Source: Candidatus Babeliales bacterium (GTDB lineage: Bacteria > Babelota > Babeliae > Babelales > JANWKD01). Taken from it: a DNA stretch of 64,000 bases. The position numbers and the translations under genes are program-made. Shown in pieces: positions 1-64,000 of the stretch. Under the pieces are notes generated by a model. It was not told the DNA's origin. It saw nothing but the letters and a program-made list of their open reading frames with translations, and did no database searches. Where the stretch lies: positions 448,001 to 512,000 of the forward strand of contig OY969622.1 in the NCBI GenBank assembly GCA_963701665.1. Direction: 5' to 3'. How positions within the stretch are numbered: position 1 is the first letter of the stretch; each line of letters begins with the position of its first letter.

Positions 1-1125
1 GTTTCATCAGCTGATGATGTCCGATTGTTACTTGAAGCTGGGGCACCTTTAACAGTGAAAGAAGATAATCAAGATGTAGAATATGTGGATTATGATGGTA
101 TTACACCTCTTGGAGCTTTGCTTTTGGGAGGTAAAGAAGATGCTGCAGTAGCTCTCCTAAAGTTTCTTGACGGTAACCCTGATTTGCTCAGCATGCATCT
201 CAATTCGCCTGGATCGGAAGTAATATCTATGACAAGAGAAAGAGGATTAAATGAAGTTTTTAAATGTCTAATGAGTCTCAAAAGTCTTAATGATGAGCAT
301 AAGGTCTCTAAAGGACAAAAGATATTACGTGATCAATTACCTAGGGAGGGAACGTTCGGGTTATCTGATGCTGAAATGCTTGCTCATGAGATGTCGGATG
401 TTCTCGATTCATTCAGAAATGGGTTATACCGTCTTGTGCGCTATCCAATAAAAAAAATGTACTTGGAAAACATTTTTGAGCGTGCATTGGGTCGTCATAA
501 TTTTGGCAATATGCCGTATATAGTTTCTAATTTGGTAAAAATTAAAAACTATATACTACCTAAAGCTAAGCATGAAAAAGATAATTGCGATTTAAATAGG
601 CTAATTCAAGAAGGTAATGTAGAAGCTGCATTGAATTTTGTTAATGATCTTGATGTTGATGTCGATCTTTCATATCAATATAACTATTTTTGGAGAACAC
701 CATTAATGGATGCAATCACTCATGGATATGTTGATGTAGCTTCAGCTATCATTGAGCGTGGAAAACAAAAAAATGATAAGACTTATATAAATAAACAAGA
801 TGGTCAGGGAAATACAGCTCTTAGATTAGCATTTAAAAATGCGCCAGGATTGCTAGGAAAATTAATTGAAAACGGTGCCGATGTTAATTATGGAAGAAAT
901 GATGATAATTGGTGTGTATTACGGCTAGCAATTTTACAATACTTTAAAGAATTCAATAATTTTGCAGAAATTAATGGTCAATTCATTAGGTTTTTACTTG
1001 ATAATGGCGCAATAGTTTTAGCAAAAGATATTGCATATTTTGACACCTTAACTGGGAAGCATGGCATGAACCCAGAATTAGTAGCAGACGTGAGAACCAT
1101 GTTGAGTGATAAGATGCAAGCTTAA
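1..1125 (+). CDS. Ankyrin repeat protein (5' end outside window)
   Basis: Ankyrin motifs GITPLGAL, RTPLMDAITHGYVDVASAII, DGQGNTALRLA, LIENGADVN; frame is open from base 1. Confidence 0.85.
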   Translation, partial: VSSADDVRLLLEAGAPLTVKEDNQDVEYVDYDGITPLGALLLGGKEDAAVALLKFLDGNPDLLSMHLNSPGSEVISMTRERGLNEVFKCLMSLKSLNDEHKVSKGQKILRDQLPREGTFGLSDAEMLAHEMSDVLDSFRNGLYRLVRYPIKKMYLENIFERALGRHNFGNMPYIVSNLVKIKNYILPKAKHEKDNCDLNRLIQEGNVEAALNFVNDLDVDVDLSYQYNYFWRTPLMDAITHGYVDVASAIIERGKQKNDKTYINKQDGQGNTALRLAFKNAPGLLGKLIENGADVNYGRNDDNWCVLRLAILQYFKEFNNFAEINGQFIRFLLDNGAIVLAKDIAYFDTLTGKHGMNPELVADVRTMLSDKMQA

Positions 1126-1142
1126 TCTTAATTGAATTCTAT

Positions 1143-1186
1143 AAAAAACGAGCGGAAGTGATTCACTTCCGCTCGTTTCATTTTTT
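1143..1186. terminator. Bidirectional intrinsic terminator
   Basis: Perfect 15-bp stem AAACGAGCGGAAGTG / CACTTCCGCTCGTTT with A-run before and T-run after, between convergent genes. Confidence 0.8.
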
Positions 1187-1640
1187 AACTCGCTCGTTCA
1201 ACAGAAGCTTGATTTAAAAACTTTTGCAACTGAAATATTGCTTCTTGTGCTAAAACAATCGAAGCTCCGCCGCCCACCGTGCACGCTAATCCTAATATTG
1301 CGGTGCCTAATCCACCGATGCGCGCTAAAGCATCACTTACGATGCCAACTGGCTGATGATTTTCATCAGTTTGCCCGGCACTTTGGGATGCACGATAACT
1401 TCCCAAAAGGGTTACAACTGATCCCGTTGCAACAAGCACTGCCCCTACATATATTAAAGCTTTCACACGATGATCATCTAATGAAGGTCTCGTTACCGCA
1501 TAATTGACCTTATTATTTACTGCATCTAGTGTATTGCCCAATGTTGTTAATGGATCCGGATAGAGAGTATTAATAAAAATGCCACTCAAAAGCGCGCAAA
1601 ATAAAAGTTTTTTCATAGTCTCTTTCATAGTTAGGTTCAT
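1185..1640 (-). CDS. Hypothetical secreted/membrane protein
   Basis: MKKLLFCALL signal-like N-terminus, two Gly-rich hydrophobic segments. Confidence 0.6.
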   Translation of the reverse strand: MNLTMKETMKKLLFCALLSGIFINTLYPDPLTTLGNTLDAVNNKVNYAVTRPSLDDHRVKALIYVGAVLVATGSVVTLLGSYRASQSAGQTDENHQPVGIVSDALARIGGLGTAILGLACTVGGGASIVLAQEAIFQLQKFLNQASVERAS

Positions 1641-1706
1641 CTATTTTTGCCATGTCACAGTATAAATTAACGCAAGCTCGATGTCACTATGCTGCGGGAA
1701 ATGCAT

Positions 1707-1823
1707 ATTGGAAAACAAAATTGTCATTGCGAGCGAATGCGTGGCAATCCAATTATAAAATTAGTTCCTTTAAGGGATTAATTAAAGTTTGGATCCCCAC
1801 GGCTAAAGCCTCGGGATGACATT
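1707..1823 (+). repeat. GTCAT...ATGAC dispersed palindromic repeat (MITE/REPIN-like), copy 1
   Basis: Near identical to 36877-36996; two different GC hairpins (GTCATTGCGAGCGAATGCGTGGCAATC and GGATCCCCACGGCTAAAGCCTCGGGATGAC) separated by an AT-rich linker. Confidence 0.9.
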
Positions 1824-1853
1824 CTCGTGCTCGCGTTCGAGCACATCGAGATG

Positions 1854-3440
1854 TCATTTCTTCGTTTGATTAAGCACATACAATATACCAATACATAGAC
1901 CGATGCCGATTGGTAAAGCGATCAAACTTAATTGTGTGTTATACATGCCAATGTATCCAGCAATCAGATATGCAACAGCACTTGCAATGAGGGCAGGTAA
2001 TGCATAGATAAGTTGCGTGTACACATGATCAGTATGATAAGCGCCGCTGCTTGTTGAAGACATCACGGTTGTGCTAGAAATAGGCGAAATATGATCACCC
2101 GCAATTGCGCCGGCAAATGCTGCACCGAGTAGTGGAAATAATAAGAGTACTTGATCAGGTGTTGTTGGCGTTTGCATATGAAGCAATTGTATAAGCATCG
2201 GCGTTGCAAGAGGAATCATGACGGCGATAGTGCCCCATGATGAGCCAATTGCAATTGAGGTAATGCCGGAGACAATAAAAAAGATGCACGGAAGTAGCGG
2301 CAAAATGGGTGCGCCACCTAAAAGCGAGGCAAGATATACGCCACTTTTTAAATCATGAATGAGCAAGCTACTAAATGTCCAAGCAAAAAATAAAATAGCG
2401 ACGGAAGGTCCCATGAGTTGAATGCCTTCACGGACCAATGATACAAAACTTGTTAGGGTAACTTTTCTTTTACTAACAAAATAAAAAAAGCTTGCACAGA
2501 GCGCGAACACAGTTCCTGTGCAGAGTGCAAAGAAAATATCAGTTCGTGCGAGTGCTTGTGTGAGAGAATAGGTGCCACCAAATACGTGGTAGCCTCCTGA
2601 GTATAAAATTGCTATAAAAACGGAAAGCAATAAAAGAACGATGGGTATAAAAAAATCATACAACGTGCCGTGATCAACAGGGCATATAGTTGCTTGTACA
2701 TTTTTGTGCGGTTGTTTGCCGCCATAGAGATTGCCAGTTTGCTGCGCGATCATCTCCTGCCGTTTCATAGGCCCAAATGATATGCGCCAGCGTACGATAT
2801 AAAATACTGAAGCGAGGGTGATGAACGAATAAAAAATATACGGAATAACATGAACATATAAAGAAAAAGGATCAGCTAAAATTAATGGTGCATCAGCATA
2901 ATCTTGTGAAATGCCCGATTTATGCAACTGCATGGTCAGCGTGGCAATCCAACTTGAAACGGGAATAAGCACCACTAATGGTGCTGCCATGGAATCAATT
3001 AAATAGGCGAGTTTGACCCGCGGAATTTTAAAACGATCGGTAAGTGGCCGCATAATGCACCCGACGGTGATGCTGCTGAAAAAATCGTCAAACAGAAGAA
3101 GGCATGATAAAAGAACACTCGCTGATTCGGCGCTTCTAGCATCAGAAACTTTTTTTGCCATGATTGTGCTATATGCCGAGGTTCCTCCCGTGTGACTTAA
3201 TAATGCAATGAGCGTGCCTAATGAAATGAGAAATATAAAGGTATATATATTATCAGCATTGAATATCTGTTTTTGTAAATTTTGTAATAACAAAACGAGC
3301 GTTTCATTAAATGAAAAACGCGCGACAATAAAGCACGCGCTTACAATTCCTAGGCAGAGCGAAAGAAGCACTCGTTTGGTGATAAAAGCGGTACTCAATA
3401 CAACCAAAGGAGGAATGAGACTAACCCAAGAATACTGCAT
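1854..3440 (-). CDS. Na+/H+ antiporter NhaC family protein
   Basis: SLIPPLVVL start, FDDFFS, GSSWGTIAVMIP, GDHISPISSTT motifs; many TM helices. Confidence 0.85.
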   Translation of the reverse strand: MQYSWVSLIPPLVVLSTAFITKRVLLSLCLGIVSACFIVARFSFNETLVLLLQNLQKQIFNADNIYTFIFLISLGTLIALLSHTGGTSAYSTIMAKKVSDARSAESASVLLSCLLLFDDFFSSITVGCIMRPLTDRFKIPRVKLAYLIDSMAAPLVVLIPVSSWIATLTMQLHKSGISQDYADAPLILADPFSLYVHVIPYIFYSFITLASVFYIVRWRISFGPMKRQEMIAQQTGNLYGGKQPHKNVQATICPVDHGTLYDFFIPIVLLLLSVFIAILYSGGYHVFGGTYSLTQALARTDIFFALCTGTVFALCASFFYFVSKRKVTLTSFVSLVREGIQLMGPSVAILFFAWTFSSLLIHDLKSGVYLASLLGGAPILPLLPCIFFIVSGITSIAIGSSWGTIAVMIPLATPMLIQLLHMQTPTTPDQVLLLFPLLGAAFAGAIAGDHISPISSTTVMSSTSSGAYHTDHVYTQLIYALPALIASAVAYLIAGYIGMYNTQLSLIALPIGIGLCIGILYVLNQTKK

Positions 3441-3529
3441 ATAAAAGGCTCCTAAAAAATCGTGTGTTAATTACATTACTATTAGTATAAAATTAAAAAT
3501 GATTCTTGCCTAGAATTGGGCATTTTTAT

Positions 3530-3558
3530 TTGACCTATCTAATAAATTTCTTTACTAT
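3530..3558 (+). promoter_or_regulatory. Putative sigma70 promoter of rplM
   Basis: TTGACC-17nt-TACTAT. Confidence 0.5.
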
Positions 3559-3623
3559 AAAGAACAAGTACCTGTTCGTTTTTAAGCACCATTTCCTGTC
3601 AGAAAGCACAATAAGGATTTTTT

Positions 3624-4067
3624 ATGGATATGAATAAGGCGTTCTTTTTAAAAAAAGAAGATAGAAAGCCTAGCTGGAAAGTAATCGATGCAAAAGGAAA
3701 AATTTTGGGAAGATTGGCTACCCTGATAGCTGATACTTTGCAAGGCAAACTTAAACCAGAATTTACCCGTCACACTGATGCTGGCGATTACGTTGTTGTT
3801 ATTAACGCAAAAGAAGTTGTTTTGAGTGGTAACAAAATGGCAAACAAGCAATATGACCGTTACACAGGGTATATCGGTGGTTTAAGATCAAGAACAGCAC
3901 AAGAAATAATGGATAAAAACCCTGCAGAGCTTATTGAATTGGCAGTTAAGCGCATGCTACCTAAAACAAAGATGGGCAAAGCAATGCAAGATAAATTAAA
4001 AGTTTATCCTGGTGCTGAACACCCACATCAGGCACAAACCGGTGTGAAAGCTGCACCCGCTGCATAA
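3624..4067 (+). CDS. rplM: 50S ribosomal protein L13
   Basis: WKVIDAKGKILGRLA, GDYVVVINA, RMLPK, KLKVYPGAEHPHQAQ. Confidence 0.97.
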   Translation: MDMNKAFFLKKEDRKPSWKVIDAKGKILGRLATLIADTLQGKLKPEFTRHTDAGDYVVVINAKEVVLSGNKMANKQYDRYTGYIGGLRSRTAQEIMDKNPAELIELAVKRMLPKTKMGKAMQDKLKVYPGAEHPHQAQTGVKAAPAA

Positions 4068-4085
4068 GATCCTTCATTAAAAGAT

Positions 4086-4120
4086 AAAAAAAAGACCCGC
4101 GAAAAACGCGGGTCTTTTTG
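4086..4120. terminator. Bidirectional intrinsic terminator
   Basis: AAAAAAAGACCCGCG-AAAAA-CGCGGGTCTTTTT between convergent rplM and rseP. Confidence 0.85.
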
Positions 4121-4137
4121 CTTTAAAATTAGCGCAA

Positions 4138-5250
4138 TTAACATTTCCAGAAAATTTTTGTGATGTCCTTAAAGGTAAGGTAGATTACGAGGAGTAAAAC
4201 GAGCAACCAGCTTGCATAATGAACATATTCGCGCACGCGGTCTGGTAATGGACGTCGAATGAGTGCCTCAATGGTATAATACAATGCCTGGCCACCATCT
4301 AGAATAGGCAGTGGGAAGATGTTAATAAAGGCAAGGTTGATGCTAATAAATGCCAGAATTAATATGAGCATACTAAATCCTTGCTCAGCACCTTTAATTG
4401 TTTGATGAATAATCATAAAAGGGCCGCCAAGATTGTTAAATTTTCGTTCTACAAATATCCCTTTGAATGCCTTTGATACCTGATAAATAATGTAATGGGT
4501 TGCGCCTATGCTTTTTTTAATCGATGTGAAAAAATCATAGCGCGGTACAACAAAATCGATGCCTAAAAAACCAACGGAAGTGCCATTACATTCTTTTGAA
4601 CCAATCATAACATCGAGGGTTTTTTGTTCATGGTTACGCTCGACAAGAAATTTTGCTTGCGCGTTTGGCAAAGTTTTGATCAGCTCTAATACATCTTGCG
4701 CATTGTGCACAGGGGTATTGTTAATTGAGATGATGGTATCAGAAGGAGCTAAAGAGGATTTTGCAGCAGGAGTATCGGGTAAAACGGTATCAACGGTTGT
4801 GGATGCGCTGTAGTGGTATAAAATGGGAGATTTTGGCATACCCCAAAAATACAGCATAGTGAGAGCAAAATAGGCAAAAATGAGATTAAAGAGGATACCC
4901 CCTGCCATAACCAGCATCTTTTGATAATAGGGCTTATTTGCAAATGAATACTTATCATTGCGATATGCTTCTTTTTGTTCCCCCTGGCCCATTTCTGCAT
5001 TGCCTGCTATTTCCACGTAGCCGCCTACAGGAAACGCAGATAGAGAGAATTCTGTTTGCCCAATTTTTTTCTTGAAGATACGGGGCCCCATACCAATTGA
5101 AAATGAAGGAGTGCTGATCCCGAAGATCTTGCAAAACGTGAAATGGCCTAATTCATGAAAGCCGATAATAAACCCAATGCCTAAAAGCCCTATAACGATG
5201 AACAAGGCACTTTGTGCATAGGTAACCAAAAAAGAAATGAGATCAGGCAT
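4138..5250 (-). CDS. rseP: RIP metalloprotease RseP (M50, PDZ domain)
   Basis: HELGH zinc motif, FSIGMGP, GGYV, PDZ segment, NIFPLPILDGG. Confidence 0.92.
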   Translation of the reverse strand: MPDLISFLVTYAQSALFIVIGLLGIGFIIGFHELGHFTFCKIFGISTPSFSIGMGPRIFKKKIGQTEFSLSAFPVGGYVEIAGNAEMGQGEQKEAYRNDKYSFANKPYYQKMLVMAGGILFNLIFAYFALTMLYFWGMPKSPILYHYSASTTVDTVLPDTPAAKSSLAPSDTIISINNTPVHNAQDVLELIKTLPNAQAKFLVERNHEQKTLDVMIGSKECNGTSVGFLGIDFVVPRYDFFTSIKKSIGATHYIIYQVSKAFKGIFVERKFNNLGGPFMIIHQTIKGAEQGFSMLILILAFISINLAFINIFPLPILDGGQALYYTIEALIRRPLPDRVREYVHYASWLLVLLLVIYLTFKDITKIFWKC

Positions 5251-5647
5251 AAAAACTCCTTATGGCCTTATTAAATTCATAGATGTTACACGTGATTATT
5301 AAAGTATCAATAAGAACGCAATAAGTCTATGCTGCCGTATGAGTTTTCTTTGGTTTAGACTGGTTCACCGGCTTTTATAGGTAAGAGGGGGGGCGCCAGC
5401 TTCCCGCCTAGTCATTTTTATGGTAGGATTTCTCGCATTTGGCTCGTCAAAAAAAAAATATAATATGCAATATTTTTCTGATGAAAAAAATGATCATGAT
5501 TTCTGTAATCAATTCCACTTGAAAAAATTAATAAAAAGGTTAAAATAAATGTATCCTTAACTACATGATTCGTCGAACGAAACTCAAGTAACAGGCAGTT
5601 AAAATAATGTTTTTCAAAATTTATCTTCTAAATTTTAGGATTGTATA

Positions 5648-6034
5648 ATGCCTACCATAACACAGCTAGCTCATAAAGGGCGTACGAAAGTTAAATATAA
5701 ATCAAAGAGTCCTGCGTTAAAAAATGCTCCTCAAGCACGCGGGGTCTGTTTGCGTGTTTCTACTATGACACCAAAAAAACCAAACTCAGCGCTTCGTAAA
5801 GTAGCCCGTGTTAAGCTTTCAACAGGTATAGAAGTAACTGCCTATATACCAGGCGAGGGGCATAACCTACAGGAGCACTCTGTTGTATTGGTTCGTGGCG
5901 GCAAAGTAAAAGATTTGCCAGGTGTTAAATATCATATCGTTCGTGGCACCTTAGACACTGCTGGGGTAGAGAACAGAAAGCAAAGCCGTTCATTGTATGG
6001 CGCAAAAATGCCTAAAGCTAAGGAAGGTAAATAA
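5648..6034 (+). CDS. rpsL: 30S ribosomal protein S12
   Basis: [24 protein letters not shown]. Confidence 0.99.
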
Positions 6035-6516
6035 TGTCACGACGTAAATCAGTAAATTATAAAAGAGAAATTGGCGTTGACGAACGCTTTGGCTCAGAAA
6101 TCATTCAAAAGCTTATAAACGTAACTATGTGGCGTGGTAAGAAAAATGTTGCCCGTACTATTGTTTATGAAGCTATTGAAAAGTTCATTAAAAAAGCTGG
6201 TGGCGATCAAAATAAAGGTCTTACCATTTTCTTTAAGGCTTTTGATCAATTGGTGCCAGCCGTTGAGGTTAGACCACGCCGTGTGGGTGGTAGCGTTTAT
6301 CAAATCCCTACTGAAGTAAGGCCTGATAGAGCGCGTGCTCTTGCAATACGTTGGTTATTGGGGGCAGCAAAATCACGCTCAGGGGAAACCATGGGCGCAA
6401 AATTAGCTGATGAGTTGCTTGAAGCGTATGAGGGTCGTGGAAATGCCATCAAGAAAAAAGTTGATGTGCATCGAATGGCAGAAGCAAACAGAGCGTTCTC
6501 TCATTATGCATGGTAG
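6034..6516 (+). CDS. rpsG: 30S ribosomal protein S7
   Basis: RRVGGSVYQIP, HRMAEANRAFSHY. Confidence 0.98.
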   Translation: MSRRKSVNYKREIGVDERFGSEIIQKLINVTMWRGKKNVARTIVYEAIEKFIKKAGGDQNKGLTIFFKAFDQLVPAVEVRPRRVGGSVYQIPTEVRPDRARALAIRWLLGAAKSRSGETMGAKLADELLEAYEGRGNAIKKKVDVHRMAEANRAFSHYAW

Positions 6517-6531
6517 CGGTAGGGGTTACTC

Positions 6532-8604
6532 ATGAGTTCTAAGTTAGAAAAATATAGAAATATAGGTATCGCCGCTCATATTGATGCAGGCAAAACTACA
6601 GTTACTGAACGTATTTTGTTTTATACCGGTATTACCCATAAAATTGGTGAAGTTCATGAAGGCGAAGCTATTATGGACTGGATGGAGCAAGAGCGTGAGC
6701 GTGGTATTACCATTACTTCCGCTGCAACAACATGTATATGGAAAGACTATAATATCAATATTATTGATACTCCAGGGCACGTTGATTTTACTATTGAAGT
6801 AGGTCGTTCATTGCGTGTTCTTGATGGCATGGTGGGCGTTTTTTGTGGTGTTGCAGGTGTTCAGCCTCAGTCTGAAACAGTATGGCGCCAAGCAAATCGA
6901 TATAGGGTTCCTCGTATTATATTTGTTAATAAATTAGATCGTATTGGCGCGGATTATTTCAGAGTTGTTGATCGATATTAATGAAAAATTACGAGTGAAT
7001 GCAGTTCCTATGCAAATGCCGGTTGGTGAATCTGAAAATTTTTCATGCAATTATTGATTTGTTCACACGTAAAATGGCGACTTTTCGAGGGCGATCAAGG
7101 ATTAACGGTTTCTTGGCAGGAAGTTCCTGCAGAATATAAAGAAAGAGTTGAAGTATTTGAGAAATAAACTGATCGAAAAGTCATGTGATTTTGATGACGC
7201 TCTTGCAGAAAAATTTTTAAATGAAGAAGAGATTTCAATTGAAGAAGTAAAGGCTGCATTGCGCAAGGGAACTATTAAGCGTGAAATCGCACTAGCTTTT
7301 GCTGGAACTGCTTTTAAAAATAAAGGTGTTCAGCTCATGCTTGATGGCGTTGATTGATTATTTGCCATCTCCTTTAGATATTCCTCCGGTTAAAGGTATG
7401 AATCCTGATACGCAAAAAGAAGAAACAACGAAAAGCTGATGATAATGAGCCATTTCAGTGCTCTTGCATTTAAAATTATGACCGATCCTTTTGTTGGTAT
7501 TTTAACGTTTATTCGTGTTTATTCTGGTGATCTTAAAGCAGGTTCATATGTATATAATGTAAGTACAGGCAATAAAGAACGCGTAAGTCGTTTCGTTAAA
7601 ATGCATGCAAATAAGCGAGAAGAAATTGAATCAGTTGGAGCAGGTGATATTGCTGCTGTTGTTGGTATTAAGAGATGTAATAACAGGTGATACTTTGTGC
7701 TGAAGAAGACAATCCAATATTACTTGAAACAATTGATGTTCCACCTCCAGTTATTTCTACTTCAGTTGAGCCAAAAAATAAAGCTGATTATGAAAAGATG
7801 GTTCTTGCTTTGCGAAAGATGATGCAAGAAGATCCATCATTTAATTTTCTTATAATCAAGAAACTGGCCAGACGTTATTACAGGTATGGGTGAGTTGCAT
7901 CTTGAAATTATTGTTGATCGTTTAAAACGTGAACATAAAGTTGAAGTTGTTCAAGGTAAATTCCAAGTTGCTTATAAAGAAACAATTCAAAAGCCTGTTG
8001 ATGCTGAAGGTAAATACATCAAACAATCTGGTGGTAAAGGTCAATATGGTCACGTTTGGATTAATCTTGAGCCACTTGAGCGTGGTAAAGGTTATAATTT
8101 TGAAGATAAAGTTGTTGGTGGAACAATTCCAAGAGAATTTATTCCTGGTGTTGAAAAAGGGTTGCTTGAAGCACTCAACTACTGGTGTTCTGGGTGGATA
8201 TCCTGTTGTTGATGTTAAAGTTGCACTTACTGATGGTTCATATCATGATGTTGACTCTTCTGAATTGGCATTTAAAATTGCTGCTTCGATGGCGTTTAAA
8301 AGTGGTATGACAAAAGCTTCTCCGGTACTTCTTGAACCTATTATGAAGGTTGAAGTTGAAACACCAGAAGAATACATGGGTGATGTGATGGGTGATTTAA
8401 ATTCTCGTCGAGGAAGAATTTTAGGCATGGAAGCAAGGCAGGTGGATCACAGCTAATTACTGCTGAAGTTCCACTTGGAGAAATGTTTGGATATGCAACA
8501 AGTTGCGTTCCATGACCAAAGGTCGTGCGAGTTATTCAATGGAATTTGAATGTTATCGAGAAGTGCCAAAGAATGTACAAGAAAAAATTCTCGAAAAGAA
8601 ATAG
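6532..8604 (+). CDS. fusA: Elongation factor G (several apparent frameshifts, probably sequence errors)
   Basis: [53 protein letters not shown] spread over consecutive ORF fragments. Confidence 0.93.
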
Positions 8605-8645
8605 TATTGTTTAATAATTAGAGATGTCTGTTAGGAGAATTTACA

Positions 8646-9837
8646 ATGGCAAAAGATATATTTGAACGAAAAAAGCCTCATGTAAACATTGGAACTATTG
8701 GTCACGTTGACCATGGTAAAACAACATTAACTGCTGCAATTACCACAGTGCAAGCAAAAAAAGGACTGCGCAACTCTAAAGCTTTGATCAAATCGATAAT
8801 GCTCCAGAAGAAAAAGCACGTGGTATTACTATTGCAACATCACACGTTGAATATGAAACAGCAAAGCGTCACTATGCGCACGTTGACTGTCCTGGTCACG
8901 CTGACTATGTAAAAAACATGATCACTGGTGCTGCTCAAATGGATGGTGCAATTTTGGTAGTATCAGCAGCTGATGGTGCGATGCCTCAAACTCGTGAACA
9001 TATTTTGCTTGCAAAAAACGTTGGTGTTCCTGCACTTGTTGTTTCTTGAATAAAGTTGACATGGTTGATGATCCTGAAATGATCGACATGGTTGAAGAAG
9101 AAATTCGAGATCTTTTGAAAAAATATGATTTCCCTGGCGATAAAATTCCTGTTATTCGTGGATCAGCATTAAAAGCATTGAGAGGTGATAAAGAGTGAAC
9201 TTGGTGTTCAAGCTATTGAAAAATTGATGGATGCAGTTGATACTTATATTCCTGAACCAAATCGTGAAATTGATAAACCATTCTTAATGCCAGTTGAAGG
9301 TGTATTCTCAATTTCAGGTCGTGGTACTGTTGCAACAGGTAGAATTGAACGAGGAAAAGTTAAAGTTGGTGAAGAAGTTGAAATTGTTGGTTTTGGTAGC
9401 ACAGTAAAAACAACCGTAACTGGTGTTGAAATGTTCAGAAAAGAACTTAAAGAAGGTCAAGCTGGTGATAACGTTGGATTACTTCTTCGTGGTGTTAAAA
9501 AAGAAGATATTGAACGTGGTATGGTTATTGCAAAACCAGGTTCAGTTAACCCTCATAAAAAATTCAAATGTAAAGTATATATTCTTAACTAAAGATGAAG
9601 GTGGTCGTCATAGCCCATTCTTTAATGGATATCGTCCGCAATTTTATTTCAGAACAACAGACGTTACTGGTATTGTGACATTGCCAGCAGGCCGTGAAAT
9701 GGTTATGCCTGGTGATAACGTTGAATTGACAGTTGAATTGATTTCACCAATTGCAATGGAAAAAGATCTTACGTTTTGCAATTCGTGAAGGTGGCAGAAC
9801 AGTTGGATCTGGTGTTGTAACTGAAATTTTAAAGTAA
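8646..9837 (+). CDS. tuf: Elongation factor Tu (apparent frameshifts)
   Basis: [51 protein letters not shown]; ends [13 protein letters not shown]. Confidence 0.95.
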
Positions 9838-9850
9838 GTTGGGTTATTGA

Positions 9851-10156
9851 ATGAAAAAACAAAAAATTCGTTTAACATTAAAATCATACGATCATCAATT
9901 ATTCGATAAAGCGGTAAAGCAAATTGTTTTGACAGCTAAAAGAACAGGATCTCAAATTATGGGTCCTGTTCCTCTTCCTAATAAAAAGCGTTGTTTTACC
10001 GTGTTGCGTTCACCGCATGTTGATAAAAAATCACGAGAGCAATTTGAATTAACAACGCATAGACGTATTTTAGATATTGTTTCTCCATCTGATCAAACAA
10101 TGGATGCTCTTATGAAGTTAAATATATCATCTGGTGTTGATGTTGAAATTAGATAA
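9851..10156 (+). CDS. rpsJ: 30S ribosomal protein S10
   Basis: [20 protein letters not shown]. Confidence 0.98.
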
Positions 10157-10174
10157 GATTAGAAAGGTCATTCA

Positions 10175-10800
10175 ATGGTCAAAAAGTATTGTGGGTAAAA
10201 AAATAGGAATGACCCAGATTTTCTCTGATAAAGATAAAGTAGTTCCGGTTACTGCTATCGATGTAGCTAATTGGATTGTTACCGATATCAAAACTACAAG
10301 AACGTGATGGTTATAATGCTGTTCAGGTTGGATCATTAAGAAAAAAGTATATCGACAAACATTTTTCTAATAGTTGGCTAAAAAAGCCAGAAAAAATATT
10401 TTACGGTAATGAGTGAAGTTGATACCTGATGCACCTGAAAGATCTTGCAGTTGGGCAACAGGTTGATTTTTCAAACGTTTTTGCCAGTTGGCGATATGTC
10501 GATGTAATTGGGACAACAAAGGACGTCGGTTTTCAAGGTGTGGTAAAGCGACAGGTTTTACTGGGGGTCGAGCAAGTCACGGTCCGCGTTTTGGTAAGAA
10601 TCCCTGGCTCTATAGGTTTTATGAGATCTCAGGGGCGTGTTATTAAAGGAAAAAATTACCTGGTCACTATGGGTAATGTTCAACGAGTTATGAAGAAACT
10701 TGAAATTATTAAAATTGAACCCGAAGCAAAAGTTGTTTTTGTTAAAGGATCGGTTCCTGGCAGTTCAGGTTCATTGGTATTTATGCAAAAGTATAGGTAA
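10175..10800 (+). CDS. rplC: 50S ribosomal protein L3 (apparent frameshifts)
   Basis: GKKIGMTQIF and DGYNAVQVG readable in DNA; VDVIGTTK, PGSIG, VKGSVPG in the ORF fragment; synteny. Confidence 0.88.
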
Positions 10801-10803
10801 ACA

Positions 10804-11465
10804 ATGTCTGCTCAGAAAAAAAATGACAGTCTCCAGTCAATGACCGTGGAGCTAAAACAAGCGTAACGCTTGAGACATTGGGAATCGATGTCGAAAAAAA
10901 TATAGCTGAACTCAGTAGGATTTTCTATATGGGTTCGTGCATTACTACAAAATTGGCGACAAGGAACTGTTGGTGTAAAAGGGCGATCCGAAGTTAGTTT
11001 CTCAAATAAGAAACCTTGGAAGCAAAAAGGTACTGGTAGAGCGCGTGCAGGATCTGCTCGTTCACCATTATGGCGTGGTGGTGGCGTAATCTTTGGACCT
11101 CGAGCCAAGAACACGTACGCTGAAAATTTCTAAGAAATTGAAAAAAGGTATTATGAATACGCTGTTTTGGCAGCACTTAGAAGCCGATAAGATTCATCTT
11201 ATCGATTGGACAAATTACGGCGTCAAAACCTTCTAACAACGCAAGCGTATCAGCTTTTAAAAAACAACGGCATGTTAGATAAAAAAGTTTCTATCTTTGT
11301 CCCGATTAATGATATGTTGACCTATGCATCTTTTATCAACATTCCAAATGTACAAGTTTTATTTTTTGATGAAGCTAATGCATATGATTTGTTGCTGGAA
11401 ATCATTGGGTTGTGTTTCAAAAAGATTTGGACTCTTTTAAAGAAATGGTTTCGAAATGGGATTAA
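10804..11465 (+). CDS. rplD: 50S ribosomal protein L4 (apparent frameshifts)
   Basis: [46 protein letters not shown] encoded at ~10950-11100. Confidence 0.88.
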
Positions 11466-11816
11466 AATTAACTGACTATGATATTATTCGTGGTCCTATA
11501 ATCACTGAAAAAGCATCTAAATTGCTGAATAGCTTAAAAAAATTACATTTTTAGTTCATCCAGAAGCGAACAAGCCGATGATTGCGAAGCTCTTGAGAAA
11601 CTTTTTAACGTAAAAGTTAAGAATGTGAGAACGAGTGTGCGTAAAGGAAAAGTACGTAGATTCAAAAGACTTGAAACGCGCGGAATCTTAACAAAACGCG
11701 CAATTGTCACATTGAAAGATTCTCAATCTTTTGATACACTTACTCAACAGGGTGTTGGGGGTGTAATGGCTGAACAAAGCTCGTCATTTGGCACGCACGA
11801 ACAAACAAAAGAATGA
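11456..11816 (+). CDS. rplW: 50S ribosomal protein L23 (apparent frameshifts)
   Basis: YDIIRGPIITEKAS at start, KGKVRRF..KRAIVTLK at end; synteny. Confidence 0.85.
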
Positions 11817-11838
11817 TGTATACTAAAGGTAAACTATA

Positions 11839-12654
11839 ATGCCAATTATTAGAAGAAAGCCTCGAAGTGCGTCTCTCAGGTTTCAAACGTTCGTTGATAC
11901 AAGTGAATTGACGAAAAAAGAGCCGGAAAAAGCTCTGGTATCTGGGCTAAGAAAAAGAGGCGGTAGAAACGCGTACGGCCGAATAACCACTCGCCACAGA
12001 GGTGGGGGCGCGGCTCGTAAATACCGTGAAATTGATTTCAAGCGTACGGATCGAAACATTCCTGGAAGGGTTGTTGCCGTTGAATACGATCCAAACGTAA
12101 GTGTTCATATTGCGCTCGTTATCTTTCAAAATGGTCAAAAAAATATGTTTTAATGCCAGATGGCTTCAAATCGGCGCTCAGATTTATGCGGGCGAAGATG
12201 CTGAAGCAAAGATTGGCAACTCTATGCCGATTCGCAATATTCCCGTTGGTTTTACTATTCACAACGTGGAAATTGTTCCTAAATCGGGTGGAAAATTTGC
12301 GCGAAGTGCAGGAACATCAATTCAGTTAGTTGCAAAAGGGGATGATTATGCAACACTGAAGATGCCTTCTGGAGAAATTCGCCTTGTTGGATTAGATTGT
12401 TGGGCGACCATTGGTTCGCTTAGGCAATGCTGATCATAAAAATATTGTTATTGGGTAAAGCGGGTCGCAAAAGGCACATGGGCATTAGACCTTCTGTGCG
12501 TGGTATGGCAATGAACCCTGTAGATCACCCACATGGTGGTGGTGAAGGTCGTTCTAAATCAGGTTCTCATCCACGAAGCCCATGGGGTAAGGGTGCTAAA
12601 GGAACAAGAACGCGTAAACGTAAAAATCCTTTAATTCTTAAAAGACGTAGATAA
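11839..12654 (+). CDS. rplB: 50S ribosomal protein L2 (apparent frameshifts)
   Basis: [37 protein letters not shown] over three fragments. Confidence 0.93.
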
Positions 12655-12673
12655 TACCCTGAAGGATAAATAC

Positions 12674-12967
12674 ATGGCAAGATCAACTAAAAAAGGTCCT
12701 TTTGTAGCCGATTCACTCTTAGAAAAAGTTAATCGCCTTAAGACCAGTGGAAAAAGAGAAGCGATTAAAACATGGTCTCGAGGAAGCATGATTATTCCTG
12801 AATTCGTCGGACTAACTATTGCAGTACACAATGGGAAAAAATTTATTTCTGTGTTTATTACTGAAAATATGGTTGGTCATTATCTAGGTGAATTTGCGCC
12901 GACAAGAACGTTCAGATTGCATAGTGGTCAGCGAAAATCTGGGACAACTCCAGCGACACCATCATAA
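12674..12967 (+). CDS. rpsS: 30S ribosomal protein S19
   Basis: [26 protein letters not shown]. Confidence 0.98.
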
Positions 12968-12994
12968 TTTCTCGCGTGAATAAGGAACATTAAA

Positions 12995-13342
12995 ATGCAA
13001 TTTATCGCAAAAGCAAAATTCATTCAGTACTCGCCGTATAAACTTCGGCCAATTGTTGATGTTATACGAGGGAAAAGTGCGCGCTATGCCTTAGATTGGT
13101 TGGCAACATATCCAACGCAGCGCGTGAAGCCGCTTGAAAAGGTTGTTAAATCAGCTGTGGCAAATGCAAAAAGTATTAGTAATATTGATCCTATGAATCT
13201 CATTATTAAAGATATTCGCGTAGATCAAGGGCCAATATTTAGGTATTTCAAGCCTGGCGCAATGGGAAGACCGACCGTTTTAAGAAAACGATTTAGTCAT
13301 ATTACATGTGTTGTTTTAGAAAATAATCCTAGAGAGGCTTAG
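12995..13342 (+). CDS. rplV: 50S ribosomal protein L22
   Basis: SPYKLRPIVDVIRG, SAVANA, VDQGP, SHIT. Confidence 0.96.
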   Translation: MQFIAKAKFIQYSPYKLRPIVDVIRGKSARYALDWLATYPTQRVKPLEKVVKSAVANAKSISNIDPMNLIIKDIRVDQGPIFRYFKPGAMGRPTVLRKRFSHITCVVLENNPREA

Positions 13343-13343
13343 T

Positions 13344-13977
13344 GTGGGACAAAAAGTTAATCCTATTGGATTTCGCTTAGGTGTTTATCGTGATTGGGAT
13401 GCGCGATGGTTCGCACGTAAATCATATGGTGAACAAATACTTGAAGATTTGAAAATACGGAAGTACATTGAATCTTTTTTTGATGCAACTGAAATCGCTC
13501 GTATTGAAATTGAAAAAGCTGGTGACAATCTTCGCGTTGTACTTCATTCACCGCACCCGGGCAAGATAATTGGTAAAAAAGGCCAAGAAATTGATGCTTT
13601 ACGAAAAGAATTGGCAAAATTAACCAAACGTAGCAATGTTGATGTTTCGGTTCAAGAAGTTAAAACCCCTGAATTAGATGCAACCTTAGTGGCAAAAAAT
13701 ATTGCTGTTCAACTTGAGAAGCGTGCCAGCTTTAAGAAAGCTATGAAAAGGGCCGCCGCAGCGAGTATTCGTGCTGGCGCTAAGGGTGTAAAGATTTGTT
13801 GTTCAGGCCGTTTAGGATGGAGCAGAAATTGCTCGTGCTGAATGGACGCGTGTCGGTTCTGTTCCACTTCACACGTTACGATCTGATATTGATTATGGCT
13901 TTGCTGAAGCAAAAACAACATACGGGATTATTGGTGTAAAGGTATGGATTTGTAAAGGCGAATTCCGCTTAGTTTGA
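13344..13977 (+). CDS. rpsC: 30S ribosomal protein S3 (one apparent frameshift near 13820)
   Basis: [27 protein letters not shown]-terminus [23 protein letters not shown] in another frame. Confidence 0.94.
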
Positions 13978-14003
13978 AACTCTTTGATTGGAAGAAATAA
14001 ATC

Positions 14004-14431
14004 ATGTTAATGCCTAAAAAAACAAAATATCGAAAAGTTCAAAGAGGAACGATGAAGGGCTTGTCCAAAGGCGCACAAAACTCTTGCGTTTGGTGAATAT
14101 GGATTGCAAGCGCTTGAGCCTGCGTGGATGACTGCACAACAAATTGAAGCTATTCGTGTTACGATGTCGCGAAAGCTAAAAAAAGTTGGAAAATTATTTT
14201 AAGAGTTTCCCCGATAAACCAGTTACCAAAAAACCTGCTGAAACACGTATGGGTAAAGGTAAAGGTAATCCAGAGTTATGGGTTGCGGTTGTAAAGCGTA
14301 ATCGTATTATTTGTGAAATTGAAGGATTGCCAGAGCAAGAAGCGAAAGCTATTTTGCGTTCGGCTGCTTACAAACTACCTATGAAAACAAGATTTGTAAG
14401 AAAATTAGAAGAAACAACAGCACATGAATAA
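14004..14431 (+). CDS. rplP: 50S ribosomal protein L16 (apparent frameshifts)
   Basis: [11 protein letters not shown] start; [24 protein letters not shown]. Confidence 0.93.
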
Positions 14432-14633
14432 AGAAAAAGTTGAAATAAAAGAATTATCAGTTGAGCAACTTAAAGATAAACTTGAATCTTTCCGACGTGA
14501 ATTGTTTAATTTAACGTTAAACTCTTCTACGGCGCATGTTAAGGATTATTCTCAATTTTCAAAATTAAGAAAAAATATTGCTCGTGCGCAAACATATTTG
14601 CGTCAAAAAATGCATGCTCAAGATGTCTCATAA
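14424..14633 (+). CDS. rpmC: 50S ribosomal protein L29
   Basis: [15 protein letters not shown]; synteny. Confidence 0.92.
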
Positions 14634-14647
14634 TTTAAAGGTAATCG

Positions 14648-14923
14648 ATGGCTACTAAAGCAGAATTAAAAAAATCAAAAAAAATAATGATCGGAGAAGT
14701 TATTTCCGACAAGATGGATAAAACAGTTGTGGTAGTAACGGAAAGAACGTTCCAAGAACCTCGATTACATAAAGTTATGCGAACTTCAAAGAAATATAAA
14801 GTTCATGACGAAGAAGGCCGTGCTAAAGAGGGTGATATCGTAGAGTTCTATGAAGGACGTCCTCGATCTAAAGATAAATACATGTATTTATCGCGAATTA
14901 TTAAGTCAAAGTCTAAAGAGTAA
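14648..14923 (+). CDS. rpsQ: 30S ribosomal protein S17
   Basis: GEVISDKMDKTVVV, KKYKVHDE. Confidence 0.97.
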   Translation: MATKAELKKSKKIMIGEVISDKMDKTVVVVTERTFQEPRLHKVMRTSKKYKVHDEEGRAKEGDIVEFYEGRPRSKDKYMYLSRIIKSKSKE

Positions 14924-14934
14924 GGTACAGGATT

Positions 14935-15303
14935 ATGGTTCAAAAACAATCATATTTAGTCGTTGCAGATAATTCTGGTGCCAAAGAGCTCATGGTAATT
15001 CATATTGTTGGTAGCACAAAGAAACGATACGCCTATTTAGGTGATTTAGTAGTTTGTTCTGTAAAAGAAGCAATACCGGGCGGTATGGTTAAGAAAAAGC
15101 AAATAGTACTTGTTCGTATTGTTCGAACTCGCAAGGAATTCCGTCGTGACGATGGTACGTACGTTCGTTTTGATGATAACGCGGGCGTTATCGTTAAAAA
15201 AGAAGACGGTGAACCAATGGGTACTCGTTTATTTGGCCCAGTGGCAAGGGAATTATTAACGTTTAATAAAAAATTTGGCTCTCTTGCCCAAGAAGTTGTT
15301 TAA
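14935..15303 (+). CDS. rplN: 50S ribosomal protein L14
   Basis: VADNSGAK, RFDDNA, GTRLFGPVAREL. Confidence 0.98.
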   Translation: MVQKQSYLVVADNSGAKELMVIHIVGSTKKRYAYLGDLVVCSVKEAIPGGMVKKKQIVLVRIVRTRKEFRRDDGTYVRFDDNAGVIVKKEDGEPMGTRLFGPVARELLTFNKKFGSLAQEVV

Positions 15304-15317
15304 GGAAACATCATATT

Positions 15318-15626
15318 ATGATGACTGTAAGAAAAGATGATTTGGTAGCCGTTATTTCAGGCAAAGATAAGAATAAACAGGGAAGAGTCATTGATATTTT
15401 ACCCAAAAAAGGTAAAGTAATGATTCAGGGTCTTGGTTTAGTGAAGCGGCATAGTAAAGCACGCAAACAGGGCGAAGTTTCTGCAATTAAAGAAAAAGAA
15501 TGCTTTATTGATGCTGCAAAGGTCATGCCTGTATGTAAATCATGCAAAAAACCATCACGTGTTAATTTTGTTACCACGGCTGATAATAAGAACCGTGTGT
15601 GTAATCGTTGTAAAGAGATTTTTTGA
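15318..15626 (+). CDS. rplX: 50S ribosomal protein L24
   Basis: KOW motif DLVAVISGKDKNKQGRV; C-terminal CxxC...CxxC. Confidence 0.95.
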   Translation: MMTVRKDDLVAVISGKDKNKQGRVIDILPKKGKVMIQGLGLVKRHSKARKQGEVSAIKEKECFIDAAKVMPVCKSCKKPSRVNFVTTADNKNRVCNRCKEIF

Positions 15627-15644
15627 CTCGTTTAAGGATATTTA

Positions 15645-16199
15645 ATGCCAAAGTCTCGTTTAAAAGAATTATATGATAAAAGTATACGCGCTAGTTTGAA
15701 AGAAAAACTAGGCCTTGCAAATATTATGCAAGTGCCTTCAATCTCTAAGATTGTTTTAAACGTAGGTGTAAAAGAAGCGGTAAATGATAGTAAAGTTTTA
15801 AAAACTGTCGTTGATACAATTGGACGCATTGCAGGTCAGGCTCCAGTGAAAACAAAGGCAAAAAAATCAATTGCTGGTTTTAAAATTCGTGAAGGTATGC
15901 CTATTGGTGTTATGGTAACGCTTAGGCAAGAAAATATGTATAATTTTCTTGATAAGCTTATTAATCTTGCGTTACCCAACGTTCGAGATTTTCAAGGATT
16001 GCCCCTTAAGTTTGATGGAAAAGGTAATTACAACATCGGCTTAAAAGAATGGACAATTTTTCCTGAAGCAGAAAAAGGTGTTAATGAAGCTATTTACGGG
16101 CTTAATGTTTCGATTCATACGACAGCGCGTAAAGATGAACATGCACTTGAGTTGCTAAGAGGATTTAATATGCCGTTTAAAAAAATAAAAAATAGTTAA
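15645..16199 (+). CDS. rplE: 50S ribosomal protein L5
   Basis: [32 protein letters not shown]. Confidence 0.98.
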
Positions 16200-16207
16200 G
16201 GGAAGCA

Positions 16208-16393
16208 ATGGCAAGAAAAGCGCTGATTGAAAAGGCGAATAAGACGCCTAAATTCTGGGTAAGACATAGAAATAGATGCAAATTATGTGGTCGCCCTAGA
16301 GGGTACATTCGATTATTTATGATGTGTCGTCTTTGTTTTAGAAAATTCGCTCTCAAAGGGTTGCTTCCTGGTGTTAAGAAAACTAGTTGGTAA
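16208..16393 (+). CDS. rpsN: 30S ribosomal protein S14 (short zinc-binding type)
   Basis: [16 protein letters not shown], 61 aa. Confidence 0.96.
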
Positions 16394-16411
16394 ATGAGAT
16401 AAAGGACTAAT

Positions 16412-16807
16412 ATGTCAATTGATGCTATCGGAGATTTTTTAACAATCATCAGAAATGGACTGATGGCGTCTAAACGCACAGTTGTTGCTCCGTATTCAAA
16501 AATAAAATTTGAAATCGTAAAAATTTTGAAAAATGAAGGTTTCATCAAAGACTTTGAACTTGTTGAAAGTCAATCTCCTAAAAAAGAAATTAAAATTTTC
16601 TTAAAATATGTTGATGGCGAATCGGTTATTCATGAATTGGTACGTGAAAGCAAGCCGAGCAGACGTATTTATGGAAAATCATCGCAATTGAAATTTGTTA
16701 TCGGAAAGCTAGGAATTTCAATCGTAACAACTAATAAAGGCATAATGACAAACAAAGAAGCCAAACAATTAGCAGTTGGTGGCGAAGTTATTTGCTCAGT
16801 TTGGTAA
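16412..16807 (+). CDS. rpsH: 30S ribosomal protein S8
   Basis: DAIGDFLTIIRN, LKNEGFI, SKPSRRIY, GGEVIC. Confidence 0.97.
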   Translation: MSIDAIGDFLTIIRNGLMASKRTVVAPYSKIKFEIVKILKNEGFIKDFELVESQSPKKEIKIFLKYVDGESVIHELVRESKPSRRIYGKSSQLKFVIGKLGISIVTTNKGIMTNKEAKQLAVGGEVICSVW

Positions 16808-16816
16808 GGATTGCAT

Positions 16817-17359
16817 ATGTCAAAGATTGGAAGAAGACCAATTAATACTAAAGATGTCCAAATTGATATTAAAGGACACGAGATACATTTCAAGGGAAAA
16901 AAAGCCTCTGGTGTATATGTTTTACCTCTTGAATTGAACGTATCAAAAACAGATGACAGTTTGGCTTTAACAAGTGATACTCGTTCATCAGATATGAATC
17001 GCATTTGGGGTTTACATCGTGCCTTATTAGCAAATAGTATTCTTGGCGCCCAACAAGGGTTTGATGAAAAAGTTATTATTAATGGTTTGGGTTTTAAAGC
17101 TACGCTCTCTGGCAATAAGTTGGTTTTCTCTTTGGGGTATAGTCACAAAATTGATCTAGAATTACCAAAAGGAATCACTGTTGAGATTGATAAAACCGGT
17201 CAAATCGTTACCGTTAAAGGTTCTGATAAAATGTTAGTTGGCCAGGTTTGTAGTTATATCAGAGCGTTGCGACCTCCAGAGCCGTATAAAGGAACTGGTA
17301 TTAGACTTGAAGACGAAGTGATTCTTCGCAAAGCTGGTAAAACTAAAGCTGCTGCCTAA
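16817..17359 (+). CDS. rplF: 50S ribosomal protein L6
   Basis: MSKIGRRPI, LGYSH, RPPEPYKGTGI. Confidence 0.97.
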   Translation: MSKIGRRPINTKDVQIDIKGHEIHFKGKKASGVYVLPLELNVSKTDDSLALTSDTRSSDMNRIWGLHRALLANSILGAQQGFDEKVIINGLGFKATLSGNKLVFSLGYSHKIDLELPKGITVEIDKTGQIVTVKGSDKMLVGQVCSYIRALRPPEPYKGTGIRLEDEVILRKAGKTKAAA

Positions 17360-17375
17360 ATAGGGGAAATTAGCC

Positions 17376-17729
17376 GTGTCATTACAAAGAAAAATTAAAC
17401 AAAGAACATTACGAAGACAGCGCCGCGTCCGTGCTCGTTTAAATACACTGCACTTGCCTCGCATTTCAGTGTTTCGTAGTCTCAATAACATATATGCGCA
17501 ACTTATTGATGATGCAAATAATGCAACGTTAGTCAGTTGCTCAACAGTTGAGCTAAAAGAGCTTTCAGGTGATAAAAAAACGAAGGCTAAAGCCGTTGGT
17601 CTTGAGTTCGCAAAGCGAGCTTTAGAAAAAGGTATTAAAGCAGCTGTTTTTGATCGGGGAAGCTATCTATTTCATGGCAGAGTAAAAAATTTTGCTGAGG
17701 GATTGAGAGACGGCGGTTTGCAAGTCTAA
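17376..17729 (+). CDS. rplR: 50S ribosomal protein L18
   Basis: PRISVFRS, IYAQLIDD, VFDRGSYLFHGRV. Confidence 0.97.
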   Translation: MSLQRKIKQRTLRRQRRVRARLNTLHLPRISVFRSLNNIYAQLIDDANNATLVSCSTVELKELSGDKKTKAKAVGLEFAKRALEKGIKAAVFDRGSYLFHGRVKNFAEGLRDGGLQV

Positions 17730-17752
17730 TTCTAACATAGGAACTAATAATC

Positions 17753-18271
17753 ATGGCAGAAGGTCATAAAGAAAAAGAATTTATGGATGCTGTAGTAAGT
17801 GTCAGAAGGGTTACCAAAGTAACAAAAGGTGGTAAAAGATTTTCTTTCTCCGTTTTTGTTATATCTGGGGATCAAAAGGGCAATATCGGATTAGCATTAG
17901 GAAAAAGCAAAGAAGTTTCTTCAGCGATTGCTAAAGCGACAGTAAAAGCACGCAAAAGTATGATTGCGGTACCATTGCGTAACACAACAATTCCTTACAA
18001 CGTTGTAGGAAGACATGGTGCAAGCAAAGTAATAATCCGATCAGCATATCAAGGAACGGGTGTGATTGCGGGTGGCCCTGTTCGTTCTGTTATGGAAGCA
18101 TTAGGGATTAAAGATGTTCTTGCAAAATCACTTGGCTCTTCAAATCAATTAAATGTGGTAAAAGCGACACTCAATGCTTTAGCAAAATTAAGAACTATTC
18201 AAGATATTGCAAGGTTTAGAGGGAAAACAATCGAACAAGTTATAAAGGGAAGCCATGTTTCAGCTCAATAA
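17753..18271 (+). CDS. rpsE: 30S ribosomal protein S5
   Basis: RVTKVTKGGKRFSF, GTGVIAGG, KSLGS. Confidence 0.98.
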   Translation: MAEGHKEKEFMDAVVSVRRVTKVTKGGKRFSFSVFVISGDQKGNIGLALGKSKEVSSAIAKATVKARKSMIAVPLRNTTIPYNVVGRHGASKVIIRSAYQGTGVIAGGPVRSVMEALGIKDVLAKSLGSSNQLNVVKATLNALAKLRTIQDIARFRGKTIEQVIKGSHVSAQ

Positions 18272-18704
18272 CTTAACATCACTGGTAAAAAAACGTAAAC
18301 GAATTGGACGTGGTGGAAGTAGAGGCGGCACATGTGGTCGCGGTCATAAAGGTCAAAAAGCTCGTAGCGGGCATTCAAAAGTGCGCGTTGGCTTTGAAGG
18401 CGGACAAATAACATTGATTCGACGCTTGCCTAAACGCGGTTTTAATAATAAAGAATTTAGCTCTCCCTTTGTCATCAAGAACTTAGCTGAATTAGAAAAT
18501 GCTTTCCAAGCGGGAAGTGTAATCTCAAAAGATTCTTTGTTTGAGAGTGGCATGCTCAAAGGACCGAAAAATGTTTCTATAAAAATATTAGGAACTGGTT
18601 CTCTAACAAAAAAATTCATTGTACACGCGCATGCTTTTAGTAAAAGTGCTGCTGAACAGATTAAACGATGCGGTGGGGAAGTACACATAATTAAGGAGAG
18701 CTAA
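18255..18704 (+). CDS. rplO: 50S ribosomal protein L15
   Basis: RIGRGGS.GGTCGRGHKGQKARSG, GFEGGQ, RRLPKRGF. Confidence 0.97.
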   Translation: MFQLNNLTSLVKKRKRIGRGGSRGGTCGRGHKGQKARSGHSKVRVGFEGGQITLIRRLPKRGFNNKEFSSPFVIKNLAELENAFQAGSVISKDSLFESGMLKGPKNVSIKILGTGSLTKKFIVHAHAFSKSAAEQIKRCGGEVHIIKES

Positions 18705-18706
18705 GA

Positions 18707-20020
18707 GTGGTACTTTTAAAAAATTTCAAAAATATGTTTATGATACCTGAGCTGAGGAAGAAGCTTTTTTTCACACTCGGTGTATTAATAGTTACCCGCT
18801 TAGGTTGTTATATTCCCGTTATTGGCGTGAATATTCCTCTGTTAGGCGAGTATATGAAGCAAGCAACAAGCTTAGGCGGGTTGCTTAGTTATCTTGATAT
18901 CTTTTCAGGTGGATCTTTAGCGAGTTCCACCTTGTTTGCTTTGGGCATTTCTCCCTACATTACTGCTTCTATTATGATGCAAATGTTAGGTATGACAGTG
19001 CCGTATCTGGAGCAGCTGGTCAAAGAAGGCGACTACGGAAGAAAAATTATCAATCAGTATACGCGCTATCTTACGCTTGGCCTCAGTGTCATGTATAGTT
19101 TTCCTTATGCATTGTACTTAGAAACTCATAATTTAGCGTTAACACCTGGTTGGGGTTTTAGGATTCTTTTTGTTATTTCCTTGACCGTTGGCGCTATGTT
19201 TGTGATGTGGCTGGGTGAGCAAATTTCGCTCTTTGGTATTGGTAACGGTAGTTCTATGATCATTTTCTCGGGTATAGTCTCAAAATTCCCTGAATATATT
19301 ATTAAGACTAAGGCGATGATTGATGCTGGAAGTATTAATATTTTCCAAGCGCTCCTTATTTTAGCAATCTTTCTTGCTATTACCGCGTGCATTGTATTTC
19401 TTGAAAAAGGCGAGCGCAAAATACCAGTTCAATACGCGCGCCGTGTCGTTGGTCAACGAGTGTATGGAGGACAAAGTACCTACATACCGTTCAGAATTAA
19501 CAACGCGAGCATTATGCCGATTATTTTCACTTCTGCTGTTATTAATGCTCCGCTCGCTTTGGTAGGCCTTTTATCCCAGAAAATTGAATTTTTTAAGGGT
19601 TTTGTAGAATGGTTTAGCCAAATGGGCGTTGTTTACAACGCACTTCAATTTATTTTGATCATTTTCTTCTCATTTTTCTATACGGCGTTAATTTTTAACC
19701 CAGAAGAACTTGCGGAGAATATTAAAAAAAGTGGTGGCTTTATCCCAGGTATTCGCCCGGGTAAAAAAACAGCACTTTTTTTCAATTATATTTTAACTCG
19801 TATTGGTTTAGTTGGTGCAATTTATCTTGCATGTTTGGCCCTCGCCCCTAATATTTTGCATGCTTTCATGCGCATGCCATTTAACTTAAGCGGAACCTCG
19901 CTTTTGATTGTGGTGGGTGTTGCCTTAGAAACTTCTGCTCAAATCGAGTCATATTTAATTGAGCATCGGTATGAAGGGTTTTTGACAACAGGACGTTTGA
20001 AAGCTAGGACAGCACGTTGA
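18707..20020 (+). CDS. secY: Preprotein translocase subunit SecY
   Basis: FALGISPYITASI, WLGEQI, GIGNGSS, GGFIPGIRPG, GTSLLIVVGV. Confidence 0.98.
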   Translation: MVLLKNFKNMFMIPELRKKLFFTLGVLIVTRLGCYIPVIGVNIPLLGEYMKQATSLGGLLSYLDIFSGGSLASSTLFALGISPYITASIMMQMLGMTVPYLEQLVKEGDYGRKIINQYTRYLTLGLSVMYSFPYALYLETHNLALTPGWGFRILFVISLTVGAMFVMWLGEQISLFGIGNGSSMIIFSGIVSKFPEYIIKTKAMIDAGSINIFQALLILAIFLAITACIVFLEKGERKIPVQYARRVVGQRVYGGQSTYIPFRINNASIMPIIFTSAVINAPLALVGLLSQKIEFFKGFVEWFSQMGVVYNALQFILIIFFSFFYTALIFNPEELAENIKKSGGFIPGIRPGKKTALFFNYILTRIGLVGAIYLACLALAPNILHAFMRMPFNLSGTSLLIVVGVALETSAQIESYLIEHRYEGFLTTGRLKARTAR

Positions 20021-20703
20021 AAGAGAAGAAAGTTTTTATTTTTATTGGGCCCCCGGGCGCAGGGAAAGGTTCGCTATCACAATACTGTACGGCCAAATTG
20101 GGTTGGAAACAGCTATCGACAGGTTCGCTCTGTAGGAAAAATATAGACGAGCAGACCGAGATAGGGAAACAAATAGATTTTGCTATAAAATCTGGTAAAC
20201 TTATATCAGATGATTTAATCGTTAGCATGGTTGAAGAATGGTTGATTAATAACAGTTCTCATTTCCAAACGGCTATCTTGGATGGATTTCCAAGAACGGT
20301 TCAACAGGCTGAAGCGTTAAATGTCCTTCTTACGCAAAAAATTAAAAATTGTGATTTAAGGATTATTCGTTTATTCATCTCTGATGATACTATTATACAT
20401 CGCTTATCAGGCCGTTTGATTTGTAGCAATAATAATTGTCAAGCAATTTATTCACTATTACCTTTGTCTGATCATGCTCCTGAGCGTGTGATGACATGCG
20501 ATACGTGTCAAGATAAGTTAATGCGTAGAGCAGATGATGCAATGAATGCAGTTATTGAGCGCCTTAAGATTTATCATACTCATGAACAACAGTTATTGAA
20601 TTACTATCGTGACTACGGTTTTGCTATCAGTGAAGTTAATGTTGAAAAGCCTTTAAAAGATGTTTTTGATGATTTTCAAAATTTATTGCAGATAATGAAA
20701 TAG
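20017..20703 (+). CDS. adk: Adenylate kinase
   Basis: GPPGAGKG, LDGFPRT, Cys-containing LID. Confidence 0.95.
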   Translation: MKEKKVFIFIGPPGAGKGSLSQYCTAKLGWKQLSTGSLCRKNIDEQTEIGKQIDFAIKSGKLISDDLIVSMVEEWLINNSSHFQTAILDGFPRTVQQAEALNVLLTQKIKNCDLRIIRLFISDDTIIHRLSGRLICSNNNCQAIYSLLPLSDHAPERVMTCDTCQDKLMRRADDAMNAVIERLKIYHTHEQQLLNYYRDYGFAISEVNVEKPLKDVFDDFQNLLQIMK

Positions 20704-21470
20704 TGATGATTACCATTAAAAACAAAGAAGCAATTGAAAAAATGAAAACGGCGGGAACTTTGCTTGCTGAGATTATGGATGACATTCAGCCATTAATTAA
20801 GCCAGGTGTTAGTACCTTGTTTTTAGATTCTTGGATTGAAAAAGAGCTTTTAAAGAAAAATCTTGTTTCACAAACAAAAGGATATTGTGGATACAAGCAT
20901 GTGAGCTGCATATCTCTTAATGATGTTGTAGTTCACGGAATACCGAGAGAAGATGTTCTTTTAAAAGAGGGTGATCTTCTTACCATTGACATATGTGCTG
21001 CATGGCAAGGATATTGTGCTGATTTAGCTCGCTGCTTTTTTGTTGGCAGCACGTCTGCTGATTGCAAAAAATTAGTGGACGTTGCTGAAAGTGCCTTAAA
21101 AAAAGGTCTTGAAAAAGCAAAAGTGGGCAATAGGCTTTCGGATATATCTGCTGCCATACAGAATGAAGTTGAAAAACATGGCTATGGCGTTGTGCGTGAT
21201 TTTGCTGGTCATGGTATTGGTCAGCGCATGCATGAAGACCCAGAGATCTTGAATTATGGCAAACCGGGTCAAGGCCCTGTTTTGAAAGCTGGTATGACTT
21301 TTGCTATTGAGCCAATGATAACCATGGGAAAATTTGATGTGTATGTTGCTGCAGATGGTTGGACAGTAAAAACACGAGATAAAAGTTTGGCAGCTCATGT
21401 TGAGGATACTGTTGTGATTACAGAACAAGGTCCTCTTGTATTAACACGCATTAGCCAAGGAGCGCGATGA
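20703..21470 (+). CDS. map: Methionine aminopeptidase type I
   Basis: [33 protein letters not shown]. Confidence 0.97.
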
Positions 21471-21706
21471 GTAATAAAAAAGAAGAAGTGATTAAAATTG
21501 ATGGCATTGTGAAAGAAACATTGCCTAATGCTATGTTTCGTGTGCAGATTGAAGGTGGGCATACGGTTTTAGGGCATGTTTCAGGAAAAATGCGTATGAA
21601 TTATATTCGAATTTTTCCTGGTGATAGAGTTGCACTTGAGCTCTCGCCCTATGATTTGACGCGCGGTCGAATTGTATTGAGATATAAAAATGAAAAAATG
21701 CAGTAA
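21467..21706 (+). CDS. infA: Translation initiation factor IF-1
   Basis: [23 protein letters not shown]. Confidence 0.98.
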
Positions 21707-21733
21707 AAAAAATTAATGTGTATTGGGGAAACA

Positions 21734-21850
21734 ATGAAAGTTAGAACATCGGTAAAGAAAATTTGTGAAAATTGTCGAGTTGTTAAACGTGCTGGTGTAG
21801 TTCGCATAATTTGTGATAGAAATCCACGACATAAGCAACGTCAAGGATAA
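21734..21850 (+). CDS. rpmJ: 50S ribosomal protein L36 (missed by ORF track)
   Basis: Hand translation [38 protein letters not shown]. Confidence 0.97.
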
Positions 21851-21879
21851 ATTTTTGGTGAAATGAACAAGGATTTTTT

Positions 21880-22269
21880 ATGGCAAGAATCGAAGGTGTA
21901 AATCTTCCAGGCAGTAAAAGAGTTGAATACGGCTTAACCTATATTTTTGGTATTGGTCTTAAATCCGCACAGGATATTCTTTCAAGATTAAAGATCAACT
22001 TTGATAAACGCGTTAAAGATTTAAGCGATGAAGAAGTTGCTTCTATACAGAAAGAAATTACCGCTCATTATGATGTTGAAGGTAAGTTACGTATGGAAAT
22101 CAGAAATAACATCAAAAGATTGCAGGAAATAGGGGCTTACCGAGGCTTGAGGCATAAAAAAGGACTTCCTGTTCGAGGGCAAAGAACCAAAACGAACGCT
22201 CGTACTCGTAAGGGTCCAAGAAAAGCGGGTGGTGCAGTTGCTCTAAAACGTAAAGTAACTAAAAAATAA
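21880..22269 (+). CDS. rpsM: 30S ribosomal protein S13
   Basis: [33 protein letters not shown]. Confidence 0.98.
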
Positions 22270-22302
22270 CAATATTACTGCGGTGTTGAGGATATTTAAA
22301 GA

Positions 22303-22686
22303 ATGGCTTATAAGAAAAAAACCAAAAAAACTAAAAGACATATTGATTCAGTGGTGGCCCACGTTAAATCATCATTTAACAATACCATTGTTTCAATAAC
22401 CACAGAAAGTGGTGATGTTTTGCTAACTGGTAGCGCAGGACGTGAAAATTTTAAGGGTGCCCGTAAAGGTACACCTTTTGCAGCGACGCAGGTCGGCTTG
22501 AAATTAGCAAAAGAAATCTCAGCATTTGGTGCTAGGAATGTTGAAGTTAATTTGCAAGGGCCTGGTTCAGGAAGAGATGCTGTCGTGCGAGCGTTGCAAT
22601 CATCCGGGCTCAATATTACCATATTGCGTGATGTAACTCCGTTACCATTCAATGGGTGTCGTGCACCAAAAAAACGTAGAGTATAA
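22303..22686 (+). CDS. rpsK: 30S ribosomal protein S11
   Basis: [30 protein letters not shown]. Confidence 0.98.
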
Positions 22687-22718
22687 CGTATAATTTTTTT
22701 GTAGGATTTAAGATTGAT

Positions 22719-23279
22719 ATGAAAAAAAAGTCTACTCCAGTTGGATCTTCTCAAGAGCAAAAAACTGCTGCTCCAAAGCGTATGAAGAAATTGTCAGAAT
22801 ATGGAAAGCAGCTTGAAGAAAAACAAAAAGTAAAAAGTATGTATGGCATGCTTGAAAGGCAATTCAAGAGATTTTTTAAATTAGCAGCAAAGAGTCAGGA
22901 AGCAGCTGGTGAGCGTTTATTGAGCTTATTGGAGAGAAGACTTGATAATACGGTATACCGACTTAAACTTGCATCTACTCGTGCACAAGCTCGACAAATT
23001 ATTGTGCATGGTCACATTTTAGTAAATGGACACAAGGTATATTCTCCTTCATATCTCGTCTCTGTTGATGAAGAAATTTCTTTAGCACCTAATGTTACGC
23101 AAAAAATAGAATTTTTGGAGAGAGTAATTGATAAACGGCTCAATATTGGTGTTAAGGTGCCAGAGTGGTTAGAGTTAAACAAAAAAGATCGAAAAGGTCG
23201 TGTTTTACGTCTACCAGTTCGTTCTGATATCCAAGTGCCAATTGAAGAGCATTTAATTGTTGAGTTATATTCCAAATAA
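22719..23279 (+). CDS. rpsD: 30S ribosomal protein S4
   Basis: [37 protein letters not shown]. Confidence 0.96.
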
Positions 23280-23339
23280 CGCAAGATAATTCTTGCACGT
23301 CGCTCAAGATTTCGTTGAGTCGACTTTTCAGGAGAACAT

Positions 23340-24393
23340 ATGGATAAGAAGGAGTATAAACCTTTAACAATTCCACTGCTTGGTTGGAATAAGAAAACCC
23401 TAAGTGAAACGTTCGGTGAACTTGTTGCGCAACCATTAGAGCCTGGTTTTGGAATCACATTAGGTAATGCATTACGTAGAGTTTTGCTAGGGGGAGTAGA
23501 AGGTTCTGCCGTTACATCCGTCATTATAAAAGGCGTGAATAACGAATTTTCATCATTGCCAGGTGTTATAGAAGATGCTATGCAAGTAATCCTTAATATT
23601 AAGGAAATAGTTGTACGTAATAAAGCATGGAAAACCTGGTAAAATGCAGCTTACCGTTAAGGGTGAATCAGTTGGTCGTGTTTCAGATATTGTGGCTGAT
23701 GATCACTTAGAACTTATTAACAAGGATCATGTTATTGCGCATGTTGCTCCTAACGGCGTTCTTGAAATAGAATTTTTTGTTGAGCCTGGTCGCGGGTATC
23801 AACCTGCTCAATGGCCTGCTGGCAAACAATTGCAAGATGATGGACGCATTTATCTTGACTCTATGTTTTCTCCTGTTCGTAAAGTTACTTTTGATGTTGA
23901 AAAGACGCGTGTTGGCCGAGATATTGATTACGATAAATTAATTATCCGTATTGATACGGATGGTGCAGAGTCACCCCAAGAAGTCTTACACTATGCAGTT
24001 TCTGTATTGCGTACACAATTGGAACATTTTTTGTTGAATCCAGAAATTCCTTTTAATGATATTTCATCAGTACCTGAAGATGCTGCTAAGTATATTCAGC
24101 CAAAAGGCTCAACAGAGCAAGGGCTTAAAGGTATCCCTGTTGATTTGTTATTAAAGCCAATTAATGAATTAGAATTATCGGTTCGCGCTCACAACTGTTT
24201 GATTAATGCAGGCATTAAGCGAGTTGTTGATCTGGTTAATTATTCTGAAGATGAGGCACTAAAAATTAAGAATTTTGGTCGTAAATCATTAGATGAAGTT
24301 AAAGAAAGCCTTAAAGCATTCGGTCTTTCGTTCGGCATGAACATCAAAGAATCTGATTTGAAAAAATTAGCAAAAATTGCTGATGAAGAATAA
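23340..24393 (+). CDS. rpoA: RNA polymerase alpha subunit (one apparent frameshift near 23630)
   Basis: [45 protein letters not shown]. Confidence 0.95.
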
Positions 24394-24416
24394 TGAATAA
24401 CAAAAGGTAAGAACTC

Positions 24417-24773
24417 ATGAATCATCAAAGTGGTAGAAAAAAATTAAATTTAAAAGGTCCTCATCGTCGAGCGATGTTACGTAATCAAGTTATTCATCTG
24501 ATTACTTACGGGCATTTGGTTACTACAAAAGCAAATGCAAAAGAAGTAAAGAAATTAGCCGAAAAAGTTGTTACCATTGCGCGTGCTGGAAATTCATTCA
24601 ACTCGTTCAGACGTGTTAACGCGTTGCTTCCTTATAAAAAAGAAGCAGTTAACAAACTTTTTAAAGAAATTGCGCCAACGTACGCAAATCGTCCCGGCGG
24701 ATACACTCGCCTTATTTCGCTTGGTAAACGCGTCAGTGATACAGCACCGATTGCAAAATTGGAATGGGTATAA
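24417..24773 (+). CDS. rplQ: 50S ribosomal protein L17
   Basis: HRRAMLRN, TTKANAKE, RPGGYTR. Confidence 0.97.
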   Translation: MNHQSGRKKLNLKGPHRRAMLRNQVIHLITYGHLVTTKANAKEVKKLAEKVVTIARAGNSFNSFRRVNALLPYKKEAVNKLFKEIAPTYANRPGGYTRLISLGKRVSDTAPIAKLEWV

Positions 24774-24997
24774 CGTTAGCTGAACAAATTAAGCAAGCAT
24801 TATATGCATTACGGCCAGCTCTTGAAAAAGATGGCGGTGATCTTGAGTTTGTATCATTTGATGGACAAACAGTGTTTATAAAATTAAAGGGTACCTGTAC
24901 CAGGTGCCCTTTTTCATTTATTACCGTTCAGTTAGGTCTTTTTGAGGCGCTCAAACAACAGTTCTCCATGATTCAATCTATTGAAGTTCTGGAATAA
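24764..24997 (+). CDS. NifU C-terminal domain protein
   Basis: LRPALEKDGGDLEFV..IKLKGTCTRCP. Confidence 0.85.
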   Translation: MGITLAEQIKQALYALRPALEKDGGDLEFVSFDGQTVFIKLKGTCTRCPFSFITVQLGLFEALKQQFSMIQSIEVLE

Positions 24998-25036
24998 TCA
25001 TTAGTTTTAAAGAATTTTTAAAAATATAGAGAAGTT

Positions 25037-25456
25037 ATGAGCAATAAGAATATTAGAGTCGGATGTGAAATTTTTTTGATAAAAGATGGCGCTCTTTTAT
25101 TAGGAAAAAGAAAGAATTGTTATGGAGAAGGAACGTGGGCGTTACCCGGTGGTCATTTAGAACAAGGGGAATTAATAAGTGATTGTGTAAGAAGAGAATT
25201 AAAAGAAGAATTAGGAATTGAAGCCTTAGAGTTTAATCTCATTAGCGTTGCTGAAAATATCGGTGACCATGGTCATTATATACATTTGTCTTTTTTGCTC
25301 AAAAGATTTTTGGGTGATATCAAAAACATGGAGCCTGACCGCTGTTACGAGTGAAAATTTTTTGCTCTATCAAATTTGCCGGAAGAATTATTCAGTCCTC
25401 ATAGAAACATTCTCAAAAATTACTCTGAAAATGTTTTGTATTTAGAAAGAAAATAA
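25037..25456 (+). pseudogene. NUDIX hydrolase with in-frame TGA at 25352-25354
   Basis: Nudix box GGHLEQGELISDCVRRELKEELGI; frame continues after TGA as KFFALSNLPEELFSPHRNILKNY to TAA at 25456. Confidence 0.75.
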
Positions 25457-25473
25457 TTTTTCCTTATAGGAAA

Positions 25474-28188
25474 TCATCCCTGTTCCATAACTTGCACCGT
25501 GCTACCCTGTGCGCCTTTCTCAATCATAAAATGTACCGGAAATTGATCTTTCATGGTAGGTAAGTGTGACACGATAATAATTTTGCAAAAATTATTTTGG
25601 ATTTTATGAAGCGCGTCCATGATGTAAGACAGTCCTTCTTCATCTTGCGAGCCAAATCCCTCGTCAATGATGAGCGTTTGCAGCGAAGTTCCCGCGCGTC
25701 TTGCCAATAATTTTGAAATGGCAATGCGCAGTGCAAAATCAATTCTGAAAGCCTCGCCTCCAGAAAAAAGCTCGTAAGGCCTGATGCCTTGCGCGTCTGA
25801 AATTTTGATGTCGAGCGTTTCCTTCGTTCCGCCTTTTTGTAAATCGCGCAACGATTCAATCATAATGTGCGATTGATTGTTGGTGAGCTGCCCCAGCAAT
25901 TCGTTTGCTTCCTGCTCAATTTCTGGCAATGCTTCTTCAATTAACAACGCTTGAATGCCATCTTTTCCTAATGTTGTTGCAAGAAGCTGGTAATCATCAA
26001 TTTCTTCTTGTAACACGCGCAGTTCATGTTCTTGTAGCACGCGTTTTTTTTCAAGCAACTCGAGCGTCGCCTGCTCTTGCTCGAGTTTTCCTTTATCAAC
26101 GAGCGTTTTCTCTTTGAGCGTTTGAAGCTCCCTCGTTTCATGGTCAAGAACGCGCGCATCATGATCAATGGCATCTTGTTCTTGTTCTAGATCATTAAAA
26201 AGAAGCATATCACGATCTAATTTTTGCAATGCTTTTTTAAGCTCCTTGAGCGTTTTGCACAGTGCATGTACATCATCTTTTCTTTTTTGTTGTTGTGCAA
26301 TCTCTTGCAAGAAATGTGCCATCTCTTGTTTCTGACGCTCGATATCCTGAAGCGCGTGCACTATTTTTTGATGATTTTCTTGATGATACAATGAATTTTT
26401 TACCTGCTCATGAGCGCGTGCAAGTTGCTCGATCAAAGCTGTGTAGCGTTCGTTTGCAGTGAGGTAGAGATGCTCGCTTTTTTGATGCGCGTGCAGTTCT
26501 TCTTGAAGCATGCGTATATCATGTTCACGCGTTTCAACTTCTTTTTTGAGGATCACAAGCGCGTGCTCAATCTGTTGTTGCTGGGCGCTTGCTTCGTGCT
26601 CGTTTTTTTTCAGTTCTTCTACGTGCGCATTGAATTGTGAACGGAGAAGATTTTTATTTTTTGCGTCTTCAAGCAACGCATGTTGTTCAAGCAATAGTTG
26701 CTTTAATGACTTTGTGCAGGAGCTTAAACGCGCTAAACGATTCTTGTAAAATTTTTCTTCAAGAAGATATTTAGTTTTTAAAAATTTTTTGCGCGAGGCT
26801 GATAAATTTTGTTCACATAATGGGCAGCTTGTTGTGGTGTCGTCATGCTGCAAATGCATTTTTTGTTGAATGTTTAAAAGCTCTTTGGCAATCATATTGC
26901 CTTGCGCGCTCCATTGATGATAGATCGTTTTTCTTTTTTCAAACTGTTTTTCTTGTGCACTCGTATCATGCTCTCCGAGCGCGTGCAGTTCTTTTTCAAG
27001 CGCGCGCATCTTGTCTTGTGCGCGTGCACGAGCTTCATGAAATGCAGTAATTTGGGAGTGCAAAGCTTTTTCTTCTGCTTTTTTTGCAGCACCTTGTGCT
27101 TGATGCATAAAGAGTTTTGTTTGCACGTCATTCATTTTTTGCCTGAACTCATGATCGTGCGTATTTTTGATGAGCTGCTGCTCTTCCTGTATGCGCAAAA
27201 TATCAGCTTTCAACTCAAGATTTTTTTGGAACTGTTGTTGAAAAAGAGAATTTTTTTCTAACAGCTCTTTGTGCTGCCTTTCAAGTGCTGCAGTATCAGG
27301 AAGCGATCGCTGCTGCCGATGAATATTTTTCCACGCATGATAGGTGCTCAAGAGCTTCTTGTGCAATTCTTGCTGCTCATGGCTGATTTGGTGGTGCTGT
27401 TGTATGAGTAGTTTTTTTTGTTCTTGTCTTTGTGCGCATCGTCGTTTGCGTGTTTCAAGCTCTTGATGCTGCGCATGCATCTTTTTTTCTTTGAGCGTAA
27501 GCTGTGCAAAGATATCGACAATGGCGGCAATATTATTTTTTAATGCATCCTTTTTTTCTAACTCTTGCTGAATAGTATGATGGAATGCTTGGAGTTGTTG
27601 AAGTTTATAGGCTGCTTCTTTCGTTTTATCCAACGCAAGTTTTTTCATGACCTCGTAATGCTTGAGCCCTAAAATCGTACTCAAAATTTCCTTGCGATCT
27701 TTTGGCGATTTTTTTGAAAACTCGTTGGATTGTCCTTGGCGTAGAAAGGCTGTATTTATAAATGAGTCAAAATCAAGGCCGAGGGTGGTTTCGATCGTGG
27801 TTTGCGTTTCTCGAATCGTTTTGCCCGTTAAAGCCGTTGATTGATGTCCTGTATCATCAAGTATCCCAAAATCGAGGGCGGCATAGGGTTTCCCGTACGT
27901 TTTTGCAAACTCGCGCCTGATGCGATACACATTGCCATTAAACATGAAATCCAAAATTACCATCATCTGTGTTTGCCCGAGGCGCAGTAGATGATTATCG
28001 GCTTTGGCAACGCCTGAAATTTTACGTGCTTGTCCCCAAATTGCCCACGTAATGGCATCCAAAAGAGCTGATTTGCCATGACCGTTTTTCCCGCTTAGGC
28101 ATATAAGAGGATAGGGACCAAAATCGATGGTTTGGAGCGTGGGGCCATAGCTGAGGAAATTTTTGAGTTGTATTTTTAAGGGGATCAT
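25474..28188 (-). CDS. sbcC: SbcC/Rad50-like SMC family ATPase
   Basis: LKNFLSY, Walker A GKNGHGKS, coiled coil, CPLC zinc hook, FSGGE signature, LIIDEGFGSQD. Confidence 0.88.
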   Translation of the reverse strand: MIPLKIQLKNFLSYGPTLQTIDFGPYPLICLSGKNGHGKSALLDAITWAIWGQARKISGVAKADNHLLRLGQTQMMVILDFMFNGNVYRIRREFAKTYGKPYAALDFGILDDTGHQSTALTGKTIRETQTTIETTLGLDFDSFINTAFLRQGQSNEFSKKSPKDRKEILSTILGLKHYEVMKKLALDKTKEAAYKLQQLQAFHHTIQQELEKKDALKNNIAAIVDIFAQLTLKEKKMHAQHQELETRKRRCAQRQEQKKLLIQQHHQISHEQQELHKKLLSTYHAWKNIHRQQRSLPDTAALERQHKELLEKNSLFQQQFQKNLELKADILRIQEEQQLIKNTHDHEFRQKMNDVQTKLFMHQAQGAAKKAEEKALHSQITAFHEARARAQDKMRALEKELHALGEHDTSAQEKQFEKRKTIYHQWSAQGNMIAKELLNIQQKMHLQHDDTTTSCPLCEQNLSASRKKFLKTKYLLEEKFYKNRLARLSSCTKSLKQLLLEQHALLEDAKNKNLLRSQFNAHVEELKKNEHEASAQQQQIEHALVILKKEVETREHDIRMLQEELHAHQKSEHLYLTANERYTALIEQLARAHEQVKNSLYHQENHQKIVHALQDIERQKQEMAHFLQEIAQQQKRKDDVHALCKTLKELKKALQKLDRDMLLFNDLEQEQDAIDHDARVLDHETRELQTLKEKTLVDKGKLEQEQATLELLEKKRVLQEHELRVLQEEIDDYQLLATTLGKDGIQALLIEEALPEIEQEANELLGQLTNNQSHIMIESLRDLQKGGTKETLDIKISDAQGIRPYELFSGGEAFRIDFALRIAISKLLARRAGTSLQTLIIDEGFGSQDEEGLSYIMDALHKIQNNFCKIIIVSHLPTMKDQFPVHFMIEKGAQGSTVQVMEQG

Positions 28189-28333
28189 GGTACGTTTTAT
28201 TAAATTTTTTAAAAAAATTCGAGGAACGTTTTATTTTACCACGCAGAGTAAGAGCCTACAAGGTATATAAAATAAACCTTTGGTTGCATTTTTTGCCAAA
28301 AAACAGTAAGTTAAAAACATTAAAACAAAGTAT

Positions 28334-28410
28334 GGTGAGTGTAGCTCAGCTGGTAGAGCATCAGGTTGTGGCTCTGAGGGTCGTGGGTTCGATCCCCACC
28401 ACTCACCCCA
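28334..28410 (+). tRNA. tRNA-His (GTG), with G-1 and encoded CCA
   Basis: Cloverleaf; anticodon arm TCAGG-TTGTGGC-TCTGA; GTTCGA T-loop. Confidence 0.95.
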
Positions 28411-28473
28411 GTCATTTCCTTCGGAAATGCCTGGCAGGCCATCATACTTCGGTAGTATGGACGTGTCTTCGCT
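28411..28473 (+). repeat. Two hairpin units abutting the tRNA-His CCA (divergent CTTCG family)
   Basis: CCA|GTCATTTCCTTCGGAAATGCCTGGCAGG|CCA followed by CATACTTCGGTAGTATGGACGTGTCTTCGC; shares GTC...GCCTGGC..GCCA with elements at 50586 and 51029. Confidence 0.6.
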
Positions 28474-28476
28474 TAT

Positions 28477-28734
28477 TTGGAGTTCTTTGTGGTCATTATA
28501 GATGGAAATTATTTCTTAGGTAGCCTCTTCATCTTATTAGGAGGTGCGCTTCTTCTAAAAGAAATATTTAAATGGGATATACCGATTTTTAAAATCGCGA
28601 TCAGTATCTTTTTAATCTATTGGGGTTTGACATTACTGTTTCACATCGATACTTCGTTTGAAAAGAAAAGTGACCGTAAGAATCGTCATGTAAAAATTAA
28701 TTTTCAGTATCCGAAAAATGATTCTGAAGAGTAA
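28477..28734 (+). CDS. Small hypothetical membrane protein
   Basis: Two hydrophobic helices; start codon uncertain. Confidence 0.45.
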   Translation: MEFFVVIIDGNYFLGSLFILLGGALLLKEIFKWDIPIFKIAISIFLIYWGLTLLFHIDTSFEKKSDRKNRHVKINFQYPKNDSEE

Positions 28735-28822
28735 GCTTTCATAAGCACTATAACCTCAAAAAGTAGTTGCTTTTATTGATAAAAATCGTTACATTAACTT
28801 GTACAAAAATTGATTTATCTGT

Positions 28823-28898
28823 CGGGGCGTAGCGCAATTGGTAGCGCACTCGCTTTGGGAGCGAGGGGTTGCCAGTTCGAGTCTGGCCGCCCCGACCA
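28823..28898 (+). tRNA. tRNA-Pro (TGG)
   Basis: CGGGGCG acceptor stem, anticodon arm CTCGC-TTTGGGA-GCGAG, encoded CCA. Confidence 0.95.
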
Positions 28899-29032
28899 TT
28901 CTGTATAGACTAAATCTGGAGTCAATAATGAAAAAGACCGAACTATTGCGTTCAACAGGGCTTTTTTTGTAAACTTATACTATAGTAAATAATACTTTTC
29001 CGGTGGCTATCTTTTCCCCTCTCATTTGAAAG

Positions 29033-29941
29033 TTGTATATGAACAGGTTTATTGTATTTATACTTTTTTTTAACGTCTTCATAAATCTGGCTCACATTAA
29101 AGAAATAGTGATTTTGGAGCCTTCTACCAGCCCATTTTCAAAAATGGTTGAAAAACATGTAGCTCATCTTGCTACAAATTATTTTCAGCAGGTTTCATCA
29201 CATGATATTCAGGTTTTGGTGAATGCGCTATTGGCTTCGTATCAGTATGCTAAAGCTGATTTGAAATACGATACGTTAGTTTCTAAAATTCTGGTAAATC
29301 TTTGGAAGCTTAAAACCGACCATAATAAAGAAGAAGCTATAACCAAATTTATTACTCTCTCAAAAAAGTTTATTCGAATCAATGAACAAAAAACATTAGC
29401 TGCTGCAGTGTGGCATGGAGTAACGGAATATCTTGATGCTCCAGAACAAGAAAATGCAGCGTATATTTTTGCCCAAATAGCGGAAGAAAGAATAAAAATT
29501 GTCCAAGAATATTTGGACAATAATAAAGAATTATTTTTTCAATCATGTATGCAGGCGCAAGAATACAATCAAAAAGCCGCACAAAGAATTCATAGCATTG
29601 CAAATGTTTTTAAAGCGGTATGTGAAATGCCTTTTGATGGATCGCCAGAAGAATATTCTTTAGCCGCATTAAATGCTGCATATAAGATGGCTCTTATGTT
29701 AGAAGAAGAGCAGCCAAAGCTTATGAATGCTTTAAAGCCTATTTTACACCATATAGAAGATGTTATCTTAATGAATATCATGCTTGATAGCTTATACTAT
29801 GCAGAATGCTATAGTTTTTTGAAGAAACAACATAATGGTGAAGATACTATGATACTTTTTGATTATGATGGTTTTATACCGGAAGATAAAAGAGCTGATC
29901 ATCTTCCCTATGTTGTTTATTGTAACGAAGGGTTACATTAA
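29033..29941 (+). CDS. Hypothetical secreted alpha-helical protein
   Basis: Long ORF with signal-peptide-like N-terminus; no recognisable motif. Confidence 0.6.
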   Translation: MYMNRFIVFILFFNVFINLAHIKEIVILEPSTSPFSKMVEKHVAHLATNYFQQVSSHDIQVLVNALLASYQYAKADLKYDTLVSKILVNLWKLKTDHNKEEAITKFITLSKKFIRINEQKTLAAAVWHGVTEYLDAPEQENAAYIFAQIAEERIKIVQEYLDNNKELFFQSCMQAQEYNQKAAQRIHSIANVFKAVCEMPFDGSPEEYSLAALNAAYKMALMLEEEQPKLMNALKPILHHIEDVILMNIMLDSLYYAECYSFLKKQHNGEDTMILFDYDGFIPEDKRADHLPYVVYCNEGLH

Positions 29942-30041
29942 AAATTCGAAAAATTATTGGCATAAGCCGCATGGAGCGGCTTAACACCAAGTACCAAATG
30001 AAACCTCCATGTTCCCCTTGGATTTTATTTACTTTGTAAAT

Positions 30042-32096
30042 TTATAAAATACTTTGAATTTCTGACGTAAAATCTTCTTGGCCACCCATGCGTTTATAGT
30101 TCTCAATCAATTCAAGAGCTTGTGGAGCATCATTATTGATGATGTTCTTTCTAATATCTTGTTCCATAGTGCTTAATTCTTCTGGTGTTGCTTTAACCTG
30201 GGCAACGTTCTGATTTTCAAGTAAAGAAATAATTGTATTGACACGTTCATCAGAAAGACGTGAACTATTGTTTGCTGAATCCATAACGATATAATCATGC
30301 TTGTTATCATGTTTATACAGTATTAATGCAAACCAATGGCCATGAGATGCTCCCGCGCGTCCTGCGGTGCATATAATGAAGATATGATAATAATCTGCTA
30401 TTGTTTCATCATTAAGCGCATCGCGTGCTTCTTTAAGGGGATCTCCCATATCTCGCATAATTTCTGCATAAGTTGCTGGATCTATATTGCCTCCGTGGGT
30501 GTTGGTAAGATCATTGATGTCTTCAATGATAGTAAAGCCATGATTAAGGTTATGAACTAATCCTGCTCGTTTTTCTTGATGAAGATCAGGTGATTTTGCT
30601 TGTTCAAAGGTATGAAGCATTGCAATTTCTTCAACTTGTAACCAGTCTCCATCGCTATTGAGTGGACTTTGATTATTATCGTTATAATATTTGAATACAC
30701 CCGGTGATGCATCGAGATTGAGTTCAAATTCTTTTATAGAGCCAATATCAAAATATTTTCCAAGAGTATCATTTCCAGTTAGGTAATCAGCCAGTAATTT
30801 GAATAGATGCATAAGATCTTCGCATATATAATCTGGCTTGCCTTCAAAATTTTCTAGTGGGCCCTCAAAAAAATCATCAGGATTTGTAATGAACCCTTCT
30901 TTGTTTACTTCATTGCGTATAAATTCAATGACATTTTCAGGAATTATAATTACGTTGGTAACTTCGCCTTGTGTTAAGGCTCGTGCTGCTTGTAAAGCAA
31001 AGTTATCAATAAGAGTTCCATAACGCGCATGAATTTTACTTTTTTTAAACGTATAGACCTTGCCTTCGATCTGTATTGTTGTTGATTCATTGATAGCATT
31101 AAGTTCTTTTAATCCAAGATTATGATAAATATAATTTTTGAACGCTCGTTCTGCACGCAATTGCATGATGATTGCGCGCCAAGTACCAACATCATCTTTT
31201 TCCAGTGGGCCGAATAATGTTTTTATTTTTGAGAAATTATTGAGAGTTTCTTGTAGCGTTGCATCATCATGAATAGCATGAAGCGCGCGTATAATAACAA
31301 ATAAACTATTTTTTAATGCATGATAACCGCAACTTGCATAGCTGCCACCATTATAAGCAAACTGATTTGCAACATAGAACTGCATAAGATTACTATGTTC
31401 ATTGAGGGTAACTTCTCTGCCTGCGAGTGATTCTCCTTTGTATTCTATCATTGGTGTGCTGAATAAGGCAGTAAAAAAAGATTTCTTTTTGACTTGTGTT
31501 TTAGCTTCTCCTGATGTGTTTTCCATCGCGATAGGTGTATTTGATACTGTTTTCTTGGGCCAGAATTTTTCGAAAAAAAGCTCGAGAAGAGAAATTTTTG
31601 GGTCATTTTCTGCTATCGCCACTATCGATTCAGGAACATCGGCCTCTTTACGGTCCAAAACCTCTGTTTCAGATATTTCTATTTGGCGTGTTTTAACATA
31701 CGCGTAATCAAGTATCTTATAAATGAGCCCTTTTGATGAAGTTTTACGTGGAGGTTTGTTTTTAATTTTTGAGATAGTTGTGGAGGTTTTCTTTAGCCGG
31801 ACTTCTTCAAGAACTTGTTTTAAACCTGATGATATTTTTGGATCGTTTTCCGCCAAAGGCAACATTGACTCGTCTATTTCTTTCTTGGTAAATATACGAT
31901 CTAGTTTTGATTCTTCGGAGTTTTTTTGTTTAGGAAGTATTTCTTCTTGCTGACGTGATTTGGCATATGAATAGTGAGCCAACTTAGTAGCCAGACGAGA
32001 AATTTGTGCTAGCATTGCGGCGCTCTCGTGAACCTGTATCAAACCCAGACAGGTTACCAGGGTAACCAGGTATTGCTTGATTGACATTGCGTACAC
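30042..32096 (-). CDS. Secreted protein with putative papain/Josephin-like cysteine protease domain
   Basis: Signal peptide; SCGYHALKN...GHWFAL...VMDS motif order. Confidence 0.55.
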   Translation of the reverse strand: MYAMSIKQYLVTLVTCLGLIQVHESAAMLAQISRLATKLAHYSYAKSRQQEEILPKQKNSEESKLDRIFTKKEIDESMLPLAENDPKISSGLKQVLEEVRLKKTSTTISKIKNKPPRKTSSKGLIYKILDYAYVKTRQIEISETEVLDRKEADVPESIVAIAENDPKISLLELFFEKFWPKKTVSNTPIAMENTSGEAKTQVKKKSFFTALFSTPMIEYKGESLAGREVTLNEHSNLMQFYVANQFAYNGGSYASCGYHALKNSLFVIIRALHAIHDDATLQETLNNFSKIKTLFGPLEKDDVGTWRAIIMQLRAERAFKNYIYHNLGLKELNAINESTTIQIEGKVYTFKKSKIHARYGTLIDNFALQAARALTQGEVTNVIIIPENVIEFIRNEVNKEGFITNPDDFFEGPLENFEGKPDYICEDLMHLFKLLADYLTGNDTLGKYFDIGSIKEFELNLDASPGVFKYYNDNNQSPLNSDGDWLQVEEIAMLHTFEQAKSPDLHQEKRAGLVHNLNHGFTIIEDINDLTNTHGGNIDPATYAEIMRDMGDPLKEARDALNDETIADYYHIFIICTAGRAGASHGHWFALILYKHDNKHDYIVMDSANNSSRLSDERVNTIISLLENQNVAQVKATPEELSTMEQDIRKNIINNDAPQALELIENYKRMGGQEDFTSEIQSIL

Positions 32097-32188
32097 CTAC
32101 CATTTTTAACCATATTAATAAAAAATAGTGTACCTTTAAAATTCAGTATTGTCAAATTGGCTATTTTTATAGGCAATAATCAGGATAC

Positions 32189-33361
32189 ATGACAAGTATC
32201 CAAAAATTAATTATAGTGACCAAGTATTCAATCTCTTATGTGGCCCTCATCATGATACTAGATCGTCGTTATCTTCGTTATTTTGATTGGATGAGCTTTA
32301 TCTTAACCTGTATTTTAGCGCTTATAGGTCTGATGCTCATCTATTCGGCAACCTATAAGCCGGATCAGCCCTATTCAATTTTTTTTAAGAAACAGGCTTG
32401 GGGTATAGGTTCTGGGCTCCTTATTTATGCCGTTTTTTGCAGTTTTCACTACCGTACACTCTGTCGTTGGGGGTATTTTCTCTATTGGATAGTCGTCGGG
32501 CTTCTTTTCTTCACCCTCATTAAAGGAACGGTGGGTATGGGCGCGCAGCGATGGGTTAACCTCTTTTTCATCAGATTTCAGCCATCAGAACTCGCCAAGC
32601 TGTTTTTCCCTGCCTATTTGACCTACTATTTTTATACGCTAAAAAAATTTCCAGAAGTGGTTTTTAAAGACTTTATACCGCTTTTCATGATGCTTGGGGT
32701 AAGTTTTCTTTTTATATTGAAACAGCCAGATCTTGGGACGGCTCTGCTCATTCTATTTTCGGGTTTGTTATTAATGTGGTTTGTAGGTATGCCATCGCGG
32801 TTTTTCACCATACTTTTTTGTCTTCTTTTGTGCACAGCCCCACTCACGTGGCATCTGCTCAAGCCGTATCAACAAAAAAGAATCGCAGTCTTTTTAGGCG
32901 AAGGAGAAATGTATAAAGAGCGGTATCAAATTGAACAATCTAAAATTGCGATTGGATCAGGAGGATTATTTGGTAAAGGCTTTCTAAAAGGTACTCAAAA
33001 TAAATTTATGTTTTTGCCGGAAAGCCGAACGGATTTTATTTTTTCTGTCGCATGTGAAGAATTTGGTTTTATCGGCGCGCTGTTTATAATACTTCTTTTT
33101 GTTGCTCTCTTTTGGCGCTCGTGTGTTGTCATTATGAGTATACAAAATATTAGTGCTCAACTGCTGGCGATTGGACTTTTATTGCACGTTGTGCTTTCGA
33201 TGCTGATCAATAGTGCCATGGTGCTTGGCTTGTTGCCAATCGTGGGAATTCCGCTTCCCTTCATCAGTTATGGCATAACGAATTTATGGATTAATTTTGC
33301 AAGCCTTGGTTGGTTAAACGGAATCGCTATGCGCCGGTTTGATATGGGAACCGGGGTTTGA
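32189..33361 (+). CDS. rodA: Rod shape-determining protein RodA (SEDS family)
   Basis: GAQRW, FQPSELAKL, KQPDLGT, SKIAIGSGG, FLPESRTDFIFS, GIPLPFISYG; true start may be slightly downstream. Confidence 0.93.
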   Translation: MTSIQKLIIVTKYSISYVALIMILDRRYLRYFDWMSFILTCILALIGLMLIYSATYKPDQPYSIFFKKQAWGIGSGLLIYAVFCSFHYRTLCRWGYFLYWIVVGLLFFTLIKGTVGMGAQRWVNLFFIRFQPSELAKLFFPAYLTYYFYTLKKFPEVVFKDFIPLFMMLGVSFLFILKQPDLGTALLILFSGLLLMWFVGMPSRFFTILFCLLLCTAPLTWHLLKPYQQKRIAVFLGEGEMYKERYQIEQSKIAIGSGGLFGKGFLKGTQNKFMFLPESRTDFIFSVACEEFGFIGALFIILLFVALFWRSCVVIMSIQNISAQLLAIGLLLHVVLSMLINSAMVLGLLPIVGIPLPFISYGITNLWINFASLGWLNGIAMRRFDMGTGV

Positions 33362-33424
33362 ACAATAAAATTATTTCTCTCTTTAATTGTAATGTAGCAT
33401 TTATTTTGATTGGATGAGGGCTCG

Positions 33425-33988
33425 CTATTGTGTATACCGGTTAAGTAAAGCAACGCAAGTAGAAACACTTGCAGAAGCTATTGGAACAAAGAAAGGAGCT
33501 CTTGAAGTATAGTTATCAAATATTAGGTGTAAAGTATCATCAGCATCTTTAGCATTGCTAGTTCTATCATCAGGCGTCTGGAAAAATCGATTACGACGAA
33601 TTTTTTTTCCTAACGAAACGCCTAGCGTAGCAGCACTATGTTCAACTACGACGAATGCTTTTACTGCAACATCACTTGCTAGTAGTAAAATAAAGTCATT
33701 TTTACTGAGTTTAGGCCAAGACCCACATTGTGCGGCTGCGACAACTGGCAAGGCAAAAAGAGCACTAAATGCCATGCTTTTGTAGATGCTGCAACGTTTT
33801 TGCGGGTCGAAATATTTATTTATGGTATTGGTGGCAATGGCAAATGTTGCCCCTGATGCTGCGCTTGCTCCTATGATAAGAGCAGATGTAATTACTCTAT
33901 CTTGTACTGTTGGACTTATTAATTCCATGCAATGTGTTTTGTTGATAAACAGAGTGAGTAATATTACATAAAGTGTTTTTTGATTCAT
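33425..33988 (-). CDS. Hypothetical secreted/membrane protein
   Basis: Signal peptide ending THC|MELIS; hydrophobic segments. Confidence 0.55.
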   Translation of the reverse strand: MNQKTLYVILLTLFINKTHCMELISPTVQDRVITSALIIGASAASGATFAIATNTINKYFDPQKRCSIYKSMAFSALFALPVVAAAQCGSWPKLSKNDFILLLASDVAVKAFVVVEHSAATLGVSLGKKIRRNRFFQTPDDRTSNAKDADDTLHLIFDNYTSRAPFFVPIASASVSTCVALLNRYTQ

Positions 33989-34151
33989 AATGCATCTTTT
34001 GTCAAAAAAATAGAAATAATTTTACCTAATTTTAATGTGTTTATGCACAAAAATCTATTTTTGTGCAGCCGTAGACTTTATCACCAAAAAAAATTAGAGT
34101 GATGATACCAAAAAAAATTCTCTGTAAAACCCTTGATGAGCCAATTCTCCT

Positions 34152-35177
34152 ATGGAAGAAATCACCGCAGTCAGTCTTTTAATGCAACAAGAAACTCCCG
34201 AAGAGCAACTGCATAATTTTGTGCCTAAAACATTTGATGACTATTTAGGGCAAGAAGAGCTTAAAAAAAAATTAGGCGTTTATACGCAAGCTGCTAAAAT
34301 GCGCGGTGAAGCGCTCGATCATTTGTTGCTTTTTGGCCCTCCAGGATTAGGAAAAACAACACTCGCTCAAATTATGGCGCACGTTATGGGCGTGGGCATA
34401 AAAATTTGCAGTGGCCCGATGCTCGAGCGCACGGGTGATTTGGTCGCGCTTTTGACAAGTCTTGAACCGCGCGACATTTTTTTTGTTGATGAAATTCATC
34501 GCATGCCAACTAACGTGGAAGAAGTGCTCTATAGCGCCATGGAACATTTCCGCGTTGATGTCATTATTGGCCAAGGCGCTGGCGCAAAATCAATTAATTT
34601 ACCCATTAATCCGTTTACCCTCGTTGGTGCAACAACCAAAAGTGGTATGCTTTCTGCCCCGTTGCGCAGCCGTTTTGGCATTATTGAGCGCTTAGATTTT
34701 TATACCGATGATGAATTACAAAAAATTGTGCTCCAAAACGCCGCGTTTTTAGAACTCTCGATTTCACCCGAAGCTGCGTTGCTTATTGCTAAGTCTTCGC
34801 GCGGCACGCCGAGAACGGCAAAAAAAATTGTGCGGCGCGTACGTGATTATGCCCAAGTCGCTCATCTAAAAAATGCGAGTGATGCGCTTGTGCTGCAGGC
34901 GTTAGAATTTCTTGGCATTAATGAAGAAGGGTTGAGTACCGTTGATATCATGATCCTGCGCAAGATCGTGGAAAATTTCAATGGTGGGCCCGTGGGTTTG
35001 GAAACCCTCGCTGCTTTGCTTGGCGAAGATAAAGAGACGCTCGAGGAAGTTTATGAGCCTTTTCTTATGCGCCAAGGCTATTTAGAAAAAACGGCTCGTG
35101 GTCGACAAATTCCCCATAAAATGTTACCTTTTTTAAAACAAAAGTTTTTTGGCCAAAAGACATTGTTAAACTTGTAG
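34152..35177 (+). CDS. ruvB: Holliday junction helicase RuvB
   Basis: GPPGLGKTTLA, DEIHR, GATT, PLRSRFG, GGPVGLETLA, YEPFL. Confidence 0.97.
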   Translation: MEEITAVSLLMQQETPEEQLHNFVPKTFDDYLGQEELKKKLGVYTQAAKMRGEALDHLLLFGPPGLGKTTLAQIMAHVMGVGIKICSGPMLERTGDLVALLTSLEPRDIFFVDEIHRMPTNVEEVLYSAMEHFRVDVIIGQGAGAKSINLPINPFTLVGATTKSGMLSAPLRSRFGIIERLDFYTDDELQKIVLQNAAFLELSISPEAALLIAKSSRGTPRTAKKIVRRVRDYAQVAHLKNASDALVLQALEFLGINEEGLSTVDIMILRKIVENFNGGPVGLETLAALLGEDKETLEEVYEPFLMRQGYLEKTARGRQIPHKMLPFLKQKFFGQKTLLNL

Positions 35178-35186
35178 GAGACAAGA

Positions 35187-35900
35187 ATGTCAGGACATTC
35201 CAAATGGGCGACGATTAAGAGAAAAAAAGCCGTACTCGATTCAAAGCGGGGAAAAGAATTTACTAAATTAATCAAAGAAATTACCGTAGCCGCTCGACTA
35301 GGTGGCGGAGATCCCGCGGCAAACCCTCGTTTGCGTTTATTGCTTGAAAAAGCGAGGGAGATCAACATGCCGCTCGACAACACAGCGCGTGCCATCAAAC
35401 GTGGAACGGGTGAAATGCCTGGTATGCAGTATGAAGAGCAAAGCTATGAAGGGTATGGTCCTTTTGGTACTGCGGTTGTCGTTGATGCATTAACCGACAA
35501 TAAAAATCGCACTGTTGCCGAGTTGCGCAGAATATTTACAAGTTCAGGCGGTTCGCTCGCTGAAACAGGATCAGTAAACTGGATGTTTGCACGTATGGGC
35601 GTCATTCAAGTGAGTGGGACCACATCGGAAGATTCGTTACTTGAGATGCTGCTTGATTATGATATTAAAGATATTTCCTATGATGGTGAAATGTTCAGCA
35701 TTACCTGTGACCCTAAAATAGTTGATAAAATTAAAAACATTTTACAACAACATGGGCTTAAGGTAGTAAAAGCTGATGTTGAATGGGTTGCACAAAATAC
35801 CGTTGCACTTTCGCCAGAACAAGAAGAAAAAGCCTACGAATTTCTAAGTTCGCTTGAAGATCATGAGGACGTGCAAAATGTTTACACCAATTTAGCTTGA
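35187..35900 (+). CDS. yebC: YebC/PmpR family protein
   Basis: MSGHSKWATIK, YEGYGPFG, TDNKNRT, DVQNVYTN. Confidence 0.95.
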   Translation: MSGHSKWATIKRKKAVLDSKRGKEFTKLIKEITVAARLGGGDPAANPRLRLLLEKAREINMPLDNTARAIKRGTGEMPGMQYEEQSYEGYGPFGTAVVVDALTDNKNRTVAELRRIFTSSGGSLAETGSVNWMFARMGVIQVSGTTSEDSLLEMLLDYDIKDISYDGEMFSITCDPKIVDKIKNILQQHGLKVVKADVEWVAQNTVALSPEQEEKAYEFLSSLEDHEDVQNVYTNLA

Positions 35901-35910
35901 AGGATACTGC

Positions 35911-36804
35911 GTGATACGAAGCATGACGGGGTTTGCTCATAAAGTTATTGAATTACCATTGCATGACGGCAACAAAGCATATTTATCGTTAATGCTCAAA
36001 TCACTGAACTCTCGTTTTTTTGAGACTACCTGCAAAATTCCTTATGCATTACAGTCTATGGAAGTAGAATTCATTAGATTATTTAAAGAACTTCTCTTCC
36101 GCGGTAAAATCACTTTTACTATTGCGATGCAGAATCCTACCGTATTTAAAGGTCCCGTTGAACCAGCTACTCACATTGTTCAAAGTTATCTCACCGCAAT
36201 AGATCATATTCAAAAAACGTTCTCGATTCCTGGTGAAGTGACCCTCGAAAATCTTATTACCTTGCCTAACGTATTTTCTGAAGGTGAAGTTAATATTGAA
36301 GAAGCAACACAAGAACAAATGCTTGATGTTGTGCGTGCCTTGACGCTTGAGTTGATAACAGCACAAGAAGAAGAGGGGGCATCGTTACAACGTGATATTG
36401 AAGCTCGGTGTGCCATTTTAGCAGAACAAATATTCAGTATTGAACAAACGTCTTCATCATTATTTGAGCAACGTAAAACCATGATTGCTACAAAGCTAGG
36501 TGAGCTTGATCAGCAGCAAACCGATGTTGTTGAATTGCGACGCACGCAACTTTATTATGATCTTGAACGTATGGATATTCATGAAGAAATCGTTCGTTTT
36601 AAAAGTCATCTTCAAGCGCTCAAAGCAATTATACATTCGCAGGATATTGAAAAAGGAAGGCGCGTCGATTTTACTCTGCAAGAACTGATGCGCGAAGTGA
36701 ATACTATTGCCGCAAAATGTTCTGATGCAAGTATCAGCACACACGCTATTACGATAAAAATCGAATTAGAAAAAATTAGAGAGCAAGCACAAAATATTGT
36801 TTAA
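35911..36804 (+). CDS. yicC: YicC/YloC family endoribonuclease
   Basis: MIRSMTGF, SLNSRF, DIHEEIVR, GRRVDFTLQELMREVNTI, EKIREQAQNI. Confidence 0.92.
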   Translation: MIRSMTGFAHKVIELPLHDGNKAYLSLMLKSLNSRFFETTCKIPYALQSMEVEFIRLFKELLFRGKITFTIAMQNPTVFKGPVEPATHIVQSYLTAIDHIQKTFSIPGEVTLENLITLPNVFSEGEVNIEEATQEQMLDVVRALTLELITAQEEEGASLQRDIEARCAILAEQIFSIEQTSSSLFEQRKTMIATKLGELDQQQTDVVELRRTQLYYDLERMDIHEEIVRFKSHLQALKAIIHSQDIEKGRRVDFTLQELMREVNTIAAKCSDASISTHAITIKIELEKIREQAQNIV

Positions 36805-36876
36805 GAAGCTTTTGTTTGATTACACTTTAAAAGAAGTTGACTTAAGTTCGGTTATATTTGTGCCGCGCAGAGTAAC

Positions 36877-36996
36877 ATTGGAAACAAAATTGTCATTGCG
36901 AGCGCAAGCGTGGCAATCCAATTATAAAATTAGTTCCTTTAAGGATTAATTAAAGTTTGGATCCCCACGGCTAAAGCCTCGGGATGACATTTTGTT
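36877..36996 (+). repeat. GTCAT...ATGAC repeat, copy 2
   Basis: Near identical to copy 1; terminal inverted repeat AACAAAATTGTCAT ... ATGACATTTTGTT. Confidence 0.9.
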
Positions 36997-37044
36997 AGTC
37001 GTGAGTTTATATCGAACGCATGTAAATTTTTTAAGGGGGATATC

Positions 37045-38547
37045 ATGCAAAAGAAACTAGCAATATCATTTTTTTTGTGCCTTTTTTCTATGCCACTCCG
37101 GGCAATTAAGGAATGTGATGAAGCTATAGATGAAATTGAGCAAAAGATAATTAACAATATCATCGAATATCAACGCTCGATTGCGCCTGAAGGAAGCGAG
37201 CAGCTCACAAGAAGTTGTCTTTTCCAAACACAGATTACTCAATTTAACATACCATTCGTGATTTCGACACCGGGGTATTATTGTGTTACACCCCAAACAA
37301 TTTTGAGTGCGTTGCAGACAGGGCAAAATGCAACATCCTCGAGCATCAATTCGCAAAGCCTTAACCAAACTAATCCAGTCAACGTAGTGGGACAGAATGT
37401 ATTCCTTCCTATAACCACAACCGGACAGAATACATTTCAAGTTGCTCAACCTTCTTTGCAAACGATTAACTATTCCACGGTGAATGGTCATCTGATAACG
37501 AATTATCAAAATTTGACCAATCAACAACAACAAGTATTAGCGCAACAGCAAATCAGTGGCCTTAATCTTACCGTGAATGATTTTCAAAAAGTAGCAATAA
37601 CGGTAAACAGCAATGATGTCATTATTGATTTAAATGGTAATGAAATTATTGGTATTGGTAGTGTCAACACATCAGGGATTAACGTGAATGGGTTTGTTAA
37701 TGTTTCTATTAGGAATGGTACGATTCGTAATATGATCAATAATGGTATCACGATCTTAAATAACAATACGACAGCCCAAAGTAATCGGAATATTATTATA
37801 AGAAATATAACGTTTTATAATAATACTCTTGGGCTATCGATGACGGGTGGCGTCGATGCTATTATATCTGCAAATGATGCTTATTTTAATAACGGTACCG
37901 GTTTTGTATTAAATAATAATACAAATGCCATTATTGATAACTGCACAAGCAGCAATAATCTCGGCGGAGGTTTTGTAACGACAAGTAATATTGGTATGCA
38001 ATTTATAAATTGTACGGCGAATAATAATGGTGCTGGAGGTTTTGCAAATACATTTCTTATAGAAAGTGAATTTCAGAATTGTACAAGCAATGAAAATAAT
38101 TTGAACGGGTTTAGTGTTATTCCTGGCACTTCGCAAAGTACCAATGTTAATTTTAGTAACAGCGTTGCGCATGATAATACTCTAAGCGGATTTTTGATTA
38201 ACGGCAATGCAATTACGCTTGAGGATTGTAAAGCGAATCTTAACACAAATGGTTTTCAAATTTTTAGTACTAATAATGTGCTGCTTAATTGTATTGCTCA
38301 AGGCAATATAAGCAATGGCATTTTATTAAGCGCCGCAGCAGCGGGCAATCCAGTAAGTTCAAATTCCCAAGTACGGAGTAATACGGTAACGAATAATGGT
38401 AATGGCATTAACAATCAAGGCACTACAAATCATATTTACAGTAATTTTGCTAGTAACAACACAAATGATTATGTAAACGTGCCCAACGTTGCTATATCGC
38501 CAGTTCCTGCAGCACCTATTAATTTTACTACCAATATTGCTGAATGA
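37045..38547 (+). CDS. Secreted right-handed parallel beta-helix repeat protein
   Basis: Signal peptide; ISTPGYYCVT, NDVIIDLNG, many I.NC.A.NN..GF repeats. Confidence 0.8.
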   Translation: MQKKLAISFFLCLFSMPLRAIKECDEAIDEIEQKIINNIIEYQRSIAPEGSEQLTRSCLFQTQITQFNIPFVISTPGYYCVTPQTILSALQTGQNATSSSINSQSLNQTNPVNVVGQNVFLPITTTGQNTFQVAQPSLQTINYSTVNGHLITNYQNLTNQQQQVLAQQQISGLNLTVNDFQKVAITVNSNDVIIDLNGNEIIGIGSVNTSGINVNGFVNVSIRNGTIRNMINNGITILNNNTTAQSNRNIIIRNITFYNNTLGLSMTGGVDAIISANDAYFNNGTGFVLNNNTNAIIDNCTSSNNLGGGFVTTSNIGMQFINCTANNNGAGGFANTFLIESEFQNCTSNENNLNGFSVIPGTSQSTNVNFSNSVAHDNTLSGFLINGNAITLEDCKANLNTNGFQIFSTNNVLLNCIAQGNISNGILLSAAAAGNPVSSNSQVRSNTVTNNGNGINNQGTTNHIYSNFASNNTNDYVNVPNVAISPVPAAPINFTTNIAE

Positions 38548-38587
38548 GCCTTAATGAGAATTCGATACAAACCGCACAACCAGCAAG

Positions 38588-38700
38588 AATGTCTTCCCGA
38601 GGCTTTAGCCGTGGGGATCCAGAATTTTAGTAAATTCCTTAAAGGAACTAATCTTATAAACTGGGTTGCCACGCTTCGCTCGCAATGACAATTTTGTTTT
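38588..38700 (-). repeat. GTCAT...ATGAC repeat, copy 3 (inverted)
   Basis: CCCGAGGCTTTAGCCGTGGGGATCC ... TTGCCACGCTTCGCTCGCAATGACAATTTTGTT is the reverse complement of copies 1 and 2. Confidence 0.9.
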
Positions 38701-38758
38701 TTTATGGTGAAATTTTGTATGCTGTATCTGTACAGAACGGGTACAATAGATTAGTGTT

Positions 38759-39604
38759 GTGAACGGCATGCAGGTGGTCAAAGCGGTATTTTTATGCATA
38801 CTTGGTTTTTCCTTTTTAACGCAAACATTGGTATGCCACGCTTACGTAAAAAAACAAAAAAAACATCCGTGCACGTATGAGCAAAAAAGAGGTACTCCTA
38901 TTTCAGATTTTGTTGGCGGCATCATTATAGATGCCGCATCTCTTTTGCGCAATCTTTTTTCAGTCAGCTCTGCAAAAGTGCTTACGGGTTTTACGCCGCT
39001 GTATGTATTGACTCGCATGCACGATGAAAGAGTTCAAAAGCATTTTTATGATGAATGCCATCACCATAATATTAATCAACTTCCCCAGCACTGTCATAAC
39101 ATTGCCCATTATGGCGTTGGCTTTCCTATGGTTGCACTTTCCAGTCTTGCAATTTTTGCCAATGATGAAGATTTACGCTTGACCGCGCGTATGTTTGCGA
39201 TCGGGTTACCGTTCGTACATTCGGGAAAAGACATTATTAAAAAATTACGGTTTAAAGCATGCTTGCGTCCATGGCACGAGAATTATAGTCGCCATGCGCG
39301 ATCTTCGGGAGGATTTCCCTCAGGTCATATGGCAAATGTAGTGTACATGGCGACATTATTTGGTATGCGTCATGGCCCTGCATGGGGAATTCCCTTAGGA
39401 TTATTTGCAAGTTTTGTGTTTGCTGATTTTTTAAATTGCAATCGCCATTATCTTTCACAATTAGTCGCAGGAGCGGGACTCGGTGTGATTTTTGCAGTTG
39501 CTGCAAGCAAGGTTGTTGATAAAAAATTAGCAGAACGATATTCTTTTTCATGCGGTGTAGATTCCCAAGGGGCACCATGTGCACAATTTTGTTATAGATT
39601 TTGA
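38759..39604 (+). CDS. PAP2 superfamily phosphatase
   Basis: K......RP, FPSGH, RHYLSQLVAGAGLG motifs. Confidence 0.8.
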   Translation: MNGMQVVKAVFLCILGFSFLTQTLVCHAYVKKQKKHPCTYEQKRGTPISDFVGGIIIDAASLLRNLFSVSSAKVLTGFTPLYVLTRMHDERVQKHFYDECHHHNINQLPQHCHNIAHYGVGFPMVALSSLAIFANDEDLRLTARMFAIGLPFVHSGKDIIKKLRFKACLRPWHENYSRHARSSGGFPSGHMANVVYMATLFGMRHGPAWGIPLGLFASFVFADFLNCNRHYLSQLVAGAGLGVIFAVAASKVVDKKLAERYSFSCGVDSQGAPCAQFCYRF

Positions 39605-39620
39605 AACTGCAAAGGATTAT

Positions 39621-39986
39621 ATGAAAGCTTTTTCTTTGGATGATCTTAAAAAATTAGTATTTATGATTGGCTTTGCCTTTATTATTCCTTTTTTAGTAAT
39701 AAAAGGATTTTCTACTTTTTATGATAACGCCACGCTTGCTGAATATCGTCGTGCATGTTTTTATGCGGTAGGCACCATTGGCTTATTGTTTACTATTATG
39801 GGGATTGCATTACAAGTTAATTTTATAGGAGCAGGATTTATCTTAGGCGGCTTAATAACCTTATTGACCGGTATGCTCTATTCTTGGGCAGATTTTTCAA
39901 GCCTGGTGCAATTTATACTATTAATTGGATTATTTTTATTGCTGCTCGGTGGTTCTTACTTTGTGACTATAAAATCCAAAAAATGA
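39621..39986 (+). CDS. Small 4-TM membrane protein (paralog A)
   Basis: SLDDLKKLV..NFIGAGFILGGLIT; tandem paralog follows. Confidence 0.7.
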   Translation: MKAFSLDDLKKLVFMIGFAFIIPFLVIKGFSTFYDNATLAEYRRACFYAVGTIGLLFTIMGIALQVNFIGAGFILGGLITLLTGMLYSWADFSSLVQFILLIGLFLLLLGGSYFVTIKSKK

Positions 39987-40051
39987 TGTTAAGAAAAAAA
40001 TTATGAAGCGAGTATTGTTTTAGAGCAACCAAAAACGAGGAAGTAAGTAGT

Positions 40052-40417
40052 ATGAAGAATATGTCCCTTAATGATCTTAAAAAAGTTGTATTGATGCTTG
40101 GTTTTGCAGTCATTCTTCCTTTTTTAGTTTCAATAGGATTTGAAAGTATTAAAGGAGGTCCACAAAATACTGATTATCAAAAAGCATATTTTTATACAAC
40201 AACGGTATGCGGTATAATTTTTGCGTGTATTGGTATTTTTTTGCATATTAATTTTATTGGAGCAGGATTTATTTTAGGTGGCTTAATCACAATGATTTTC
40301 GGCATTATGCATACATGGAATGTGTTTTCAAGAACGATATCTTTTTTAATACTTCTAGGGGTGTTTTTGCTACTTCTTGCTGGCTCTTATTATGTTATTG
40401 TAAGATCAAGAAAGTAA
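40052..40417 (+). CDS. Small 4-TM membrane protein (paralog B)
   Basis: SLNDLKKVV..NFIGAGFILGGLIT. Confidence 0.7.
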   Translation: MKNMSLNDLKKVVLMLGFAVILPFLVSIGFESIKGGPQNTDYQKAYFYTTTVCGIIFACIGIFLHINFIGAGFILGGLITMIFGIMHTWNVFSRTISFLILLGVFLLLLAGSYYVIVRSRK

Positions 40418-40547
40418 TTTTTGTTCGATCGAAAAATATAACCTGCTCTCTTTGGTTGGCATTTCTATTTGATACTTTTAGAAAATTCTTTAATATAGAC
40501 ATTGTATAAAAAAATTAACAATAAGATGTCAATGTGAAAAGAATTAA

Positions 40548-41792
40548 ATGTACAATCTAATCAAAATCTCTTTTTTCGTGTGCTGTTTTATATCATCAAC
40601 GCACTGCATGAAGCAAGAGAGTGTTAAAAGAATATTTGATCATAAACAACAACAATTTGTAAAAGTCCCATCCCTCGTTGATAGAGCAGCCGATGTGTAT
40701 GTTGCATCGCAACTTGTGCCTGCCTGTAAACAGCTAAGTGGCGCGAATGTCGATACTTTAGGAAATGACATCATTCATCAAATTCCTTATGATCTAAGAC
40801 CATTAATGATTGGCAAACTATTAACTCAAGCGCCCGAGCATGGATGGAAAATTGGTTTTAAAGACAAAAAACCAAAAGAAGAAAAACAGCCTAGACTCAA
40901 AAAAGAGAATATAACGGATCACGATATTCAACAAAATATTTTAGTGAAATTGAGCGGAATCTATCATAATAAAAAAACTTTAACTTTTTATGCACATATT
41001 GAAGCAGTTAATAATAATGATGCTGAAACTCCTTATTGGACGGCCCTTCAAAAGATAGAAGATCTACGAGATTGTGTTTTTTCTCTTGATAAACGGATAT
41101 GTTTTACTTTGCAATCTGGCGGTAAAACAGTCAATGCCTATCAAAAAATGAATGGAACATATGAAGTTATCTCAATGATCCCCTTGGAAAGAGAAATGTT
41201 CCATTTATATTGCTTAGATCATGCTTTTTTAGTGGGAACGGGGCATGATGGTAAAGTTTTTGCTTGCGACATTAATACGGGCAAAACAATTGCATCATTT
41301 CAAGATTATCGAAATAAGTTCAATTATGCCTTTGATGTGCCTTATTCGTTAGTATTAGCATCAATTGCACGATCACATGATTATCAAAATCAAAGTCAAA
41401 AAAATCTTGAGAAGTTGCTTGCATCAAATTGCCTCAAGCTTGATGAAGATGAGCAGCTGAATGAATATAAAAAACAACTTATTGAAAAAACTAAAACTGC
41501 GATACGAAGAAGTGCAGTTGGTCTACGTTTCAGAAAATTTGTGCATGGGATTTCATGGAACTCTGGACTGGGTTTAGGTTTGCTTGGTTGGGGTACGAGT
41601 TCTCTTGTATTGTTTAAAATATTATCTCACGAGAATGCTGAAAAACCTTTTAATTATGCAGTTATGAGTGGCTTTTTGATGACTGGCGCTGTGGGATTTG
41701 CACTTACTCAAATTGCGGGTGTTGATAATTTTTCAGATCCAGATGAACGTTGGGTGCGAAAATCAAATTTCCCTGATAATTCTTGGCAGTAA
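40548..41792 (+). CDS. Hypothetical secreted protein, beta-propeller-like middle, two C-terminal TM segments
   Basis: Signal peptide THC|MKQE; VPSLVDRA; GHDGKVFACDINTGKTI WD-like blade. Confidence 0.55.
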   Translation: MYNLIKISFFVCCFISSTHCMKQESVKRIFDHKQQQFVKVPSLVDRAADVYVASQLVPACKQLSGANVDTLGNDIIHQIPYDLRPLMIGKLLTQAPEHGWKIGFKDKKPKEEKQPRLKKENITDHDIQQNILVKLSGIYHNKKTLTFYAHIEAVNNNDAETPYWTALQKIEDLRDCVFSLDKRICFTLQSGGKTVNAYQKMNGTYEVISMIPLEREMFHLYCLDHAFLVGTGHDGKVFACDINTGKTIASFQDYRNKFNYAFDVPYSLVLASIARSHDYQNQSQKNLEKLLASNCLKLDEDEQLNEYKKQLIEKTKTAIRRSAVGLRFRKFVHGISWNSGLGLGLLGWGTSSLVLFKILSHENAEKPFNYAVMSGFLMTGAVGFALTQIAGVDNFSDPDERWVRKSNFPDNSWQ

Positions 41793-42944
41793 TGGATTGA
41801 TACGCGTGACAAACTCATAGTTGATGGTATTGCAAGCGAGCGCCAACTCATCGGCTGTTATACCTTGGCGAGCGCCTAACAGCATTACTTCATTCCCGAC
41901 ACTCGCATCAATTTCAGAAATATCAACCATCATTAAATTCATAGCAATTCTACCAACAATGCGCGCGGGCTGATCTTTTATGAACACAATTCCTTTATTT
42001 GAAAGTTCGCGGTCATAGCCATCCCAATAGCCAACAGGGAGTGTTGCAATACGCGTTGTTTTTTGCGCAAAAAAGGTACGATCATAGCCAATAGAAGTTC
42101 CTGCATGAATTTCTTGTACATGCAGTATGGTTGTTTTCCATGTTAACACTGGTTTTAACGAAAATGCAGGAAAATTCTGTTCAGTCATTTCTTTATTTTC
42201 TACAGATGGCCACAGGCCATAAATGCCGATGCCTGTACGTGCCATCGTAAAATGGCTGTGAAGGGATGCAGTAATTGCCGCTGAGCACGATGCATGTTGC
42301 AAAGGAATGTGAATGCCTTGCTTCTTTAATGTTGCTTGTACTTCATTGAAACGCTCGATTTGAAGATTCGTGAATGTTTGATCAGCTTTTTCCGATTCTG
42401 CAAAATGCGTAAATATTCCCTCAACTTTCACGTGTGAGAGATGTTGTACGTTTTGTATAAATGCAACCGCGTGCGCTTTAGGTATGCCTAAACGCGTGAG
42501 GCCCGTATCAATTTTTATATGTACCTTAACTTTTTTGTTGTGCTTGCGCGCGCATTCTTGTAATGCGAGTGCTTGCTGCCAAGAAAAAATGACAACGTCG
42601 ATAGCATAGAGGCACGCGTTTTCAAGCGCATCGTCCAAAATACTTAATACTAAAAGTGGTTTTGTGATGCCATGTTCGCGCAATGCGACAGCTTCCGACA
42701 AACTAACCGTACACAAATAATCAACGTGAGCATTATTTTGTGCTAACTGTGCAATTTGAAGCATGCCATGGCCGTACGCATTACTTTTTACGACGACAGC
42801 AAGCAAGGCAGGGTGCACCATTTCTTTATACTGCTGCACGTTATGATCGAATGCACGCGCATCAAGTTCAAGCCACGTGAGCGTTTGTTTTTCTGAGTGG
42901 GGAATTGTTATATGGTGTTGAGTTTTTTCAGTAACGGTGATCAT
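41763..42944 (-). CDS. alr: Alanine racemase
   Basis: AVVKSNAYGHG PLP motif, HIKIDTGLTRLG, GYWDG, GRIAMN, TINYE. Confidence 0.96.
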   Translation of the reverse strand: MITVTEKTQHHITIPHSEKQTLTWLELDARAFDHNVQQYKEMVHPALLAVVVKSNAYGHGMLQIAQLAQNNAHVDYLCTVSLSEAVALREHGITKPLLVLSILDDALENACLYAIDVVIFSWQQALALQECARKHNKKVKVHIKIDTGLTRLGIPKAHAVAFIQNVQHLSHVKVEGIFTHFAESEKADQTFTNLQIERFNEVQATLKKQGIHIPLQHASCSAAITASLHSHFTMARTGIGIYGLWPSVENKEMTEQNFPAFSLKPVLTWKTTILHVQEIHAGTSIGYDRTFFAQKTTRIATLPVGYWDGYDRELSNKGIVFIKDQPARIVGRIAMNLMMVDISEIDASVGNEVMLLGARQGITADELALACNTINYEFVTRINPLLPRIIREI

Positions 42945-43145
42945 GATGTCGATACATAGTTTAAAATAACAGTTTTATTTTACCGCCTTTCATGTAAGAA
43001 ACAAGTACATTAGGAAACAATAATAGTTTTTTTATAAACCCTTTCTTGATTTTCAATTTCAAAATGTACTAAAATTAAAAACAAAAATTTCCCCATAATT
43101 ATAAAATTAATTATTTTAGGGACCAAGGGCATTTTGAAAGCGGTT

Positions 43146-44537
43146 ATGAACAGAATAGATAGATGGTTGTTGAGTGTTATGTTTTTTTCAGTTGCTTTTA
43201 TGCATGCAATGGAAAAAAAGCAAAGCGTTTCCTTAGAAATCGATCCCGCATCAGCTACGCTCCCCGTTAAGAAAAAAAAAGTTCGTTCGTTGAAAAAAAT
43301 ATGTTGTGATGTTTTGATACAGAAAACGCCAGAAATTGCCAAGAGTGTTTTTGAGCAAAATGGTCTAGAAGGGCTGAAATATGCGCTCGCTTGCGAAGTT
43401 GCATGCGTTGGTTCTCATAACTTTATCTTATCAACTATGAATAGTGTGCCTGTTAATGCTATGCCTCATATGGTCTTGAATCTAGTAAGGGGAAAAAACA
43501 AGAATATGACCCAAGAAGAATCGCACGAGAGCCTGGAAGCATTGAACACTTGCTCAAAACAAGATTTTTATTCTCATCAGATCGTAGAAGAATTGAAAAG
43601 AATATATGATGCTTATAATAGTTCAGATACTCCTCCTAGTAAGTTAGATTTATTTTGTTTTTCACTAGGCTTTAATAGAAATTCTTGCGTTTTAAATAAA
43701 TTTTTGTTTAAAAAATCGTATTCAAAAAAATATTTTATTGAACAAACGATCAATATTCCTCATGATGAAAAATATTTTTTGCATTTGGTAAATAAATATA
43801 AAAATGAGGTACTATCCGAAAATTATTTCCATAAATTGGCCATATTTGCAAATGAGGCTGGGGCTACTATTGAAACGGAATCGGATAAACAAAAAGTTGC
43901 AGGTATATTGGCGGTGGGTTTGATGTATCGGCATTTATTAACACAGTTACATAAATTACTCTATCTAGGCTTTATGCCGTCGCCAGGATATAGCTTTACT
44001 TCACGTGTTTTTAATGGTATTGATGCTGCTAATGAAATATTCCATTATAAAGAGCATACCACGTGTATTGATTACGCCATCCATAATGTAAAAAAATGTT
44101 TTAATAAAAAATGTAGGAGTTTGAACTATGCACGATTTAAATTATCATGGGGTGGAAATGGATATCGTGCTGAAAATCTGGAGCATATGGAGCGTGTGAT
44201 GAGTTTTTATAGAAATTTCACAAAAGATACCGATTATTATGATTACCATGATAGGCATGAAAAAAATACTCCAAATTTTGCACTTGCTACTGTTTTGTTT
44301 AATTACGAAAAAAGTTTCTATATAAATATTTTGAAGCTTTTGCTTCCTTCGTGCAAAGAAGAATTCGCATCTAAAAAAACGCAATGCGCAAAAGCAATCG
44401 GCGTGCCTACAGAACGGCTTGAGGAATATATTTGCAAAAATAGTTTTTATGATGTTGCAATTCAAAAACAATGGACTGATCATGAAAACAGAAAAGGAGC
44501 GGCGGCTGATACTAGCAATAATTTCTTAATGAATTAA
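43146..44537 (+). CDS. Hypothetical secreted protein (paralog A) with BC-box-like motif
   Basis: Signal peptide HA|MEKK; RSLKKICCDVL; blocks shared with next ORF. Confidence 0.65.
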   Translation: MNRIDRWLLSVMFFSVAFMHAMEKKQSVSLEIDPASATLPVKKKKVRSLKKICCDVLIQKTPEIAKSVFEQNGLEGLKYALACEVACVGSHNFILSTMNSVPVNAMPHMVLNLVRGKNKNMTQEESHESLEALNTCSKQDFYSHQIVEELKRIYDAYNSSDTPPSKLDLFCFSLGFNRNSCVLNKFLFKKSYSKKYFIEQTINIPHDEKYFLHLVNKYKNEVLSENYFHKLAIFANEAGATIETESDKQKVAGILAVGLMYRHLLTQLHKLLYLGFMPSPGYSFTSRVFNGIDAANEIFHYKEHTTCIDYAIHNVKKCFNKKCRSLNYARFKLSWGGNGYRAENLEHMERVMSFYRNFTKDTDYYDYHDRHEKNTPNFALATVLFNYEKSFYINILKLLLPSCKEEFASKKTQCAKAIGVPTERLEEYICKNSFYDVAIQKQWTDHENRKGAAADTSNNFLMN

Positions 44538-44562
44538 TATTTCATGCTGTGTTACATCGACT

Positions 44563-45867
44563 ATGATAGAGGATCTTCTAATGATATGGTGTTGGCTTCT
44601 TTTTTCATGGTGTGCATCTGGACTTTTGGCCATGGAGAATAAAAAACCAGTCAAGAAGCTGACTACGTTAAAAAAAACTTGTATACGAAGTCTAGTTAAA
44701 GAGAATTCTTTTTTGGCAAAAGAAATATTAAGTTCAGGAAAACTTCCTGCTGAAGTTCGATTGCTTTTAGGATGTAAGATGCTCAAGAAAGGCTCTTTTG
44801 AAAATGCAACGGAAGTTATGTCATTATTTGATTCTTGCTTTTTTCCACATTTATTCCTGAACGTATTGACAATAGGCAACACTGCTCGTCGCCAAGAGAA
44901 AACTTTATGGTATGGGATAGAAATGAGAAATATAGCGCAAGAGCGCGGTGATCGTCATCTTAAACTATATTTGGATGATATGTTCAATTTTGCTCGTCGT
45001 ACAGAACATTTCATAAAAGCTGATCGTTCTATACCATCGATTATTATTCAGAGACAGTTATTATCGCGCGCGATTGTTGATATGGTCTCAATAGTTCCGG
45101 TTAGAATTTTATGTCAATATGAGACTCCTGATTTTTGGCTTGATGGTTATCTTGAACGGCCTATGAAATATGGCTATTTCAGCTCTTTCTTATCCACGTA
45201 TAACGATAAGCTACGAGAAGAGGAGGTTTGCTCATATGCAAAGCGCTATAACCTTCCATATACTTCAGAAAAAGACAAAAAACAGGTGAAGAAGCTGGTA
45301 GCGCTATCAAAAAGAAATAAAGAAATTTTAGTAGGACTACATAAATTTATAGTCCTTGGTTTTGAGCCCTTATATAATAAGTATCCTACGATTTGTAGTG
45401 TTATTCGTTATTCTCTCAATAGAATGAGAGAAACGCTTGGTCGAAATAATTGGAGTTTTGATTGCGGCTATGCGCAATTTAAATTAGAACTCGATAGAAA
45501 AGAATATGAAGTTGAAAATAGAAAATACAAAAATGAAATGTGGGCATTTTATGCGTTGCATCCGCAGAGAAATAATATATCTTACATACAACAATTCATA
45601 AGTAATGAGAGATACTGTTACCATGTTCCCTTATTTAATCAGATGTTGAATGAAAAAGAAGGCTTTTATCGCAGTATTTTGAAATTGCTATGTATGTACA
45701 GAAAAGATGAATTTAATAGTTGGAAAAGAAATATTGCTGAGACATTGCAGATGCAAGAAGATGAAGTTGAACAAACCTTATTAAATGATACCTATTATAA
45801 TAAAAGTACAGTCTTACATACTTTGTGGACAAAACGCGTGAACACTTTACGTATGCCTGGTGATTAG
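44563..45867 (+). CDS. Hypothetical secreted protein (paralog B) with BC-box-like motif
   Basis: LLA|MENKK; TTLKKTCIRSL; shares LHK..LGF.P, YA.FKL, FY..ILKLL with previous ORF. Confidence 0.65.
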   Translation: MIEDLLMIWCWLLFSWCASGLLAMENKKPVKKLTTLKKTCIRSLVKENSFLAKEILSSGKLPAEVRLLLGCKMLKKGSFENATEVMSLFDSCFFPHLFLNVLTIGNTARRQEKTLWYGIEMRNIAQERGDRHLKLYLDDMFNFARRTEHFIKADRSIPSIIIQRQLLSRAIVDMVSIVPVRILCQYETPDFWLDGYLERPMKYGYFSSFLSTYNDKLREEEVCSYAKRYNLPYTSEKDKKQVKKLVALSKRNKEILVGLHKFIVLGFEPLYNKYPTICSVIRYSLNRMRETLGRNNWSFDCGYAQFKLELDRKEYEVENRKYKNEMWAFYALHPQRNNISYIQQFISNERYCYHVPLFNQMLNEKEGFYRSILKLLCMYRKDEFNSWKRNIAETLQMQEDEVEQTLLNDTYYNKSTVLHTLWTKRVNTLRMPGD

Positions 45868-45907
45868 CATACCATGGTAGAAAATTAAATTGTTAAGGAG
45901 ATTAGGT

Positions 45908-46213
45908 ATGAAATATATTTGTTATACGATTATTTTTCTTATAAGTTCTTCATGTTTTGCGTTAGATCTTATCGATGCTGCACGTGATGCTGTTGAGGGT
46001 GCTGTGCAAACAACAGAGGATGCGTTATACGCGCCCAGTAATCCAGTAGAAGGTGCAGCTAATGTAACGAATGATGCATTAGAAACGACGGGCAATGTTG
46101 TGGAAGATCTTGTGGTGCCAAGAAACCGCAGAGGGGTTATTTCATATGAAGAAATGAATGAGCAAGAACTACCCTACATGCCTGAATATGATGAAGCGTA
46201 TATGCCAGAGTAA
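45908..46213 (+). CDS. Small acidic secreted hypothetical protein
   Basis: Signal peptide MKYICY..CFA; internal VEGA..T.DAL repeat. Confidence 0.6.
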   Translation: MKYICYTIIFLISSSCFALDLIDAARDAVEGAVQTTEDALYAPSNPVEGAANVTNDALETTGNVVEDLVVPRNRRGVISYEEMNEQELPYMPEYDEAYMPE

Positions 46214-46216
46214 ACA

Positions 46217-46384
46217 CGTCATCCCGAGGAACGAAGTGACGTGGGGATCCAGAATTTTAGTAAATTCCTTTAAAGGATTGATTTTACTATCTGGGTTCTA
46301 CTTCGTTAAAACTTCGTAGAACAGGTTGCCAACTCCTTCGAAGCTCGTAGAGCGAAGTAGGTTTGTAATGACAATTTTGTTTTG
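46217..46384 (-). repeat. GTCAT...ATGAC repeat, copy 4 (inverted, with two nested CTTCG hairpins)
   Basis: GTGGGGATCCAGAATTTTAGTAAATTCCTT identical to copy 3; extra segments at 46295-46325 and 46332-46361. Confidence 0.85.
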
Positions 46385-46786
46385 TTAACCCATAAATGCT
46401 GAACATGCCTGTGCACATTTATTGCATGCTTCAATGCAGGCTAAACAATTATCAACACACTGTGAATCGCCCGCTCTGCATTTTTCGACACAACGTTTGC
46501 ACGCATCAATACAATCCTGACATTTTTTGATACACCAATCAGCCTGTTTTTTGCACTGTTCTTCATGACATGTTGCTAAATGTTTGCGTGTGTGTTTAAT
46601 GGCTTCTTGACATGCTTGTATGCACGCGCTGCATTCTTTTATACAGATGCCAATGTGTTCTGCGCACGCGACTTGATCCATTGCGCTGCACATATCAATA
46701 ACTTGTTGGCATGCGTCAATGCATTTTTCGCAACACTCAATACATGAATTACTTGCTGCTTTATGTTCAGAAGAAATATGTTCCAT
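46385..46786 (-). CDS. Cys-rich four-helix-bundle copper-binding protein (Csp/DUF326-like)
   Basis: Repeated C..C...C...C helices (CIECCEKCIDAC, CIEACNKCAQAC). Confidence 0.75.
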   Translation of the reverse strand: MEHISSEHKAASNSCIECCEKCIDACQQVIDMCSAMDQVACAEHIGICIKECSACIQACQEAIKHTRKHLATCHEEQCKKQADWCIKKCQDCIDACKRCVEKCRAGDSQCVDNCLACIEACNKCAQACSAFMG

Positions 46787-46854
46787 TTAAACCCCTTTTT
46801 ATAAACTTAGTTTTTGATAGCGTATCATACTCCATTTTATTACTTCAAGTATGC

Positions 46855-47529
46855 TTATAATGCGCATACTTCGCACTGTTTCTTGAGTAATTCAAGTGCT
46901 TGATTAACGTCATCCACTACGGCGATTAAACTAAAATCTTCTTTTGTTACAATATCATTTTTCAAAAGCGTGTTTTTAACCCAATCAAGAAATGGTTGCC
47001 AGTACATGCTGCCGAATAAAATTATTGGTACGCCCCTCAGGATGTTTATTTGTGCTAATGTTAGCACTTCACCCAGCTCATCGATTGTGCCAAATCCACC
47101 AGGAAAAACAACAAATGCGTTAGAATAATTTACCATGAGCCATTTGCGCACGAAAAAAGTATCAACGATTAATTTTTCTTGTGCACATGAATTGAGCGGT
47201 TGTACTTGTTCAAGCATTTTTACACTAATGCCAATAGATTGAGCTTGTGAATGACTTGTTTTTATCGCATGGGAAGCACCGCAATTTGCGGCTTCCATGA
47301 TGCCAGGGCCGCCACCGGTAATGACTGATATGTTGTGTTCAATTAATAATGCAGCTAAATCATGCGCTTGCGTTTGATAGGGGCTTCTGTGCCAGCGTGA
47401 ACCACCAAAAATCGTTACCACCGGACCTTTTAACATTCTTTTAATACGCCAGATGCCATGCATAAGTTGGTACGCAGCAACTATTACTGCTTTAAAATTT
47501 TCATAATAAAATTTGAATATCTTATTCAT
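46855..47529 (-). CDS. LOG family protein (TIGR00730 Rossmann fold)
   Basis: VTIFGGSR, ITGGGPGIMEAAN, FFVRK, PGGFGTIDE. Confidence 0.92.
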   Translation of the reverse strand: MNKIFKFYYENFKAVIVAAYQLMHGIWRIKRMLKGPVVTIFGGSRWHRSPYQTQAHDLAALLIEHNISVITGGGPGIMEAANCGASHAIKTSHSQAQSIGISVKMLEQVQPLNSCAQEKLIVDTFFVRKWLMVNYSNAFVVFPGGFGTIDELGEVLTLAQINILRGVPIILFGSMYWQPFLDWVKNTLLKNDIVTKEDFSLIAVVDDVNQALELLKKQCEVCAL

Positions 47530-47631
47530 GCATTTTCTCCTTGTTCATCACTGGTAGTTTATTCTGTGGAGATTACAAAAATAAAGAAAATTGTTTTAAG
47601 ACATATTTTTTATTTTTTGTAACTTTACGCT

Positions 47632-48636
47632 ATGCTTAATAAAAAAAGTTTTGCATTTGGAAAATCTATGAGTTATTGGCAAGAAAACATACAAATCGGA
47701 AATCAATCATACCCGCGTTTTATTGGTGGGCCATTAGATGGCATCACCGATTCACCATTTCGAAAGCTCGTGCGCCACTTTTCGCAAAAAGAACTATTGT
47801 TTACGGAAATGCGCCATGTCGCGTGCGTTGCGCATGATAAATCAGGATTGCGCGCGCTTCATTTTTTTCAAAACGAGCGTCCCTTAAATTTTCAAATCGC
47901 AGCCTCAACTGAAAAAGATATTGAAAACGCGTGCGCAAAAATTATGGAAAAAGGTGTTGATCTTGTTGATCTGAATGTCGGGTGTCCTGCAAAAAATGTT
48001 ATTAAATCCGGTTCTGGTTCAGCACTTATGGCGGATCTCCCTCGTTTAAAACAAGTGCTCACGCGCATGAAAGAAACGTTGCGCGTGCCATTTACCGTAA
48101 AAATCCGCGCGGGTTTCAAACAAAAAAACGCGTGCGATGTTGCCAAACTCATCGAAGATTGCGGTGCTGCAGCATTAACGATTCATCCCCGATTGCGTGA
48201 TGAAATGTTTGCCGGTCGTCCTGATTATGCACTCGCTGCCGCAGTCAAAAAATCAATTTCTATTCCAGTAATTTTATCAGGAAATGTGATTAACTGGGCA
48301 ACCGCAAAAATGGCCTATGAACAAACGGGCGTTGATGGCTTTTTAATTGGCCGTGGTTTGTGGAGCAAACCATGGAAATTGCATGAACTTTCGCTCCATT
48401 CTCAAGGATTACCATTTCAGGTCGATTCTAGTACAATATTTTCGTATGCGCGACAACATCTTGAACTGCTTGAAACATATTATGGATCTCATGGTTTATA
48501 TTGTTTTCGAAAACATTTACCTTTCTACTTGCGCGGTGTGCCAGATGCTACTACAATTCGCAATAATTTAGTAATGTCTGATTCATCGGCATATGTTAAG
48601 GAACAGTTGGAGGCTCTCGGTGCTCAACGTTTTTAA
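47632..48636 (+). CDS. tRNA-dihydrouridine synthase (DusB-like)
   Basis: GITDSPFR, DLNVGCP, GSALM, TVKIRAG, IHPR, IGRG, RKH. Confidence 0.9.
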   Translation: MLNKKSFAFGKSMSYWQENIQIGNQSYPRFIGGPLDGITDSPFRKLVRHFSQKELLFTEMRHVACVAHDKSGLRALHFFQNERPLNFQIAASTEKDIENACAKIMEKGVDLVDLNVGCPAKNVIKSGSGSALMADLPRLKQVLTRMKETLRVPFTVKIRAGFKQKNACDVAKLIEDCGAAALTIHPRLRDEMFAGRPDYALAAAVKKSISIPVILSGNVINWATAKMAYEQTGVDGFLIGRGLWSKPWKLHELSLHSQGLPFQVDSSTIFSYARQHLELLETYYGSHGLYCFRKHLPFYLRGVPDATTIRNNLVMSDSSAYVKEQLEALGAQRF

Positions 48637-49444
48637 AGGTAGCTTAACCTCTGGTGTACGCATTCTCATAGTGTGTGCGCTCTTTTTCTTCATGGCACAT
48701 CGACTTTTCTTTTTTAAACCAGGCATTTTAGAAACAGTTTCATCGCTCGTTGTATATCCATTTGTGCGGCTTCAACAACGTATTACCGATCCCATTGCGC
48801 GTTTCATTGAAAATCGGCAAACACGTGCAACGCTAGAAAAAACTATTAAGACGCTGCAGCAAGAAAAAAAGAAACTTCTAGCCGATGTTGTTGCACTGCA
48901 CTCGGCATTGTGGTACGAAAAGAAAACGCGCGCTGTACATACTTTTCTCGAGCGTTATAAGCTTGAACATTGCCCGTGCGTTCAGATTATTATGAAGCAA
49001 AGTAGCCCTTATGAACACTCGTTTTTAATTGATTACGGCTCCATGCATGGCGCAGAAGTTGATATGGTCGCTGTGTACAACAACTGCATTATCGGCAGAG
49101 TTGCTCATGTTTATCCTTATTACAGCAAAGTGATCAGCTGCGCAGATCCCTTATGCAAAATTCCGGTGCAATGCAATAAATCTCGTGCAAAAGGAATTTA
49201 TGAAGGCACCGCATACGAATATGCAGGTGCGTTGCGCTTTGTGAGTCATTTAGAAAACTTAGTTAACGATGAACTAGTCATCTCAAGTGGCGAGGGCGTT
49301 ATTTTCCCAGAAGGACTTGCCGTGGGAAATATAGCATGGTTCGAGCGTGAAGGATTGCAGTATAACGTGGGCGTTAAGCCGCTCGTTTCACTCAACGAGC
49401 TTGAATATTGTTATCTGGTAAAAAAAGGCGTTCAACGCAACTAG
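48593..49444 (+). CDS. mreC: Rod shape-determining protein MreC
   Basis: N-terminal TM plus coiled coil, IDYGS..G, IIGRV, ISSGEGVIFPEGLAVG. Confidence 0.85.
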   Translation: MLRNSWRLSVLNVFKGSLTSGVRILIVCALFFFMAHRLFFFKPGILETVSSLVVYPFVRLQQRITDPIARFIENRQTRATLEKTIKTLQQEKKKLLADVVALHSALWYEKKTRAVHTFLERYKLEHCPCVQIIMKQSSPYEHSFLIDYGSMHGAEVDMVAVYNNCIIGRVAHVYPYYSKVISCADPLCKIPVQCNKSRAKGIYEGTAYEYAGALRFVSHLENLVNDELVISSGEGVIFPEGLAVGNIAWFEREGLQYNVGVKPLVSLNELEYCYLVKKGVQRN

Positions 49445-50361
49445 CTAAAGATCCCTTTTTGTGCGGCACGTGCTTCAAGTATGGTAACCACTTTGTTCAC
49501 GATCACATCAAGCCACGTTGCTTCATCAACATCGGAAAGATAATCGGGCGGTGTTAAAAAGCTTAAAAACCCTCGCTTTTTTTCTGGTTGCACCCATTCA
49601 ATCTCACCCTCGATCATAGCAAGCTCTTTTATTTTATTAACCACATCAGTTGGTGAGCCGATACGATCAATCAATCCGAGGGTTAATGCTTGGCGACCCG
49701 TGTAAACTTTTCCATTGCCCCATTTTTTTACCTGAGCTAAGTCGAGTGCAGGACGGCATTTTACCACATGTTCATTAAAATTTTGGCAAGAATCATCAAC
49801 GATCGTTTGTAAATACGCATTTTGTTCGGGTGTTGTGTTAACAAATGGATCAGTGACAACTTTATAATCACCCGCTTTAATCATGTTATAATGAATATTA
49901 TGTGATTCTAAAAAGTCTTTGAGCTTGAATTGATTAGGCAAATAGGTACCAATACCGCCGATGATGGTTGAAGGTGCGGCGAAAATAAAGGTCGGCGCAG
50001 CAATATAATAGGCGGCAGATGCGCAAATATCGCACGTGCGTGTGACAATTGGTTTTGGATTTTCAAGATGCAAGAGTTCGATTTCACGTGCAATCATTTC
50101 AGCAGCACCCGCTGAACCGCCGGGTGAATCAATCACGAGCAAGATTGCTTTTATTGAACTATCTTCAAAATGTTTTTTTAATGCAGAACAATAATAGGAA
50201 GCATCGGTGATGGTTCCTTTAATGGCGAGCGTACCAACTTTTGTTTTTGGCTCCAAATAATCACTGTACTGTTTTTTAATACTTTTGATCATGAATGGGG
50301 CAAATTGGAGTAATAAAAGTATGAAAAATATATTGCGAAGATAATCAGAAAAAGCTGCCAT
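49441..50361 (-). CDS. sppA: Signal peptide peptidase SppA (S49)
   Basis: IDSPGGS, CASAAYYIA, KAGDYK, GKVYTGRQA..GLID. Confidence 0.92.
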   Translation of the reverse strand: MAAFSDYLRNIFFILLLLQFAPFMIKSIKKQYSDYLEPKTKVGTLAIKGTITDASYYCSALKKHFEDSSIKAILLVIDSPGGSAGAAEMIAREIELLHLENPKPIVTRTCDICASAAYYIAAPTFIFAAPSTIIGGIGTYLPNQFKLKDFLESHNIHYNMIKAGDYKVVTDPFVNTTPEQNAYLQTIVDDSCQNFNEHVVKCRPALDLAQVKKWGNGKVYTGRQALTLGLIDRIGSPTDVVNKIKELAMIEGEIEWVQPEKKRGFLSFLTPPDYLSDVDEATWLDVIVNKVVTILEARAAQKGIFS

Positions 50362-50460
50362 GCAGGTCCTTTGCGAAGATAAATGCTTTTATAATTTTGA
50401 TGATCCTTCTAACCATAGCGCAATTGGCGCATTTTTATAACTATTTTTTTTAAAGTGATT

Positions 50461-50489
50461 TTGACTTTTACGAGCTTTTTCTTTAAAAT
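50461..50489 (+). promoter_or_regulatory. Putative sigma70 promoter of the tRNA cluster
   Basis: TTGACT-17nt-TAAAAT, 20 nt before tRNA-Val. Confidence 0.65.
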
Positions 50490-50509
50490 CTCTTGTGTCC
50501 CAGTTTAAA

Positions 50510-50585
50510 GGGCGGTTAGCTCAGTTGGTAGAGCATCAGTCTTACAAACTGGGGGTCACTGGTTCGAGCCCAGTACCGCCCACCA
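50510..50585 (+). tRNA. tRNA-Val (TAC)
   Basis: GGGCGGT acceptor stem, anticodon loop CTTACAA, encoded CCA. Confidence 0.95.
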
Positions 50586-50637
50586 GTCTTCGTTTATCCG
50601 GGCCTTCAGGCTCGGCAAACTACGCCTGGCTGCGCCA
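50586..50637 (+). repeat. tRNA-linked CTTCG hairpin element, copy a
   Basis: 52 nt GTCTTCGTTTATCCGGGCCTTCAGGCTCGGCAAACTACGCCTGGCTGCGCCA; one mismatch to 51029-51080. Confidence 0.9.
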
Positions 50638-50735
50638 TTTTCTTTAAATGAAAGTATGTATTAGAATTAGTACAACAAGGCCATGGGCAAGATCATATAA
50701 CTGGGTCATCAGTTATAAAGTAATTTGAAATTGAT

Positions 50736-50811
50736 TCCTCGGTAGCTCAGTTGGTAGAGCACACGACTGTTAATCGTTAGGTCGCTGGTTCGAGTCCAGC
50801 CCGAGGAGCCA
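50736..50811 (+). tRNA. tRNA-Asn (GTT)
   Basis: TCCTCGG acceptor stem, anticodon loop CTGTTAA, encoded CCA. Confidence 0.95.
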
Positions 50812-50895
50812 GTCTTCGTTTATCCGGGTCTTCAGGACTCGGCAAACTACGTCCTGACCGGCGTAGCTGAAAGCGAAGAGGGTCTGGCTTCGCCA
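50812..50895 (+). repeat. tRNA-linked CTTCG hairpin element, copy b, with nested inverted element
   Basis: Same ends as copies a and c, plus a 28-nt insert at 50854-50881 flanked by duplicated GTC. Confidence 0.88.
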
Positions 50896-50951
50896 TCTTC
50901 TTTAAGGATCAACTTATAAGAATTTGGTTTTTTCTTTTCTCCACTCTTGTT

Positions 50952-51028
50952 GGAGCTGTAGCTCAGCTGGTTAGAGCGTCCGCCTGTCACGCGGAAGGTC
51001 GTGGGTTCGAGTCCCATCAGCTCCGCCA
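50952..51028 (+). tRNA. tRNA-Asp (GTC)
   Basis: GGAGCTG acceptor stem, anticodon loop CTGTCAC, encoded CCA. Confidence 0.95.
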
Positions 51029-51080
51029 GTCTTCGTTTATCCGGGCCTTCAGGCTCGGCAAACTACGCCTGGCTTCGCCA
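51029..51080 (+). repeat. tRNA-linked CTTCG hairpin element, copy c
   Basis: 52 nt directly after CCA, ends CTTCGCCA. Confidence 0.9.
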
Positions 51081-51106
51081 TTTAGGTGAACAAAATTTGA
51101 TACAAA

Positions 51107-51301
51107 AAACGAAGACTGCCCGGCAGAGCTTATACCAACGAAGAAGTTATTTTTTTCAAAGCAAATAGCGACGACGGGCTGGCACGGCCAGTTAAATGAC
51201 TTTAAATGTAAGTTAATTTTGATTGGCCAATGCGAAGACTGTCCGGCATAGCTTCACGAACGAAGCGAATGGTAATATTCAAGCAACAGCGGCGACGGAC
51301 T
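51107..51301 (-). repeat. Two ~70-nt related elements upstream of the GIY-YIG gene
   Basis: CGAAGACTG(C/T)CCGGCA(G/T)AGCTT...AAGCAA..AGCG(A/G)CGACGG(G/A)CT at 51110 and 51233; CGAAGACTG is the reverse complement of the tRNA-element start CAGTCTTCG. Confidence 0.75.
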
Positions 51302-51329
51302 AACTCTATTCTAAAAGTAATCAAATTCT

Positions 51330-51571
51330 ATGTATTATGTTTATATTCTCAAATCTATAAATTTTCCAACAAAATATATGTTGGCTATACCCTTAATATT
51401 GAATCAAGGTTAGAAACACACAATAATGGTGGTTCTGTTTATACAAAAGAGCATAAACCTTGGGAGTTAATGTTTTATTGTGGTTTTCAAGATAAATTAA
51501 AAGCGATGAATTTTGAAAAATATTTAAAATCACATTCTGGTAGAATTTTTTTACAAAAAAGATTATTATAA
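51330..51571 (+). CDS. Small stand-alone GIY-YIG nuclease (1-nt frameshift near 51368)
   Basis: ATG at 51330 gives MYYVYILKSINFP; shifted frame gives NKIYVGYTLNIESRLETHNNG..YTKEHKPWEL..AMNFEKYLKSHSGR. Confidence 0.85.
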
Positions 51572-51582
51572 TAATTAATGGA

Positions 51583-51705
51583 CATACTTCGCGTAAAGCT
51601 TCATATGGCAAGCCAGTCTTTTTAATGGATTGATTAAAAAAAGAAAATTAACAGTTTTAATCTGAAATGCGAAGTTTGCTCTTAATAGCCTTGGCGGAGT
51701 AGGAT
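51583..51705. repeat. Degenerate CTTCG hairpins downstream of the GIY-YIG gene (one per strand)
   Basis: CATA-CTTCG-CGTAAAG-CTTCA-TATG-GCAAGCCA on +; CTA-CTCCG-CCAAGG-CTATT...CTTCGCA on -. Confidence 0.55.
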
Positions 51706-51747
51706 AGTTCTTAACCTTAAAATTATATATTTGGAAGAATAAAGTTT

Positions 51748-52203
51748 ATGAAAAAATATTTTCTTGTAGTGTTTTTTGCAATAATCCAACTGAATGCGAT
51801 GGAAGTCACTGAGGATCAGAATGTTGATTCCTTTTTGCCACAAAATGAGCAGGATTTCGAAGAAAAAGAAAGAGCGCTTGCAGCGAGACAAAAAGCACTC
51901 AAAGAATTCTATTTAAGCGAAAAAGAAAAAATTGACCTAGAGCGACAAGTTACTAAAACAGTATTTGAAACAAGACGACGACAAGAAGATGATCGGTATC
52001 TTCGGGACAAGCAAAAGATTGATGAGCAAATTAAAGCCGTTAAAAAAGAAGCAGACGAAGCATTCAATGAAGTTATTGTAATGACTATGCATATGCATCA
52101 TAACATCTTAAGGGCGAGACAAGTACCATTTCACCTCAGAAAAAAATTAGTGGTTGAACGTATCTTAGATAATATTGTCGAGTATCATTGCAAAGATTTG
52201 TAA
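51748..52203 (+). CDS. Hypothetical secreted coiled-coil protein
   Basis: Signal peptide LNA|MEVT; charged helix. Confidence 0.65.
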   Translation: MKKYFLVVFFAIIQLNAMEVTEDQNVDSFLPQNEQDFEEKERALAARQKALKEFYLSEKEKIDLERQVTKTVFETRRRQEDDRYLRDKQKIDEQIKAVKKEADEAFNEVIVMTMHMHHNILRARQVPFHLRKKLVVERILDNIVEYHCKDL

Positions 52204-52280
52204 ATAGTATTTTGCAAATTAAAAATAAATAATTTTAGAACACAAATTCTATATAGTCATTTTTTTTAAGATTTATACTT

Positions 52281-52856
52281 ATGAAAAACATTCTTCTTCC
52301 AATATTTTTAATTTTTACTTCTTCTAATGCTTTTTTTATAGAAGCTAGTTTCTTGCAATCCATAGAAAATTATAAAAACGCATATAATGAACTCGAAAAA
52401 CATATGGATCAAATAAGTCCTGGCTTTATTTGGCATATATGTAAAACCAAAGCATCATATGATAGCTTAACGGTATATAAAGAGGCCCAAGGGGATTTTC
52501 GCAATGCTATTCTTATAAATGCTTTAGGAGATGGTTTTATTTTGGGTGGTTTAGCAGCATGTTGTAATAGAATATTAAATGGCAAAATACTGAATAAAAA
52601 AATAATTTTATCCACCATTGTATGTATCATCGGCATGGCTTATTATAAAAACTATAAAATTGGTGAAATTCCATATTTTGATAACGATTTAAAAAGACAT
52701 GCGAATGAAGAAATTTTCTCGATTAATCTTGCACTACCGTTGTTTTCTTCTTTTGTAGGATATCTCGGAATGGAATATACTTTAATAAAAATTGCAGATA
52801 TTTTGAAAAGTTCAAGCTTGTCCAAAAAACAAGATGAAAATGCCGTTTTATCTTGA
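52281..52856 (+). CDS. Hypothetical membrane protein
   Basis: Signal-like N-terminus, hydrophobic segments. Confidence 0.6.
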   Translation: MKNILLPIFLIFTSSNAFFIEASFLQSIENYKNAYNELEKHMDQISPGFIWHICKTKASYDSLTVYKEAQGDFRNAILINALGDGFILGGLAACCNRILNGKILNKKIILSTIVCIIGMAYYKNYKIGEIPYFDNDLKRHANEEIFSINLALPLFSSFVGYLGMEYTLIKIADILKSSSLSKKQDENAVLS

Positions 52857-52915
52857 AAAATTTTTATGTTCTATGTTTATTTACTCAAATTACTGATTAA
52901 ATAGGATTCACTCAT

Positions 52916-53443
52916 ATGATTAGGCAAAAAACATTTGCAATATTTCTAGGTATTTTATTTTTTAATACAAGTATCTTGGGCAATTTTTTTTCAGATTTTT
53001 ATAATTTTATGTTTTATGAAGGTATAGCTCTTAAACAAGATACTGAACCTAAGGAATGGAGTACTTTTAGAAGAGAAAAAAATTATAAACATCTGTGGGC
53101 GGCTTTTGACAATTTGATTTCTGCGAGAAAAGAGGAATTTAATAGGAAATATTTGAAAAATGAAAAGATTAAACGTATTGGTAAAAAGGTTAGGTTAATT
53201 AAAGCACCAACTAAGATATATCAAACGTTTAAAATATTGGAATATCGCTTGCCTCTCTATAAAAAGAGACAAAACATAAATGCAGAATTTATGCCTGACA
53301 AAGAGCATGGCGAAAATGAAAAATATAGTTTAGTATTCAAAGATTATACAACATCACATCATCTAATGGTAGGCGATGCTCTAATAATAGGCGCCGTAGC
53401 AGCAGCAGGATATTTTGCGTATAACGAGTTATTCAAACAATAA
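52916..53443 (+). CDS. Hypothetical protein with signal peptide and C-terminal TM
   Basis: ORF with RBS-like AGGA; C-terminal ALIIGAVAAAGYFAY. Confidence 0.6.
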   Translation: MIRQKTFAIFLGILFFNTSILGNFFSDFYNFMFYEGIALKQDTEPKEWSTFRREKNYKHLWAAFDNLISARKEEFNRKYLKNEKIKRIGKKVRLIKAPTKIYQTFKILEYRLPLYKKRQNINAEFMPDKEHGENEKYSLVFKDYTTSHHLMVGDALIIGAVAAAGYFAYNELFKQ

Positions 53444-53485
53444 ATATTAGTAATGCTTTCTAGCCAAATAAGGAGAGGCTCAAGA

Positions 53486-54133
53486 ATGAAATTCAATAAT
53501 CGTGATACTGCTGTTGTTATAATCGATCCACAAAATGATTTTCTAAGCGAGAAGGGCACGAGTTGGGGCTTGGTTGGTGCCAGCGTCATCCAGAACGGTA
53601 TTATCGGGAACTTAGAGCGGCTTTTCAAGTCTGCGAAAGCGAATGACTATGAGGTGCTCATCTCACCCCATTATTTCTATCGCACCGATAATGGCTGGAA
53701 GATCAATGGCCCGCTCGAAGCTGTAGAGTTGTCAACGCATACCTTCGCGCGGATCGGTCCACTGGATTTGACGGGGTTTACGAATTCAGGCGCTGACTGG
53801 CTAGACCGTTTTAAGCCGTACATCCAAGATGGCAAGACGATTGTTGTTAGCCCACATAAAGTGTTTGGCCCACAGACCAATGATCTAGTTCTGCAGCTAC
53901 GCAAGAGAGGGATTGGGAAGATCATTCTAGGCGGGATGTTGGCGAATATGTGCGTCGAGTCTCATCTGCGTGAGTTCCTTGAGCAAGGTTTTGAAATTGC
54001 CGTTGTAAAGGATGCGATCGCTGGGCCTATCCATCCGGAATGGGGCGATGGCTACAAGGCGGCGCTGATCAACTATCGATACCTGGCGCACGCGGTACTA
54101 TCGACCGAAGAGGCAGTCGCGCGCATGGCATAA
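53486..54133 (+). CDS. Isochorismatase-family cysteine hydrolase
   Basis: TAVVIIDPQNDFL, HKVFGP, GMLANMCVESHLR, VVKDA; AGGAG RBS before ATG 53486. Confidence 0.9.
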   Translation: MKFNNRDTAVVIIDPQNDFLSEKGTSWGLVGASVIQNGIIGNLERLFKSAKANDYEVLISPHYFYRTDNGWKINGPLEAVELSTHTFARIGPLDLTGFTNSGADWLDRFKPYIQDGKTIVVSPHKVFGPQTNDLVLQLRKRGIGKIILGGMLANMCVESHLREFLEQGFEIAVVKDAIAGPIHPEWGDGYKAALINYRYLAHAVLSTEEAVARMA

Positions 54134-54333
54134 TCTCCCTGTTGGCCACAATCTTACTATCATAGATCGTTCTCTTTTTTTATAGTATTCTATTAAAGAT
54201 TACAATTTTCACTCATAAAACGCAGGTGCGTTATGAAAAGTTTCTGTTCTTTCTATCTAAATTATCAGGGTAATGCTGTTTAGCATTATCTTTGATGCCT
54301 TTTAACTCAATTATATAACCTTAGGGCAACATA

Positions 54334-55215
54334 GTGCCCAAAATTCCTAAAGGAATGCGCATGTTGCAGAACAAACGCATCATAGTATCTTTATATCTCT
54401 GCACCACTTTATTATTAAACGAGTGTGCAGAAAACAATGAAACTCATAGTGAAAGAACACTAACAATGAATGAAAATCAGAACGAAAACTCATCTCCATG
54501 GCTAACTGAATGTAGAAATTTAGTACCCTCAAAGGGAACTTTCTTAGTGCAGGATGATAATGGAAACGCCATCGAATTAGAATGGGAAAAAATTGATGGC
54601 AAATCATCCCGGCTTAATGAAAAAATAAAATCTTTGTGCTCTATTCTTGCAGAAATTTATACTGACGGAGAAATTAGATTTGCACGTACATTCCCAGATT
54701 TAGTACCACAAGAATATTTCTTGAAGACTTTAACACCATTTTTTGAAAATGGCGCTGAAAAAGTCGATTGGCAACATGCGGAAAAACAACTTAATGCATT
54801 TTTTGAGCGGTTTTTTACGACTACAGATTTCACACAATTTTCTGGCAACAATGATATGTATATCTTTGTGGTTGCAAAAGACAAAAATACTCAAAAAAAT
54901 CTCGGGCTTATTCAATATATGATTACATCAGATTATGCTGAAGGTGAAATTAGAGTTGCTTATTTTGGTGTTTTACACGAAGCACAAAATCGTGCTATCG
55001 AGAAATTATTGATGTGTACAATTTTTAAACTTATTCCAAAGGTAAAGCGTATTTTTATGCATACTCGCTGTACCAATGAAGCTGCAATTAACTTATATCG
55101 TTCATGGGGATTTACTAAATTTCCCGGCGAACTGGTGCATTGGACTGATTTGGAGTATTTTTTTAATAGGTCGGATACCTTACAAAGAGCTTCTGAGCAT
55201 ATAAGAAGCAACTAA
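54334..55215 (+). CDS. GNAT family N-acetyltransferase
   Basis: V..EAQNRAIEKLL, TNEAAINLYRSWGF C-terminal GNAT motifs; start uncertain. Confidence 0.75.
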   Translation: MPKIPKGMRMLQNKRIIVSLYLCTTLLLNECAENNETHSERTLTMNENQNENSSPWLTECRNLVPSKGTFLVQDDNGNAIELEWEKIDGKSSRLNEKIKSLCSILAEIYTDGEIRFARTFPDLVPQEYFLKTLTPFFENGAEKVDWQHAEKQLNAFFERFFTTTDFTQFSGNNDMYIFVVAKDKNTQKNLGLIQYMITSDYAEGEIRVAYFGVLHEAQNRAIEKLLMCTIFKLIPKVKRIFMHTRCTNEAAINLYRSWGFTKFPGELVHWTDLEYFFNRSDTLQRASEHIRSN

Positions 55216-55225
55216 CGATAAAAGA

Positions 55226-55262
55226 AAGAGAAGAACTGCATGTATGCAGTTCTTCTCTTTAA
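55226..55262. terminator. Intrinsic terminator hairpin
   Basis: AAAGAGAAGAACTGCAT-GT-ATGCAGTTCTTCTCTTT. Confidence 0.7.
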
Positions 55263-56129
55263 ATGTTTTTTATAAGAAAGGTTATTATGTTTTTTATATT
55301 AATTTTGTTAATTTTGAATATTATAGCACCATTATGCGCTGATAATAATTTTTCTGTGCTGTCTGAACACAATCCATTTTCATATGATTTGGGTATTAAG
55401 ATTATTCCAAGTGAAAATATGGCTCATAATCAGGTAACCATTTGTTGCCATGGGTATGGGCATAATAATAAAATTGTTGATAATGTTCATTCATATAAGA
55501 GTATCTCCGGAACTTTAATTGGGTTCAATTTTCCTGATTATAATATTACCCTCGACAGTGATCATCATAAGGCGGCATACGGTAGTATTGATGAGATTCT
55601 GCCACTTTTATACATCTTAAAATGCTGCATTATTGATTTGAATGTTCCGACAATAAATTTGTATGGATTTTCCGCAGGAGGTGGAGCTATTATTAACGCT
55701 CTCGCAACGCTCAATCAAACATATCATGATGAATCATTAGAGAAAATCAGTATTTTTAAAGAAACCAAAAAACAACTGCTCGATGTATTGGAAAAAGGGT
55801 TAATTATTCTTGATTGTCCGCTGAAGTCAATTGAAGAGATAATTGCGCTGCGTGGTAAAATCAGGGAGCTTGAAATCTTATCTGATCACTACACAAAAAA
55901 TAACATGAACCCTATTGATGTATTGAATTTATTGGTTGGATTGAACCTCAACATATTGCTTCATTTTCAAAATTCAGATGAAATTCTGGGAAATCGGGAT
56001 GATATGTTATTTGTTGAGCGTCTTAAACAAGCTAATAAAGGAACAACTACCGTGCTATTGGGCTTTGATGGCGGTCATAACACCTATCATGCATCCTTAT
56101 GGAATGCATACAAAGAAATTTTGCCATAG
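55263..56129 (+). CDS. Secreted alpha/beta hydrolase-fold protein
   Basis: CHGYG oxyanion motif, GFSAGG nucleophile elbow, C-terminal GGH. Confidence 0.75.
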   Translation: MFFIRKVIMFFILILLILNIIAPLCADNNFSVLSEHNPFSYDLGIKIIPSENMAHNQVTICCHGYGHNNKIVDNVHSYKSISGTLIGFNFPDYNITLDSDHHKAAYGSIDEILPLLYILKCCIIDLNVPTINLYGFSAGGGAIINALATLNQTYHDESLEKISIFKETKKQLLDVLEKGLIILDCPLKSIEEIIALRGKIRELEILSDHYTKNNMNPIDVLNLLVGLNLNILLHFQNSDEILGNRDDMLFVERLKQANKGTTTVLLGFDGGHNTYHASLWNAYKEILP

Positions 56130-56230
56130 CATCCAATATGGAGGTTGAAACTTCAGATGCTTGCATGGCAGGCTGATTCTGGCTGTTATGAATCCCATAA
56201 AGGTCTTATTTATTTTCTAATAGTCATGTT

Positions 56231-56259
56231 TTGACATTTTACCTAATCTATAATACGAT
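56231..56259 (+). promoter_or_regulatory. Putative sigma70 promoter
   Basis: TTGACA-17nt-TACGAT upstream of ORF 56319. Confidence 0.5.
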
Positions 56260-56318
56260 TTATTCCATGTATTATTTATTCATTCTTGTTCAATGTATAT
56301 TTTTAAAATAGAGTTCAA

Positions 56319-57218
56319 ATGACTTCTTTAACGTGTAGTTCTAAACAAATAGAGCGAATAAGAGCAGTATGGCTCATTTCTTTTTTTGCTACCATAGTGT
56401 GGGGTTTATTTTATTCTTGTCTCAAAGTACATTCGCATTCTAATATAATGCTAGATGGGAAGCCCGCTCCACTTATAATTGATGTTATAGCTGTAATATT
56501 GGTACATCTATTATTTTATATACCATTCTATTATTTTGCTTATAAGAAACGAGGCACTCGTTTTCTAGGGGTGGTGATAATAATCACATTGCTTACCATA
56601 GCGTGTGACATTGGCAGTTTTTTTAAAGTTCCAATACCACATCTTCCAGAGATAAATAATTGGACCTTATTGGATATACTGTTTTTATTATATTTTTTTA
56701 TCACTTCGTATCAGTTGTATCGAGCCAATAAAGAATATCATTTGAAAGCTTTGATTTGCGGAATGTTTCCTAGCATGAATGATTGCAATAGTAATACTGA
56801 AAATCCAATGGATACTTTAACGCAGGAACAATCAGAGCGAATAAGAAAAAGATGGCTTATTTCTTTTATAGTTCTTTGTGTGGTCAGTATTCTTGAGTTT
56901 TCTATTACGTTAATAACATTGGGCTGGCATTGGGTTGTTTTAGGATTACCATTAATTAAAATAGGTTCACCTTTATTTCTTTTATTTTTTGGTGCGCCTC
57001 TCTATTATTTTGCATATAAAAAACGAGGAGTATATTTTATAGGATTTGCAATAATAAAGATATTATTTGATATTATAAGAAAAATCTGGCATTTAAGCCC
57101 TTTTGAAACATATTCGCATTTGTACTTATTATTGAACATAGGGATACCAATATACTTTTTAATTACCTGTTATCAACTTTATTTATCAAATAAAGAATAC
57201 AAAAATATTGAAATTTAA
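56319..57218 (+). CDS. Membrane protein made of two tandem homologous halves
   Basis: ERIR..WLISF / YYFAYKKRG / YF.IT.YQLY..NKEY each occur twice. Confidence 0.75.
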   Translation: MTSLTCSSKQIERIRAVWLISFFATIVWGLFYSCLKVHSHSNIMLDGKPAPLIIDVIAVILVHLLFYIPFYYFAYKKRGTRFLGVVIIITLLTIACDIGSFFKVPIPHLPEINNWTLLDILFLLYFFITSYQLYRANKEYHLKALICGMFPSMNDCNSNTENPMDTLTQEQSERIRKRWLISFIVLCVVSILEFSITLITLGWHWVVLGLPLIKIGSPLFLLFFGAPLYYFAYKKRGVYFIGFAIIKILFDIIRKIWHLSPFETYSHLYLLLNIGIPIYFLITCYQLYLSNKEYKNIEI

Positions 57219-57359
57219 TACGAAGATAAATTTTTTCGTTATCCTAATGAGCAATTATGCACATTCATGGTGTCACTGTTCGCGTGGCAATAGTTTCTTA
57301 ATCTTAAAAATTTAAAGATTATCCAAGTACAGCAATTCTTTATCAAATAATGAATAATA

Positions 57360-57392
57360 AATAGTCCCCTGGAGAAATCCGGGGGGACTATT
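57360..57392. terminator. Hairpin/terminator
   Basis: AATAGTCCCC-TGGAGAAATCCGG-GGGGACTATT inverted repeat. Confidence 0.55.
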
Positions 57393-57419
57393 CGTTTTAA
57401 TAGTATTTATAATAGAACT

Positions 57420-57505
57420 GCCCTTTTCAAAGCAAAATAGACTCTAAATGATGAAAAATATTTAAAATCACATTGTGGCGGGAATATTCTTGCAAAAGAG
57501 AAACA
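57420..57505 (+). pseudogene. Degraded GIY-YIG 3' remnant
   Basis: 57452-57474 is identical over 23 nt to 51514-51536 (EKYLKSH); IFLQKR follows after a 1-nt shift. Confidence 0.7.
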
Positions 57506-57559
57506 ACAAATACATTACTAGTCATAAGATGAATTTATAAATATGAGAGTAGATGAAGT

Positions 57560-58915
57560 ATGAAGATAACTTTTTTGGGCGCTGTAGAAGAAGTAACGGG
57601 GTCAAAATATCTTGTCGAAGCTAATGATGTAAAAATCTTAGTTGATTGCGGGCTTTTTCAAGGGGAGAAGCAGATTACGCAGCATAATTGGGATCCATTT
57701 CCCATAGCGGCTGAGAGCATTGATGCACTTGTATTAACGCACGCTCATATTGATCACACTGGTTATATACCTTTATTAATTAAAAATGGTTTTAAGGGCA
57801 ACATATATTGTTCAAAAGCTACCCGTGAGTTGAGTGCTATCTTATTGCTTGATTGTGGATCTTTAATGGAAGAGGAAGTAAAACATAGAAATAAGAGACG
57901 AAAGCCACAGGATCCTGCCGCGGTGCCTTTATATACGAAACTTGATGCTGAGAATTCATTAAAATTTTTTCATGATGTTGATTATGATACTATGTTGAGT
58001 ATCAAATCTTTAAAAGTTACGCTGATTCGATCGGGCCATATTCTTGGCTCTTCATTTGTTATCGTATCAGATGGCGCGCAAACATTATCCTTTTCAGGTG
58101 ATCTTGGCCGTCCTGAACAATATATCCAGAAATCTCCACCACATTTGAAAAAAACCGATTTTTTAGTTCTTGAATCTACCTATGGCGATAGGCTGCATGA
58201 AAAAGGTGATCCTATAAAAGCTTTGGGGCAAATAGTAAATGAAGCAGTGAAAAAAGGAGGAGTTCTTTTGATACCTTCTTTTGTTGTAGAGCGGACACAA
58301 ACAATGCTTTATTGTCTTTATCAATTAAAACAAAAACAAGCTATTCCCGATATTCCAATTTTTTTAGATAGCCCGATGGGTATAGGTGTTACTGATTTGT
58401 ATTGTAAGTTTAGTGAAGAACTTAAATTGTCAGCATCGTTGTGTAAGCAAATATTTTCTATCGCTACCTACATACGCACGGTGGAAGAATCGAAGCGGCT
58501 TGATCAGCTATCATCTCCTGCCATAATTATCGCAGGCAGTGGTATGGCAGAAGGGGGACGCGTGATGTATCATTTACAACAATTGATTTCTGATCCTAAA
58601 AATACGGTAGCTTTTGTGGGCTATCAAGCACAAGGGACCCATGGACGACTTTTAGTCGATGGTGCAAAAGAAATAAGAATATATGGCATGTCATGTACCG
58701 TTCGTGCAGCAATAAAAATGATAGATGGACTTTCTGCCCATGCTGATTATAAAGAAATTATTGAGTGGCTCAGCTATTTTGAAAAGCCTCCTAAAAAAGT
58801 ATTCCTTACTCATGGGCAACTAGAATCTGCTCAGTCGTTAAAAAATAAAATAGAGGAACGTTTTGGTTGGGTTGTAGTAATCCCAAAGTATTTAGAATCG
58901 TTTAATTTAGATTAA
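57560..58915 (+). CDS. MBL-fold beta-CASP ribonuclease
   Basis: LVDCGLFQG, THAHIDHTG, GHILGS, SGDLG, ESTYGDR, LSAHAD, LTHG. Confidence 0.92.
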   Translation: MKITFLGAVEEVTGSKYLVEANDVKILVDCGLFQGEKQITQHNWDPFPIAAESIDALVLTHAHIDHTGYIPLLIKNGFKGNIYCSKATRELSAILLLDCGSLMEEEVKHRNKRRKPQDPAAVPLYTKLDAENSLKFFHDVDYDTMLSIKSLKVTLIRSGHILGSSFVIVSDGAQTLSFSGDLGRPEQYIQKSPPHLKKTDFLVLESTYGDRLHEKGDPIKALGQIVNEAVKKGGVLLIPSFVVERTQTMLYCLYQLKQKQAIPDIPIFLDSPMGIGVTDLYCKFSEELKLSASLCKQIFSIATYIRTVEESKRLDQLSSPAIIIAGSGMAEGGRVMYHLQQLISDPKNTVAFVGYQAQGTHGRLLVDGAKEIRIYGMSCTVRAAIKMIDGLSAHADYKEIIEWLSYFEKPPKKVFLTHGQLESAQSLKNKIEERFGWVVVIPKYLESFNLD

Positions 58916-59312
58916 ATTTTTTTTAATACAAATCTTAAAACGTTCGGATGCTTAAAATATGCTTCTCTATACGTAAAGATGCTCATTTTTTGTATTAATA
59001 ACCGCTTATAAAAAATAAAAAATATTTTCATTTCTTATAATTTTTTTTAAATCGAAAAAATCCTTTAGAATACGCACTAGTTGGTTATTTTCGAGCAATT
59101 GGGCGATGGTTTCTTGTTGTTTTTTCTAATGCTAATGCTATAATACATTCAACATTAAAGGATTCTGTTAGTAATGAGCGGAAAAGCAGTGTTGTTCAAC
59201 TAAAGTTCATACTACAAAAAGCCAAGGAGTCCTTTCATGAACATCCAATAATTTTACCTACATCATTTCGTATCTACATTTCTTATAATAGTATTTATTC
59301 AGAGGATGTATT

Positions 59313-59783
59313 ATGAATAAGGTATTATTATATTCATCGTTTCTGTTTTTTTTAGCAAAAGCAACGGAGATTACTAAAAAAGAAAGTCTCTCTGCTTCTC
59401 AAAAACTTGATAATGAATATTTCAAAATTCATGATTATGATGTGAATCATGTTTTACATGCAATAAGCCATGATACTACCATTAAAAACTTTGAAACTTA
59501 TGAAGGAATAAAAACACCTCAAATATCTCATGACGACTGCACGTTATCAGCTGAAGCTCACGCCAATAAAAACACCATGAAAAAAACAGCAGTTAGTTTC
59601 TGGCTCAGTAAACTTGCGGTTCATGTTATTGCACAAATTGTATATGCATTAGTCGCAGGAGCTACCTCACTTGTATATCCTCCAGCAGCACCTGTCGTCT
59701 ATTGTTCGTTACAGTTAACCTTTGCTGCCCTCGTAGAATTTGCAAGTAATATGATCGCCTACGGCACACTGGTTGCATTTTAA
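59313..59783 (+). CDS. Hypothetical protein
   Basis: GAGG RBS, signal-like N-terminus, hydrophobic C-terminus. Confidence 0.55.
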   Translation: MNKVLLYSSFLFFLAKATEITKKESLSASQKLDNEYFKIHDYDVNHVLHAISHDTTIKNFETYEGIKTPQISHDDCTLSAEAHANKNTMKKTAVSFWLSKLAVHVIAQIVYALVAGATSLVYPPAAPVVYCSLQLTFAALVEFASNMIAYGTLVAF

Positions 59784-59810
59784 TACAATAGCGTTGTATT
59801 ACTAGCTGAG

Positions 59811-59856
59811 AAGCTACTCTCTTTATAAAAGATTTTTATAAAGAGAGTAGCTTTTT
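59811..59856. terminator. Long perfect hairpin (20-bp stem)
   Basis: AAGCTACTCTCTTTATAAAA-GAT-TTTTATAAAGAGAGTAGCTT then T-run. Confidence 0.7.
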
Positions 59857-59912
59857 AATTGCATTATTGTTGCTATCATAAAATTTTGAACAATAACTTC
59901 ACAGGGAGCAAA

Positions 59913-60593
59913 ATGGTGAGACGTACAATTTTTATATTGATAGTTCTTTTTTCTTTCGCAAATACGAGCACGCACTCATTTGATGCAATTATTAATTTAG
60001 GTGGCGACTGTCAGGTTGCTTACCAACTTTATATAACGGGATTGCGCAAATACGCACTTCCTTTTGATACCTTGATTACGCCGTACGCTTCTTTAAAAGC
60101 AATGCTCGAACGAGGTTTTGAAAATTTCATGCATCCTGATAATTTTGAACTGAGGGTTAACGAAAAGGGCGAGCAGTATATTTTGGATAAAACGTACGGC
60201 GCTCGTTTGCTGCATGATTTTAAATTAGAAGAAGATTTTTTAAAAAATTATGAAGAAATAGCGGCAAAATATTTGAGGCGAATTGCGCGATTGATGCATC
60301 TACTTCACACAAGTGAACATCCACTTTTTATTCGCAAGGGACTTTCAAAAGAACAAGCTGCAGAACTGAGTGTTATGTTGTTTACTATGCGCGAGGGAAA
60401 GCCATTTTTGCTCGTTGCATTAGATGACACGCAAGAGATTGCGCTCGATTGGCAGGTAAAACGAGTGCGTAATTATTTTTTAAGACAACCGGAACCTTAT
60501 ACGTGGAAAGGTGATGCGCAGGCGTGGAAAGAAATTTTTCAAAAATTAGATTTGGAAATGACCAATGCGGGTGATAGTTCAGACGAGCGTTAA
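59913..60593 (+). CDS. DUF1796-like putative papain-like cysteine peptidase
   Basis: INLGGDCQVAYQL..GLRKYALPFD, LHDF, KYLRRIARL, LFIR. Confidence 0.75.
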   Translation: MVRRTIFILIVLFSFANTSTHSFDAIINLGGDCQVAYQLYITGLRKYALPFDTLITPYASLKAMLERGFENFMHPDNFELRVNEKGEQYILDKTYGARLLHDFKLEEDFLKNYEEIAAKYLRRIARLMHLLHTSEHPLFIRKGLSKEQAAELSVMLFTMREGKPFLLVALDDTQEIALDWQVKRVRNYFLRQPEPYTWKGDAQAWKEIFQKLDLEMTNAGDSSDER

Positions 60594-60598
60594 TCGTT

Positions 60599-60640
60599 AA
60601 AAAGATAACGAGCACCATACGTAGCGCTCGTTATCTTTTT
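60599..60640. terminator. Bidirectional terminator
   Basis: AAAAGATAACGAGC...GCTCGTTATCTTTT between convergent genes. Confidence 0.75.
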
Positions 60641-60656
60641 ACAAAGTCAAAAAATA

Positions 60657-61244
60657 TTATGAATCTTGTGTTATTCGCTTCCAAAGAAAATAGCCAGGTA
60701 TGGTAACCCCTGCAGTATATGCAGCCCATCCTGCAGCTTTTCTTGCGTAAAGAATACTGTTCATCCTTTTTTGAACAGGAGTATATGCCCGTTGATTATC
60801 TTCATCATCAGCCATGTAATGTTGACCTTGAGATTTTGGATCTATTGATCGTGGTGGTTTTATTGTGTAACCGTATGCACTGCCCATTATCGTTGCAAGA
60901 AGAACACTAGCAGTAGCTATACCAAAAGGTTTAATAAGTTCTGAGGAATCTAATTTTTGCCATGGGCCACTGCGCATGGCAAAGCCGGCTGCTGCTCCTG
61001 CACTCAAGAATTCTTTCCAGCGATTTCCAAAAAAAATTTTATGCATAAATGGAAATCTTTGGCCATTAGGTGGAGTAGGTAGTGCAGCATGTAAAAGGCG
61101 GCTATGAGCATAAGATCCCACGCCAACTGCTACTGTTGTACCTGCTATGATTATGCCAGTTTCTTTTATATCCATTGCATTGATTTGTTGAGCACTAAGA
61201 GTAAGCATCAATAAAGCATACAAGTATGATGTTCTTTTTATCAT
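60657..61244 (-). CDS. Hypothetical membrane protein
   Basis: Signal peptide INA|MDIK; several hydrophobic helices. Confidence 0.6.
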   Translation of the reverse strand: MIKRTSYLYALLMLTLSAQQINAMDIKETGIIIAGTTVAVGVGSYAHSRLLHAALPTPPNGQRFPFMHKIFFGNRWKEFLSAGAAAGFAMRSGPWQKLDSSELIKPFGIATASVLLATIMGSAYGYTIKPPRSIDPKSQGQHYMADDEDNQRAYTPVQKRMNSILYARKAAGWAAYTAGVTIPGYFLWKRITQDS

Positions 61245-61413
61245 GAGACATCCTTAGATGAATGAGTTTGTTATGTGAATACTATTATTATAAGGATAAA
61301 TTTTTTATTTCATATTGTAAATGGTTATTTATGTACTATCGTTCTTAGATCTTGCTTTTGCTATCAGCATATTTTTATTGTTATAAAAGATAGTTTTTTG
61401 TGGAGAGTAAGTA

Positions 61414-63312
61414 ATGATACAAAGAATTTTCATAATTTTTTATTTGATTTCATTTTCTTTAAGTTTTTCAATGAATGAACCGCGTGAGATTAAATATGTG
61501 CCGCGCGGGATGATAATTTTATTGGATGAATCTGAGCAAGGTGCAGGCGCATTAACATCAGCTCTTTTTGTAGCACTTGCAGAAAAAGCTGGTCCTCTAT
61601 TAGTATCAGCAACATTGCTTTCAAATGTTTTCTCAATATACGATCAAGCTCGCAACAATCAATATTCATTTAGTGAGCTTGTAAAGTTAGCTGACACCGA
61701 TCAGAATATCCGTAGAATTGCCTATTTTATAGCCACGAAATTTGATAAAAATGAATGGATTTTTAAAAAAGTAAGTGAATACTTATATCTATTGCTACCA
61801 AAATCCTTATGGTCAACGCATGGTGGAATTCCTCATGAGCAGCTTGTGCGCTATGACCCGCGCAACATTTCGCGCGCTGAATTAAGATTGGGTCTTAAAG
61901 TTAATCATTTCAAAACAATACCATTTGAAGATATTCTTAAGCTTTCGGTCGCGCGCCAAAATGATACTAATTATTTTATTGATGCACTCGTTCCGAAAGC
62001 CAAGCAAGAATTCTCTTTGTTTTGCACCCGTTTAGATTATAGAAATCGTGGTGCCACCGAGATCCCGCTATGGTCTTTTTTTATTAATGGACATGGACAA
62101 ATTCCTATTAGTGGTAAAGGAAATATTCTGTCCATAAGTTATGAAATTTTTAAAAAGGTACTTGATTTTTTTGATATCAATATTTCGACACAGCTTGTGG
62201 CATATTTGTCCTGTTTTGCGGCAGAAGAGGTTACAGAAAAGATTTTCTATGATATGACAAGTTTGCTACAAAGAACTTACTCATATGCCATTATGAGCGG
62301 AGCTCTTGTAGAATCACCAACAAAATCAAATACAAGATTGGAAGCAGTAGATGATATATCATTGAATTTAAGTTCTACTATTAATTTCAGTGCTTTCTTG
62401 GCGTTGATTCAGTCAACACAAGGTATTAATTATGCTCAGGTTGCACAAGCACTTTTTTCAAAGAATGTTACTGAGGGTATTTATTGGACAAATACGCCTC
62501 TTATAAAACTACCCGGACTAGAATGGTTTACGTTAGTTGAGAATATTAGAGATGTTAGTAAAGAGCTTCCTCCTAAAGAAGCTGCTAAGCAAGCCGCTGC
62601 TCTAGAGGCTACGAAAGAAATCGTCTCCATTGGTTCTATTTTGGCGCAAACGCGTGGTAATAGACCGCTTGATGTCGTACATTTTTTTAGGACAGACCCC
62701 AAAGCTATTTTGCTCTATGCTCCCTCGTTACCATTTGAACTTGTTCTTAATTCTCAAAATCTTCAAGCAATAATTTCTATGATTCCCGGTGATGCGTTGC
62801 ATAGCATAAAGAAAATTAGCTCTAAGACAAAAAGTGCTGATGAGCTTTTAGATGCTTTTATGAAAATTGAGGAACTTGCACCCAAAAAAATATTTTTTAT
62901 AGAACAATTAAATGACCTTAAGAACATCATTATTTATAATGAAAATGTTCCTATTAGATTGGAATTGGCGCCAGGTATCGTTGCAGAAATTGCACCTGGG
63001 ACACAACATTGCTACGCCTTATATGAAATCAAAAATGTTTTATATAAGAAAATGTTGAAGCAACCCGCGGCTCGAGAATCTGATAGCGTGACTATAAAAC
63101 TTTATCGTGCATTATTGAAAGATGCGCAGGCTGCTATAAATCTCAAAACAGGATCACCTTTGAGCAAACAGGATTTTGAACATATGGAAACATTGATTAG
63201 AAGAGCATTTGAAAAGAAGAAAACACAGCGAGCAGATTTAGAAGGGCCTTTAGCTCATTTGGCGCAAACATTGCAAAACTTATCTAAAGCATTGCAAAAA
63301 ATAGAATATTAA
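61414..63312 (+). CDS. Large secreted hypothetical protein, possible clan CD peptidase domain
   Basis: Signal peptide; FFINGHG and VAYLSCF motifs about 40 residues apart. Confidence 0.55.
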   Translation: MIQRIFIIFYLISFSLSFSMNEPREIKYVPRGMIILLDESEQGAGALTSALFVALAEKAGPLLVSATLLSNVFSIYDQARNNQYSFSELVKLADTDQNIRRIAYFIATKFDKNEWIFKKVSEYLYLLLPKSLWSTHGGIPHEQLVRYDPRNISRAELRLGLKVNHFKTIPFEDILKLSVARQNDTNYFIDALVPKAKQEFSLFCTRLDYRNRGATEIPLWSFFINGHGQIPISGKGNILSISYEIFKKVLDFFDINISTQLVAYLSCFAAEEVTEKIFYDMTSLLQRTYSYAIMSGALVESPTKSNTRLEAVDDISLNLSSTINFSAFLALIQSTQGINYAQVAQALFSKNVTEGIYWTNTPLIKLPGLEWFTLVENIRDVSKELPPKEAAKQAAALEATKEIVSIGSILAQTRGNRPLDVVHFFRTDPKAILLYAPSLPFELVLNSQNLQAIISMIPGDALHSIKKISSKTKSADELLDAFMKIEELAPKKIFFIEQLNDLKNIIIYNENVPIRLELAPGIVAEIAPGTQHCYALYEIKNVLYKKMLKQPAARESDSVTIKLYRALLKDAQAAINLKTGSPLSKQDFEHMETLIRRAFEKKKTQRADLEGPLAHLAQTLQNLSKALQKIEY

Positions 63313-63324
63313 AATCTGGGAGAT

Positions 63325-64000
63325 CTATTTTTTTGCCAAAAGCATAATCATTGAGATGACACTAAGAAGTATTGCAAAAACAAAGCCACTGAGCGGCGAA
63401 ATAAAGCTCCATAATCCGCCTACAATGCTGCTTGAAAGCAGATCTCCAATGCCGTCGATTGTTTGAAGGATACCAAAACCAGTACCGCGTACTTGTTCCG
63501 GCAAAAGAATAGCTGCGTGCGCTTTTTCTAAAGTTTTTACCGTACCTGCACTGACTCCTGCGAATACAAAAAGTATACCCCACCATATAATGGAACTTGT
63601 ATGCATCATACAACCTAAGCAGGTGACGGCAAATAGCCCTAAACCAAACAATGCTAAAAGGTTTTTGCGATTATAATAATCGCTTAATGCTCCAATACCA
63701 AACTCACTAATGCCGCGGCTAATATTGAAGATACTGTAAAAAATAAGTACCCAACTTGTTGTTATAAATGAAGATGCGTGCGCGCCTATTATTTCTTGCG
63801 CGCGATATAATAAAAGGGCTTGATTAAAATTTCCTATACCAAAAATAAACATAACAAAAAGAAAATATTTAAATTGACGAGGGAGTTGCATCACACTTTG
63901 TACAAACGAGTGCGTAGGTTTTAAACGCGTGCGTTCTTTTTGTTCGCGCGTTAGAAAGATTATAGGAACGATCGAAAGAATACCCGGAATGAAGGCGAAC
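63325..64000 (-). CDS. MFS transporter (5' end outside window)
   Basis: GALSDYYNRK motif A, LPEQVRGTGFG; frame is open to the window edge. Confidence 0.85.
   Translation of the reverse strand, partial: FAFIPGILSIVPIIFLTREQKERTRLKPTHSFVQSVMQLPRQFKYFLFVMFIFGIGNFNQALLLYRAQEIIGAHASSFITTSWVLIFYSIFNISRGISEFGIGALSDYYNRKNLLALFGLGLFAVTCLGCMMHTSSIIWWGILFVFAGVSAGTVKTLEKAHAAILLPEQVRGTGFGILQTIDGIGDLLSSSIVGGLWSFISPLSGFVFAILLSVISMIMLLAKK

Follow-up and report, generated by a model that had tools for sequence, protein, structure and literature searches.

The window is the whole 64,000-nucleotide stretch of DNA that was analyzed, and positions given without a contig name refer to it. Three tRNA genes, encoding tRNA-Val(TAC) (50510..50585), tRNA-Asn(GTT) (50736..50811), and tRNA-Asp(GTC) (50952..51028), lie on the plus strand, and each is followed on the same strand by a hairpin element, here termed E. 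The preliminary description placed the same 52-nt hairpin at zero distance from all three CCA ends. The zero distance holds in three of three cases, but near-identity over 52 nt applies only to tRNA-Val and tRNA-Asp. The elements of these two genes belong to the GT subtype and occupy 50586..50637, from the base after the tRNA-Val CCA to the terminal TGGC-N3-GCCA, and 51029..51080, respectively. The element at tRNA-Asn contains a nested extra hairpin and is 84 nt long (50812..50895). The TGG of the element at tRNA-Val can pair with the CCA of the tRNA. The two inverted relatives announced at 51110 and 51233 are present on the minus strand: one partner, E', at 51110..51190, consisting of the inverted copy itself (51110-51179, GCGAAGACTG...GGGC) and a TGGC-N-GCCA tail, and a second at 51232..51300. 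Downstream of them, the plus strand carries the gene of about 80 codons (51330..51571) that had been recognized as a single-domain GIY-YIG nuclease gene, an assignment supported by Pfam (PF01541, E value of 3.4e-15). The gene has a frameshift near 51366-51376, which looks real, since two contigs from other runs span the site with no gap; activity, if any, would have to be supplied by the three intact paralogues of the genome.

Two degenerate copies on opposite strands follow the gene, as previously noted: an older element of the TA subtype (51583..51615, plus strand) and a degenerate inverted partner of this subtype (51669..51705, minus strand). This downstream pair is better read as an older element displaced from tRNA-Asp than as a flank that belongs to the gene. 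Element E, a spacer, the two inverted copies, and the nuclease gene together form a 556-bp cassette on the plus strand (51027..51582), the ends of which are ambiguous by 2 nt (CA). A sigma-70-like promoter consensus (10/12 match, consensus only) is located upstream of the tRNA cluster at 50461..50489 on the plus strand; six such sites were found compared to 3.4 in shuffles. This promoter would drive the nuclease gene as well as the tRNA cluster. An open reading frame (ORF) of 151 aa (51748-52203), which matched no Pfam family above the cutoff, lies between the displaced element and an ORF at 52281 and is absent at the orthologous position in a genome of the same genus (G001). An Rfam scan of 45500-52500 returned only tRNAs above the gathering score. 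Elsewhere in the window, a variant element was seen at the CCA of tRNA-His (28411..28441, plus strand) and none at tRNA-Pro, in agreement with the preliminary description. The relative reported at 46.3 kb is a real copy (46301-46316), but it belongs to a second, tRNA-independent class of CTTCG hairpins and is nested in a composite repeat of the Ssn/SRM type (GTCAT...CCAG; 46218..46360, listed without a strand).

Comparison of the copies revealed a unit that opens with tRNA-CCA and continues with hairpin E, an AT-rich spacer, the inverted partner E', and an optional nuclease gene on the strand of the tRNA; gene-less copies form the majority of units. The consensus reads RCCA-XX-CTWCG-stem-loop-CTWCG-X'X'-YGGC-N2-4-GCCA, followed by a spacer and by GCGWAG-X'X'-TG-YCC..CGWAG-stem-CGWAG..GGRC. 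In 87 distinct metagenomic copies, the outer pair is Watson-Crick in 76 (shuffle mean, 23) and the inner pair in 79 (shuffle mean, 44.7), statistics that ignore kinship, and all four pair types are used at XX/X'X'. A partner E' was found with a strict pattern for only 36 of the 122 E copies, and in 35 of these 36 dyads, its dinucleotide complements that of its own E (shuffle mean, 7.8). The invariant motif is CGWAG on both arms, on the strand opposite the tRNA. On this antisense strand, 26 of the 37 triloops are C-GNA-G and 9 of the 10 tetraloops are C-GNNA-G, which match the stable DNA mini-hairpins GCGNAGC/GCGNNAGC described in PMC13037366. A putative structure in single-stranded DNA, formed by the template strand, is favored by the loop sequences. 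The mismatches in the stems, counted on the sense strand, comprise 13 G-T and 4 A-C, an excess that would favor the sense strand and speaks against the template-strand reading. Folding with ViennaRNA gave single hairpins modestly better than shuffles (z of -1.6 to -2.6), and degenerate and inverted copies folded no better than chance. Pre-tRNA-Asp, folded as RNA, is predicted to pair its CCA with the TGG of the element (z of -3.3). No fixed or simple target-site duplication was found at the right end, where the base after GGRC is not constant. At four loci (L239, L240, L262, and L287), the first hairpin at the CCA lacks CTWCG; these variant trailers, for example, CATTT...AAATG as at tRNA-His in the window, keep the CCA/TGG closure or a partner copy.

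The source genome (G000; 1.34 Mb, 37% GC) carries element E at 0 nt from the CCA of 21 of its 37 tRNA/tmRNA genes, in two main subtypes. On the basis of this count and of the presence of the element in other phyla, an origin of the three copies in the window by local duplication only was rejected. No element is present at 13 of the 37 genes, three island-displaced cases being counted apart. In these three cases, an orphan E copy stands behind a 6-nt copy of the end of tRNA-Glu, tRNA-Arg-TCT, or tRNA-Arg-CCT, 4.3, 7.6, or 13 kb away across an island (positions 224436-228777, 350791-358382, and 646277-659364 of contig C1 of the source genome), and the sequence is read as a trailer displaced by island integration. 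Displacement by the islands affects the hairpin in all three cases and the nuclease gene in two; by inspection, two islands have a similar left end and a clear serine-recombinase-like ORF. All four short GIY-YIG paralogues, three of them intact (224035-224274, 350395-350634, and 645313-645552 of contig C1), sit behind an E that is anchored to a tRNA or displaced from one. A relaxed scan detected 95 CTWCG hairpins genome-wide, compared to 0, 3, and 5 in three block shuffles; 33 of the 95 lie within 400 nt of a tRNA and 62 do not. The hairpins away from tRNAs, which constitute the second class, mostly form inverted pairs, and several are nested in Ssn-type repeats. The genome also encodes four other small GIY-YIG proteins of about 95 aa (166594-166812, 261534-261749, 955314-955520, and 974643-974852 of contig C1), referred to here as Ssn-like. 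Their genes are far from tRNAs and lie beside GTCAT...CCAG-type repeats resembling the NTS consensus, which are inverted on both sides of at least two of the four genes. Nested CTTCG hairpin pairs are present in many of these repeats. The two repeat systems, CTWCG hairpins and Ssn-type repeats, thus mix in the source genome.

The nuclease comprises 80 aa and is modeled as a minimal GIY-YIG fold (pLDDT of 96.6). The catalytic-type residues Y17, G19, R27, H31, and E63 are invariant in 25 sequences. One word-limited search yielded 342 relatives at an E value of 1e-10 or below, annotated only as "putative endonuclease," and no NCBIfam family scored above its cutoff for the nuclease. The nearest solved structures by sequence are UPF0213 and Slx1-like proteins (PDB 1zg2 and 1ywl; E values of 3.9e-6 and 3.2e-4). 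Identity to the four Ssn-like proteins of the source genome is 31 to 35% (E values of 4e-5 to 0.58). In a tree of 76 proteins, which has few columns and 45 of 73 branches unresolved, a long branch (SH-aLRT of 100) lies between the nuclease clade and the Ssn-like proteins, internal branches being poorly resolved.

Empty orthologous tRNA sites, which had been named as a check, were found in relatives. One 310-nt contig of a close relative (run X4, depth of 2.6) lacks exactly 51027-51582 at the CCA of tRNA-Asp: sequence corresponding to 50832-51026 (1 difference) is joined to 51583-51650 (5 differences, 1 gap) with a 2-nt CA overlap. The cassette is unchanged in other contigs of the study to which run X4 belongs. 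In the cassette-free allele, the TA-subtype element (51583..51615 in the window) stands directly on the tRNA-Asp CCA, and the same subtype follows tRNA-Asp in genome G004. The cassette was therefore most likely inserted at the CCA, displacing the TA-subtype element; we infer this polarity, insertion rather than deletion, from G004 only. In the same-genus genome, tRNA-Asp is followed by one decayed element and then by the orthologue of the ORF at 52281, with no gene between them. Thirty sppA loci were fetched, and the Val-Asn(-Asp) cluster was present in 14. Of these 14 orthologous clusters, three lack the element at every CCA and several others are filled in part, and one and the same tRNA carries different hairpin subtypes in different genomes. 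Only G000 and G004 showed the nuclease gene in the 1.5 kb fetched. In the same-genus genome, the cluster has the opposite orientation with respect to sppA (L276/L306). Truncated older elements follow the stop codon of the gene at 9 of 71 loci (2 of the 9 being weak) but in 0 of 194 control windows. Their left edges are ragged and begin a few bases after the CCA, as expected if DNA were cut near the hairpin foot and repaired with microhomology. At five loci (L011, L026, L267, L270, and L272), direct repeats of the tRNA 3' part bracket the nuclease gene; one of them, L270, holds a tandem array of five genes with hairpins inserted into tRNA-like copies.

Co-occurrence of the hairpin with this GIY-YIG subfamily, the lack of which had been named as a refuting observation, was seen across 121 genomes of the phylum: both gene and hairpin occur in 67, the gene only in 7, the element only in 11, and neither in 36 (odds ratio of 31, Fisher P value of 3e-14, kinship ignored). 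The hairpin pattern matched 78 of the 121 genomes and its reversed control 1 of 121. Among the 78, the 11 without the gene include two with 8 and 10 copies and other GIY-YIG subfamilies only. Starting from the gene, a same-strand tRNA or tmRNA was found at most 600 nt upstream for 20 of 27 homologues within the order and for 30 of 36 homologues in GTDB from at least eight phyla; an opposite-strand tRNA/tmRNA within this distance was seen for none of these 27 and 36. The upstream genes represent 13 tRNA types and tmRNA, and the GTDB groups include Alphaproteobacteria, Verrucomicrobiota, Acidobacteriota, Bacteroidota, Ignavibacteriota, CPR, and others. An estimated 13,000 metagenomic stretches match the hairpin pattern. 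The inner stem is present in 99 of 120 sampled matches, and 66 of the 90 stemmed matches with at least 80 nt upstream (73%) lie at a tRNA/tmRNA end, compared to 3 of 19 stemless and 0 of 80 viral matches. Because ACCA was part of the pattern, some of the tRNA bias is built in; this requirement favors tRNA ends but cannot account for the 73%. The gene was present in the fetched flank of 13 of 99 metagenome loci (flanks of only 300 nt for 40 loci), in 12 of the 13 at 68 to 246 nt downstream on the same strand. Carriage by phages or plasmids was rejected: tblastn of the nuclease against 50,697 phage and 72,556 plasmid records gave no match, and the 81 viral pattern matches had neither tRNA nor gene. 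The nuclease is encoded on four contigs of the viral collection, possibly in host flanks.

The family is a real and widespread form of the GIY-YIG/hairpin kind that seems not to have been described before; the openly available literature yielded no account of such a tRNA-anchored family, although the supplements of PMC11893778 might list such genes. The broader statement that no system of this kind has been characterized was too strong, as Ssn nucleases with SRM hairpins, the closest known system, are characterized in the text of PMC11893778, albeit as another subfamily that is not tRNA linked. There, SsnA (cd10448; Chenal et al. 2025) is described as binding ssDNA and cutting it next to the cognate hairpin, on only one of the strands, and as acting neither on RNA nor on dsDNA; its authors suggested a mobile origin (PMC11893778). 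Both systems link a small single-domain GIY-YIG gene to a cognate, oriented, multicopy hairpin repeat with GNA-type loops, and the nuclease studied here is likewise a single-domain GIY-YIG protein of fewer than 150 aa. However, it forms a separate clade (80 versus approximately 95 aa) and lies outside the Ssn clade as delimited by similarity to SsnA (E value below 1e-10) or by cd10448, the Ssn-like proteins of the genome, identified by NTS-like flanks, serving as proxy. The element has no CGTC tag but has a CTWCG/CTWCG internal loop, is anchored to tRNA CCA ends (the word "tRNA" occurs 0 times in the main text of PMC11893778), and is found for the most part upstream of the gene, arranged as an inverted dyad rather than as one repeat per side. 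Without a GTCA/CGTC tag, it is unmatched by the published SRM pattern (HGTCWY...RNCYNB), which also missed the Ssn-like flanks and gave a single match genome-wide.

With RAYT/REP, REPIN, and BIME systems, as they are presented in PMC2817692, PMC3116915, and PMC3733652, the family shares chromosomal, gene-less inverted palindrome pairs that correlate with and outnumber the enzyme gene and are not found on plasmids or phages. In contrast to them, the enzyme is a PF01541 protein rather than an HUH/Y1 transposase, a GTAG/CGTC tag is absent, the position is tRNA specific, and copies number tens, not hundreds. Prokaryotic Slx1-like/UPF0213 stand-alone GIY-YIG proteins are the closest solved structures and have the same minimal fold, but the description in PMC1564403, where Slx1 is structure specific with extra domains, includes no linkage to repeats or tRNA 3' ends. 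The E. coli TRIP repeats were rejected as a tRNA-linked relative, since they are not tRNA linked according to PMC10888264. By analogy, the family would work like Ssn/SRM; it is organized like RAYT/REPIN, and by protein it appears to belong to neither. A third small GIY-YIG subfamily (L029, L323, and L324) is flanked by its own inverted repeats (GTTCGCCCTGAG...TCGAAGGG) and is not tRNA linked. The phylum is thus suggested to hold at least three nuclease/hairpin pairs.

Integrative islands that target tRNA genes and free-standing GIY-YIG homing endonucleases such as T4 SegB also use tRNA loci, with nuclease-triggered copying by host recombination. The present family differs in having no integrase or extra DNA-binding domain, usually no duplicated tRNA end, which was seen only at a few other loci, and a predominance of gene-less hairpins; the 556-bp cassette holds the nuclease only and has a 2-nt junction overlap.

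We consider it reasonably probable that the repeat family at tRNA/tmRNA CCA ends travels with the 80-residue GIY-YIG nuclease and is spread by its nicking of ssDNA at the hairpin foot. Hairpin and nuclease gene likely form a selfish mobile element together, with tRNA ends as the landing site; that the nuclease spreads the hairpins is inferred from sequence. The hairpin would fold in ssDNA, most likely on the tRNA template strand, with CGWAG/CGWAG forming sheared G-A pairs and GNA/GNNA mini-hairpin loops. The nuclease may bind it as SsnA binds its own repeat and would cut beside the hairpin, at or a few bases after the CCA; cutting of ssDNA at the CTWCG hairpin in the manner of SsnA is the simplest reading of the clade by analogy. 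GIY-YIG enzymes hydrolyze DNA and perform no strand transfer, so host recombination would do the copying. Drawing on another tRNA end, it would copy the dyad, either together with the gene or alone, by means of CCA/TGG pairing and 2 to 7 nt of microhomology, and older elements would be pushed downstream by new copies. The tRNA stays intact and would lend its promoter to the nuclease gene, and the TGGC-N-GCCA tail may provide an alternative fold that frees the CCA for processing. Speaking against this proposal, a nuclease that cuts its own element attacks occupied sites, not empty ones, and the proposal does not account for the first insertion at a naive tRNA.

Other readings share part of this evidence. 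The nuclease could be a domesticated guard that cuts incoming or replicating hairpin-bearing ssDNA and limits recombination or island integration at tRNA ends, the spread being old or secondary. It would resemble SsnA, which is described as lowering transformation with NTS-bearing DNA in Neisseria (PMC11893778), and would suit the role of tRNA 3' ends as integration hot spots, the displacement of three elements here by islands, and the failure to find gene and element on plasmids or phages, with viral matches not tRNA linked. We nevertheless regard it as rather unlikely, since islands did integrate at element-bearing tRNAs and since patchy presence, several paralogues per genome, frequent stops, and a changing tRNA address look selfish, not conserved. 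A function at the RNA level, in which the pre-tRNA trailer sequesters the CCA and controls 3' maturation, stability, or read-through into the nuclease gene and the protein acts on RNA, could account for the predicted CCA/TGG pairing in pre-tRNA-Asp, the G-T excess on the sense strand, and the strict same-strand geometry of gene and tRNA. This appears quite improbable given that the element is missing from 13 of 37 tRNA/tmRNA genes and from whole genomes, that, on the non-transcript strand, the conserved loops correspond to GNA mini-hairpins of DNA, and that, in the account in PMC11893778, SsnA does not bind RNA.

Only a slight chance is given to gene conversion or slippage that does not depend on the nuclease and that, acting among tRNA 3' ends of similar sequence, would homogenize trailers with the gene as a passenger. 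Subtypes are indeed homogenized within genomes, the tRNA 3' end is repeated after the gene at L011, L026, L267, and L270, and elements are kept in gene-free genomes; however, this reading leaves unexplained why one protein clade goes with the hairpin across many phyla, why the CTWCG mismatch motif is conserved, and why two other small GIY-YIG subfamilies are paired, in parallel, with inverted repeats of their own. It is highly improbable that another enzyme, an IS200/RAYT-type Y1 transposase, a reverse transcriptase, or an integrase, moves the hairpins. The genome does hold five intact-looking Y1 transposase genes and a broken one, as well as serine-recombinase islands at tRNA ends, but the Y1 genes carry IS200-type ends of their own and lack these hairpins in their flanks, and no match to a reverse transcriptase (PF00078), as a tRNA-primed or Penelope-like retroelement would have, or to DUF559 was found in the source genome, which is 93.6% complete. 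As partners, RAYT, reverse transcriptase, and DUF559 are not supported. The IS200-type Y1 element itself occurs as a triple tandem and at single sites (1253004-1254495, 79824, 216174, and 53104 of contig C1), with one copy broken and one beside an Ssn-type repeat.

If the reading as a nuclease-spread repeat family holds, it may, more tentatively, represent a new class of minimal bacterial mobile element, a possibility to which we give somewhat less than even weight: its sole protein would be an 80-residue hydrolytic GIY-YIG enzyme that recognizes a sheared-GA ssDNA hairpin, reads the universal tRNA CCA through the element's own TGG/GCCA, and homes to nearly every tRNA/tmRNA gene in any bacterium. 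CGTC repeats are described in PMC3733652 as lacking a dedicated transposase, and the role of small GIY-YIG proteins as mobilizers of palindromic repeats, an open suggestion in PMC11893778, becomes directly testable because a target, the CCA, and an empty allele are defined here. A very common family of "putative endonucleases" would gain a substrate and a likely role, and a tRNA trailer that recurs across phyla would be explained. By analogy with SsnA, the family would also offer a putative second group of very small ssDNA nucleases that are sequence specific and have cognate hairpins that can be predicted.
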